The notes under the pieces were generated by a model. The model searched no databases. It was not told the DNA's origin and worked only from the letters and a program-made list of their open reading frames with translations. A stretch of 64,000 nucleotides of DNA, from assembly GCA_965287045.1 (NCBI GenBank), contig OZ336891.1:42284001-42348000 (forward strand). Direction: 5' to 3'. Numbering within the stretch: the stretch's first letter is position 1; the number at the start of each line of letters is the position of its first letter. This stretch comes from Carcharhinus amblyrhynchos (Eukaryota). Shown here in pieces: positions 1-64,000 of this stretch. The translations under genes and the position numbers were made by a program.

Positions 1-1248
1 CTAATTTTTCCCCATTGATATTTTGATCGAGGGGCTTAATAACCTGGGGCTCAGATGTCATCCTCCCAGTAAACCCATAAAATGGCTGATCTGTGGGATG
101 AAGGAAAAATTAAGTCTGTGACTGTAATGCACTTTGGAGCAGAAATTGTGTACTATGGGAAGGAGTTCATTAACGGGTGTGGAAAAAGCAAAAGGTTTGA
201 GGGTATCCATTAATTATTCACAAGAATATCTAGTGAAGCTGTTAATAACCAGCCTTCTTATGCATCGGGATAGGCCTCTGTGGAATCTGATTTATATTAA
301 GTAAAGTTATTAGAATCTTGCAGAGATCATTGAGGCCAAATTCATAACATTGCACACAATTCTTGGCAGCTGGCAATGTTTCAACAGAGGGAATTGGGCA
401 GAGTTCAGTGAAGAACTGAAGGATACAATTATTCATTAAAGGAAGGCGATAGCCTTGTGGTATTATCATTAGACCACTAATCCAGAAACTCAGCTAATGC
501 TCTGGGATCTGGGTTCGAATCCCATCACGGCAGATGGTGGAATTTGAATTCAATAAAAAAAAATCTGGAATTACAAATCGACTGATGACCATGAAACCAT
601 TGTCTATTGTCAGAAAGACCCATCTGGTTCACTAATGTCCTTTAAAGACGAAAACCTGCCACACTTACCTGCTCTGGCCTACATGTGACTTTAGAACCAC
701 AGCAGTGTGGTTGGCTCTCAACTGCCCTCTGAAATGGTCCAGAAAGCCATGCAGTTGAAGGGTAATTAGGGATGGGTAATAAATACTGGCCTATGTCCCA
801 GAAAAGAATACGAGAAACAGCTGAGAAAATTCAAGTTTGTTTATTCAGAATGGCAGGTAAATGGAATCGATTCCCAAGATAAGCACTCGCTGATGGCAAC
901 TTTGAGGTGAGTTGGATGCAAAGAGTGTGTTAAGGACTGATGTGTGTGAGAGTGAAAGCCGATAAGACAGCAGTGTCTGTGGGAGTTTGCGCATTGTCCC
1001 TGTGGTTGCGTGGGTTTCCTTTGGGTGGTCTGGTTTCCTCCCTCACCCCAAAGATGTGCTCTTAGGCTGATTGGTGTAACAAATTGCCCCTAAATTATTC
1101 TCCCCTTACTCTGGTTTCCAATGGGGGTACCATAAGCATAGCCATGGGTCAAGGGTGGTGTAGGAAAAATACATTGTTAAGATGGCGGCACGGGTTCGTT
1201 GAGCCGAAGGGCCTGTTTCTCTTGCTGTGTTGTCCTTTGTTCTTTGAT
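1..1248 (+). mobile_element. Highly decayed CR1 ORF2 end followed by V-SINE core and (TTCTTTG)n tail; interrupted by a SINE at ~445-810
   Basis: GTAATGCACTTTGGA (VMHFG) at ~124; TGGAATCGATTCCCA (WNRFP) at ~862; V-core GTGGGAGTTTGCGCATTGTCC...GTGGGTTTCC at ~975-1075; tail GCCGAAGGGCC...TTGTTCTTTG. Confidence 0.6.
445..810 (+). mobile_element. tRNA-headed SINE whose 3' tail is shared with the LINE fragment at 27965-28316
   Basis: B-box GGGTTCGAATCCC at ~511; body GGTTCACTAATGTCC...TGGCCTACATGTGACT; tail AAGGGTAATTAGGGATGGGTAATAAATACTGGCC. Related copies on - strand at ~3305-3790 and ~33750-34062. Confidence 0.8.
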
Positions 1249-1624
1249 TGTGGTGGTGGGGAGTGGAGGGGGTGGGGGGTTTTAATCCCAAAAAGACTGG
1301 CGTGAACCGTTCCTATTTTTTCGCCGTTATGACACTTTGGGAGAACTCTGTCCCCTGCCTTACAGCTGAAACATTAAACCCAAGTCCGCCTGCTCTCTCA
1401 GGTGGATGTACAAACTCCTCCATCACTATCGAAAGAGCTGAGTGAGCTGTTCCCTGCGCATGGGGTAATATTTTTCCCTCAACCAATATCGCAAAAATAG
1501 ATTCTCTGGTCATATTTCTCACTGTGTTAATGGGATATTGATGTGTATAAATTGGCTGCAGTGTTACCCACGTCACAGCGATGAATGCATTTTGAAAGCA
1601 TTTTATTGGTTAGGAAGTGTTTTG

Positions 1625-2365
1625 GGCGACACAGTGGCACAGTGCTCAGCACTGCTGACTCACAGCGCCAAAGACCTGGGTTCAATTCCGACCTCAGGTT
1701 ACTGTCTGTGTGGACTCCGCACGTTCTCCCCATGTCTGCATGGGTTTCCTCCGACTGCTGCGGGTTAGGTTGATTGGCCATGCTAAATTGACCCTTAGGG
1801 TCAGGTGGATTAGCATAGTAAATATAGAACGTAGAACACTACAGCACAAACAGGCCCTTCGGCCCACAAGTTGTGCCAATCATATCCCTACCTACCAGGC
1901 CTATCTATAACCCTCAATCCCGTTAAATCCCATACACTCATCCAGAAGTCTCTAAAAAGATCCCAATGAGTTTGCCTCCACCACCAACAGCAGCCGATTC
2001 CACTCACTCACCACCCTCTGAGTGAAAAACTTACCCCTGACATCTCCTCTGTACCTACTCCCCAGCACCTTAAACCTGTGTCCTCTCGTAGTGACCATTT
2101 CAGCCCTGGGAAATAACCTCTGAGATTCCACCCTATCTATTCCTCTCAACATCTTATAAACCTCTATCAGGTCACCTCTCATCCTTCGCCTCTCCAGGGA
2201 GAAAAGACCGAGCTCCCTCAACCTATCCTCATAAGGCATGCCACCCAATCCAGGCAACATCCTATCACATATGTGGGGTTGCGGGAATAAGAACTGGGTG
2301 GAATTGCGCTCGGTGCAGACTCGAGAGGCCGAATGACCTCCGTCTGCACTGTAGGGATTCTATGA
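1625..2365 (+). mobile_element. HE1-type V-SINE (CR1-type tail), split by a CR1 fragment
   Basis: tRNA head GGCACAGTG..AGCACTGCT..TGGGTTCAATTCC and V core; resumes at ~2265 with tail GGCCGAATGACC...GATTCTATGA. Confidence 0.9.
1823..2262 (-). mobile_element. CR1 3' fragment, close relative of the 28-32 kb element
   Basis: ORF 1952-2260 nearly matches the ORF2 C-terminus (MLPGLGGMPYE.RLRELGLFSLERRR...TRGHRFKV); same tail. Confidence 0.93.
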
Positions 2366-3304
2366 TAGCCGGGGACAGGTGTTATATAAATGTAAGTCGG
2401 TATCTATCCTGTGGCCAAGGACAGCTCGGGTTATGTAGGTTGAAAGATTTGAGAGGAATGTACTGGTTGAGAGCATCCTGAACCTTGTTATAATAAAAAT
2501 TTCTCTGCGTATGAAATAGATGAGGATATTGAAGTAACAATGTTGTTTCTGTGCCTGCTCTAACAATCAAACAACCTCCAATACGTCTTGTGTGAGCTGC
2601 TGAAAGAGCAATCCTGAATGATTGCTCTATTCTGACCCTAATTAGCATCTACTTGTCACCGCGGACATGCTGTTGTCTAGCTCAATGACACATGTAATCT
2701 TGATCGTTTCTGCATTGATCCTACACCATGTCATTCCAGACAATATATCTTTTTCCTGTCAGCTAAACCATTCCAACCTATCACCGAGCAAACAAGCCTT
2801 GTTAATGTTTGGCAGCCTGAATGAGGAATCCATACAGTTCCACAGTCAATTCAGTTAAAATAGCCCAATATATTTTGCTAACAGCAAGGTGAGATGCTCT
2901 GAACTCTCATATTATATTGTAGGGCTCTCCACTCTCGCTAGTCTCTATCCTCAGTATATCAAATGTCAGCCAATCCGTCATAACGGTACTTGTACTTATA
3001 TTGTGTTATATCACGTCAAAAATGATTCAGTGCCACACACTATGGGATAGATTTTTGTGCAGCAGTGCCACACAGGGATCTGTCATCTGTTTTACATCTC
3101 ACGCAGTTTCTACTCCCATTGACTTTGACTCACTATTACCTATTTTATGCTTCCTGCACAGTCAAAATTTGCCCTGATCAATCAAGTTTGATGTGTAGTG
3201 ACCATTGCCATGTACTGTAGCTATATTCTAACTACAACTTACATGAAATTGCCATTCAGTAACTTGCAAAACATTCATTGCTGACATGAGGCATCAAATA
3301 TTTT

Positions 3305-3790
3305 TTACTCTATTCATTCGTGGGGTATGGGCGCCACTGGCTGCACCAGAGTTTATTGTCTACCCCTATTTGCCCTTGAACCAAATGCATTTTTTTTTAA
3401 GTATCAACCACGTTGCTGTGACTCTGGAGTCACATGTAGGCCAGACCAGGTGAGGATGGCAGGTTCCCTTCCCTAAAGGACATTAGCAAGCCAGATGACT
3501 TTTTAACAATCAGCAATGGTTTCAGTATCTTTTAATTCCAGATTTGTATTGAATTCAAATCTTGGTGGTTTTCGAATCTGGGAGCCCCCCTCCAGAGCAT
3601 TACATCAGGAGCCAGATTCTCCAACCTCACTCACAGATGGGGTTCTTTGATCCCGCTGCAGTGAACAGAGATTTGGCTGAGCACCAAATTCTCCGTTGGT
3701 GTTCGCAGCTGAGGCGGGACGTGAACAGCTGGAGACCGGTGGCCTGAGTCCTGGATTCTAAGTCCAGTGAAAATACCACAGCACCACCCC
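3305..3790 (-). mobile_element. tRNA-SINE (same family as 445-810) with a Harbinger-type MITE inserted at ~3608-3745
   Basis: Reverse-complement match GAGTCACATGTAGGCCAGACC...CCTTCCCTAAAGGACATTAG; the insert resembles the 6441-6575 MITE. Confidence 0.75.
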
Positions 3791-4431
3791 CTCTATCAAT
3801 GGCCTTCACTGGCACTTGGTCATTCTGTGATCTTATTGAATGGCAGAGCAGGCTCGGGGGGCCAGATGGCCTACTCCTGCTCCTAGTTCTTATGTTCTTA
3901 AGTCACACTATGAATCTGGAGTCATTTCATTAACTTTGTAGAAGCGAAATGTAAAAATTGCTTGTTTTTCATTGACTTTGTTCCCTTTTTGATTCATTTA
4001 ATATTTGCAGTTCCATTGAATGTTGAATCCCCCCCGAGGGGATAATTTGATGAGGTGTTTACCTCACATTTTTATTTTTTATACATGTTATAAATTCTGA
4101 TGAAGATCACGTGAGGCTGGGTTGGATTACGTTTCGGTGCCTTGGTTGGCGCAGTCTAACTGAAATCTGTTTCTGTGTTTGGGAATAATAAAGTGTATAA
4201 TAAAAATGAAATTCAATTATTGCGCTGCATATTGCACTACACTTGGCAAAGTGCCTGAAAATTTATTTCCAATAATATTTGCCTTTCAATGTTTTTCTCT
4301 GCAGACTCTGGTGTTTTATGCCATCAAGTATAGATCGGATGTTTTCTCAGCAAAGATTTGGATCCCATGGAGTTGATATAATTATTCAGTGACTGTCAAG
4401 CAGATCAATTGTGTACGAGCTTATTGTAGTG

Positions 4432-4650
4432 AAAGATAAAGTCGCCACTGTCTCAGATGACCATAGGCTGCTCTCCCTGTTGAGCAGGAGAGCTGTTGGT
4501 GCTGATTTAATCTGAGCATCACCACACCTCAGGCAAGGGACAAAGTGGGACCTTCATGAATAATCTCAGCCAGTACAAAATTGAACCCACGCTGTTGGTG
4601 TCACTCCAATTCACTAATCAGCTATCCAGCCAACTGGGCTAACTGATCCT
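4432..4650 (-). mobile_element. tRNA-derived SINE of another family (possibly MetaSINE-type core)
   Basis: On - strand: A-box-like GTTAGCCCAGTTGG, B-box GGGTTCAATT, core GCCTGAGGTGTGGTGATGCTCAGATTAAATC, tail GGCGACTTTATCT. Confidence 0.6.
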
Positions 4651-4804
4651 TGCATCTTATTGTAGCCGTGGGCTGCTCACACTGATGGTTGGAGAAATAT
4701 ATTGGTCCAATTCTTCTGTTTGCTGTTTTTTTTTAATTTGGAAAGACTGTGGCCCTATGAGGGAAGCTGCCATAGCAACCACTTCTTTGCACACCAAGTG
4801 GCCA

Positions 4805-5476
4805 AGTGTCTAGTAGTGGAGAACATGCCCCTGTCTACATCAATAGGGACAAAGTAGAAATTGGCGAAAGCTTCAAATTTTTAGATGTCCAGATCATAAG
4901 CAACCTGTTCTGGTCCCCTCATGCCAACACTATAGTTAAGGAAGTCCACCAACGCCTCTACTTTCTCAGAAGACTAAGGAAATTTGGCATGTCAGCTATG
5001 ACTCTGACCAATTTTTTACAGGTGCACCATAGAAAGCATTCATTCTGATGGTATAGCTCCTGCTGTGCCCAAGGCCGCAAGAAACTACAAAAGGTCATGA
5101 CAATCCATCACGCAAACCAGCCTCCCGTCCATTAACTGTCGGCGCTTCCTGCTGCCTCGGAAAAGCAGCCAACATAATTGAGGACCCCACACACCCCAGG
5201 CATTCTCTCTTCCACCATCTTCTGTTGGGAAAAAGATACAAAAGCCTGAGGACATATACCAACCGACTCAAGAGCAGCTTCTTCCCTGATGCTGTCAGAC
5301 TTTTGAATGGAACTACCCTGCATTAAGTTGATCTTTCTCTACACTCTAGCTATGACTGTAACACTGCATTTTGCACTCTTTCATTTCCTTCTCTATGAAT
5401 GGTATGCTTTGTCTGCATAGCATGCAAGAAATAATACTTTTCACTGCATGTGGCTATAATAAATCAAATCAAATCA
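4805..5476 (+). mobile_element. Rex1/Babar-clade LINE 3' fragment
   Basis: PVYIN...FKFLDVQI..NL.WS.H...VK..HQRLYFLRRLRKFG; tail AATAAATCAAATCAAATCA. Confidence 0.85.
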
Positions 5477-6044
5477 CGGATTAAAATTACAGGGTTGACC
5501 TGTATTTGCACTGTTTGTCCTGGGTCCCTCTCGGCCTTCACAAAGGCAACTCCCCCCTGTGTTCAGTGTCAGTGAATTTGGTGTATGCACAGTGCTCACC
5601 GGCATGTGTTTTGTGATCTCCTCCCGGCTGTTGTTGTCTCACACCACGCACCAGCCCCCTGCTCTCGGCCCATCTTCCCTCTGTGGCAGCACACTCCCTA
5701 CCCACCTGCCCACCTCATTCTGACTTGCAAAATGCCCCTCAACATGTAACGTGGGAGTTGGTCACCCTGCCCAGTACAGCCAGAGATGCCCCCTTCTGCT
5801 CGACAGTACACCTTAGGGATACTTGGTGGCACCACAGTTATGTTCCTGGATCAGTATCCCAGGAGTCTGGTAGGAATTTGGATCAGCTCCTACCTTGGTA
5901 ATTACAATTCAATTAAACTGAGCTCCAGGAATTAAGAAAGAAGACTTTGGCCAGAATTCTCTGGTCTCATATGACACCACCTCCCCCCCCAGCCGCCCCC
6001 ACCCCCCCCCCCCCCCCCACCATCCCCCGTCATTACATTTGGCA

Positions 6045-6195
6045 CTGCATTGCCCTTGGTGTCAAACTCAATCTTCCCCAATAGGTGTAGACATAGGTCA
6101 TGGGTAGAGGAGGGCACTCATAATGTTAAAATGGTGGTGTGGGCTTGTTGGGCTGAAGGGCCTGTTTCCCGTGCTGTGTTGTTCTTTGTTCTTTG
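6045..6195 (+). mobile_element. 3' end of the chimeric CR1/V-core family with (TTCTTTG)n tail
   Basis: GTCATGGGTAGAGGAGGGCACTCATAATGTTAAAATGG...GAAGGGCCTGTTTCC matches 50700-50805. Confidence 0.75.
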
Positions 6196-6440
6196 GTAAT
6201 AGTTTAGCTAATCAACATTGTAACGGTTAAGGCACATCACCACCTTCAGGGGGGCACTTCACTTTGCCGAAGCCCTCGTACCAAAAATGATTTATTGCCA
6301 CTTTGGTGACAAGTGCACTTTCAGAAGTGCTTTGGTGTGAATGAAACCCCAGTCACTGTTTAATATATAGGGAATGTAGCAGCCCATTTGCACACAGCAA
6401 GCCCCCACAAACAGCAATGTGCTAATGACCAAGTCATCTG

Positions 6441-6575
6441 GGCTGGAATTCTCTGGCTGTTCATACCTCACTGCCGCTGACAGATAGGGTGGAGAATTTG
6501 GCGCTCAGTTAAATCTCCAATCACTGCAGTGGCAGGGAAGACCCTGACCGTGAGTGAAGCTGGAGAATCTAACCC
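6441..6575. mobile_element. PIF/Harbinger-type MITE
   Basis: Imperfect TIRs GGCTGGAATTCTC / GAGAATCTAACCC; 3-bp TSD CTG whose removal restores the host DeuSINE. Confidence 0.7.
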
Positions 6576-6789
6576 CTGATTTTTGCATTGTTGATTGAGG
6601 AATCAATGTTGGCCAAGAAACGAGGGATAACTCCTCTTTTATTCTTTCAAAAAAAACCATTGGGTGCTTCAGGTCCCCATCTGAGTGTGTGGAGAGGGCC
6701 TTGATTTAATATCAGATTGATAGGACAGCATTCCTAATAGTGCAGCACACACTCAGAGCACCAGCCTTGATTTTAATGGGTTGATCCCA

Positions 6790-7558
6790 TAGAACTTAGA
6801 ATAGAGAACATTACTGCGCAGTACAGGCCCTTCGGCCCTCGATGTTGCACCGACCAGTGGAACCAATCTAATGACCCTCTAACCTAAACTATTCCAATGT
6901 TATCCATATGCCTATCCACTGACCATTTGAATGCCCTTAAAGTTGGCGAGTCCACTACTGCTGCAAGCAGGGCATTCCACGCCCTTACTACCCCCTGAGT
7001 AAAGAACCTACCTCTGACATCCGTCCTATAATTATCACCCCTCAATTTAAAGCTATGTCCCCTCGTGTTAGCCATCGCCATCTGAGGAAAAAGGCTCTCA
7101 CTGTCCACCCTATCTAATCCTCTGATCATCTTGTATGCCTCAATTAGGCCACCTCTTAACCTTCTTCACTCTAATGAAAACAACCTCAAGTCCCTCAGTC
7201 TTTCCTCATAAGACCTTCCCACCATACCAGGCAACTTCCTGGTAAACCTCCTCTGCACCCTTTCCAATGCTTCCACATCTTTCTTATAATGCGGTGACCA
7301 GAACTGTACACAATACTCCAAGTGCGGCCGCACCAGAGTTTTGTACAGTTGCAACATGACCTCACGGCTCCGAAATTCAATCCCTCTACCAATAAAAGCT
7401 AACACACCATACGCCTTCTTAACAACCTTACCAACCTGGGTGCCAACTTTCAGGGATCTATGCGCATGTACCCCAAGTTCTCTCTGCTCGTCGCCACTAC
7501 CAAGAGTCCTTCCATTAGCCCTATATTCTGCCCTCCTGTTACTCTTTCCAAAGTGAAT
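6790..7558 (-). mobile_element. CR1 3' fragment
   Basis: ORFs 7166-7405 and 6884-7129 give LYKTLVRPHLEYCVQFWSP...TRGH...WNAL; tail at ~6790-6810. Confidence 0.95.
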
Positions 7559-8446
7559 CTCGGTGTGGCACTTGAGGTAGAAGTCTGAGGTGAGAGTATT
7601 ACCAGCTGAGCCACAACTGACTCCAAAGGAAAGGAATGGCCATGGTCACCTGCATTTCAAAGTTTAGTTTTGCTGCAATGTGAAAAATTGGTGAAAATTC
7701 CGATTGGCTGGAGAAAGAATGTGAGTGATGCACAATGAGGACAGAAAATAATCAAAATAATCAAATAAAAAGGTGAAAAGGCCTGAACAGTAACCAATGA
7801 GGATGAAGCAAGCAGACTCAACTTGACAGATGTTTTGACAGAATCATACTAATTGTTAAGTAGATGTGTTATACCGAATATTCATTTATAATGTCATCGG
7901 CTGGACATGTACGTATATATTGAACATTTTTCTAGAAAAAAAACTTTGCTAAACAAAGGACATTGGCCTATTGTGTTGTAAAGTACACAAGCTGCATTAT
8001 GGAGACAAGAAACGCTATGGGGACAGTGGCTAGAGTGAGCCCAGAAAGAAACCACATGACCAGCTCTTGAGTGAAATATACTGGATTTGAGTTAACTGTG
8101 AGTCTTACACAGCGATGGAAAGGGTAACAGCCACTCTGCCCTTTCTTCTCCAAAAACCAGTTTCATCAAAGCTGAGTGTGTGATTTGAAAACCCACCACA
8201 AAACTTTGTAGCTGCAAACAAACAGTTCTTAGAGGAGGATTCTAAAACCACACCACTATCTCCAAGAAAACAGAATCAGCCAACTATGCCTGCAAACCGA
8301 CTGTTCCAGTCAGAGACACCAACACCAGAGGCTACTGTGCCAAGTAACCCTCCTCTGTAAACAAACATCTGGACAATCTGTGAATAAATCATTTCTGACT
8401 TCTCTTAGCCAGGTTTTACCGTCTGATACTCTAAAATGTTATCTCC

Positions 8447-8641
8447 NNNNNNNNNNNNNNNNNNNNNNNNNNNNNNNNNNNNNNNNNNNNNNNNNNNNNN
8501 NNNNNNNNNNNNNNNNNNNNNNNNNNNNNNNNNNNNNNNNNNNNNNNNNNNNNNNNNNNNNNNNNNNNNNNNNNNNNNNNNNNNNNNNNNNNNNNNNNNN
8601 NNNNNNNNNNNNNNNNNNNNNNNNNNNNNNNNNNNNNNNNN
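8447..8641. other. Assembly gap
   Basis: Run of Ns. Confidence 1.
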
Positions 8642-9245
8642 TATATTCTAAACACTTTTTGTTAATTTTTGCACCTGAGTGAAGTTTAGGCAATACAACT
8701 TTTTACTTGTTAAGGAGCCTAGCTGGCTTATTTCTTGCACTGAGCTACACATGGTTAAGTAGACGTGCTAACTTGGTAATATCACCTTTTTAAAATAATG
8801 CTCTGTTATAACCAGCTCAGGAGTAGGACAAAACGAGGAGTTAGTCCATCCCCACTCCCACTCCCCTCCTAAAGTTGGTGATAATATAATGATAAAGCAC
8901 AGTGTCTCACTTTGTGATGTAGGCAGCATCAGATTAAAATGACATCGTTTAAACTATGCCATTCACTGGTATAGGCATCATATCTGTTCTTTTTCTACAT
9001 TCAAGAACTCAATCTCAATTCTGCTATCTTTTTATTCCTGTCACAAAATAAATTTTTTTTGTCATATGAATATCATAGTCAAGGCCTTAGAATATCTGAT
9101 TGTTCAGAAGATGCAGTGAATTCATTGTCGGGATATTATGAGAGGAAGCCAGCAACACTGCCTCCCATATCCTGCCATTTCACTAATAGATAACATTTAA
9201 CGATACAGTAACATAATTCAATCATAGTCTCTTGTTTGTTTTCAG

Positions 9246-9306
9246 GTTTTCCCTGAGTCATATTTGGCAATGTCCCTCAGAGTTTTGGAGGAAGTATTGT
9301 CAGAAG
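9246..9306 (+). other. Candidate isolated exon of an unidentified transcript
   Basis: Strong acceptor TCTCTTGTTTGTTTTCAG and donor AAG|GTATGG; 61 nt, one frame reads VFPESYLAMSLRVLEEVLSE; no protein recognised. Confidence 0.3.
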
Positions 9307-9349
9307 GTATGGCCTTTCTGATAATATTAACAAACATGTCATAGAGTTC

Positions 9350-9546
9350 AAAATTTATTTATTAGTTTCACAAGTAGGCTTACCTCAATACTGCGATAAA
9401 GTTACTGTGAAAACCCCCCCTGTCTGAGTACACTGAGGCAGAACTTAGCAAGTCTTCCACACAGACAGTGACCCAAGCCAAGAATTGAATCCAGGTCTCT
9501 GGCACTGTGAGGCAGCTGTGCTAACCACTGTGCCACCGTGCCACCC
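9350..9546 (-). mobile_element. V-SINE type B (HE1 head, non-CR1 tail), internally deleted
   Basis: Tail ..TTTATTAG..ACAAGTAGGCTTAC..AGTTACTGTGAAAA; head GCTAACCACTGTGCCACC. Confidence 0.85.
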
Positions 9547-10477
9547 ATGGTGTATGGGTGACATTCATGAAAACTGCTCCAGGCAGCCCTGCTTCATATA
9601 TTGGACAACAGGACAACAGAAATGGTAAATGATGCTGGATCAAACTATTAATTTTGAAATTGAGATTGAGAGATTTTTGTTAATGAAGATGTACTTTATT
9701 GTCACCCAGGCCTGGTCCACACATGTGGGAGAATGATTTGGAGCAGCACAAATCATTCTAAATTACATTGTATTGCATTACAATTATATATTTTTCAGAA
9801 ATCATCTGGCCACCTCCTCTGTTCATCACAACCAGATGAGCCAATCATTTTAGTATGAAGCATTTACCTTGGCCAATAACATTCTATCCCCTGGTAGCAT
9901 GAAAATGCATAGATCTGTAGAGTCCAGACATTCTTGCCCGTTGTCTCCTAGTAACCTCAATGCGTAAGTCTGGAAAGTTATTTTTCATTGTCTCCTAGCA
10001 ACCTCAAATATGTAAGTTCAAAAGTTTCCTTTCTCACTGTCAGCTGAACAATTCTTTATCAGGAAAATTGTATTTGACTGTCTAGGATTGACAGTCTGAG
10101 ACCTACTCTGATAAGAGAGACCTTCTCTACTTCACTTAGTGGCTGTATTGGTTCTTTTTACTCAGCTATATCCCACCATGCCTTGCGGCAGTATATAGTT
10201 GGCTGAAGTGTAAAGAACATTCAAAAATACATGTTTAAATTCTCTAACCTTGTTTATATGTGTTTCTATGCAAAACAGTACCTCAGTAACTCCAGGTACT
10301 TTACACCTTTTCTATACTAAATTCACTTTAAGTTATTTTTATCTTAATCTATTAGTCACAAGTTATCCCAAATCACTCTAACAGTTTATCAAAGTTATTA
10401 AGGGATATGAGGAAAAGATGGGTATAAGCAATTAGGTGACAGACCAGCCACAATCTTACTGAATGACAGACCAGATT

Positions 10478-10747
10478 TGTGGTCATGTTGCCCTTTTAAG
10501 GGGACGATCCTGAGGATCTCAAGGTCAGGCTGGGCTCTATGGAGTGTTGAGGCAGGAAGCTAAGCTATTCATGGGCTCGTGTGCGTATCCCAGGTTGGGG
10601 AGTGGATCCTCAGATGGAGCCAGGGAGGAGTGTTGTACAGTTGCATAGTTTACTCTGTCTGACCCTTTCATTGGAAATAACTATTTATCATCGGCAATAA
10701 ACCTTTTGTTACTTTGAACCACATTGAGTGACCCACAATTTATTACA
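10478..10747 (+). mobile_element. Probable solo LTR inserted in a CR1 3' tail
   Basis: TGT...ACA ends and internal AATAAA at ~10697; flanks rejoin as a CR1 tail (GAATGACAGACCAG..|..AAGGGGCTGAACAG). Confidence 0.5.
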
Positions 10748-11134
10748 AGGATCAAGGGGCTGAACAGTCTCCTTCTGTAACTAAAGATGAATGGGAGGAA
10801 GGAGCTTAATCTGAGGAGAAAAATTAATGGCAATAATTTATAAAAATAGACATTTAAAAATGTGTTTGACAGAGACCACGTGACATCACAGTTATTCTGT
10901 TGATTGGTTTCAATTTTCATGATTTCATTTTAAGAATAACATCAAAGGTTTTTGATAAACACAACAGCACTGTGAGTAAAGTTACAGCCCACAGAATGAA
11001 AGGGACAGTAGAAACAATGAGTTAGATTTTAGCCCCGTCAGCATATATGTAGGCGGGGGCGATTGGAGTTGAGGGTGAGATATAGTGGCCTTCCCACCCA
11101 CCCCTGACCTGTCTCCTGCGTTAAGGTGGGTGGA

Positions 11135-11535
11135 CACATTAAGAAGTCTCACAACACCAGGTTAAAGCCCAACAGCTTTATTTGGTAGCAAATGCCATTT
11201 GCTTTCGGGTCTTTACCCTTTCGTCGAGTGAGTGGGGAGTTCTGATCACAAACAGGGCATATAAAGGCACACACTCAAATGCAGAATACTGATTAGAATG
11301 TGAATCTTTGCAGCTAACCAAGCTGTAAAGACTCACATTCTAATGCAATATTCTGTAAATTGAGTTGGTGTCTTTATATGCCCTGTTTGTGATCAGAACT
11401 CCCACTTACCTGACGAAGGAGCAGCGCACCAAAAGCTAGTAGTGTTTACTACCAAATAAACCTGTTGGACTTTAACCTGGTGTTGTGAGACTTCTTACTG
11501 TGTTTACCCCAATCCAACGCCAGCATCTCCACATC
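11135..11535. mobile_element. Penelope-type foldback element (inverted pseudo-LTRs) with hammerhead motifs
   Basis: ~180-bp inverted arms centred near 11316; CTGACGA-AGGAGCAGCGCACC-AAAAGCTA motif at ~11410; 14-bp flanking direct repeat TTAAGGTGRGTGGA (11121-11134, 11536-11549). Confidence 0.85.
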
Positions 11536-12029
11536 TTAAGGTGAGTGGAACAGGGTAGGGGTAGGAAAACCCACCCACCCTTGGCCAATTGAAGCCTTTA
11601 AGTCGCCAATTTGAGCATGCTCCATAAAAATTGGCCCAACCAGTTCATGCCAGCATCGATGCTCCACCCAAGATTCCTCCTATTCTTTTTTATCTAACCC
11701 TATCATAATAACTATCTACTGTCTTGTCCCTCACATATGTTTATCTAACTTTGCCTTGAATGCATTTTATAGTATTCCTTTCAAGCTCACCCTGTGGCAG
11801 CGAGTTCCACATTCTCAACACTCACCGGATAAAGGATTTTTGATGATAACCATAGATCGATGAACTCCAGGTTTGATGTTTCCCAAAGGTATAAATGTTC
11901 TTTCTGTATTCACTTTATCAAAACCTTTCATAATCTTAAAGATTTCAGTTTGACTTTTCCTTGGCCTTCTCCTTTCCAGAGAAAAGAGATCTGGTCTGTT
12001 CATCCTTTCTTCATAACTTCAGATAAGAT

Positions 12030-12350
12030 GGCACGGTGGCACAGTGGTTAGCACTGCTGCCCCAGAGCACCAGGGACCTGGGTTCAATTCTGGCCTCAGG
12101 TCACTGTTTGTGTGGAGTTTGCACTTTCTCCCCATGTCTGCGTGTGTTTCCTCCAGCTACTCCAGTTTCCTCCCATAGTCCAAAGATGTGCAGGTTAGGG
12201 TGATTGGCCATGCTAAATTGAGGCTAGTGTCAGGGGATTAGCAGGGTAAGGATGTGGGGTTACGGAAATAGGGTCTGGGTGGAATTGTGGTCAGTGCAGA
12301 CTTGATGGGTCAAATGGCCTTCTTTCACACTGTAGGGATTCTATTCTATG
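12030..12350 (+). mobile_element. HE1 V-SINE, full length
   Basis: GGCACGGTGGCACAGTGGTTAGCACTGCTGCC head, V core, ATTCTATTCTATG tail. Confidence 0.93.
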
Positions 12351-12413
12351 AGAAACCATCCTTCTTGATTATTTTTGCACCCAATTCCAGTTGCCTTCTA
12401 CCTTGTTTTAGAA

Positions 12414-12493
12414 CTGGAGTCTCCAAACTACAGCCCATGTGCCACATTCGACCTGCAGCGGGCCACATCCAGATCGGAGTTTGGAGACCACTG
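12414..12493. mobile_element. 80-bp hAT (Charlie-like) MITE
   Basis: TIRs CTGGAGTCTCCAAACT / AGTTTGGAGACCACTG; perfect 8-bp TSD TTTTAGAA at 12406-12413 and 12494-12501. Confidence 0.88.
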
Positions 12494-12699
12494 TTTTAGA
12501 ATATTGAAACTGAAATTGTTCACAGCTCTTTAAATGTGGTCTAATTCAAGGTTAAATATAAATTCAGAATAACTTCTCTACTTTTCAATTCTGTCCCTCG
12601 AGAAACTAATTCTAGGGATTCTTTGACTTTTGTTGTGGCCTTATTAACCTGTGCAGCTATATTCCATGAACGATGCATGTGTATACTTTGCTCATTTAG

Positions 12700-14030
12700 A
12701 GAAGAACATAAGAACTAGAAGTTGGGCATCCCGCCCCTCGAGCTGTTCCACCATTCAATAGAATCATGGTTAATCTCATCTTGGTCTCCTCTCCACCTTC
12801 CTGCCCACTCCCCATAACACTTCATCCCGCTGCTAATTAAAAGCCATCTAACTCCTTAATTAGTGTTCCGGCATCCATTGCACTCTGGAGTAGAATATTC
12901 CACAGATTCGCAGTGAATTAATTCCTCCTCATTTCTATTTTAAATCTGCCACCCCTTAGCCTAAAACTATGACCTCTCATTCTGGAATGTCCAACAAGGC
13001 TAAAGATCCATTCCACATTGACCCTCATCATCTCCAAATAGCTGATCGCGATTGACAGGTCGATCTCGGAGTCTCGAAAGATCGATTGTTATTGGCTGTT
13101 AAACCTCTGCCGAAAATGTGTGGAGCTCAGGGTTCTCGCGATGATGAGCGAATCAGCTCATTGGCTGCTGAATTGCGGGCGCCAAAACATGCAGGAAGCT
13201 GGGTGAAGACACAGGGCCGGATTTTACCATTTTGATTCTAAATGCTGAACCTCGGCGCAATTAAGATCCGATTGGAAACCTGTTCTCAGGTGCCCTCATA
13301 CACACCCAGTCTGGAAAAACAAAATGCGGATTTGGATTGCACAGTGGGCGGGGTTTATCGTGCCCGAAACACTGCGGCTCTGATCAGTGCTTTGAATCAC
13401 GCATGCACGCTGAAACAAAAATTTGAAAACGCTCCCCTGTCACTTCTCTCCCAGACCACAAAAAGCAGATAAAGTGGCCCAGGAGCAAAAAGCAGGAGCG
13501 ATGGCCCCTATAGATATTGCTCCCATCCCCATAACATAATCAAAACTGTACACAATACTCCAAGTGTGGCCTCACCAATGGCTTATACAACTGTAACATA
13601 ATGTCCCCAACTCCTATACTCAATGCCCTGACTCATGAAGGCCAATGTACTAAAAACCTTCTTCACCACCCTGTCTATCTGTGACATTACTTTCAACACA
13701 CTATGTACTTGTACTCCCAGGTCTCTCTGTTCCTCAACCTCCCCAGGGCCTTACCATTCACTGTATAAGTCCTACCCTGATTTGACTTTGCAAAGTGCAA
13801 CACCTCACACTCTGTATTAAAATCCATTTGCCAATCCTCTTTCCTAACTGACCAATTTTTGATAATATTCTTTACTATCACTGATACTCCTAACTTAGGA
13901 ATATCTGCAAACTTATATTCAGACCTGAATCATTTATACCAATAACGAATAACAAGGGTCCAACACCAACCCCTCAGGTACACCACAAGTCAAAGGCCTG
14001 CGGTCTGAGAAACAACCTTCCGACTCTCTG
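12700..14030 (-). mobile_element. CR1 fragments (12700-13020, 13540-14030) separated by CpG-rich DNA-transposon-like inserts
   Basis: Tail AGAACATAAGAAC; ORF 13693-13881 WQMDFNTECEVLHFAKSN; insert begins GGGCCGGATTTTACC at ~13214. Confidence 0.7.
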
Positions 14031-15594
14031 TCTCTTTTTGTCTTTTAACATGTCCCGAACATCAACTCCACTTGCCTTTATCTCCAATCTTTATCTGGGT
14101 GTAAATATTTTTGGATGATGCCCCTATAATGCACCTTTTGGTGTTTTATTACTGCAAACATGGAGCGATCTCATAACTATTCTGTGAGTGTCTAAAATAG
14201 CACTTGATAGTGGCCTGACTCCAGTTCCGAGCCTCGGCATTAGTGAGTTTTCTCATTAACAGTCATGCCAGGGGGCCCGGAGGCCATTGGAGCCCCAGTG
14301 TCTGTGGGGGGAGGGATGGGGTCTCCCAATGTGCTGGGAACCTTGTGAAATGATGCCTGAGCACTGGGAAGCGGGGCTCACTGGCAGGTTTAGGGTCCCC
14401 CAGTACCAGTGTACAACTCAGCACTCTCCAGAAGAGCGAGTGAGTGAGTGTGGGAAAATTGAAGCATGCTTGGGACTGGCATGGATCACTCCTGTTCGCT
14501 CACCATTACGATACTTAGTGTTTGTTTTTTGGGAGGATTCCACCCAATATCTTACATATCCAGCGGGAGGGTGGACAGGGCCTTAGACTACAGAATGTTT
14601 CATTCTGCAGGGAGCTTCTGCAATTTGCTGTGTACCATTCAGCTTAATGAATGAAAATCCATCCGTTACATTAAAGTGTGAAGATTATTATCTTCGTTTG
14701 CTTTGTTGATTAAAGCCAAGCTTATTTACACTGTGCACCCGGCCTCCGCTCAGTGCTTCAGCGTGAACTGAAGGAAGAAGATGATGAAGAAAGAATGACT
14801 TTTAAGCAGCTTTAACCGTGTCACGAGCGGTACTCTGGATACAGAGATGTGTGTGTACCTTTGGGAATGAGATGGGCACTCTTCCAATTGGCACATTAAA
14901 TCTACAGCAAAAGTGACAAATTGAGACGTTCACCGTGGCAGGTGCTAAAAGCAGCTACCACGCTAATAGCAGACAACAAACAGCGCTATCTGAATCATTA
15001 CCACATACTGCAGCAGTCTGAGGAAAGAAATAGCACCTCACAACCACTTACTAATCCGTTGGAGGAATCTGATGCTATAATTTAAAATGCCCAAGCTGCC
15101 TAGAGTCACAGAATGGTTAAAGCACAAGAGGCCATTTAGCCTATTGTGTCTTTGCGAGCTCTCTGCAAGAGCAATTTATCTAGTCCCACTATATATCATC
15201 TTTTCCCAATAGCCCTGTATTTATTTACATTCTCTTCAGGTGTTTATCCAGTTACCTTCTGAGAGCAGGGATTGAATCTGCCTTCACCACTTTCTCAGGC
15301 TGCAGGTTCTGGATCTTAACCACTCACTGCATCAAAAGTTTTTTTTCCTCATCTCCTCTTTGCTGCTTCAGTCAATCGCTACAAATCAGTGTCATCTCAT
15401 CCCCACTATTAACACCTCTCTATCTACTCTTGTTGCTTCCTCATGGTTTTGAACACTTTGATCAAGTCTCCTCTCTGTTCTCTGTCCAAGGAGAAAAATA
15501 ACTGCTCTTTCAACCTATCCATGTCGGGTGGGGCAGCACAATGGCACAGTGGTTAACATTGCTATCTCATAGTGCCAGGAACTCGTGTTCAATT

Positions 15595-16620
15595 GGCACT
15601 GTGGACCATCAGGAGTTGTCAAATTGGCACTGAGGTGCTGGCTGAATGGGGCTTTCTTATCTTTGAATGCCTCAGCATTGATGTTCCTGCAGCATTCTTT
15701 CCATTGCTGTCACTGCTTTGGGGCTACACTGATGTTAATAATAGAGCAGATTAGACAGTGGTCCATCCATCAGTCACAGCTCCTGTCAGGACACGGGTGA
15801 CACACGTAACCTTGCAATCCCTGGCTCAGACAATGATGTAGCTGAGCAGGTGCTAGTGCTTGGAGTGAGGGTGTTGCTGTGAGGCTCTGTACTTGTCTCT
15901 CTGACTGAATGAGGTGTTGTTTATGATGAGGCCTTGTCCTGGGCATTTTGTCAGGAGCACAGTATCATTGGTGTAGGATTTCCGCATCCCCTGTCTGCCG
16001 ATTACACCTCCCCAGAGGTCAGTCCTTCTCCTCTCTGGCATTGAAGTCACCAAAGAGGATCAGCTTGTCACCTATTGAGACTCAGGCCAAAGATTGTTCA
16101 AGACTGGAATAAAATTCCTTTTTGAATTCCAGTGTTGGGTTGTATGCACTGAGGGCCGCAACGTACTGGGCTCTGGGCGAGTGTGAGATGAAGGGTCATG
16201 AGGACATTTGTTTATCCCACAAGAGGAGTCTCCGGATGATCAGTTGGTTTGTTTTTAATGATGAAGCCAAACCTGTGGAGAGGTGATCTTCTCCTGGTTT
16301 TGCCTTTCCAGAAGAAGGTGGAACCACCACTTTGTTCCTTTAGCTGATCTTTCCCTGCCCGCTGGGTCTTGTTTAGGGCAGTAATGTTACTGTCCAAATG
16401 CCAGAGTTCCCGGTAAGGATAACAGTACGTCCACCGTTCTGATCTGTCCCAAGGGGGATTGTCCATGGGGGTCTTGACAGTGCAAGTTCCCAGCTTCATT
16501 TTAATGGCTGGAAGGTGCCTCTGCGTGAGTTATTTTAACATGGGGGTGGACGTTACAACCCAGCTACCACATGGGTTTGATAGAGAAAAGCCTTGGTTCA
16601 GTGACAAGGGGGTCCAGATT
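15595..16620 (-). mobile_element. RTE-clade LINE, degenerate 5' part (endonuclease)
   Basis: MKLGTCTVKTPMDNP..DRSER (cf. RTE MKLGTWNVRTLMDN), FFWKGK, GFIIKN, WGGVIGRQG, LIINNTSF, HPHSKH. Confidence 0.85.
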
Positions 16621-16959
16621 GAATCTTCAAGACTGGACAGGGGGTGGGTGGGGGGCAGTGTGGGTGCAAGGGTGGGGGTGCGCAAGTGGCGGGCAGTCAC
16701 TGGTTGGATGATCGAAAGAGAAGTTTAAGAAGAAAGTTGATGGAAATGTTCCAATTTGGGAAAGATCTTCATCAAGCGCATACAGCAAACCCATTTCCCT
16801 TGGTCGGTAAGTTGTTGACTAATAAGCACCCAATTAAGGTACCTTTCAGAAAGCATCTTTATGCCTTTTGAAAGATAGAAGGCATAAGTTTGAATATTTT
16901 TCTTTAAACAGAAGGTAGATAGGTTAAGGATTGCCCGACTAGAAGTAATAATAGACACA

Positions 16960-17085
16960 GGCTGGAATTTTCCCATTCCACCTGCTACAGGAATCGTAGC
17001 AGGTGGGACACAGATCATGTACAGGTCTGTTGACTCAGGCAGGATTTTCCGGTCTTGGAGCAAGTGAGGCTGGAAAATCCCACCC
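16960..17085. mobile_element. PIF/Harbinger-type MITE
   Basis: TIRs GGCTGGAATTTTCC / GGAAAATCCCACCC; internal hairpin CCACCTGCTAC..GTAGCAGGTGG. Confidence 0.7.
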
Positions 17086-17096
17086 ACAGAGTCTAT

Positions 17097-17380
17097 GGTT
17101 TAAGTTTAAGTTTTTTTATTAGTATCACAAATAGGCTTACAATAACACTGCAATTAATTTACTGTGAAAATCCCTCAGTCTCAACACACTGGTGCCTGTT
17201 TGGGTGCACTGAGGGAGAATTTAGCATGGCCAATGCAACTGGAGCATCTGGAGGAAACCCACGTAGACACGGGGAGAATGTGCAGATTCCGCACAGACAA
17301 TGGCCCAAGCTGAGAATCGAACCGGGTTCCCTGGCGCTGAGAGGCAACAGTGCTAACCACTGTGCCACTGTGCTGCCCAC
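17097..17380 (-). mobile_element. V-SINE type B
   Basis: HE1 head and V core with tail ..ACTAATAAAAAAACTTAAACTTAAA on - strand. Confidence 0.9.
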
Positions 17381-19223
17381 ATTGTATTCTAAAGAAAAGT
17401 GAATAATGATTGGAAAAATAAATGAAATAATTTTCTGCACACACTTGGAGAGCTTTGTAAACCTAAGCAATTGCCAATTTAGCCCTGAGCGCTCTGGTAA
17501 GTGGAGTGAGTTTCTACAGGGACAGAGTGCACTTCATATCAAATAGAGAATGTTTCCTACGAATGTAATTTGGATGTCTTTAAGTATACTGATCTTCTTT
17601 TCTATTCCAAGAATGTAAAGTATTACTCAGAGCCTTTCTAAGAAAATGGCACCTTCCGCAAGAACAAGGTTACAGATCCCACCTCCTAGCCCACCATACA
17701 CACAAATCCTTAACAGGGACAAGGCAAGTCCATAGATTGTTTCAAAAAGAATTGAGTTACTTGGATTTATAAATAGGAGACTAAAATAGATCAATCGGAC
17801 ATGGTTGCGTCGATCGAATGCTGAGGCTTGAGGAGTTTTCTATCCCTGTGTCATGTGCTGTAGTTGCTGCTGCAATGGGACTTCATGTCCCTGATGTGGG
17901 TGCTAACTCTCCTCATACATCCACCCTACATCCGTGTTGCAGAACCCATGTTCACAGGTGAGGACTCAGGCATAAATGTCAAAGAGGCTGTTTGGATTTG
18001 CATCTGACCTCAATGGAATGGAATGGTATCTTGAAATACTTTCTTTTGGAAGTACCCCCACCAACTTGACTCTTAGATGGATTGGTCATGATAAGTTGCC
18101 CCTTAGTGTCGGGGGGACTTGCAGGATCCACACAGACAGCCACCCCAGGGCTGGAATTGAATCCAGGTCCCTGGTGTTGTGAGGCAGCAGAGCCAATTGA
18201 ACCATCATGCCTCCCACTTAACACCGAATACTTTACACTATGGCTGGACCAGTGATTGCCAATTCTTCCCTTTATACTGATGTTATGATGTCAGGTGAGT
18301 CCTCACTGACTTACTGCTGTGTAGTCACCTTCTTTACCTTGCTACTTACCTTTACCTTGGCAACCTGGCATTACATTTGAAAGATCTTTTTTTAAATGCC
18401 TTTCAAATTACTTTAATTGGTTCATCCATGGAGGTTTACTGGAAATCAGTGCCTTGGAAATCAGGAGCGAGCCAGGAAAATGTTGGGATAGAGTCACAGA
18501 AGTTTACAATATGGAAACAGGCCCTTCGGCCCGACTTGTCCATGCCATCCCGGGGAGATGGCCAACATCTTCATTCGCAGATTTACCAGCTGTCCCACAT
18601 CTGATCCAGTCTCCAACTGCCTGGGAAAATCCCGCTCTTTCTCCAAATTCCTTCTGTCTGTTATCATGTTCAAACTTATCTCTTCAGACCTGACTGGGGA
18701 GGGAACCAGTTTCCAGGAGCATTTTGGAGTCATTAGAGGAAGATTTATTAAGCAACAATTGGCTCATTTACAAACATCTCTGATTGCTACACTTTCCCAG
18801 TTATCTTGCCAGTGTTGCTTTTGTAGAAATTAAGTCATTAATCCTTCCAGTTTTCAAGATACGTGACAACTTTTGTGCGATGGAGTGGTTGATTTTCTGT
18901 TAACAATTAAGTTATTAAATAACTTCAAGGAAACACTGAATCCCAGGGCATATTCAACTTCATAATATTCTAGGAAGCAATTCAAAACAGCGCTGTGTAA
19001 GATGATGGATAATTATCAATTAGTTCCAGAGCAGTAATTCCACTGATGCTTTCAATGATTGAAGTGTTGGGTGCAAAGTTCAAGTGGTTTATGAATGTCA
19101 CTGAGGCTCCATAGGCTTTATTGCATTTTAATTGACTCACTGTTGTTTCTTTGTTACTATCAATGTGCATTAATAACTCATTATAAAGGAAGCATGCAGA
19201 TGATACAGTGCTAATACAAAATG

Positions 19224-19470
19224 CACAGTAAGAAGCCTCACAACACCAGGATAAAGTCCAACAGGTTTATTTGGTAGCATGAGCTTTCACAGCGCTGCCC
19301 CTCATCTGACGAAGGGCCATGCTCCAAAAGCTCGTGCTACCAAACAAACCTATTGGACTTTAACCTGGTGTTGTGAAGCTTCTCACTGTGTCAACGCTTG
19401 GCCTTTTTTTTGGTAAGATTTATATACATATATAGATGGCAGCCCAGTCCAACGCCAGCATCTCCACATC
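19224..19470. mobile_element. Short Penelope-type foldback element with hammerhead motif
   Basis: Inverted arms CACAGTAAGAAG..CACAACACCAGG / CCTGGTGTTGTGA..CTCACTGTG around CTGACGAAGGGCCATGCTCCAAAAGCTCGTG; same CCAACGCCAGCATCTCCACATC terminus. Confidence 0.82.
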
Positions 19471-19679
19471 ACAAGATACATAGATCTAATATGCACTATA
19501 CAGTACAATTAAGTAATTTGTACCACAAATACATTTTAATTGCACAATTACATAATATAGAGCACTAACAAACAGATGGTATCCTGAACCCAAGTTCACC
19601 AACTGCAAGGTTGCCAACAAGGGCTCAAGATCTAGAAGTCCTAGTTCTTGCCAGCAAGAACACGATTTCAGATTATTTG

Positions 19680-20430
19680 CCCCCCCCCCCGACCCACTCA
19701 CCCCACCGCTCCCCCCCCCCAAATCTCGCCAGTGACGTCATGAGGTTCACAGCTATAACAGGCATGAACCTGTTTACATGGATTTCCATTCTTTTCAATA
19801 TTATTAACCCGCCCTCTTGCCAGATATTGACCATCCACCATATCTTCAAACCGCACCAATGTGATATCACGCTGGCATGTTTTATAACATGTTCACAACA
19901 GGCATGAACCCATCGTGGGGTCTCCCCAAGAGCATAAAGGTAAGTTTGGCTCTCTCGGGGAGAGAGACATAGCCAATGGTGGCCTGGCAATGCCCCCTGA
20001 CACTGTCCCTTGGCACAGGTTGACACTGCCAGGTTACCGCCATGCCCATGACACCCTGGCAGTGCCAACCTGGCAGTGCCAACCTGTGGCAATGTGCAGA
20101 CTCCAGTGGGAAATACATGGGGGCAGGGGAAATCCATACAGGCATGGTTATGGGCTGAAAGCAGACAGATGAACGGCGGGGGGGGGGTGCCAGCGATGGT
20201 CATTTGTTGTGGAGGAGGGGGGGGATCGGAGTGAATGCTGGCTCTGATGGGCATGGAGAGGCAAGTCCCTGAGGCATCCATGATGAGGTGGGGGAATGAT
20301 TATTGCTGCTCTATTGGGGCACCCTTAAACATGGCAGCCCAATCTCTAACCAGCTGGATTTTGCTAGAGTGTTTTTCTTCTCCCCTCCTCGTGGCCCTAT
20401 ATGATGGTATGAATCACATCCCTCTGATTT
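19680..20430. repeat. GC-rich DNA-transposon-like (Harbinger-type) remnant rich in TGGCAGTGCCA; related tracts at ~21560-21960, 22070-22990, 24300-25400, 53330-53880
   Basis: Recurring GGCAGTGCCA/TGGCAC motifs and ATGCATATTTAAAT-like blocks; no ORF homology recognised. Confidence 0.45.
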
Positions 20431-20564
20431 TCTTTTCAGCAGAGTGTGGTAGAATCAGAAAAGAACATTAACTGGTTTCTCTGGACACAAGCACCAACTG
20501 TTTTGTCACCAGGAACAACACTTGTCTCTTTTTTGGGAAGATTTATACCTATACAGCAAAAATA

Positions 20565-21555
20565 CTGGATAGAAAACTGGTTGTCAGACAGGAAACAAAG
20601 AGTAGAAATAAACAGGATATTTTCCAAGTTCAGACAGTGACTAGTGGGGTATCACAGGATTCCAATTATTCACTTGATATATTAATGATTTAGATGAGGG
20701 AATTAAATGTAACATCTCCAAATTTGCAGATGACAGGAAGTGGGTGGCAGGGTGAGTTGTCAGGAGGATATGAAGATCTTTCAGTGTGATTTGGACAAGT
20801 TGAGCGAGTGGGCAAATGCATGGCAGATACAGTATAATGTGTATAAATGTGGGCTTATCCACTTTGATAGCAAAAACAGGAAGGCATATTATTATCTGAA
20901 TGATGAGAGATTGAGAGAGGGGAGGGTGCAATGAGACCTGGTTGCCCTTGCTTACTAGTCGCTGAAGGTAAACGTGCAAATGCAGCAGGTGGTAAAGAAG
21001 GCAAATGGTATATTGGGCATCATAGCTAGAGGATTTGAGTACAGGAACAGGAATGTCTTTCTACAGTTATGATGTGGAGATGCCGGCGTTGGACTGGGGT
21101 AAACACAGTAAGAAGTCTCACAACACCAGGTTAGAATCCAGCCAGTTTATTTGATAGTAATCCCACAAGCTTTCAGAAACGGTGTTCTTTCATCAGGTGT
21201 GTGGAAGGTTCCAAGAGAACTTGGAAGGATGTTCTTGCTATAGAGGTAGTTCAGGGAAGGTTTATCAGGCTGATCCCTGGGATGGCAGGACTGAGTTGGT
21301 TAGGATTGTATTTGCTGGAGTTTCGAAGAATGAGGTGAGGGGATTTCATAGACATCAATAAAATTCTAAAAAGACTAGACTGGGTAGATTCAGGAAGGAT
21401 ATTCCTGATGGTGGGGGTGTCCAGAACCAGTAGTTACAGTGTAAAGATATGGGGTAAACTTTTTAGGACAGAGATGAGGAGAAATTTGTTCACCCAGAGA
21501 GTGGCGAACCTGTGGAATTTGTTACCACAGAAAGTAGCTGAAGCCAAAATATTGT
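20565..21555 (+). mobile_element. Degenerate CR1 RT fragment, interrupted by a Penelope pLTR
   Basis: WIENWLSDRKQRV, INDLDEG..SKFADD, WANAWQIQYNV.KC, FTQRVANLWNLLP. Confidence 0.9.
21071..21205 (-). mobile_element. Penelope pLTR end with intact hammerhead core boxes
   Basis: - strand: CAC-CTGATGA-AAGAACACCGTTTCT-GAAA-GCTT-GTG followed by the family terminus ..GCATCTCCACATC. Confidence 0.8.
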
Positions 21556-23220
21556 GGTGGCGATCTTGTCGGCTCATCACGTTGGTTGATTGGCGTGGCA
21601 AATTAAGAAGATCATGAGAGAAGCAAAAAAACTGTCCGGGGGCACTGCCTAGCCTTGCCGCCGATGGCCCAAGGGCTTTAATGGGTGAGGCCATCACATC
21701 GGGTTCCTATTGGTGGGCACCATATGTGATCCATGCCGGCGAGGACCTCCAGCACCAAGACCAGAAAGCTGAGTGATTCCCGGGCTATTGCATCCCAGGC
21801 TCACAAATAATATTGAAAGGATCTAATGCATATTTAAATCAACCTCATGCTCTTCCTGGGCAGAAGACTGGTTCTGATGGCAGAATGGGGCTTCCCATAT
21901 TGGGAGAAGCAAGAAATTGGTTGCAAGCTCGCTTTCTCGCCTCTTGTTCAGATTTCCCGCTCCACTACGCTACTCGATTAATGTATTTGTGCTAGATAGT
22001 GTGTATTAGATATATACAATATACAGCACTGGTACCACACTATATGGTACTAATGAATACACAATATACAATGGGCTTGACATCACCAGCGAGGAGTGGA
22101 GAAAATCAGGAAATGTGGGGAGTGCGGGATTCATTAGCCCCATTCACCAATAGTGGGAATCCCGATTGCCCACTGAATTAGGCATAGGAATTAAAAACTG
22201 GATCCCTACCGGGCATGAGGGCTCTCGGGATTCTCCTGACCCGCCCTGCCAGCCCCAATCAGTCTCCTACCCATAGCAGGTGGCAACCCGATTTATATGC
22301 ACATCCACTAATTGTAATAAAATTAGCAGGTTCGACAGTCTATTCACTGCCCCCCACAATGGGAACTGTGATGGGCGGGCTTTGGTGCTGGTAATGACCA
22401 GCATGGACCTGGCACATAAGACCCCAAGGGTCCAGGGGAGCACCACCAAGCTCTCACCAAAAGAGGGGAACCTCCCCCTCAACACTCACATAAGGGGTCA
22501 CCCCACCCACACATCACGCAGGCATGAGAGTGCCCTGACACACCTCCCATTCAGGCCCCCTTTCCCTCAGATCCTCACTCATCCACTTCCTCAGGCCCCC
22601 TTCAGGCCCACTTTCAGATACTTGCTCCCTCAGACCCTCATTCAGGCCCCCTTTTAGACCCTCTATCAGGCCACGTGCCTTGGCAGTGCCAACAGTGCAC
22701 TGCCCCTGGCACCCCGACACTGACATCCTGGCCTGGTGTCTTACGCCCTGAAGGAGGGTCAATGAAGTAAGGACCATTTTCCCTCTGCCGTGACCAAGCC
22801 AAAGAGGAAGGGTCCCTCAGTGTCCTGGGTTCTGGGTGGACTCAGCTGGGGACAGGGCAAGGGGATAATCTTGCCACTCTCCCCTGGGATGGGGGTCTCA
22901 TGGCTGGACTCCCCCTTCAAGCACTGGCAGACCTGAAGGTCACCCCTGTCATTGTGATTTCAGACAGCCCTGCGATTAACATCTTCATTCCTATCTGTCA
23001 GTTGTGAAAAGTCTGAAGTGGCCAGGTCACTTTAATCTCCATCTCCCCCCCCTCCCCACCAATACCCCCGCCCCACCTCCCTAGACACCTGGCAGTGTTT
23101 AATATCACTGCAGAACTCCATCCTGTAGCAGAGATTTCCCTTCCTTTCTGTCCAAAGCCGCAGGTGTGAGCAGACTCCTTTAAAGTCCGAGAATAGTTCC
23201 ATTTTCCAAACCTGTGCACT

Positions 23221-23850
23221 CAAAGAACGAAGAACAACACAGCACGGGAAACAGGCCCTTCGGCCCAACGAGCCCCCGTCGCCATTTCAACATTGTGAGT
23301 CCCCTCTCCACCCATGACCCTTGTCTACGTTTATGGCACTCCACATTGGAGACCAGATTGAGGGAAGACTAATTTAGGGACAATTTGTTACACCAATCAG
23401 CCTAAAAGCACATCTTTGGGGTGTGGGAGGAAACCGGAGCACCCGGAGGAAACCCACGCAAGCACGGGGAGAATGTGCAAACTCCCACAGACACAGGCCC
23501 AAATCCATGTGTCTGCACAGCAAACAGTGATAATCACTGAGCTGTCGTGTTGCCCAGCATCTTGTCCAGTTTAAGTGTACACTAACGACGTGAAGCACTA
23601 GGCTACTCTTGAAACATCCAAGAGCAGCCCTTGTACGACCTATCGTGTGTATGCCCCTTGTTGGACAACAAGACGGACTGAAACACCTGTGGATTAAAAG
23701 AGAAAAACATCAATAACATGCACATCCTTATACAAACATTCAAGGGGATCCCCAGAAGCTCAAAAGTAAAACAAGTGAGTCAGAAAATATGTTGGAAGGT
23801 CCATAGGAATCAATTGGGCGTCCCAAGGCTCCTGAACTTTATTTAAAACA
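23221..23850 (-). mobile_element. Chimeric CR1-remnant + V-core element
   Basis: Strongly similar to 50420-50805 over ~380 bp; - strand shows CR1-like traces (KVQ..LIP, ACAAGGGGCAT ~TRGH, HVVSV, KLDKML), then V core and TTCTTTG tail. Confidence 0.75.
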
Positions 23851-25410
23851 GTGTCCTATATCCCTCCATCTCCATCCCGCTCATGTGCCTATCTAAGTCC
23901 CAATATATTCACACTGCTTTGATATAAAGTCTGTAAGTCTTCCTAATAAGCTGAATCCTTTGAAACCCTCTCTATTCCATTGGAAAGTTAAAAGCATTTA
24001 ACTTTGTCAACTTCAAATTTAAATGCTCTTAAAGAGGCTTCTATTGAGAACTAGTGGGTTGCAACTCAGGCTCCAGTCTTCTGTTTTTATTTACATTTCT
24101 CTTCATGCTTGAATGCATCCCAAGTATCTCCATTGTTCTGAACTACACCGTTTACACAGTTTCTAAGCCATGTTGACAGCCTTGGTTCCTTCAAAGGGAA
24201 TAAATGGTTGAACTCCCTCTTTTAAAGTGCCCACCCAACTCCCAGGAGACCTGAAGGCCCCTTTTTCTTAGTCTGTCAACAGCAGAGGGGTAAATGGTCA
24301 TTGCGAGTACCTCCTTGACCTCCTTCAGGGCCCAAAGTGTCAGGCCAGGGTGTCAATGCCAAGGTGTCGGGGACAGTGCACCACAGACACTGCCAAAATG
24401 CATGGCCTGAACATGGGCCTTAGTGGGGTTCTGAGTGGGAGGGGGACTGAGGGGAGATCTGAGGGGGTAGGGGATTGAGTGGGAAGTCTCAGGAAAGGGG
24501 TCTAATAGGAGACTGGAAGAGGCTGAGGGAGATGTAGTGGGGGGGATCTGGGGGGGCAAAGGGGGTGTTCAGTTGGATCACCTTACGCATTGCGGGGAAG
24601 GTAACTCATTATTTGAATAGTGGAGGGGAGGATGCCCTTCTTTGCTGAGGGGTTAGTGATCCTTCTTGATCACCAGGGAAATCACCATTTCATTTTCTTG
24701 GGAGAGGGAGGGCTGATCTGGCCAGCTGGTGTCACGAGATGGCCTCATTTGTATCTTTCAGGTGGTTAGCAGTGCCAGTGTGCCAGGTTGGCAGAGAGAT
24801 AGCCAAATATCAGATTGGCAGTATCAATGGGGTGGGGGGGGAGCTAATTGAGAAGTATTGGGGGGGCTCCTGAAGGGAAGTGTATGGGGGAATGTCCTGA
24901 AGAGGGAGCTGGACGTGCTTCTGAAGGAGGGCACAGTGGGATGCCTTCAAGGAGGGGCCTTTGGTAACCTCATAGAAGGGTGTCATTAGCTTCAGGTACC
25001 AATGGCACTGCCTGGTTGACACTGTTGGGGTGGCATTGCCAGGGCAGGGGACTGTGCCAGAGACAGATCCTCTGAGGAGCCCCATTGGAGGGGTTATCCC
25101 TTATGCATAGGAAAGGATTGTTGCCCTGATGTTTAGGTGGAGGAGGTAGGTTTCCCCAATGCTTGTGGGGGAGAGGAATGGGGGAGAGGGTGCGGGGGTG
25201 TCTGTGGGGGTGGGTGGAGTTTATTTGTAATGCAGATTGGGGCTCCCTTTAAAGATGTAACCCATTCTCTGTGGAATTAGTGTTGCCATCTTGATTAGAT
25301 TCCACTCTCTCAGAGCGATGATACAAACCATCCCCCCAGAATTATTGTGCACTGAGTGGCTCAAGAGAAAACTCGGCTGTGGAGCCAGGGAGATACACTC
25401 CAGTTTTCTC

Positions 25411-25490
25411 GGAACAGTGTTCCGAAAGCTAGTGGGTTTACTATCCAATAAACTTGTTGGACTTTGACCTGGTGTTGTGAGACTTCTTAC
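25411..25490 (+). mobile_element. Truncated Penelope pLTR (3' half of hammerhead)
   Basis: GGAACAGTGTTCC-GAAA-GCTA-GTG...CCTGGTGTTGTGAGACTTCTTAC. Confidence 0.75.
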
Positions 25491-26494
25491 CAGAATATCT
25501 GCCCTCCAGGGGAGTTGGCAACACTCAGAGGGGTTTCCATTGAGAGTTCTGTCACGGGCATGGCTCCAACACAACTGTCAGGATCACAGTCCCTCCCCCT
25601 AATCAGGGTGTAGGCCAAAGAGAACAGCAAATACGCTTTATTATGAGTTTATTATCTTGGATGCTTCTGTCATCTCCGAGGACTAACGGCAGCTCTGGTT
25701 AGATTAAGTGCTTTACCTCATTTGCTTTTGAATCAGATGACCATGTAAAAAGTACCTTCTTAAAAGCTGAAAGTCCGCATGCTGTGAATCGCTCCCTGAT
25801 TCACATCATTAAAACCGACAGAAGCTGCTGCCCTCAATAATTCCCTTGAATTTTGCTCTGCATATCGTACATCCACCATCTCCATGGTATCTGACAGGCT
25901 CTTCACCTTGGAGGCTTTCAGGCGAGCTGGAATTTTGCCAAATCACAGCAACTTTTATTGGGTCTAGCCATCAATCAATGAGTCACATTTTCGATGGTAG
26001 TGCAGAGGGAATATGGAGAGCATTTGGCTTCTCTTTCTGCTCATCCTTTGGTTGCCCACATTGCAGGCTATTCTCTACCAATATTTATGAGTGTGGTTAG
26101 CACAACCTAGACCAGAAGTGATAGGAATGGTGAGTTGAATAAAGTGTAAATGGAGATCTAAAGGTGGGTGTTATTGTATATTGTTGTGTTGTCTATAAAT
26201 AGTTAGGAATTAACGTGTAACATGTAGGTGTTCCGGGGGCTACATTCCCCAACTGCACTATCGACTGAAGCAGTGTCCATACCAATTCATTCTGGCTTTT
26301 CTTTTCAACCAGATAAAATTAAACATTTTGGGTGGGATTTTCTGGCCACGCTCCCCTCAAACCAGACAATCTCACCTTTCCATGGTCCGCCCCTCACCCG
26401 CTACGCTTCCTGTGGCAGGCGAAAGGGGAAAATCACTCTGATGAGTATCTGATCTTTACAAGCCTAAAGTGTGATTGTTAACAACGTAGTGGTT

Positions 26495-27272
26495 GTCACT
26501 GTCAAGGTGGCACTGCAAAGATGGTCATCCAGTGGACAGTGCCAGCGTGCAGTGCTCGGTGACAGTGCTAGGGCCGGTGCTACATGCAGTGCCTCAGGGC
26601 AGTGATAGGTGGCAGTGCCAGAGGGCAATGCCAGGGGCTGTTCCAGGGTGCAATGCCAAGTGCAATACCAAGGTGCTGCGTGAGGGAGCAGTGCTAGGGG
26701 GCAGGGCTGGGGAAAATGCTAGGGAGCAGTGCTAGGATGCAATGCCGGGGGTAGTGCTAGGGCAATGCTAGGGGGCAGTTATAGGTGGCAGTGTGAGGGC
26801 ACTGTGTCAGAATGCAGTGCCAGGGGGCACTGTTGAGGGCAGTGCTAGGGAAAGTGCGAGATGGCAGTGCTGGGGGCAGTGCTGCGGACAGTGCAAGAGG
26901 ACATTGCAAGGGGGCAGTGCTGGGGGCAGTGCTAGGGGCAGTGCAAGGGGGCAGTGCCAGGGGCAGTACGAGGGGCAATGCAAGGAGCCAGTGCCAGGAC
27001 GCAGTGCTAGGGGCAGTGCCAGAAACAGTGCGAGGGGGCAGTGCATGGAGGCAGTGCGAGGGAACAGTGCGTGGAGGCAGTGCAAGGGAACTGTGTGAGT
27101 AAGCAGTGCTGGGGGCAGTGTGAGGGAGCAGCGCTGGTGGGCAGTGCAAGGGGGCAATACCAGGGCACAGTGCCAGGGGCAGTGTAAAGGGGCAGTGCGA
27201 GGGAACAGTACCAGGGGCAGTGCCAGGGGCAAGTGAGAGTGCAGCGCAAGGGTGCAGTGCGAGCGTGCAGTG
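26495..27272 (+). repeat. Degenerate minisatellite, ~14-nt unit GGGGGCAGTGC(T/C)AG
   Basis: Dozens of GGCAGTGC/CAGTGC units at ~13-15 nt spacing; explains the overlapping low-complexity ORFs on both strands. Confidence 0.92.
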
Positions 27273-27580
27273 CAGAGTGGTTAATACGGCTACCTGACAG
27301 CACCAGGGACCTGGGTTCGATTCTCAGCTTGGGTTACTGTCTGGTGAAGTTTTCACATTCACCCTGTGTCTGTGTGGGTTTCCTCTGGGTGCTCCAGTTT
27401 CCTCCCATAGTTCAAAGATGGGTTAAGTGCATTGGCCATGCTAAATTGCCCTTTGGAGTCCCAGGATGCATGGGGTAAAAATGTGGGGTTACAGGTATAG
27501 GACCTGGGTAGCATTGTTGTCCATGTAGACTTAATGGGCTGAATGGCCTCTTTCTGCACTGTAGGGATTCCCTGATTTTA
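27270..27580 (+). mobile_element. HE1 V-SINE
   Basis: AGTGGTTAA..CAGCACCAGGGACCTGGGTTCGATT head, V core, CR1-type tail. Confidence 0.9.
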
Positions 27581-27964
27581 TGAGAGTGGAAGAGTATTTC
27601 CTTGCTCCAAGTAGCCCCACCAGTGGACAACATCTGCTCTGCCGCTTTGATGATGAACGTCTCTACAAGATTGCAAGATGGTTATGGGTGAAGAAGACTG
27701 TTTTGCCTGTCTCTAGGCAGAAACAGGGCTGTCACTGCAGTTTCCGGGTAGTTAGATTGATGGATAAGGACGAATTTTGAGGACATCTCCATCTAACGTG
27801 GTGGAAGTAATTATGACTTCACTCAGTGAGCAGGAAACCCATGAATCGGGTGGGGAATCCATGAGACTGGGTAAGACGTGAGTAATACAACCACCACTGA
27901 CCTCCTCCTGCACCAGCCTCCTTCTTAACTTCACTTACTTCTGTGAAGAGTGATATCAGGTTCA

Positions 27965-28316
27965 CCAGATGCATCAAAGATCCTTAGACAGCACTTTCCA
28001 AACCCACGACCACTCCCAACTAGAAGGGCAAGGGCAGCAGACACATGGGAACACCACCACCTGCATGTTCCCCTCCAAGCCACTCACTATCCTGCCTTGG
28101 AAATACGTCGGCTGTTCCTTCGCAGTCGCTGGGTCAGAATACTAGAATTGCCTCCCTAACGACATTGTGGGTCAACCCACAGCACAAGGATCGCAGCGAT
28201 TCAGGAAGGCAGCTCACCACCACCTTCTCAAGGGCAACTAGGGATGGGCAATAAATACTGGCCAACCAATGATGCCCTTGACCCAAGAATTAATAAAAAA
28301 TAAATGAATAAAATAA
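27965..28316 (+). mobile_element. 3' fragment of a non-HER1 LINE (CR1/L2 group); another copy at ~43555-43770
   Basis: ORF-end LRQHFPNPRPLP.RRARAA; tail TCAAGGGCAACTAGGGATGGGCAATAAATACTGGCC plus A-rich end. Confidence 0.7.
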
Positions 28317-28601
28317 ATGCCAGACATCCACACCTGTGCTCGGTGTGTGGAGTTGCAGGCCCTACGAAACCAGGTTAAGGAGCTGCAAATGCAGCTCGAG
28401 GACCTTCGGCTAGTTAGGGAGAGTGAGGACGTTATAGAAAGGAGCTACCAGCAGGTAGTCACACCAGGGCAACGGGATGAGGGCACTTGGGTTACCATTA
28501 GGAAGGGGAAAACACGGGTGATGGGGAGCACTCCGGTGGATGTCCCCCTTCAAAATAAGTACTCCGGCCTGAGTACTACTGGGGGGGAACAGCTCATCTG
28601 A
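28317..28601 (+). CDS. CR1 ORF1, N-terminal part (CxxC + leucine-zipper-like coil), frameshifted from the esterase part
   Basis: CARC followed by heptad leucines (LQALRNQVKELQMQLEDL), then WVTI and VPLQNKYSGL. Removing one G from the G7 run at 28581-28587 joins it in frame to 28639-29178. Confidence 0.85.
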   Translation: MPDIHTCARCVELQALRNQVKELQMQLEDLRLVRESEDVIERSYQQVVTPGQRDEGTWVTIRKGKTRVMGSTPVDVPLQNKYSGLSTTGGEQLI

Positions 28602-28638
28602 GGGAGGAAGCGATGGCCAGCTCTCTGGAGCTGAGCCA

Positions 28639-29178
28639 GTGAGCCAAAAAATCAAAAAGGGAAGCAGAAAGGTAGTATTAATAGGGGACTCCACAGTGAG
28701 GGGCGCGGACAGGCGTTTTTGTGGACGTAGAAGGGAGTCGCGGATGGCGGTTTGTCTCCCTGGGGCTGGGATCCAGGATGTCTCTGGGCGGGTCCCAGAC
28801 ATCCTGAAAGGGGAGGGTGAGGAACCGGAGGTAGTAGTACATATAGGTACTACTGATGTAGGTAAGAAGAGGGAGGCACTTGTGAAAAAGGACTATAGGG
28901 AACTGGGTAGGCAGCTGAGGAAGAGAAAAGCGAAGGTAGTAATCTCAGGATTGCTGCCTGTGCCAAGGGAGAATGAGGGAAGAAATGAAATGAGGTGGAG
29001 GGTGAATGCGTGGCTGAGGGACTGGTGTAGAGGGCAGGGATTTCGGTTCCTAGATCACTGGGACCTCTTTAGGGGTAGGTGGGACCTCTATAGTAGGGAC
29101 GGGTGGCACTTAAATACCAGGGGGACTAGTATCTTGGCGGGAAGACTGGCTAAGGCTACCGGGGGGACTTTAAACTAG
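28639..29178 (+). CDS. CR1 ORF1, C-terminal SGNH/GDSL esterase domain
   Basis: IGDS block I, CLPGA, VVVHIGTTD and DGWHLN blocks typical of CR1 ORF1 esterase; ends ACT TTA AAC TAG. Confidence 0.9.
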   Translation: MSQKIKKGSRKVVLIGDSTVRGADRRFCGRRRESRMAVCLPGAGIQDVSGRVPDILKGEGEEPEVVVHIGTTDVGKKREALVKKDYRELGRQLRKRKAKVVISGLLPVPRENEGRNEMRWRVNAWLRDWCRGQGFRFLDHWDLFRGRWDLYSRDGWHLNTRGTSILAGRLAKATGGTLN

Positions 29179-29279
29179 AAAGGATAGGGGGAGGGAACTG
29201 TGTTGGGGAAACTGGGACGGAGGAGGTTCGCTCCCAGGTAGGGGAGGACCGCAGGCAGTATGCGAGGGAGGTTAGACAG

Positions 29280-32093
29280 GTGGTGGAGATGGGAAATGCC
29301 CAGACTGAGGGGCTGAAGTGTATATATTTTAATGCAAGGAGTATAGTGAATAAGGTAGATGAGCTTAGGGCGTGGATAGCTGTTTGGGATTGTGATGTGG
29401 TGGCCATTACGGAGACTTGGATGTCTCAGGGACAGGACTGGGTACTTCAGGTGCCAGGCTTCAGGTGCTTCAGGAAGGACAGGGAGGGTGGCAGAAGGGG
29501 TGGTGGCGTGGCACTGTTGATCAGGGATAGTGTCATGGCTACAGAGAAAGAGGATGTCGTGGAGGGATTGTCTACAGAATCTCTGTGGGTGGAAGTTAGG
29601 AACAGCAAAGGGTCAAAAACTTTGCTGGGTGTAATCTATAGGCCGCCCAATAGTGACAGGGAAGTTGAAGTGCAAATAGGGAAACAGATTCTGGAGAGAT
29701 GTTTTAATAACAGAGTTGTCGTGATGGGAGACTTCAATTTCCCAAACATCGACTGGAATATCCCTAGGGTAAGGGGTATAGATGGGGAGGAGTTTGTTAG
29801 GTGTGTTCAGGAGGGTTTCCTGACGCAGTATGTGGACAAGCCTACGAGGGGAGAGGCTGTACTTGACCTGGTACTGGCGAATGAACCAGGGCAGGTGATG
29901 GATCTTTCGGTAGGAGAGCATCTTGGATATGGTGACCATAATTCTATCTCCTTCACAATTGCGTTGGAACGAGATAGGATCAGGCAGGCTAGGAAGGTGT
30001 TTGTCTGGGGTAAGGGGAGATACGAAGAAGTCAGGAAGTTACTTGGACAAATAAACTGGAAGGAGGCGTTCTTAGGGAAAAGTACCGAAGGAAGGTGGCA
30101 GATATTCAAGGAATGTGTGTCTGGAGCTCTGAATGACAACGTTCCGATGAGACGAGGGGGTTTTGGTGGGTCGAGGGAACCGTGGTGCACAAAGGATGTG
30201 TTGAACCTAGTCAGGAAGAAAAGGAAGGTGTACAAGAGGTTCAGGGAATTAGGAGATGTTAAAGATCTTGAGGAGTATAAGGACTGTAGGAGGGAACTTA
30301 AAAGGGAAATTAGGAGAGCCAGAAGGGGTCATGAGAAGACCTTGGCGAGTAAGATTAAGGAGAATCCCAAGGCCTTCTATAAATATGTGAAAGGTAAAAG
30401 GATAAGAAGAGAAGGGATAGGACCGATAAAAGGTGAGGGGGGAAAGGTTTGTGTGGAACCAGAAGAAATGGCGGAGGTGCTTAACGAGTACTTCGCCTCA
30501 GTATTCACGGTGGAAGCCGATCTGGGAGATTTTGTTATGGATTTGCAGCAGATGGAAAGGATTGAGTACGTGAATATTAAGGAGGAGGATGTGTTGGAAC
30601 TTTTGAATTCTATCAAGGTAGATAAGTCGCCGGGACCAGATGGGATGTACCCCAGGATACTGTGGGAGGCGAGGGAAGAGATTGCAGAGCCCCTGGCGAT
30701 GATCTTTGCGTCGTCAATGGAGACGGGAGAGGTTCCAGAGGATTGGAGGATTGCGGATGTAGTTCCTATTTTTAAGAAAGGGAACAGAGATAGCCCGGGA
30801 AATTACCGACCGGTGAGTCTGACCTCAGTGGTTGGTAAGCTGATGGAGAGGCTTCTGAGGGACAAGATTTACGAACATTTGGAGAGGTTTGACATGATCA
30901 GGAATAGTCAGCATGGATTTGTCAAGGGCAGGTCGTGCCTTACAAGCCTAGTTGAGTTCTTCGATAATGTGACTGAACACATTGACGAAGGAAGTGCCGT
31001 GGACGTAGTGTACATGGACTTCAGCAAGGCGTTTGATAAGGTCCCCCATGCAAGACTTCTTGAGAAGGTGAGAGGGCATGGGATCCAAGGGCCTTTGGCC
31101 TTGTGGATCCAGAACTGGCTTGCCTGCAGAAGGCAGAGAGTGGTTGTGGATGGGGCTTTTTCTGAATGGAGGTCAGTCACCAGCGGAGTGCCTCAAGGAT
31201 CTGTTCTGGGACCCTTGTTGTTTGTCATTTTCATAAATGACCTGGATGAGGAAGTGGAGGGATGGGTAAGTAAGTTCGCTGATGACACGAAGGTCGGTGG
31301 TGTTGTGGATGATCTGGAAGGATGGCAAAAGTTGCAGCAGGACATAGATAGGATGCAGGACTGGGCGGAGAAGTGGCAGATGGACTTCAACGCGGATAAA
31401 TGTGTTGTCGTCCATTTTGGCAGAACCAACGGGATGAACGAGTACACTATGAAGGGCAGAAGTCTGAGTAGTGTTGAGGAGCAGAAGGATCTTGGGGTCC
31501 GGGTCCACAGGACTCTTAAATCGGCCTCGCAGGTGGAGGAGGTGGTCAAGAAGGCGTATGGTGTACTGGCCTTCATTAATCGAGGGATTGAGTTTAGGAG
31601 TCGGGAGGTAATGCTGGAACTTTATAAGACCCTTGTCAGGCCTCATTTGGAGTATTGTGCGCAGTTCTGGTCGCCTCACTATAGGAAAGATGTAGAAGCT
31701 ATTGAAAGGGTGCAGAGGAGATTTACAAGGATGTTGCCTGGACTGGGAGGCATGCCTTATGAAGTTAGGTTGAGGGAGCTGGGACTCTTTTCCCTGGAGA
31801 GACGAAGGTTGAGAGGCGACCTGATAGAAGTTTACAAAATGTTGAGAGGAATAGATAGGGTGGACTCTCAGAGGCTATTTCCCCGGTTTGAAATGGTCGC
31901 TACGAGAGGACACAGATTTAAGGTGCGGGGAGGGAGGTTCAGAAGTGATGTTAGGGGTAAGTTTTTCACTCAGAGGGTGGTGAGTGAATGGAATCGGCTG
32001 CCGTCAGTGGTGGTGGAGGCGAACTCGCTGGGGTCTTTTAAAAGACTTCTGGATGAGTATATGGGGTTTAATGAGATTGAGGGTTATAGATAG
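29280..32093 (+). CDS. CR1 ORF2: AP-endonuclease + reverse transcriptase
   Basis: 937-aa open frame. APE motifs YFNARS, VAITETW, IYRPP, MGDFNFP, LDLVL, GDH; RT motifs NYRPVSL, QHGF, DFSKAFD, GVPQGSVLGP, FADD; CR1 C-terminus TRGH...FFTQRVV..WN.LP. First ATG at 29289; frame is open from 29154. Confidence 0.97.
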   Translation: MVEMGNAQTEGLKCIYFNARSIVNKVDELRAWIAVWDCDVVAITETWMSQGQDWVLQVPGFRCFRKDREGGRRGGGVALLIRDSVMATEKEDVVEGLSTESLWVEVRNSKGSKTLLGVIYRPPNSDREVEVQIGKQILERCFNNRVVVMGDFNFPNIDWNIPRVRGIDGEEFVRCVQEGFLTQYVDKPTRGEAVLDLVLANEPGQVMDLSVGEHLGYGDHNSISFTIALERDRIRQARKVFVWGKGRYEEVRKLLGQINWKEAFLGKSTEGRWQIFKECVSGALNDNVPMRRGGFGGSREPWCTKDVLNLVRKKRKVYKRFRELGDVKDLEEYKDCRRELKREIRRARRGHEKTLASKIKENPKAFYKYVKGKRIRREGIGPIKGEGGKVCVEPEEMAEVLNEYFASVFTVEADLGDFVMDLQQMERIEYVNIKEEDVLELLNSIKVDKSPGPDGMYPRILWEAREEIAEPLAMIFASSMETGEVPEDWRIADVVPIFKKGNRDSPGNYRPVSLTSVVGKLMERLLRDKIYEHLERFDMIRNSQHGFVKGRSCLTSLVEFFDNVTEHIDEGSAVDVVYMDFSKAFDKVPHARLLEKVRGHGIQGPLALWIQNWLACRRQRVVVDGAFSEWRSVTSGVPQGSVLGPLLFVIFINDLDEEVEGWVSKFADDTKVGGVVDDLEGWQKLQQDIDRMQDWAEKWQMDFNADKCVVVHFGRTNGMNEYTMKGRSLSSVEEQKDLGVRVHRTLKSASQVEEVVKKAYGVLAFINRGIEFRSREVMLELYKTLVRPHLEYCAQFWSPHYRKDVEAIERVQRRFTRMLPGLGGMPYEVRLRELGLFSLERRRLRGDLIEVYKMLRGIDRVDSQRLFPRFEMVATRGHRFKVRGGRFRSDVRGKFFTQRVVSEWNRLPSVVVEANSLGSFKRLLDEYMGFNEIEGYR

Positions 32094-32466
32094 ATCTGTA
32101 GGTTGGTAGGTGATGTGGTCGGCGCAACTTGTGGGCCGAAGGGCCTGTTTGTGCTGTAGTGTTCTATGTTCTATGTTCTATGTTTAAAAAAAAGGTGGCA
32201 TGTAAAACTGGCATTGCCTCCAATCTATTTATTTTCCCTTTGAGCAACTTGGGCTAAAATGGGCCCCAGTGAACAGTGAGTTACCGGTTTGATAGATACT
32301 AGGTAGAGTCATAAGTCATAGAGTCATAAAGCTAGTCTGCTAACAGTCACCAGTTGCTCAATTGCTTTGTATTATTCACATTCTGTACCTTGAAGAACAC
32401 CAAAACAAATCAGAATTTTGTCTTTTAAACCCAGGTCGTTCGATTTTTGCTCTCAGAATGAGCACA

Positions 32467-32797
32467 GAATCATAGAAACCTGACAGTGCAGAATGAGGCC
32501 ATTCAGCCCATTGGGTTTGCACCAACAACAATCCCACCCTAGGCCCTATCCCCACAACCCTAAACAGTTACCCTGTTAATGCTCTAACTTACACATTCCG
32601 GGACTCTAAGGGGCAATTTAGCATGGCCAATCAACCTAAGCCACACGCCTTTGGATGTGGGAGGAAACTGGAGCAAACTCACACAGACACAGGGAGAACA
32701 TGGAACCTCCACACAGACAGTGACCCAAGCCGGGAATCGAACCCAAGCCCCTGGCGCTGTGTAGCAGCAGTGCTCACCGCTGTGCCACCGTGCCACC
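32467..32797 (-). mobile_element. HE1 V-SINE
   Basis: Reverse complement of tRNA head, V core and AGAATCATAGAA tail. Confidence 0.92.
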
Positions 32798-34117
32798 CTG
32801 TGCTAAAACCTGCTGCGGAATGATGCTGTTGTTAATGGCGGGACAGAAATTAAGTGTACTTGCCATCATCGTCAATATATTTCTTGCGCGAGTTATCATT
32901 TACAAGATTACTCAGCTGCAAAAAGTCACCTCTGAAAAGATAATAACTTTTGAACTAATGCAATCAAAGTGACATTCTTTACAATCTCATTAAATATACA
33001 GCAGTTTCAGAAAACCACACCATTCTCAAATCCTCCCCATATTTCCATGGTGAATGTACTTCTGCAAGAAGGTATTCATGTGGGTTTTTGTAATCATTTA
33101 TCTTTTTGATGCATATGGATTGTAGAATTCTGTAACATGATCCTGATGATAAATCAGTTGCAGGGGAATTATTGGAGCTGCGTCAGTTACATGAGTGCAA
33201 CTTTTCTTTATTGCATTCCTGTTAAGTGATAATCTTCTTTTTGCTCTGCATTTACATCACGCACAGGGGAGAATTTGAAATGAGAATAGCGGGTGGCAAT
33301 TGTGGGCAGCAGAGAAAGAGGTCACCCAGGCCAGTGGCAATGTTCTCCTGCGTCCCTGCCACCTCAGATAAGTCAGGAAAAAGAGTCCTCCTACCTATTC
33401 ACAACTTTACTTAACATCAAGGAGAATAACCAGAGGTATTTTTCTTCAAAACACAGACTGGGAATATTAAGGCACGGAACGTTTTGTCGGAAGAAGTGTA
33501 GAGAGCGGTAAGTTAAGTGGGATAAGAATCTGAAAAAGAAAATGTTATGGGGAAATCGGGATTCTATGGGGAAAGGGGGGAAATTAAGACATGTAAAGTT
33601 AGCAGAGATGTGATGGATTGAATAGCCCCCACCTCTGTTGCAAAACCCTATGATTCACAGGAGTAGATTTCAATTTGCTGCCTAGTTGTAAAACTGCTGC
33701 TTCCTAAAATCTTCATTTTCCAAATTGGGAATTTTAAAAAATTTTTTTTTTAAACATTTGTGGGACACGGGCATCGCTGGCTGGCCAGCAGTTATTGCCC
33801 ATCCTTAGTTGCCCTTGGCTCTGGACTCACATGTAGGCAGGACAAGGGAAGGATGGCAAATTTCCTTCCCTGAAGGAGCATTAGTGAACCTTGAGGGTTT
33901 TTCCTGACAATTGTTATCAGTAAATTCTTAATTCCAGATTTTGTTTTATTGAATCCAGATTCCACCATCTTCCTTTGTGGGATTTGAACCTATGTCCCCA
34001 GAATATTAGTTGATATTTCTGGATTAATAGTCTCGCAATAATACCACTAGACCATCACTTCCCAAGGTACCCTTTTATGTTCTAACAGAGAACAGTCGGA
34101 AGTTAGATAGCGTTTGA

Positions 34118-34790
34118 GTGGAGAGAAACAGAGTTAATAGGTGGGAATTTCCATGCAACCTGCCAAAAGTTTCATGGCAGCAGAGACGACTCGCCATTAT
34201 CGGATGGCAGGGTCTTCTGTTTCCCCCCGGTTGTCAACAAACGTGCGGCAAGAGTGTGGCCGAAACTTCTGGTCAAAGGGTGGAATCTTGCACCTTTTAA
34301 AAATAATCACAGGTTGGGTCCATTTCAAAGTCCCGTATTTGCTTGCAACTTGCCCACAAGTGCAATCTTCTCTGGGGGTAGTTCCTGCCTCCTTCTCCGC
34401 TATCCATCTAAGGACGTTGGGTGGGTTTCTGGCGCTATAGGCCCAATCAGGTGGCCTACAGCAGGGAGTAGCTGGCAGCCTCCATGACAGAGGCGAGTGC
34501 TGCTCCTGCAAGATAGGGACCACGAGGGCACCTCCATCTTGAGGCATCCATTGAGGGAGCATTGACTTTGTCTCAGTTAAAATGTGGCTGCAGCTGCCCA
34601 GTAGCAGGAAACATCCTCCACAGGATACCCGCCTCTGGCAAGATCACACACAATTTCCTGCAGTCCCACAATCAAACCTGCCCCTGTCGGACCAGGAAAA
34701 TACACCCAATGTTTCAGGTCAATGACCTTTCAGAACTTAGGATTCAGAATTCAGAACTCCGTTCTGAGAAAAGGCCATCAGCCTGAATTA
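34118..34790. mobile_element. Inverted pair of Penelope pLTRs (second family) interrupted by a Harbinger-type element at 34139-34707
   Basis: GTGGAGAGAAACAGAGTTAAT|insert|AATGTTTCAGGTCAATGACCTTTCAGAAC ... GTTCTGAGAAAAGGCCATCAGCCTGAA; insert has GGTGGGAATTTCC / GGAAAATACACCC ends and 3-bp TSD AAT. Confidence 0.65.
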
Positions 34791-35554
34791 TGGCCTGGTG
34801 TTTTCAGTGATGACAGTGATAAGGTGCTGTTCGCCATCATTACGCACTGAAACTTCTGGATTTAGATTAAGTTGCCGCCAGTTGATTCCACATTTCCCCA
34901 CAGGGTGCGCTGTTGAGACATCCCAGAATGCACTCAATAGCAAATTAAATGAATTGATGGCCTACAACTCCCTGGCTTTGGGGGAATACCCCAAAGATGC
35001 GCTGGGGATTTCCTCTCAGAAGCTCCCGGCTAAGGCTTTACACGGCACTTGTCCAGAAACTCTGACTTCCTCTGGATAACTGCGATGCACTGGAAACTAT
35101 CTGACAAAACAAGTTGTATCACTAACTGCAGATGGTTTTACACTAATAATTATTTTGAAAAAGTTCGATGAAATAAAGCTTCCGATTTCAGCGCAGCTAT
35201 TTTAAACACCCAGATCAACCCTTGCATGGGGCAGGACTCCCCCCCACCACCCCCCCAACACCCAGCCCACTTACAATGAGTCTACCCCCCTCATCCCATT
35301 CCCCATCTGAGGCTGACTGCCACTCCAAGAAAGTTATGACTCCATGAGGATTCCACTCTTATTCTGTTAGTCTTGCTGTAATAATTCTTTTAGAAGTTGC
35401 ATTTTGTTGAATGAAATTTTTTTTAATGGCATATTAATTTCATAATAACTGCTAACCAGCCTCACTGACTCTGAGGAACATAAATGGAATGCTAAATTTC
35501 TGCATAGTGATAAAAGATGCCGTATTGTCAAATAAATACATTTTTTACATAATT

Positions 35555-36352
35555 AGATTGCAGACTTGGGCAGAGAAATGGCAGATGGAGTTTAATCCAG
35601 ATAAATGATGCATTTTGGAAGATCTAATTCAGTGCGAATTATACAGTAAATGGCAGAACCCTTAGGAGTATTGAGATACAGTGGGATTTGGGAGTATAAG
35701 TCCATGGATCCTTGAAAGTGGCAACACAGATGGATAAAGTGGTTAAGAAGGCATACAGCAAGTTTGCCTTCATTGGTTGGGCATTGAGAATAGAAATTGG
35801 CAAGATTATGTATAAAATTTCAGTTAGACCAAATTTGGAATATTGCATGAGTTCTGGTCATCACACTACCAGAAGGAAATGGATGCTTTGGAGAGGGTGC
35901 AAAGGTTTACCAGAATGTTTCCTGGTCTGGAGGGTTTTAGGTATGAGGAGAGGTTGAATAAACATGGATTGATTTCACTGGAAAGACGGAGACTGAGGGG
36001 AGACTTGATAGAGGGCTGCAAAATTATGAGAGGCATGGATTAGATGGAAAGCCAGAGGTTTTTTTCCCAGGGTGGAAGGGTCGATTATAAGAGGGCACAG
36101 GTTTATGCTGAGAGATGGAAATTTTAGGGGAGACATTCCGGAAAAGTTTTTTCACACAGAGGGTGGTGGGTGCCTGGAAGGTGCTGCCAGAGGAGGGAAT
36201 GGAAGCAAATACATTAGCCTCATTCGATGTGTATCGTGATAGACATATGAACGGGAGGCAAATTGAGCAATAGAAACTGCATTTCAGTGCAGGCTTGGTG
36301 GGCCAAAAGGTGTGTTCCTGTGCTGTATTGTTCTTTGCTCTTTGTTCTTTGT
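35555..36352 (+). mobile_element. CR1 3' fragment with (TTCTTTG)n tail
   Basis: QMDKVVKKAY..FAFIG, RPNLEYC, LERVQRFTRMFPGL, SLERRRLRGDLIE. Confidence 0.92.
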
Positions 36353-37904
36353 TGTTTTAAAGCTCACTTAGCTTTATTTTAGATCCGATAATAATCACTT
36401 ATTTCGCTTTCTGGAAAGTCACGTTAGAAAAGAGGGCTATTAAGAGCTTTTAACTTCCTGGTTTGCTGCGTGTGGCTATTTTAACGTGATTGGCTGCTTG
36501 TTAACGTAGCCACTACTGTTGACTTGGCTCCAGATTTAAACCTGTCCGGAAAAGGGAAATCCAAACTGCAGGCAGCACTAGATCATTTTGGGCTGCTGTC
36601 TCGGAGGTCAGACGTCAGCACTGATCTTTCACTGCTAACCTCAATATCCGATCCATTTAGTCCATTTATCTCTCCATCCAATCTGCCTGGTCAGCAGGAT
36701 TTCTCCAGCATTTCTTTATTGTTTTCATTTCAGATTTTCAGCCTTTTCTTTCTCCTTTCATAGCCTCTCTTTTGAAATATTATAATGGCCTTTGACTCAG
36801 ATGTCCAAAGATGTAAGGGCTAGGTGGATTGGCCATGCGAAACTGACCCTAGTGTCAGGGGGATTAGCAGGGTAAATGAAGGTTATGGGAATAGAGCTTG
36901 GGTGGAATTATGGTTGGTACAGATTCGATGGGCTGAATAGCCTCCTTCTGCACTATGGGATTCTAGGAGAAGCTATTTTGTGATCTCCCGTTTTGTGTTA
37001 CTATCCAGGAGCGAATTTATTCTCTGGTGTGAAGTGATGAGCGGTGACTTGTGGGTGCACTGAGCTCTTGAGTGGAGTGTTTGAACATTCAGAGTGTGTA
37101 GGCATACATCACTGCTTGAACATTTCTCATATGTAGCTAGTTCTTTTGTGCTTTGAGCCCCAACACTTACTGTGGATTGTACAATTTTGCCTTCAAAAAT
37201 CAGAGGACGAGGAATCGGACATGCTGATTTGGACCATAAAATCTCCAGTTCGCAATATAACCTGTCTCCCGTTACGCCACGCATAATCCAATTTGTATTT
37301 CTCTGCTATTCCCACTTCTGCTCTATTTGCTGCATCGCTGATAAACCTTCAAGCATTTGTGCATTTTTGCAGTTTCCTGCATGTCTACATGTGTCTGGTC
37401 TACAGACAATATTCACAACTCAACTTTATCGTTATGTTTTACTTTCATGCTTTTGTCCTGCTCCTCCAAATACTAACATTTAAGGTTTGTTCAGCCAGAT
37501 TGGAAAGGTACTCTCTCTCTCTCTTGTAGGGAGAAATCCCTTTGTTCTCACTTTCCTTTCACCAAGAGCTGTATATTTTGTGGTTGTGTTGATGGTTTAT
37601 ACACGGTGATTTTAAACCAGATTTTGAACCTCCATCCTTTGCTCCTCTGGCCCGAACTGCCTCCACTTCGCTGCGTGGATGTCCAATCACCTCTGCACCT
37701 TCATCCCCCACCAGGCTAGTCTGAGGGCCCCCTGATTCTCCCTTAAACAGATGAGGATTGGTCATGGGAAATGAGTGGGGTGACGGGGATAGGGCAGGGG
37801 TTGGGTCTAAGTAATATACTCTGTCAGAGGGTTGGTGCAGACTCAATGGGCCAAATGGCCCCCTTCTGCACAGTTGGGATTCTCTGATTCTATGAAACCA
37901 GTTC

Positions 37905-39120
37905 CCATCTGCACTATGCCTGACTAAGCTTCTTTTTCTCCTTCAGCTCATCTCACTGTCTCCAAATAAAGGGCAATGCCATGGCTACCTGCATGAGTCC
38001 TCATTGTGATTGTCTCTTTTCTGTGAAACATTCCTTGTTCCAGTCCTATTCGAGTCTCCTCCCCACAACTCTCTTTCCCTGGTACATTGATGACTGTATT
38101 AATGCCATTTCCTTCTCTCGCCCACAACTAGATGCTTCATCAAATTTGCTTCTAATTTCCAACCTCCTCTACCTTTATATCATCTATCGCTGCAACACTT
38201 TCTTGACTTCACACTCTTGTTTGACTTTACTGACACTAATATTCACCACAAGTTCAGAGACTCCCAGATCTATCTTGAGTCCACGTCTTCACATCCTGCA
38301 AGGACTCCTGTTCATTCTCCCATTTTCTCTGTCTCAATTGCATCCGATCTGATGATGCCACCTTCCACAATAGAGCTTCCGACATGTCTTCATTTTTCCT
38401 TAATCAAGGATTGCTCCACTCTCTCCTCCCATATTTTGGTTGACAGCGGCCTTAACTATGTCTGACCATGTCCCACACCTCTGCTCTCACTCCATCCTCT
38501 CCCTCCCAGAACCGTCATGGGGTCCTCCTTGTCCTCACTTTCCACTCCACTAGACTCCACACTCAAAGGAGCATTTTTCGCTACTTCTGCCAAGTCCAGT
38601 ATGAGGCCACCACCAAGCACATGGTGCCCCCCCCCCCCCCCCCCGTCCCCTCCCCCCCCGGACCCCGGATCACTTTGCAATGCTCCATGGTCCACTCCTC
38701 AATCAACCCCAACACCTCATCCTCTTCTCACAGCACCAAGAGCAGGAGGTGTAATCGCTGCCCCTTGACCTTCTCTCTTCTCACTATCCCAAACACTCTG
38801 TCCGAGTGAAGCAGTGACTCTTTCAGTTCAGTCTACTGCATTCACTGCTCACAATGCTGTCTCCTCTACACTGGGGGAACTCAAGCAGACTGGGAGAATG
38901 AATTAGAGCCCATACAGGAAACAAGATATAGAGCAGGTGACCGCTTTGCTTGGAGACCTTTGCTCAGCCTGTGGATATGAATTTACCATCACTCAAAATT
39001 TTAATTCACCAACTTGGTGACACTCATATTTCAGTTCTTGGTCCACTGCACTGTTCTGAAGAAGCTCAGTACAAACTCAAGGAGCAACATCTCATCTTCC
39101 GATCAGATACCTTGTAGCTT
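37905..39120 (+). mobile_element. Degenerate Penelope-like element: RT + GIY-YIG endonuclease
   Basis: LQIKGNAMATCMSP, WYIDDC (RT catalytic motif), VYCIHCSQC.LLYTG.T (GIY-YIG), KLKEQHLIFR. Confidence 0.85.
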
Positions 39121-39432
39121 TAAAAGTTTAATGTTTATTTATTAGTGTCGCAAGTAGGCTTACATTAACACTACAATGAAGTTACTGTGAAAATCCCCTA
39201 GCTGCCACACTCTGGTGCCTGTTTGGGTAGATTGAGAGAGAATTTAGCTTGGCCAATGCACCTAACCAGCATGTCTTTTGGACTGTGGGAGGAAGCCGGA
39301 GCACCCGGAGGAAACTCACACAGTCATGAGGAGAACATGCAGACTCTACACAGACAGTGACCCAAACTGGGAATTGAATCCAGGCCCCTGACAGTATGAG
39401 GCAGCCGTGCTAACCACTGTGCCAACATGCTG
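39120..39432 (-). mobile_element. V-SINE type B
   Basis: Full HE1 head, V core and type-B tail. Confidence 0.92.
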
Positions 39433-39559
39433 CCTGGACTTAACACTGACTTCAACTATTTCAAGGTGTAATGTGATGCAGCTGTGGATTATTCTATCAC
39501 ATGCACCCTGGAAAAAGGTTTTGTCTCTTAATTACAATGCTGCCACTTTCTTTGCTTGT

Positions 39560-39872
39560 TCATAGAATCTTCACAGTGCAGAAGAAGGCCTTCCAGCCCA
39601 TCAAGTCTGCACCAACCACAATCCCACCCAGGCCCTATCCCCACAACTCCATACATTTACCCTGACTTGTCCCCTTGACACGCAGGGGCAATTTAGCATG
39701 GCCAATCCACCTAGCCCACACATCTTTGGACTGTGGGAGGAAACTGGAGCATGCAGAGGAAACCCACACAGACATGGGGAGAACGTACAAACCCCACACA
39801 GACAGTAACCTGAGGCTGGAATTGAACCTGGGCCCCTGGTACTGCGAGGTAGTAGTGCTAACCACGGTACCA
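39560..39872 (-). mobile_element. HE1 V-SINE
   Basis: Head, V core and CR1-type tail in reverse complement. Confidence 0.92.
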
Positions 39873-40494
39873 CTGTGATGCAGTGTGGCAGAGATGAAAA
39901 TGCCACCAATCTGTGAATTGGATTATGGAGAGGAACATTTGCCCAAGGTTTTTCCCACTCTGTCTGGTCTCTTCATCTAAATTTGGTGGCAAAACAGGCT
40001 TGAGATGGCTGGCATGGAAGTCAGCTACACCGAATGGTTTTCCAGTGTCTGGTGCACCCATCATGATGAGCTCCATTATCCACAGAGCTGTGTTACTCTG
40101 CCCTCTATTGGACCACCTGGTCTATCACATGTCACGTACTAAAAAGCTAGGTGTGTATCTGCCCATTCCTTGCTGGATATTCCCCCAGAAATAACCCTCC
40201 ATCTAATTCAGCCTATCAGGCTGACACAGTTGTCCAGAGTGTGGCCATCATCTTGTAAAAATGGCTACCAAGTACGAAAGAGGAATGTGTTGGGTATCGG
40301 AGGAGCTGCTGTGGTGCAAAGGGTCCCAGCACTGTCTCTGAGCCGGAAGCTCTGGGTTCAATTCCAGGACTTGGTAGCCAAGGAAGGTGCATTCATAATG
40401 CGGTCAAACAGGTTGAGAGTCAATCTGAAAAATCCTTCCAAACACACTGATGGCTGGCAGTAAAAGTGAGAGAGACTCCTGCGCGGCCACACTT

Positions 40495-40780
40495 GATGTG
40501 GTCTGCTCTGCGGCCTCATAGCACCAGGGACCCAGGTTCAGTTCCAGCCTCAGGTGACTGCCTATGTAGAGTTTACACATTCTCCCCGTATCTGCGTGGG
40601 TTTCCTCTGGGTGCTCCAGTTTCCTCCTACCGTCCGAAGATGTGTGGGTTAGATTGATTGGGCATGGCGAATTGCCCCTTTGTGTCAGAGGGATTAGTAG
40701 GGTAATGGGGGAATTGTTATTGATGCAGATCCGATGGGCCGAATAGTCTCCTACTGCACTACAGGGATTCCATGTTCTAT
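40495..40780 (+). mobile_element. HE1 V-SINE nested in another tRNA-headed repeat starting ~40300
   Basis: V core and tail; upstream CTGGGTTCAATTCC B-box at ~40352. Confidence 0.8.
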
Positions 40781-42156
40781 GTGGGACGGTACCCCTCAAG
40801 TTATAAGCCCCTTGCAACAGATGAACAAACTGTTCCGGGAATTATTGTGTATAGAAACAGACAAAAGATGGCCTTAGTGCAGCACTAGGTGAGGGAAGGG
40901 AATTGGAATTAGGCACCAGAGATAGGAGTCGATTCACGGGGGACAGAGCTGACTCCTAGTTAATACACATTACATCCCAATCTGAACTCGTTCTGAAACC
41001 CATGCCCAACTGATGCTAATTCTTCAATCTGGGCAGCCCACGGGGGAGGGAGGGGAGGTAGGTCTGCCTTGACTAGCTCTAACCATTGTACGCAGAACTG
41101 TTCTCTTTCTGACTACACAGCAGGTTGTGATTCATTTTCCACGATCCAAAGCCGATGTTTATTTCCAGTTACAGATTCACTACGTGCGATGGAAGTAATG
41201 AAAATAATCTAACCGTACAAATGAAAGAATGCAGCTGTATTTCAGCGAGTGCGTTCCACAGCCTGGTAATCGCAGCGTACAATGGTTTGATGAAAATATT
41301 CTCGGCCAGTGTGAAATATAACATGCCTAAATTAAATAACATTTGAAAGGCGAGCCTTTAAGTGCTTCTGTCATTGTAGCTGATGATGGTAGAATAAATA
41401 ATGCTGCATCGGTATAACCTACAATAAATTGCATTTGGAAGTCTAGATATTATGTAATTTTATGTTAATATTTATTATTAACATCTCCATATATTTACCA
41501 TAATAATAAATTGAATCACTGCGAATTGCTGCATGTGTTAAAGAGGACTTCGGACTACCTGCCAGATTCAATAATAAATCTCAATCTGTACAACCTCTCC
41601 ACTCTTCTCATGCTGTAATTTGCCAAATGGATTTTTTTTTAGTTTATCGATGCGTCTGGTTTTCTGTCTTTCTCTAGCATTGCAGACAAGATGCTGTGCT
41701 GCCTGTCCGCACCGGGTTTTAAGGTGCCTGGCATGGAGGTTTCCCCCTAATCCTGGCAATACAAGTCCAGTCATAAAATGAGCTTGGACGGTCTTAGCCA
41801 AGTTCTAGGCAACTTCTACCATAGAATCACAGAAACTCCACTGTGCAGAAGAGGCCATTCAGTCCATCGAGTCTGCACTGACTCTCTGACAGAATAGATT
41901 ACCGACGCCCTCTCCCCTGTCCTTTCCCCGTTACCTCACACATTTACCAGGGTTCGCCCATCTAACCGGCACGTCTGGGAACATTATTGGGCAATTTTTA
42001 CCATGGCCCAGGCACCTAATCTGCACATCTTTGGACTGTAAGAAACCTAATAATTGGCATTAAATTTACTCAAGTGACATAAGGTTGGTTAATACAGAAA
42101 GTAGAAGAGCTAATGTAAAATCTGCAGAGTTAAGGAATAGTCTTAATTTGTATATT

Positions 42157-42765
42157 CATAAGAACATAAGAAATAGGAGCAGGAGTAGACCATCTAGCCC
42201 TTCGAGCCTGCCCCGTTATTCAACAAGATCATGGCTGATCTGAAGTGGATCAGTTCCACTTTCCCGCTTTCTCCCCATAACCCTTAATCCCCTTGTCGAT
42301 CAGAAATCTTATCCACCCGTGACTTAAATATATTTAGCGAGGTAGCCTCCACCACTTCAATGGGCAGAGAATTTCAGAGATTCACCACCCTTTGAGTGAA
42401 GAAGTTCCTCGTCAACTCTGATCTAAACTGCACCCCGCCCCCCTTATTTTGAGGCTGTGTCCTCTAGTTCTGCTATCCTTACTAAGCGGGAAGAACCTCT
42501 CTACCTGTACCCTATCTAGCCCCTTCATTATCTTATATGTCTCTATAAGATCCCCCCTCAGCCTTCTAAACTCTAATGAGTACAGACCCAGTCTATTCAA
42601 TCTCTCTTCATAGTCTAACCCCCTCATCTCTGGTATCAGCCTGGTGAACCTTCTCTGCACTCCCTCCAAGGCCAATATATCCTTTCACAAATGCGGTGAC
42701 CAAAACTGCACACAGTACTCCAGTTGCGGCCTCACCAGTGCCCTGTACAGTTGCAGCAAGACCTT
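42157..42765 (-). mobile_element. CR1 3' fragment with (TTCTTATG)n tail
   Basis: ALEGVQRRFTRLIP..LGLYSLEFRRLRGDLIETYKIMKG..TRGHSLKIRG; CATAAGAACATAAGAA. Confidence 0.93.
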
Positions 42766-43909
42766 ATATATTCAATGGAGGTAGCTTTGTTTTGAGGCAG
42801 ACTCAGTAGATAGTGTTTTCTGATCCAGAAAGGTATGAGGTGGGGATTTCTGACCCTCACCCATGCCACCTCCCCACCCTCCCAACACCTCACGTGATGT
42901 GTTCTCCAGAGACTCCCCGTTGTCTGCTGGCCGTATCTTCCAGACCTGTTGATGTCTATGGTGTTTCGCTTGCTGCCCTGCCCGCCCTGCGACCAGGGAA
43001 CCACCGTGGGGGGGTGGGGGTCATCGTCAGCACGACTGGAAGATATCACCAGCGGAAAGTGCTCGAAAACCAGGGTTTTACAGCTCCTCTGACCCAGCGG
43101 GATGTTACAGTCCCACAAAAGTACACAGCAGTTTAAATATCTCGTTGCATCCTCCAGGAGGGACACACTGTGTGAAAGAGCAGTAAAAGCCTGGCCATAA
43201 TCTAGGTCAACAATTCAATGCAGAAGGGCTTGCTTACTGCATCAGGTGCTATCTTTCAGGTGAATTATTAAATTGTTATTAGTCACTATCTATTTGCCAC
43301 AGTAGAAGGGAAAGATCTGATGGAACGATTTAATTTAGGAGGAGCAGGGAGTCTTCTTTGTCAAAATCCTTCTGTTAGGTAATATCGGCAAACAGATTAA
43401 AGGGTCACTTTGTAAAGACACTAGGTTCTGGTATCCTGACCAATATATTTCAAAGAACCAAACAAATCCTTACTGACCTCTCTTCCTGCCACAAAGGAAC
43501 GATATGGGATTTATTAACTGGTTAAAGGTCCAAGATTGAATGATGCTGAGTTGGCTCATGTTCCATATTCCCCTCCAAGTTACACATCATCTTGACCTGG
43601 ATATGTATCACCACCTGTTCATCGTCACTTGGTCAAAATCTTGGAACTTCCTGCCTAACTGCATTCGGGGAGTACCTTCGCCACATGAACTGCAGCAGTT
43701 TGAGATAAGAGAAAGTGATATCTCTCAAAGGCAATTCGGGATGGGAAATAAACGCTGGACTTATCAGCAATACGCCCAGGTCTCTCTGCTCCTGCACCCC
43801 CTGAAGAATTGCACCTCTTATTTTACACTATCTCTCCTACCAAAATGCATTATCTTACCCTTCTGCACATTGAACCATATCTGCTAGCTATCTGCCTACT
43901 TCACAAATT

Positions 43910-44187
43910 GGGGTGGCACAGTGGTTAGCACTGCTGCCCCACAGTGCCAGGGAGCTTTGTTCGATTCCCACCTCGGGTGACTGTGTGGAGTTTGCACATT
44001 CTCCCCATGTCTGCATGGGTTTCCTCCGGGTGCTCCAGCTTCCTCACACACTCCAAAAACGTGCGGGTTAGTTTGATTGGCCAAGCTAAATTGCGCCTTA
44101 CTGTCACAGGGATAGAGTCCGGGTGGGATTGTTGCTGCAGGTTCATTGAGTCAAATGGCTCCTTCTGCACTGTAGTGATTCTATTCT
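43910..44187 (+). mobile_element. HE1 V-SINE (within an old CR1 fragment)
   Basis: Canonical head, core and tail. Confidence 0.9.
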
Positions 44188-45044
44188 GAATCTTTCTAGG
44201 CCCTTTTGGAGTCCTATACTGTCCTTCTATAGTTTACAATACTTCCAAGTCTTGTGTCATCCGCAAGCTTTGAAATTGTCTTCTTTACACCAAGATCTAG
44301 ATCATTAAAGTATATATCATGAAGAATAATTGCAGACAGGTTTGTTTTATTACTCATTCAAATTGAATTTGACTTCACCTTACAAACTCTTAATTGGACA
44401 CCCAAAATCCTTCCAAGAAAGGATCCTGAATCCTGAAACAATTGGCTTTCTCTAGACTGAGGTAAGACAATCAAGGGATGTGGAGCTAACTAAATATCAG
44501 TAATGATCTAATGGAATGGCGCAGCAGAGACAGACAGCAGGCCGTGTACTGACAACTTTTTATTGGCTGTAGAATTATAGGTTAATGTTAAATATTACAA
44601 TATACAGGAGATTAGTGGGTATGAACAGTTGCCATCAGGATTGCTTCGCAACTTGAATCACAATTATTAACAGACAGGGCTATTTAACTAAACGAATAAC
44701 AGAGGTTGCAAAGGCAAATCTACAACACTTATAATTCACCCAAATGGAATGGCTGAATTTTACATCATTTTGTCTGATAATATTAATTTGTAAGGTTAAA
44801 CTGGAATTAAATCCAGTCAATTGGAGCTGAGATTCTGGTGATTAGCTATGGTTCCAAAGTTAATACAACCTCATCACTATGAGTGGTACCTTCGTTTCCT
44901 TCTCAGGGACATACTAGTTTGCTTTGACAGTATCGAGTTGATGGGATCTGCCATTGAGGGATTATCTATCCGATGTGGATCGACTGTATCAGGTAAATCC
45001 ACTTTCACATGAACAGTGAAGGCTTTTCATTTGCCTTCCCATAC

Positions 45045-45205
45045 CTCTAAATTGTTCCTAAATTAGACCTCCCTTAGCGTGGCGTAGACAAAAGTCATAG
45101 GTAGAAGAAGATAGATGAGACACTCACTGAATATTAAAATGGCGGTGCGGACTTGTTGGGCCGAAGGGCCTGTTTCCTGTGCTGTGTTGTTCTTTGATCT
45201 TTGTT
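45045..45205 (+). mobile_element. 3' end of the chimeric CR1/V-core family
   Basis: AAATTGTTCCTAAATTAG...AAAATGGCGGTGCGG..GGGCCGAAGGGCCTGTTTCCTGTGCTGTGTTGTTCTTTG. Confidence 0.7.
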
Positions 45206-47884
45206 ATCTCCTTTCACATTCTCAAACTCATTACACTACTTTTAAATACAGTCGTTGTTACAGTGTAGCACGTACAGCAGCTAATTTATGTACAACAAGT
45301 CCCAATAAAGAGCAATGAGGTAAATGGTCCAATAATCTCACGTTGCTTAAAGATAAACAGGAAATCAGACCAGCAGTAATTCTCTCCTTCAAACAGAAGA
45401 AGCCAAGCCGAGCCAGAATTAATCACAACTACTGAAAATGGTGATTTCGACTAAAGTCCACTTGGAAGAGGAAGTGCGATGCAGTCTAAGGTGTCACTTG
45501 AAAGCAGACACCTCTGACAATGCAGCACCCTCTCAGTACCATAAAAAGAGTAAATCTAGTCTCTAGAATGGGCTCTAAATGGCCAACCTCTGACTCAGAA
45601 ATTTACATGTTACTATGGAGCCAAGGTTACATTTAGCCTGACCCTACGCTAATATTTGGGAGCCATCAAAGCAACCAGGACTCTCAGCCCAGATTACAGT
45701 GGATGCCACACAACTGTGTATCAAATCTCCAATTGCTGGCACATTGCTCATATTTATAATGGAGACTGTCAGGAGAGGCACAGTGACGCAATGGTTAGCA
45801 TTGCTGCCTCACAGTGCCAGGGACTCAGGTTCTATTCCTGGCTTGGGTCACTGCCTGTGTAAAGTCTGCACATTCTCCCCGTGTCTGAGTGGATTTCCTC
45901 CGGGTGCTCCGGTTTCCTCCCACAGTCCGAAAGACATACCGATTAGGGGAATTGAATCATTATCTGAAAAGGAAGAATGTTCCGAGTTCTGAGGAGAAGC
46001 TGAGGGAAAGGCAATCCTTCAGGGAGCTGGTACAGACATAAATGGTCTTCTTCGTGTTGTAACAATCAGTGGTTGTGATTCTGGGGGGCTACACTAGAAG
46101 GTTTTGGTCATCTCCTTCCCGCTATGATTAGCCCCACTAACCCTGCAGCTTTTGACTCCGCAGAGTGTCCTTTTCTTCCCCTAACAAACTCCCCAGCCAG
46201 GAGCCAGCCTGACTGATATACTTGGCTTCCTGTCAGGCAGGAAGCAACCTGGATTGGCCATAGGTCAAACCCAAAGAAAGAGTATGGGAATAGAGGGATA
46301 CAAACGGATGGTCTAGTTAGGAATACATGATCGGTGCAGGCTTGGAGGGCCGAAGGGCCTGTTCGTTTGCTATATTGTTCTTTGCTTCAAGGACAATGAA
46401 ATACAGGGAGGGGTCTGATTCTTGCGGGGTGGATTCCAATCTAGGGGAAAAGCTTATGACCGTGGGGGTGAGGTGGTTGGGCAGCGATTCAGGGAGAGGT
46501 GTTGGTGATCCCAGGTGAAAGTGATGTCTTTGGAGAGGGGGGTGGGGGAGGGATGGAGGGGGTCGTGGGGGTGGGGGGTTGGGAATTAGTTATCCTGGAA
46601 GGGGTTAGCAGTGATTCTGGAGGCATAGGGCATCACTAATCATGGAGGAAGGCTCAGCAATATTAGAGAGTGAATAGTTAATGACCTAGGAGAAGTGACT
46701 ATTGATCCTGAATGTGGCCATCTTCGGTTGGGGTTAGTGACCCACTGCTGGAGGTGGAAAACAGATTTTCTGTAGTGGGTGAGGAGAGGTGCCCCTGCTC
46801 CCCCAGCATCATAAATCACAAAATCACTTGCCTCTCCCACACAGCAATCTTCTCTTTTATCAGCTGGTATGTTTCCAAAGTGTTACACCTGAATAACAGA
46901 TAGAACTTGAGATTCATTATCATTTTTCAGTGAAATCCATTTCCTGGAAGCTACTTACCTGTCATTGTCCTATCTTGATTAAAACCTGATGGCAGATTGT
47001 GATTGAGATTTTGTTCAAAAACCCACATCCATCCACCTTTACTTTGGCCAGGGGCGAAGGGGCTTGGGGGAGATGTGAGGGGTTAAATCTTACCCCTCCT
47101 GAAGTCAATAATGCTCGGTCACTCTGTGCTATCAAATAAGAGTAGAAATAACTCCCCTAAATTACGATGGTGACAAGATTAGTAGCTAAGAAATGTGGGA
47201 AGCTTTCCTTTAGGCTTGTGGCACTGATCAGCATTGTGATTGAGGGAAGGTTGGCGAGTGTGTTTGCACTGAATGGAAATGGGGGGAAGCACTCAAACAG
47301 GTCGTGATCAAGGTGAAAAAAACCAAGGTGAAAATTCCAGTATTGATGACAAATGTTAGCAGTAAAACGTTTTGGAATGTCTTGAGGCTTAAATCAAATG
47401 TAAATCTGTATTTTTTTAATGCAGTGGGCTGAATTCCCTTTCACTGGTTAGGTGCATTCATGCCATGAAGCCACCACTTCATTTGTTACACTTTGTTATA
47501 CTTCAAGCTGTCAGTCTCCACAAATCCTTTACTTGCTTCATTAGCCCGAGCTTCCTGTGTTACATATTTGTGAAGTAGCATTGTCATTTGTCACGCACAG
47601 TTGCCCAGACTTCAGGGAACCTTTTGACATTATCCAGAGCACTCAGCCTTCCAGCCGTTTTATTCACCTTGATCACAACCTGTTTACGCCTGGTGGAAAC
47701 ATACTCACCCAACCTTCCCTTGGCCACACTGTCGATCCCTTCCACAGACTTAATTACAAGCTTCCCACAGTCCTCAACCACTAATCTTAATATTGAACTG
47801 GAGACACGAAAAACACGTCAGTGCCATGTTGAAGCTTAGAAAGTGACAGTGAGTGAATGGGTTGGGCATGATTTAAATCAATGG

Positions 47885-48168
47885 CATGGCGGTTAGCACT
47901 GCTGCCTCACAGCGCCAGGGATGCGTGTTTGATTCCTGACTTGGGTCGCTGTGTGGAGTCTGCACATTCTCCCTGTGTCGGTGTGGGTTTCCTCTAGGTG
48001 CTCCAGTTTTCTCCCAGTCTGAAAGATGTACTGTTTGTTTGCATTGGCCACGCTAAATTCTCCCTCAGTGTACCCAAACAGGCACTGGAGTGTGGCAACT
48101 AGGGGATTTTCACTGTAATTTAATTGAAGTGTTAATGTAGGTCTGCTTGTGACACTAATAAATAAACT
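47885..48168 (+). mobile_element. V-SINE type B; further copies at 50165-50387(-), 52331-52630(+), 55620-55918(-), 57230-57525(-), 62135-62405(-)
   Basis: Head and V core plus CTAAATTCTCCCTCAGTGTACCC...GTGACACTAATAAATAAAC tail. Confidence 0.9.
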
Positions 48169-50409
48169 GTCTAAAATTGTCACAGTGTAATTTCACCCTC
48201 CTACTAGTGGTGGCACAGCAGCACAAATGTTTGAAGTATAGAAACATAGAAAAACTACAGCACAATACAGGCCCTTCGGCCCACAATGTTGTGCCACACA
48301 TGTCCCTAACTTAAAACTAAATGACAAATAGAAAAAAGTAGGCAGAGTATTTGCTGCTACTGCCCTCTGAACCACGATCTCTATCTCTCAGCTACTCAGT
48401 CTCAATACTCAGCCTGTTGTTTATAAAGGATATTGTCAGCTGCAACTGCAAACATTAACCAGTGTGATGGTTTTCATTAATATATGGACTCAGGCTGATA
48501 CGGGTAATGGTGCTGCCCTGCTGCTGCTTCAGGCTGTTTTTACAAAAGAGACAATCAGCGCTCGGGAAAATCGGTTAATTAATACACAGAAAATTAGTCC
48601 TCGAAAAGGTACAATTTCTCAGTGTGTTCTCCTGGAATACTGAGGCAATTTTTATCCATTGAAACTTCCACTTCTGTTTGATATTTAATTCACATCTTAG
48701 TCACAAACATAAAACGTGGCAAGCGGAATGGCATTCTTTTAGAGATTGCCTTGGGCATCAGATTTTTCGCAACTTCATCTTCTGCATCAGTTTATTCCTC
48801 TGGCCCTGGGAAAACTTGTGCTTATATAACAACTTCAACACAGTAAAATGTAGCAAGGTGCTTCAGAAGAATTTAACACTGAGTTAATGCGATAACTGCC
48901 ACAAGGTCCATGGAAATCACTGATTAATCTCCCTGTGGGCTCGTTGAGTATGAGTTCATCTGGTAACAGGCAGTGGCCTGCCCAGCTGGAATTCATTTCC
49001 TGAGCCTTTTGTAAGGCAGGCCCAGGACTGGGCCTGCTGAACTGTCATCCCAGGCAGGGGCTAGTGTATATCACGGTAGTGGTTTTACTTTGCACTCTGT
49101 AATAAACTATGCTCTTTTTTAGTTGGGCTCCATGAGTCATTACAGGAGATTTTAGGGCAGATGTTCAAGAACACAATCAAAGAAATAGTTTTTAAGGAGC
49201 ATCTTAAAGAGGATAGAGGGATAGAGAGGGAATTTCAAAGCTGAAGGCACGGCTGCCGATGGTGGAGAGATTAAATCGGGGATTTGCTAGATGCCAGAAT
49301 TGGAAGAGCACTGATATATCGGTGGGGGTTTTGCGAGACTGGAGAATATTGATAACAGTCAGAAGGCCATGGAGAAATTGAAAAGATGATGGGGTGTTTT
49401 AAAATCAGGATGCTGCTTAACTGGGTGCTACTTAGGTCAACAGCCATTGAGGCGATGGGTAAATGTGACGAACATCAAAAACTTCTGTCAAAGTCCATTC
49501 ACAAAAGGCATCATCTCCGAGCACAGGCAGATGTTTTAAGAAAAACGCTTTGAATAAAACAGTTAGAATATTGACCAATTCAGAAGACAGGTCTTGCATG
49601 CAGGCGGGAATTAAGGGTGTCCATGGCAACCATGTCCTTGTTCTAGGGTAAGACCTCGAATCAAAGCTGATGGACAGAAATGTTTTCCTCTGCTACGTAT
49701 TTACTAAAATAAAGCAACATCCTTCAGCAACCATCTAGTTTGTGACAAGTAATTTTAAATATTACACAACCAATCGTTTCAACTCAGCCCCCGCCAGTTT
49801 ATGAATTTACCTGGAACAGCTGCATAAAGTTCTATTTATTATTTTGAGCAGTAAAACCAGTTTATATGTGGCAGAAAAATCTGGGTATTGTGCAGTTCTG
49901 GTCATTTACATTTTCTTTTAGCCAGCAAAGTTTTGCAATGTGATTTCTTGCTAAGGTAAATTTTCTTTTAACAGCAATTGGTTTTGTTGGCAACCTGCCT
50001 CCTACATACCCCAGACAGCAACTTATCCTAATGTGGGACTGAACATTAAACCTGAGTTATAGCAAACCATGCACAGTGATTCTTGACCCAATAGAGACAG
50101 TTTGAGCCAGAGAAAGAGAGGGAAATTGTAACAATCCCTGACTTACCCTCTCTTTCTTCCCTCTTAAAGTAAAGTAAGCTTACATTAACACTGCAATGAA
50201 GTTACTGTGAAACATTCCAGCACCTATTCGGGTCAATGCACCTAACTAGCACGTCTTTCAGACTGTGGGAGGAAACCGGAGCACCCGGAGGAAACTCCAC
50301 ACGGACAGTGACCCAAGGCCAGAATAGAAAGCAGGTCCCTGCCGCTGTGAGGCAGCAACGCTAACCACTGTGCTACCATCCCGCCCCAGTGTTTCCTGTA
50401 TGGAGACAG

Positions 50410-50805
50410 AAGGCTCTTGGTTTCTTCGAGAATAGCCTAGTACTTCACGTCGTTAGTGTACGCTTAAACTGGACCAGATGCTGGGCAACACAACAGCTCA
50501 GTGACCATCACTGTTTGCTGTGCAGACACATGGATTTGGGCCAGTATCTGTGGGAGTTTGCGCATTCTCCTTGTGCTTGTGTGGGTTTTCTCCGGGTGCT
50601 CCGGTTTCCTCCCACACTCCAAAGATGTGCTATTGGGCTGATTGGTGAAACAAATTGTCCCTGAATTAGTCTTCCCTCAATGTGGAATGCCATAAGCATA
50701 GACAAGGGTCATGGGTAGAGGGGGACTCATAATGTTAAAATGGCGGCATGGGGTCATTGGGCCGAAGGGCCTGTTTCCTGTGCTGTTTTGTTTTTTGTTC
50801 TTTGT
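50410..50805 (+). mobile_element. Chimeric CR1-remnant + V-core element
   Basis: Non-tRNA head GCCTAGTACTTCACGTCGTTAGTGTACGCTTAAACTGGACCAGATGCTGGGC, V core at ~50545-50650, TTCTTTG tail. Confidence 0.8.
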
Positions 50806-53800
50806 GATCCTTTGTGGGGAAAAGTGTTGACAGTCTCTCTTGAATCTAAAAATCCCCATATATAGATGAGTTTTTAACTTTGACTTGAACATGCTTCGAT
50901 TATTCTGCTAAACTGTCCACTCTACATCTAAAAAAAACTTTCATAATTACAGATGCAACTCAAAATCTAGAATTTCATTTAAAAAGGCTCATTATTAAAA
51001 TCTACCATGATGCTGAGACCTGTCCCATAAGGTTTTGTAGGCTTGTTGGGTGTGTGAAGAACTTACACAATTTTATGTTAAAATGATGCCAGTGCCCAAT
51101 AAGACCTTGATTTGTGTGTGTCTCCTGCAGCCTCCACCTCTTCATGGTTAACACCGTGAAAAGAAAAGTGCATTTGAAATATGGCAATGGGTGAGGACAA
51201 ACCCTCTGCATCGATTTCAACCATCCACCTGGTCTGCCCTTGCCAGGCTGGCTGGGTAAAAAAAAAACCCCATTCACCAACTAAGCAGGGCTAAAATGAA
51301 CCTGCTCGGAACGTGCGTACATTTTCCTTCTCTATTGTTTCCTGCCAGGATCCTCAGCTGTCAGTGACATTTGAACTTTTCACTCCCAAAACAAGGCTGA
51401 CAAGAAGGATGACACGCAAGACTAAGTACTCTGAACTAGAGGCATTGCGTTTCCAGAACTATGTTGCCGGTGCTTGGAATTTTGATTAGCAAAAGCTGAA
51501 ATATCTACCAGCTCATCATGTTAGCATCCAGTGTAAAACTTGTGGCCTGCAACAAAAGATCATCTGTACCACCAAGGAGTCATGGTTCATTTGTTAAAGC
51601 CTTTGTGTTGGCCAACATGTTTTTTCATCTTGAGGTCTCAGGGCACAGTAATTCAGAGCAGTGTACTGAAAGCAAATGTCTCTGAAATCTCGATGGAACA
51701 CGTCTAGTGTGCTGTAATAGCACTACCAGCACAAGGAAGCAGGGTAGTAAGGGAGAACATTGTTAAATTATTTACACAGAGTAATTTCAGGAAAAGGGGC
51801 TACTCCTTGGGGGTCAATATCATCTTGTTCTGCACATTCCATCTGACTATATTGTCTTGTATTCCAGGATAAGTAAAGCTCCAGTAACTTAAATTGACGT
51901 TGAAAGCCTTGGAACTTATACCGCACGATTTCTTAGCTGAGTTTGCTTTACTGAACATTTCACTGTCCCCTTTCTCCCTGATCCTGCATCCCTCATTATC
52001 CAGCCTGCGGCCCCTGTCAATGGTCAGTGCTAACAATAGATTCAATTTGCATGCTTGACACTTTGCGTGTGTGCGTGTTGTGTGGCTGTGCATGTGACAC
52101 AAGATAACTGGGGATGTCACATCTATGTATGTGCCAAAACCTTATCTGTGGTGTGATTCATCCAGCTTTGTGTATGCATTCTGATCCTTCCAGTTTCCGG
52201 GCTTATCCAGATTTATTCTCAACAGCGTCTTGGTGCTTTTTAGTGAATGGAATTGCTCTGAGACAGGTGTATGCAACCTACTGGGGCTGGGTTTAAACTG
52301 TGAGATCAGTCATATCGGATTACATAATAGGGTGGCACGTTAGCACAGTGGTCAGCACTGCTGCCTCACAGCACCAAGGTTCGATTCCCAGCTTAGGTGA
52401 CTGTCCGTGTGGAGTCTGCATGTTCTTTCTGTGTCTGCATGGGTTTCCTCTGGGTGCTCCAGTTTCCTCCCACGGTCGGAAAGATGTGCTGGTTAGGTGC
52501 ATTGGCCATGCTGAATTCTCCTTCAGTGTCCCCAAACAGGTGCTGGAGTGTGGTGACTGAGGGATTTTCTCAATAACCTTATGGTAGTGTTAATGATGTA
52601 AGCCGACTTGAGACACTAATAAATAAATAACAATAATTCAAGTCCCACATGTGAAAAAGAAAGAGATTCCCCCCTTTCCCCACACCCTGCTCCATGCACA
52701 AATTAACAAGATCTCCTCAAGCACTAAAATGAGAAACACTCATTCAATCATCCATTTCCTTTCTGTTTCATTGTCCTCCCCATTTTACCATTCTCTCTCT
52801 TCTGCCAAAGGCATTGTGTTTTTCCTAGGTCTTCCCAATCTCCTATTTTTGTGTATTCTCTCTGTGTTTCTTTCTCTCTTTTTATTTCTCACTTTAGGGC
52901 ATGATGGATCTTTTAACAGGTTCCATGATCTTCAACAATATGATTCCCATTCCAAAAGATGTTTTTTTTTTGTTAATTCTCTGTGCAGGAGGCCAAGTCA
53001 CTGAGTATATTTAAGAAGGGGTGCGATTCTCATTTTGGCCTTTACAGAGTGAGAGCTTGTGAGAGGTCCCGGGTTCCTCTATAGACAGTTAAATGGGTGA
53101 GATGTGTATAGAGGAGTATGGGCCAAACACGGGCAATTGGGAATAGATTAGAGGTAAAAAAACTGGACAGCAGGGACGAGTTGGGCCGAAGGGTCTGTTT
53201 CCATGTTGTAAATCTCTATGATCACTGAGGAAATAAATAGATTTCTAGACTCTGAAGATGTCAGGGGGAGAGTGGTGTTGAGATAGGGGATCAAACATGA
53301 TCATATTGAATATAAAGACCACGCTCGAAGTTTCAATATGGGGGACCCCAGGATAATAAATTTGCAAATCATTATAAAGCCTCTATGCCTGATCGTCCCT
53401 ATCACTCCCCCACCTCTCCTCAGCCCCCATCCATTAAGTAATCCATTCACATCAGCATGGCTGCAGGTTGGCATGAATTGTAACTGGTCTCCTATGGCGT
53501 GCATCTGGCAGCTGGCTCACCAGTGGAGCTCAGGTGAATGCATCATTCAGGGGGAAGGATCATGGCTGGGCACTTTGCCTTGGCACTATCCCTCACCACT
53601 GACCCCTGGCAGGGGTGGTTTTGTGGGTTGATCCATGGGGAGTTTCCATTTTAATTTTTGTGCATCTGGACTGCCTTTGAAAATGACACCCCGATCTGTA
53701 CAAAATAAAGTTGCGGGTGAGGTGGGATCAATCAGAGCCAGAGTGACATTGTACCCCTCCAACTTTTATGAACCAAGTTCCTGGCAATGTGGCAGAGAAA

Positions 53801-54469
53801 GGTGTTACTAATGCCAGCAGGTTTAATGTTGCTGTTCCCACCCACTGCCACACTCTGCAAAAAAAGTAAAATTCCACCCATTGTTCCCACTCCAAATTTT
53901 ATTCCCTCGCTACTGACTTCATCCCTTTCCCTAGCAACAGTCTGGGATTAAAGTAATCTGTTTGCAATCTTGGTGTCTCATGCCTTCACGAGGATTTTAT
54001 ATCTCTGCCTCAGTGGCATTATTCTTTGAATTGTGCTGTTTGAAATTAGATCTTTCTTTGGAGACTGCTGTATGTGAGTCAAAAGGCAAATGTCTGTCTG
54101 GATACCTGTCCAGAGGTTGGACAGATTGGTAAATAGCATCCACATGAGCTAAATATTGTGCTAATTCATTCTGAAGAAGGATGTAAGCCAGTGAGGATAT
54201 TGTTTAAATTGGAGCTACAGTTTCCTTTTAAGAATTCCACTGTGTTATGTTTATGTATTTTAATTAGTAAAAGTAATGCTAATTCTTTTTGTTACATTCC
54301 GATTGTGTTGCTAAATAAAGTTTGTTTTAATAAAAGTTTCTTAGCGGACAAATTGAATTATATCTGGAGTGAAATTCGCTCTATTGCCAAAATCAAAAAA
54401 AGTTGGGGGGGTTTAGGCTAACTTCATGACATACTTTGGAATTTCTGATCTGGTCCCTTATCAAACTCC

Positions 54470-54965
54470 TCCCACATTCCACCCTCCAGTAACTTAAATT
54501 CATCCAACCCATGCCTCAGCTCACAGCTATTCTGTTCCCCTATTCCCCCCTGTGCTGCTGGTTGACCAACATCGGCTCCCAGTCAAACAATGCCTTGATG
54601 TTAAAGCTCTTCTCCTCGTTTTCAAATGCCGCCATGGCTTTGCCCCTTCCTATCTCTGTATTCTCCTCCAGCACTAGAATCCTCCCTGATAGCTGCTCTT
54701 CTCTAAATCTGCTGTCTTGTACACCCTGGATTGTAATGGCTTTACTGCTGCTGGCTGCTTCTTCCGTTGCCTAAGCCCCCAAGCTCTGGAATTTCTCATC
54801 CTATCTACACTTTCCACCTTTACGCCATTCCTTAAAACCCAAATCATTGACCAAGCCTTGGGTCATCTGACCCAACTCGTTTTGTGGCATAATGTCGCAC
54901 TTTGTTGTGTCACTCTCCTGTTAAGCACCTTGGGGCCTTTTACTTATATAAATATAAGTTGTCAT
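54470..54965 (+). mobile_element. L2-clade LINE 3' remnant
   Basis: CATCGGCTCCCAGTC..(H.LPV) ...TTTTCAAATGCC..CCATGGCTTTGCCCCTTCCTATCTC (FK..HG.AP.YL); L2-like tail. Confidence 0.65.
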
Positions 54966-55289
54966 AGTAATTGTGTCTAAGTGAGTTGGAACATGGTGAC
55001 GGAAGTTGTCACGTTGGAAGTTTGTTCAAACTCAGTGTTGAGTATCAGGTACCATTTTGCATGTTTTGACTAATGTCTCACCAGCTCCTCAAATCTCCTA
55101 TCTGAGAAAGTAATGAAGCTTTAATATCCACAAGCATATTTTTAGAGATGATTAACTCCTTAAAAATAATTTAAATATGAGCTTGGCAAATATTCAATCT
55201 GTTTGGGAATAGAACTGCCAGTTAGGATTGAATTAGGCAGAAACTAATATCACGTAGTTATTCTTTTTCCTGTTTGATGGATGAATGAA

Positions 55290-55562
55290 GGTGGCACAGT
55301 GGTTAGTACTGTGATCTCACAGCACCAGGGACCCAGGTTTGATTCCAGCCTTGGGTGACTGTGTGAAGTTTGCATGTTCTCCCCATGTCTCTGTGGGTTT
55401 CCTCCAGCTGCTCCGGTTTCCTTCCACAGTCCAGAAATGTCCGGGTTAGGTGGATTGGCCACGGGGATAGAGTGGGAGAGTGAGCCTAGGTAGAGTGCTC
55501 TTTCAGGGGATGGATGTAGATTTGATGGACTGAATGGCCTCCTCCTACACTGTAGGGATTCT
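55290..55562 (+). mobile_element. HE1 V-SINE; further copies at 41820-42040(-), 45775-45950(+), 60308-60667(-), 61942-62490(+, split), 62590-62950(+), 3' halves at 36800-36965 and 37760-37895
   Basis: Canonical head, V core and CR1-type tail. Confidence 0.9.
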
Positions 55563-57102
55563 CCTACAGAAATGGTGTCTGAAGAGCTCCGGCTCAGGGA
55601 TGGATGGCAGAGACATTAAGTTAAAGTTTAAGGTTTAAAGTTTATTTATTCATGTCACAAGTAGGCTTACATTAATACCGTAATGAAGTTACTATGAAAA
55701 TCCCCTAGCCGCCACACTCCAGCACCTGTTTGGGTACACTGAGGGAGAATTTAGCATGGCCACATATATCAGATTGTGTGGGAAGAAACCTGAGCACCCA
55801 AGGAAAGCCACACCAATATGGGGAGGATGTACAAACTCAGTGGACGGTGACCCTAGCCAGGAATCGAACCCGGGTCCCTGGCACTGTGAGACAGCAGTGC
55901 TTACTACTGTACCACCCGCTCAATGCATATCCCTCAGTTTTGCACGATTGTCTTTGGGGATTAGGAATATCATATGCAGAACCCTCCCTCATGAGATTAA
56001 ACAGGAGCATTAGAGGCCCCAGTAGATTGAATTCGATATAATCTATAAAGGAGTGAATCTGAGGGATCAAAAGGCCTTCCGTACTTCCACTTCACATCAC
56101 TGTTATTCACATCGCTGTATACCGAGTGGACACATTCAGTACAAAAACCGATCTGGGCACGAAGGTGGACTTTAAACCCAATACATGATTCAGAACAGAA
56201 AGTGCGCAAAGCACATCCTTCACTGAACTCCAGCCTCCTCCCCACATAACCTCTGGCTGTCTGAGTGTTTTTTTTTTCATTTTGGTTAATTGAATAATCA
56301 GCTATCGATTGAAAGAAGAGATTTAGAATCCCGCAAAAACAGATTACTATTCATCCAGCCCAACTGAACATCACACAAGGCTAGCGATTTTGCCTCACCC
56401 TCCATACAGCTGCAAGGATTAAAGCTCATGAATAAAGAATGTCAATATGAAGCATCCATCTATTTTTATCTATGGTAGGCTTGCCTTTACCCCCGTAAGT
56501 ACAGCCACACTCTAGTATATTTTACATCCTTAAAGTGCAGACTATAAAAATCAGTAAAATAGTAAAACACGCAGGATTAACCTCTGCTTCCTATAGAACA
56601 CCATTTCTTGACAAGCTGAAACAAAAGCTTAAGTCTGCAAGATTAAGAATCAGGACTGCATATTATAACTCAGAAGAAGCATCCAGCCGAATCGTTGCTG
56701 ATTCTCTCCACACTGCAGTTCATTTCCATGGCATTTCTGTTTTCAGATTCTCCAAGCTAATTTATATCAGCTTTCCTTGTATGTTTAGCACTGTGTTGTG
56801 TGCACCCTCACAGCTCTGGGGTGAAGGAGCAGCCTGACAAGAAACAGTCTTAATGCAGAGGTAAGTAGTGACAACACAAGCCTCTAATTAAGATAAATTG
56901 TTCAGCTGTAGGCAAAAGTTAGGCTTATCCAGTGAACGTACAAACTGGGGTACAGGTCAGACCAACTGGTAACATCCTTCTCTCTGACCTGTCCCAGGTG
57001 TCAGGGGTTTAAAAGGACTGCCAAAGGTGACAATGCAGTGCTGTGCTGAGGGAATGCCACAGTGTCAGAGATCCTTTAAAGGAAGTATTGAATTGAGATT
57101 CT

Positions 57103-57215
57103 GGCCGGAATTTTACCCAGAATCCGGGCAGATGAGGCTCGCAGGACGGAATTCTCCATTGGCCTTGGGCAGGATTTTACAAGCCTCACTCCAGCGAGAT
57201 CGTAAAATCGCAGCC
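57103..57215. mobile_element. PIF/Harbinger-type MITE inside a DeuSINE (~57020-57720)
   Basis: TIRs GGCCGGAATTTTAC / GTAAAATCGCAGCC; 3-bp TSD TCT. Confidence 0.7.
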
Positions 57216-58054
57216 TCTGTCTTTTCTAAAATTTATTTCCTGGTGTCACAAGTAGGCTTACATTAACACTGTGATGAAGTTACTGTGAAAATCCCCGAGT
57301 CGCCACACTCCGGCATCCGTTCGGGTACACTGAGGGAGAATTTAACATGGTCAATGCACCCAACTAGCACGTCTTTCAGACTGGGGGAGAAAACCAGAGC
57401 ACTTGGAGGAAACCCACGCAAATCCAAAGAGAATGTGCAGGCTCCACACAGACAGTGACCCAAGCCAGGAATCAAACCAGGGTCCCTGGTGCTGTGAGGC
57501 AGCAGTGCTAGCCACCATACTGCCCCACTGGACCGTGTCTGCTTGTTCGGGTGGATGTTAAATACCCCATGGTACTTTTGGAAGAGAAAGATGCCTTTCC
57601 TGAGTATCGTGCCCGACAGCCAATAATTCTGCAAAAAGAAACTATTAAAGGATTGATCATATCACTGCTGTTTGACGTACTTCATTGATGTAACATATTA
57701 GCCGCGCTGTAGTCACTGGCATTCACTTTATAGAAGTAGTCAAGATGTTTGGATTTCTTTAATGTATGCGTCAAGGACTGATAAATTAACAGGATGTAAT
57801 CCATCCCATAATCCTGAGTCGGGGAAACCTTCCCTTTTTGTTCCACTAAACGCCGGACTGGACTCTGGCAATCTGGATGCCAGTCGTGGTAACGTCTTGT
57901 CTCTGTGAACGGTATAAAAATTGATCATTTCATTGAATGGACTCGTAATCGAATTTTCGATTTGCTGATTCCTGTAATTTTTACCTTTGCTCCTGTCTGA
58001 AATTTCTCAGCTTGTAACTGATTAAGTTTTCATGAATCGCCCACTGCCATTTAC

Positions 58055-58640
58055 ATAGAAACTAGATGCAGGATTAGGCCATTCAACCCTTCGAACCTGC
58101 TCCGCCATTTATTTTGATCATGGCTGATCAACAAATTCAAATTCCTGACCCCCCTCCCCCCACTTCCTCGATCCCTTTAGCCCCAAGAGCTATATCTCAT
58201 TTCTTCTTGAAATCAGGCAATGTTTGGGCCTCAACTGCTTTCTGTAGTAGTGAATTCCACACATTCACTACTCTTTGGGTGAAGAAATTTCTCCCCACCT
58301 CAGTTCTAAAAGATTTATCCCTTATCCTCAAACTATGATCCCTAGTTCTGGACTCCCCCACCATTGCGAACATTCTTTCTGAATCTACCCTATCTAACCT
58401 GTTAGAGTTTTGTATATTTCTATGAAATTCTCTCACTCATCTAAATCCCAATGAATATAATCCTAACCGACTTGGACTCTGCTCATCTGACAGAGCTGCC
58501 ATCCCAGGAATCAGCCTGGTAAATCTTCGCTGTACTTTGTCTATAGCAAGGACATCCCTCCGCAGACAAGGTTACCAAAACTGCACACAATACTGCAGGT
58601 GTGGCTTCACCAATACCCTATACAATTGCAGCAAAAATTG
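58055..58640 (-). mobile_element. CR1 3' fragment
   Basis: LDRVDSERMF..GESRTRDHSLRI..FFTQRVVNVWNSL. Confidence 0.92.
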
Positions 58641-58686
58641 TATCTTTGATTCATCTGGCTTGGGAAGATCCACAGAACAAAATATA

Positions 58687-59928
58687 GGGGTGGAATAATC
58701 CCACCTGGAGGTTAAGTGTAATGGTGTGCAGTTTCAGCAGTGCCTGTCCCCCCAGCCAGAATGCTGAGATTCCGCACCAGATTCTGCACTTGAAAGCACT
58801 TTAATTATGTACAAGCCAGTTCCCTCTGACTCTCCTTACGCACTGGTAACTGATTCATCCATCTTCCCTCATCTGACAGGTTCAAAGGTGCAGTGCCAAT
58901 GTCACCAGCTCCAGCACACCTGCCTTCCCCAGTCCATGCAGGACACCATCAACACTAAGGGAAAAGCCTGGCAACCTCAGGTTTCTTCCTGGGTTCAACC
59001 ACCCTGATCCCAAGCACATCACCTGCCCATGCCTCACTCGGACCTCTACCTAATGCACCCGGAGTCTTCATGTATCCCCTTCCAGAAAATGATGTGATAT
59101 CCCTTTTACCCCCTGTCTGTGAGTTTGTCACACAGCTTGTCAGGACCCAGTTTCTCTCCCCTCAGTCTTCCTTTTGCCTTCCATTCTTCATCTTCTTCAT
59201 TCACCTCCTTGCCCCTCTGCCTGCCATTCTGAGCCCTCATCCTTCCCCCCCTCAACTTGCCCTTTTTCTAGATTGCCCCCCCTTCTCTTCACCAAGCCAC
59301 ATTCCAACACCTGTGGGCCTCACCTCGCACTCCACCCCAGTCAAAGTTTGGACCTTTATTGCTATGGAACATAGTTCCCACAGTGCTGTGCAGGCCAGAT
59401 GGACACTGGTGTGAGGCCCCTGGGGGGAGGAGACCCCTGTACTCCCCAACCCCAGGGGTAATGCTGATCTGACTTGGTGACACAGGTGGGTGTACGGATC
59501 AAGCAGCACAATGCTGTCCATGGAGACCATCTTGGCCTGGAGATAGTGGAGGAAGCAGTCTACCCTGGCAGAGTGATGAACAGCTCATCAAGTGCAGTGA
59601 TGCACTGTGGCAGAGGATTCATCCCAAAGTTTCTGGTGAACTGCCTTGTGCATGCCACTCTTTAGCAGGCGGGTTTGACACCAAATTCTCATTGGGGTGA
59701 TACAAAACTGAAAGACATGATGGGACACTGGCGGGCAGATGTTTTAATCAGCATTCATGAGACTCAAATGAATAGAAAAAAGTGCCACTTGCCAATGGGA
59801 AGAGTGAGCCCCCATTGGGAGAACTGCAATGGGATTATCCACCAATGGGTTCTCAACCTTTTGACTCACTCCTCCTCAGTGCGCCCGCCCACCACTAATC
59901 CCACAGGCTGGTTGGGAGAATTCTGCCC
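58687..59928. mobile_element. Longer Harbinger-type non-autonomous element
   Basis: Ends GGGGTGGAATAATCCCA / TGGGAGAATTCTGCCC resemble the MITE TIRs; GC-rich interior without an intact ORF. Confidence 0.45.
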
Positions 59929-59989
59929 TCTAGCTAACCAGCTTTTTAAAAATTTCCTTTGTTCCACATTAGGTCCCCTCATATAATGT

Positions 59990-60700
59990 CACAATGTTAA
60001 ACTCTCCAAGGCAATACTGAGAGAGGTGCTGCATTGTCAGAGGTGCGTAAACATAGCTGAAAGTAAATAATCCTTATAACTACTTCACAATTAGGGGAGT
60101 ATATTCCCAGTGTGATATTCAGCTCTCAATCACCAATAGCCCTAAAAAAAACCCTACAAATAGTCTAGTGTTTATCTCATTGGTGTTTGCGGGGCCATGC
60201 AAATTAGCCACAGTGTTTCCTACATTGCATCATTTACAACTACAATTTGTAAATATTTCATTGGCTATGAAGCACATTGAGATGAACTGAGATCATGAAA
60301 GCTTCTATCATAGAATCATAGAATCCCTACAGTGCAGAAGAGGCCATTCAGCCCATTGAGCCTGCACAGGCCCTTTGAAAAAGTATCTTACCCAGGTACT
60401 GTCCCCTGCCCTATCCCCTAGCTCCACACATTTCCCATGGCTAATCCATCTAACCTACACCTTTTGGGACACTAAGAATCAATTTCCCATGGCCAATCCA
60501 CCTAACCTGTACATCCTTGGAGTGTGGGAGGAAACCAGAACACCCAGAGGAAACCCACGCAAACACAGGGAGAATTGCGCTAACTCCACACAGACAGCCA
60601 CCCAAGGTTGGAATTGAACCTGGGCCCCTGGAGCCGTGATGCTGCCATACTAACCACTGTGCCACCCTTAAGGCGCTATGTAAATGTAAATCCTTTTCTT
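59990..60700 (+). mobile_element. DeuSINE split by an HE1 SINE; other DeuSINEs at ~43225-43410(+), 45240-45630(-), 63030-63375(-)
   Basis: GGTGCTGCATTGTCAGAGGTGC...TTCATTGGCTATGAAGCAC..GATCATGAAA|HE1|AAGGCGCTATGTAAATGTAAATCC. Confidence 0.8.
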
Positions 60701-63509
60701 ATCCACGGACCTAAATCAGTGATGGTTATTGAAAGAATGCACAAAGTGTATTTTATAATCACAATACCTGTCCAAAACAGTTGGATGGAACGTGAACTAT
60801 TGGTGCTTTAGCCAATTAACTGTATGCAGCACTAATGCTCCACTAATGTTACCTAAGCAACACTTAAGTTCGTTACCAGGCTGAAATCCATTACACTTGT
60901 TGCTGTTTTGACAGCCCTGCATTTGTTGCTTTTTAACGCACTTTAGCAGCTTTGTTTGCCTCTGCTAAAGATGTTGTCTGCGAGAATAATGAAATATCTA
61001 GATTTTAACCTGTCTGCTTTTATCTTCTTAACGTTTCCCTTTTGAATTCAATCCCGAAGCAGGTTGTACACAATCCATTTCCGAGGTCCCTTCTGAATTA
61101 ACAACCTCATGCAACAAGCTGCCTGCTTCCCTCAAATTAGATTTGTGCCCTCCAAATCCTTTCAGATAAAATGCCATAAAAATGTATTTAAGGTAACTGC
61201 GTAACATGATTCCCATCAGCCAAGGGTAGGTGTGTGATATATAAGTCAGCTTCACTCTGAAACTCGGGCTTAACTAAAGGGCACTCGTGCGAAATAACAA
61301 GCGAGGAATGCTGGAAGTGCGGAGTGAAGGACGCTCTTGTGATTTGTCAGTTACCTGTCACGGTGAGATGACACATCCTTCGCTTCCTGTTAGGATTTAG
61401 CCCATCCTCAGCTCGATATGAAATTAGTCACGGTGATAATACCCCTCATCAGCCCACACACATTTCATCAGAAGTATCCTAGTCAAATGCAAAATGAAAA
61501 TTAAGGTGGATTAATATATGAGGCTGACAGCCATTGGGAAACGATTGTGGTGCTGTATGACATTGTGCATTTACAACCTTCACAAAGCAAATGAGACAAC
61601 TCAGGTTTGAGGTCCATACCACAGTAAATGTGATTTCACACTGTGCCATTAAAACTTCACCGTCCATATAGAAGAACAGAGAACATGCCACAGAAAAGCT
61701 TAGTTAAAATAAAAATAATACTTGGGTACACATTATTATTGAGATTATGAAGAGGGCCACACTAGCAGCATATTTGGTTTCAGATTCATTGAAAAACTGG
61801 TATTTCCGCAACCACGTTGGAACTTGTCTTGCAAATTTGTAAAACTCAGGGAGAACATTGCACCACACTAAATCTAAAACGGGAAGGAGCTTATTGTGGA
61901 TGTCTTAGCATCTCAAATAGCACAGTTAGAGCAGACACAGTCTGGTAGCACAGTGGTTAGCACTGCTGCCTTACAGCACCGGGAGCCTGGGTTTGATTCT
62001 GACCTCGGGTGACTGTCTGCGTAGAATTTGTACATTCTCCCCGTGACTAAGTGGGATTGTTCTGGTTTCCGCCTACAATCCAAAAATGTGTGGGTTAGCC
62101 ATGCTGAATTGCCGCGTAGTGTACAGGGTAGGCGTATTTTATTTGTTAATCACAAGTAAGGCTTACATTAACGCTGCAAGGAAGTTACTGTGAAATTCCC
62201 CCAGTCACCACACTCCAGTGCCTGTTCGGGTCAATGCACCTAACCAGCACATCTTTCAGACTCTGAGAGGAAACTGGAGCACCCAGAGGAAACCCACACA
62301 GACACAGGGAGAGTGTGTAAACTGCACACAGACAGTGATCCAAGCTGGGAATTGAACCTGAGACCCTGGCACTGTGAGGCAGCAGTGCTAACCACTGTGC
62401 CACCATGCATAGAGTTATGGGCATGGGGCCCAGGTGGGATTGTTGTCAGTGCAGGCTGAATGGCCTTCTTCTGCACTGTAGAAATTCTATAGCCTGTGTG
62501 AGTTGTACAAACAGAATTTCAACAAAACAAGAATGCATAACCTTAACTGTAATTCTTTGAACTTGCTGTTATAAGGCACCTTTCATTGTGGTGGCGTTGT
62601 AGCACAGGGTTAATACTGCTGCCTCACTGAGCCAAGGACCCGGGCTCGATTTTAGCCCTGGGTGACTGTATGAAATCTGCACATTCTCCCCATGTCTGCG
62701 TGGATTTTCTCTGGGTGCTCCAGCTTCCTCTCACAGTCCAATCATGTGCCAGTTAGGTGCATTGGCCATGGCAAATTGCCCTTAGTGTCCCAAGATGTGT
62801 AGGTTAGGGGGATTAGCTATGGCAAATGTGTGGGATTATAGGGATAGACCGGGGGACAGACCCCAGGTAAGATACTCTGTCAGAGATTGGTGCAGGCTCG
62901 ATGGGCCAAATGGCCTCATCAGCACTGTAGTGATTCTATGATTTTATGATTATCAGACATCCCACAGTGTTTTTCAAACTGGGGGTAGTACTTTTTATGA
63001 TGTGTGGGCATTTCTAATCTAACTGTTGTCTAAATGTAGTGTAATTATTCCAATGTGCAGAACACAATAGTTAATATGCAAACTCCCACAAACAGAAATA
63101 TGAGATTGTCCAGAGAATTGTATTTTTCTGAAGCTGATTGTGGGTGAATGTTAGTCGGGACATTGGGGATAACTCCTCTGCTTCTTTTTAACCAGTGCCA
63201 TGGGATCTATTCTATCCATCTGTTGAGAGGGCAACGAAGTGACATCTCTGAGAATGCAGTAATCTCTCTGCACCATACTGGAGTTTCAGCTTAATTTATT
63301 CTACTCAGTTCCTGAGGTAATACTTGAACCCACAGCCATCTCCAGCTCAGAGACCAGAGGGCTATCAACACAGCAGACAGGCCGATCTATGTTGAGGTCA
63401 ATGTTTTGCTATGTCGATCTGTGATGTGCACCAACAACATACATCGCAAAATTGGTCACGTGTGGTGATTTTTCAGCCCAACATATTTAAAAGGTAACAC
63501 AATCACAGA

Positions 63510-64000
63510 ATTAAAACAGAAAGTGCCAGAAAGATTCAGCAGGTTTGGCAGAGAGAGAAACATAGAGTTATTGTTTTGAGTCCGCATGACTCTCCTTCAG
63601 ACTGAGGAGGGCTCAAAATGTTATGAATTATGGAGAGAGGGGTGGAACAGAATAGAATATCAGGGATAAGTGGAAGCTCAGGGAAGATTTGACGAAGGTG
63701 TCATGGACCCAAGACAAAGAAAATACTACAGTCTAAAGAAGGTGCTGAAAATGGCATAAAGGAAAGGTAGCAGACTGTGTTAATATCAGAGTAAGGATCA
63801 ACGTTCTGCAAAAGCAAAACCCGTGGCCTTGTTGGGGAAGGGCGCCAGAATTTTATTTAAAAGATCAAAATGGAGAAGAGGCTCCATGGTTTGAAGTTGT
63901 TGAACTTAATGTTAACCTAAATGCTGTAAAGTGCTGAACCTGAAGATGAGGTGCTGTTTCTCCAGTTTGCATTGCGTTTCACTAGAACATTGCAACAGGC
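63510..64000 (-). mobile_element. Penelope-like element 3' end with pLTR and degenerate hammerhead
   Basis: - strand protein LLQCSSETQCKLEKQHLIFRFSTLQ..NIKFNNF; pLTR CTGAAGG-A-GAGTC-ATGCG-GACTC-AAAAC at ~63573-63600. Confidence 0.8.

Follow-up and report, generated by a model that had tools for sequence, protein, structure and literature searches.

Reviews treat the translation of LINE ORF2 as an open question, and the locus analysed here poses it in a specific form: is the reverse transcriptase of a CR1 element, encoded in the -1 frame relative to ORF1, produced by ribosomes that slip at a heptamer lying directly before the ORF1 stop codon? CR1-group elements are the dominant retrotransposons in most vertebrates and account for 22–34% of shark and ray genomes, according to a recent survey of the group. 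The window, that is, the whole stretch of DNA analysed, comprises 64,000 nt of Carcharhinus amblyrhynchos (GCA_965287045.1, OZ336891.1, positions 42,284,001–42,348,000, forward strand) and contains one such element, with the following features.

28318..32184, + strand: young, 5'-truncated CR1 LINE with an esterase ORF1 and an APE-RT ORF2 (from identity to relative L008, Pfam and genome copies)
28317..29178, + strand: ORF1 remnant, residues 22–307 of the 307-residue SGNH esterase of the family, with an extra base near 28588
29151..29153, + strand: stop codon TAA closing the -1 frame upstream; from here to the heptamer the frame contains no ATG
29169..29175, + strand: slippery heptamer T_TTA_AAC in the last ORF1 codons (from the sequence; same majority base in 7/7 subfamilies)
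29176..29178, + strand: stop codon of ORF1, adjoining the heptamer on its 3' side; TAG here and TAA or TGA in other subfamilies
29179..29312, + strand: variable linker, open in the -1 frame only (from subfamily comparison)
29184..29186, + strand: in-frame ATG in most copies of the window subfamily (ATA here), absent from other subfamilies
29186..29196, + strand: conserved G-rich motif (five G, 2 nt, GGGA), candidate stimulator, 10 nt past the heptamer, its first G being A here
29289..29291, + strand: second in-frame ATG, replaced by AAG in related organisms and older branches
29313..32093, + strand: coding region of the APE endonuclease and reverse transcriptase, open (from reading frame and Pfam)
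32160..32184, + strand: 3' terminal tandem repeat, (TGTTCTA)x3.6

Structure of the element and of its ORF1/ORF2 junction

The element resembles a vertebrate CR1 LINE with an esterase-type ORF1 in every feature compared: Pfam domains identify the esterase (PF13472) in ORF1 and both APE (PF03372) and RT (PF00078) in ORF2, the 3' end is a short tandem repeat and the 5' end is truncated. The same junction context occurs in published entries labelled LINE/CR1; the assignment to CR1 is one of domains and context. Named homologs of the ORF1 protein belong to rays and sharks, the best 40 genomic DNA matches to the element are near-identical to it, and many near-identical genomic copies contain an open ORF1 frame of 310 codons. 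From 28318 onwards the window copy is 99.6% identical to the full-length relative L008, the match beginning at ORF1 residue 22; compared with L008, the first 21 codons are missing and there is the extra base near 28588. Because of this truncation and this base, the window copy itself is unable to make a fusion protein, and the frameshift question therefore concerns the family and not the single copy.

Inspection of the junction agreed with the original prediction in its geometry. The heptamer TTTAAAC is phased T_TTA_AAC, an X_XXY_YYZ string set in the reading frame of ORF1, and the TAG that follows ends the ORF1 frame (28573–29178). The -1 frame opens after the TAA at 29151–29153, is already open at the heptamer, ahead of the 0-frame stop, and remains free of stops to 32093 (979 codons), which gives an overlap of 25 nt between the two frames. 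Heptamers of the XXXYYYZ type, in any phase, occur at 14 of the 3771 positions across the element (0.4% per position). It had also been proposed that about 37 codons without an ATG separate the heptamer from the ATG at 29289, which is true of the window copy but not of its subfamily. The A at 29186 is private to the window copy and the 29 other near-identical copies all have G, so the subfamily possesses an in-frame ATG at 29184–29186, 5 nt past the ORF1 stop. The argument from an AUG-free linker consequently fails for the window subfamily, most copies of which have this ATG, and holds for four other subfamilies.

Conservation of the heptamer and stop codon among subfamilies

Related loci of the same genome were gathered with four divergent ORF1 proteins as queries together with 40 fetched regions. 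The 219 loci obtained were reduced to 140 distinct copies by excluding 76 duplicates and 3 loci that lacked the ORF1 end. When these were clustered by the part of ORF1 that precedes the junction, they fell into seven clusters that are 26–39% divergent from one another in DNA. Cluster 2 was split by linker length and cluster 4 has no more than two copies, both decayed, so that the well-sampled subfamilies number seven (C1, C2a, C2b, C3, C5, C6 and C7). TTTAAAC was exact in 122 of the 140 copies, and heptamer plus stop were present in 118/140, numbers that include a small selection bias from queries containing the ORF1 C-terminus. In each of the seven well-sampled subfamilies the esterase frame closes with T_TTA_AAC followed by a stop; the subfamilies share ancestry, and neither copy nor subfamily counts are independent.

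Around this fixed core the junction varies. The codon preceding TTA is ACT, GGT, GAT, CGT, CAT or TGT depending on the subfamily, always ending in T, which places Thr, Gly, Asp, Arg, His or Cys ahead of LN, and the stop may be TAG, TAA or TGA. Eight bases are invariant at the junction. Among 350 control codon columns of ORF1 and APE there was no invariant run of at least 6 bases, third positions were invariant in 24 of 332, and none of the 95 columns with three or more amino acids had T in all. It could be argued that the heptamer results only from common descent and from selection on the protein sequence at the ORF1 C-terminus (…LN), with no recoding signal, given that LN is conserved at the protein level and that the subfamilies are related. 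We regard this as exceedingly improbable, since synonymous positions are saturated elsewhere (a single codon is shared in only 1 of the 19 invariant Leu control columns) but fixed at the junction, including the third base of the variable codon, and since the ORF1 end changes from L to G where the heptamer changes, as described below. Both the codon-column controls and this heptamer swap show conservation at the nucleotide level beyond the needs of coding.

In contigs from four other organisms, whose runs are only possibly RNA and carry no information on expression, no variant of at least 5% is listed at 29166–29183, and AAG takes the place of the ATG at 29289 in 51–99% of their summed depth. 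These contigs also bear on the explanation that ORF1 and ORF2 are joined in the RNA, by splicing or polymerase slippage, and not by the ribosome. Two joints were observed in contigs of possible RNA runs, but each lies in a single low-depth contig, with ends AG..GG and CT..CG rather than GT..AG; the contigs of other organisms show neither joint nor indel at the heptamer, a weak argument because contigs drop rare variants, and the heptamer contains no long homopolymer. We consider joining at the RNA level very improbable.

The junction comparison put forward in the original prediction, made here over the subfamilies of the genome and distant relatives, found the heptamer with its stop and the open -1 linker to be conserved and the ATGs not to be. 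The junction signal is confirmed as real, and as a trait of the family.

Linker length, reading frame and start codons

The distance from heptamer to APE is 111, 123, 126, 126, 135, 144 or 171 nt according to subfamily, these values being copy modes except for 171, the majority call of C6, whose commonest distance is 170 (4/8 copies). It is a multiple of three in 94 of 130 copies and out of frame in the other 36; of the C6 copies only 2/8 keep the frame, and neither C4 copy does. The loss of frame may be due to decay in G runs. Of 96 in-frame linkers, 89 have no stop in the -1 frame. In the majority-call linkers that frame contains no stop at all, the other two frames having 11 and 39. Any likeness among the linkers of different subfamilies ends after the first 10 codons. 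A joint no-stop probability of 3e-8 calculated for linkers was set aside as biased, the seven copies having been chosen for intact linkers.

Start codons follow no common pattern. The linker lacks an ATG in 14/14 in-frame copies of C2b, 12/13 of C7, 5/5 of C5 and 2/2 of C6, and in these four subfamilies the first Met commonly lies about 20–140 codons inside the endonuclease (in C2b, 81–377 codons into APE, at 136 in 9 copies). An in-frame linker AUG is present in C3 (34/39, codon 6), C2a (15/16) and C1 (3/5), at positions unrelated among the three, and also in L220, one of the metagenome loci described below. A UAAUG stop-start occurs in both C4 copies and in three shark entries among the published consensus sequences listed (ScyCan_CR1-1a, SquAca_CR1-17a and -6c). 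The -1 codon after the stop may be GAA, GAT, GTT, ATT or ATG. An AUG of the SART1 type, close to the ORF1 stop or overlapping it, is not conserved across the family, being absent from C2b, C5, C6 and C7 and present in C3, C4 and some of those published entries.

These data are relevant to termination-reinitiation, in which ribosomes that have stopped at the end of ORF1 would restart nearby in the -1 frame, using an AUG where one exists and doing without it elsewhere, and ORF2p would be a separate protein. SART1 and human L1 share with CR1 a bicistronic LINE RNA in which ORF2 depends on translation of ORF1 (sections of PMC2881922 and PMC5972666), but they use reinitiation to produce a separate ORF2p and have no heptamer; in SART1 the process requires a downstream element (PMC5972666, same sections). 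Reinitiation would account for an open linker of triplet length, for the in-frame ATG 5 nt past the stop in C3 and for the TAATG of C4 and the three shark entries, and L1 ORF2 is described as tolerating any sense codon at the AUG position (PMC1965478, in part). It gives no reason, however, for an XXXYYYZ string in exact phase or for the change of the first triplet from UUU to GGG in distant relatives, and the variable -1 codon after the stop and the four subfamilies without a linker AUG count against it. As the sole mechanism, reinitiation appears unlikely, although the C3 AUG and the UAAUG of C4 and the shark entries suggest that it may coexist with frameshifting in some lineages.

A second slippery heptamer in distant relatives

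The distant set consisted of the best 150 representatives of ORF1 clusters at 50%, of which 81 had a readable C-terminus: 43 ended in LN, 9 in GN (all QGN) and 29 otherwise, the profile used having contained the LN columns. Among the 43 LN proteins, the preceding residue was one unable to end its codon in U in a single case (background 14%, P about 0.01). Two proteins ending in RRALN come from a snake and a turtle. From the QGN ending we predicted G_GGA_AAC before the scan, and this heptamer was found in 3/3 informative metagenome loci; the scan gave four loci, of which L223 was left out as it ends inside ORF1. The junctions of the three are as follows.

L220: CAG GGA AAC TAG
L221: GCG GGA AAC TAG
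L222: CAG GGA AAC TAC TAG

In L220 the -1 frame is open for 502 codons into an APE domain that is 34% identical to the window ORF2. No other observation argues as strongly for slippage as this change of three bases, which keeps XXXYYYZ although the encoded residue differs in both frames. G_GGA_AAC is also the frameshift site of PEG10. No related loci were found by the shark alignment in the metagenome or viral contigs scanned, nor by the distant alignment in the viral contigs scanned.

The motif is also present in published consensus sequences. In the supplementary table of CR1-group consensus entries of PMC13343379, 18 of 23 matches to TTTAAAC plus stop lie at the ORF1 end as judged by eye, among the matches listed, and because the search required the motif it indicates presence only and no frequency. 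Judging by their names, the entries concerned belong to alligator, crocodile, bearded dragon, bullfrog, coelacanth, bowfin and halosaur, and also to elephant shark, sawfish, stingray, catshark and dogfish. In the part of the PMC4316615 supplement covered by the same kind of search, the matches lie in ORF2.

A conserved G-rich motif downstream of the heptamer

Counted from the start of the heptamer, the subfamilies have in common a run of five G (+17 to +21) and a GGGA (+24 to +27), and two alligator CR1 entries among those consulted show the motif at the same spacing. The usual place for a 3' stimulatory structure is 5–9 nt downstream of the heptamer, and the G-rich motif begins 10 nt past it. 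When 8 natural copies were folded, neither a stem-loop nor a pseudoknot stem was shared by them on the 3' side of the heptamer (z from -1.8 to +2.0), and a hairpin of the young subfamily is missing in the older copy L215. A G-quadruplex was predicted in 5 of the 8 folded copies, and G-quadruplexes are able to stimulate -1 frameshifting, according to PMC3919603. The G-rich motif may be a frameshift stimulator, acting as a weak G-quadruplex or as a protein site. We also searched for a long-range pairing partner of the motif; the best sites lie in ORF1, on codons of Pro-rich sequence some 650 and 435 nt upstream, and were rejected because their wobble bases vary.

Proposed -1 frameshifting and comparison with known systems

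Taken over the family, the conserved heptamer and stop probably program a -1 ribosomal frameshift that yields an ORF1-ORF2 fusion. The earlier suggestion that this LINE may make an esterase-APE-RT fusion by frameshifting has gained support from the conserved heptamer plus stop, the open linker, the unconserved ATGs and the heptamer swap. Most ribosomes would stop at the ORF1 end and release free ORF1 protein, and a minority would slip by -1 to produce a fusion of ORF1 (esterase), linker, endonuclease and reverse transcriptase of about 1,280 residues (307 + 972). The slip would occur by tandem slippage of tRNA-Leu and tRNA-Asn at U_UUA_AAC, aided by pausing at the adjacent stop and the G-rich motif 10 nt downstream, and its efficiency would set the ratio of ORF1p to ORF2p, as for Gag and Gag-Pol. 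U_UUA_AAC and G_GGA_AAC are listed among the four shiftiest heptamers in the relevant section of PMC5009743.

A wider reading, which we favour on balance, is that in esterase-type CR1 elements, both of vertebrates and of distantly related animals, the reverse transcriptase is translated as part of a fusion resembling Gag-Pol. The -1 signal responsible (a stop preceded by U_UUA_AAC or G_GGA_AAC) would be ancient, and its stimulus would be a compact G-rich element in place of a pseudoknot. The annotated, domain-free start of CR1 ORF2 would then be wrong across vertebrates, and the reverse transcriptase would carry its own lipid-binding esterase and multimerisation module. If frameshifting is true, the CR1 ORF2 protein would be redefined, and CR1 would gain a retrovirus-like means to fix the ratio of ORF1p to RT and to load RT into the particle. 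The signal on offer is short and naturally varied, with two heptamers, three stops and one G-rich motif.

For LINEs, -1 frameshifting has already been stated in Dictyostelium, where TRE5-A and TRE3-A need it for ORF2 according to a review (PMC5911963); these are APE-type non-LTR elements of the L1 clade, and differ from CR1 in clade and in ORF1. For CR1 it is apparently unreported: we found no report in the literature searched, the words 'frameshift' and 'overlap' have 0 occurrences in the main text of the recent CR1-group survey, and a remark in primary papers of 1997–2006 or in Repbase is possible.

The CR1 junction resembles the classical -1 signals (U_UUA_AAC of coronavirus ORF1a/1b, and gag-pol of retroviruses and LTR elements) in having a phased XXXYYYZ that ends the structural ORF and a polymerase in the -1 frame. 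It differs in its non-LTR host, in the lack of a conserved pseudoknot or stem-loop, in the stop that adjoins the heptamer and in having no protease to cut the fusion. A stop directly after the slippery site is known in BYDV, RCNMV and GRV, the adjacent stop aids frameshifting in plant viruses, and the PEMV site tolerates any of the three stops (all from the portion of PMC4737148 dealing with these sites). BYDV, RCNMV and umbravirus sites differ from CR1 in relying on a large hairpin and long-range 3' pairing, neither of which was found at the CR1 junction, and resemble it in that their stop follows the slippery site at once or at a distance of 3 nt (PMC4737148, same portion), the 3-nt form being the one seen in L222.

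ORF1 ends and the ORF1/ORF2 junction

Both copies of the CR1 subfamily cluster C4 (L077 and L087) carry TAATG directly 3' of the slippery heptamer, with its ATG in the ORF2 frame, a stop-start overlap of the SART1 type; TAATG also follows the heptamer in three published shark CR1 entries. In one further copy from this genome, L219, a sense codon replaces the ORF1 stop and the G run is longer by one G, and together these changes place ORF1 and ORF2 in a single open frame of 1,172 codons. The two ORFs are either fused in frame naturally or joined by a mistake in the assembly.

G000:C12, about 384,400-387,600: L219, single CR1 copy

At the protein level, the distant ORF1 matches P0112, P0126 and P0100 end in SKN, KDF and RFFR; judged from these protein ends, the candidate heptamers A_AAA_AAC, G_GAU_UUU and U_UUU_UUC, respectively, would fit. 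The protein P0014 is a shark-type CR1 ORF1 that NCBI assigns to Pseudomonas aeruginosa and labels an SGNH/GDSL hydrolase; its source contig is 4 kb, and the record is likely host contamination.

Other repeats in the window

A G-rich array lies about 1 kb upstream of the CR1 LINE (28318..32184), and seven 5'-truncated LINE RT fragments of differing ages are additional to that copy.

26537-27273: degenerate G-rich tandem array, 13/25-nt units, GCAGTGCCAGGGG-like
1904-2263: LINE RT fragment
6905-7585: LINE RT fragment
11893-13997: LINE RT fragment
20566-21554: LINE RT fragment
35549-36267: LINE RT fragment
42308-42765: LINE RT fragment
58182-58640: LINE RT fragment
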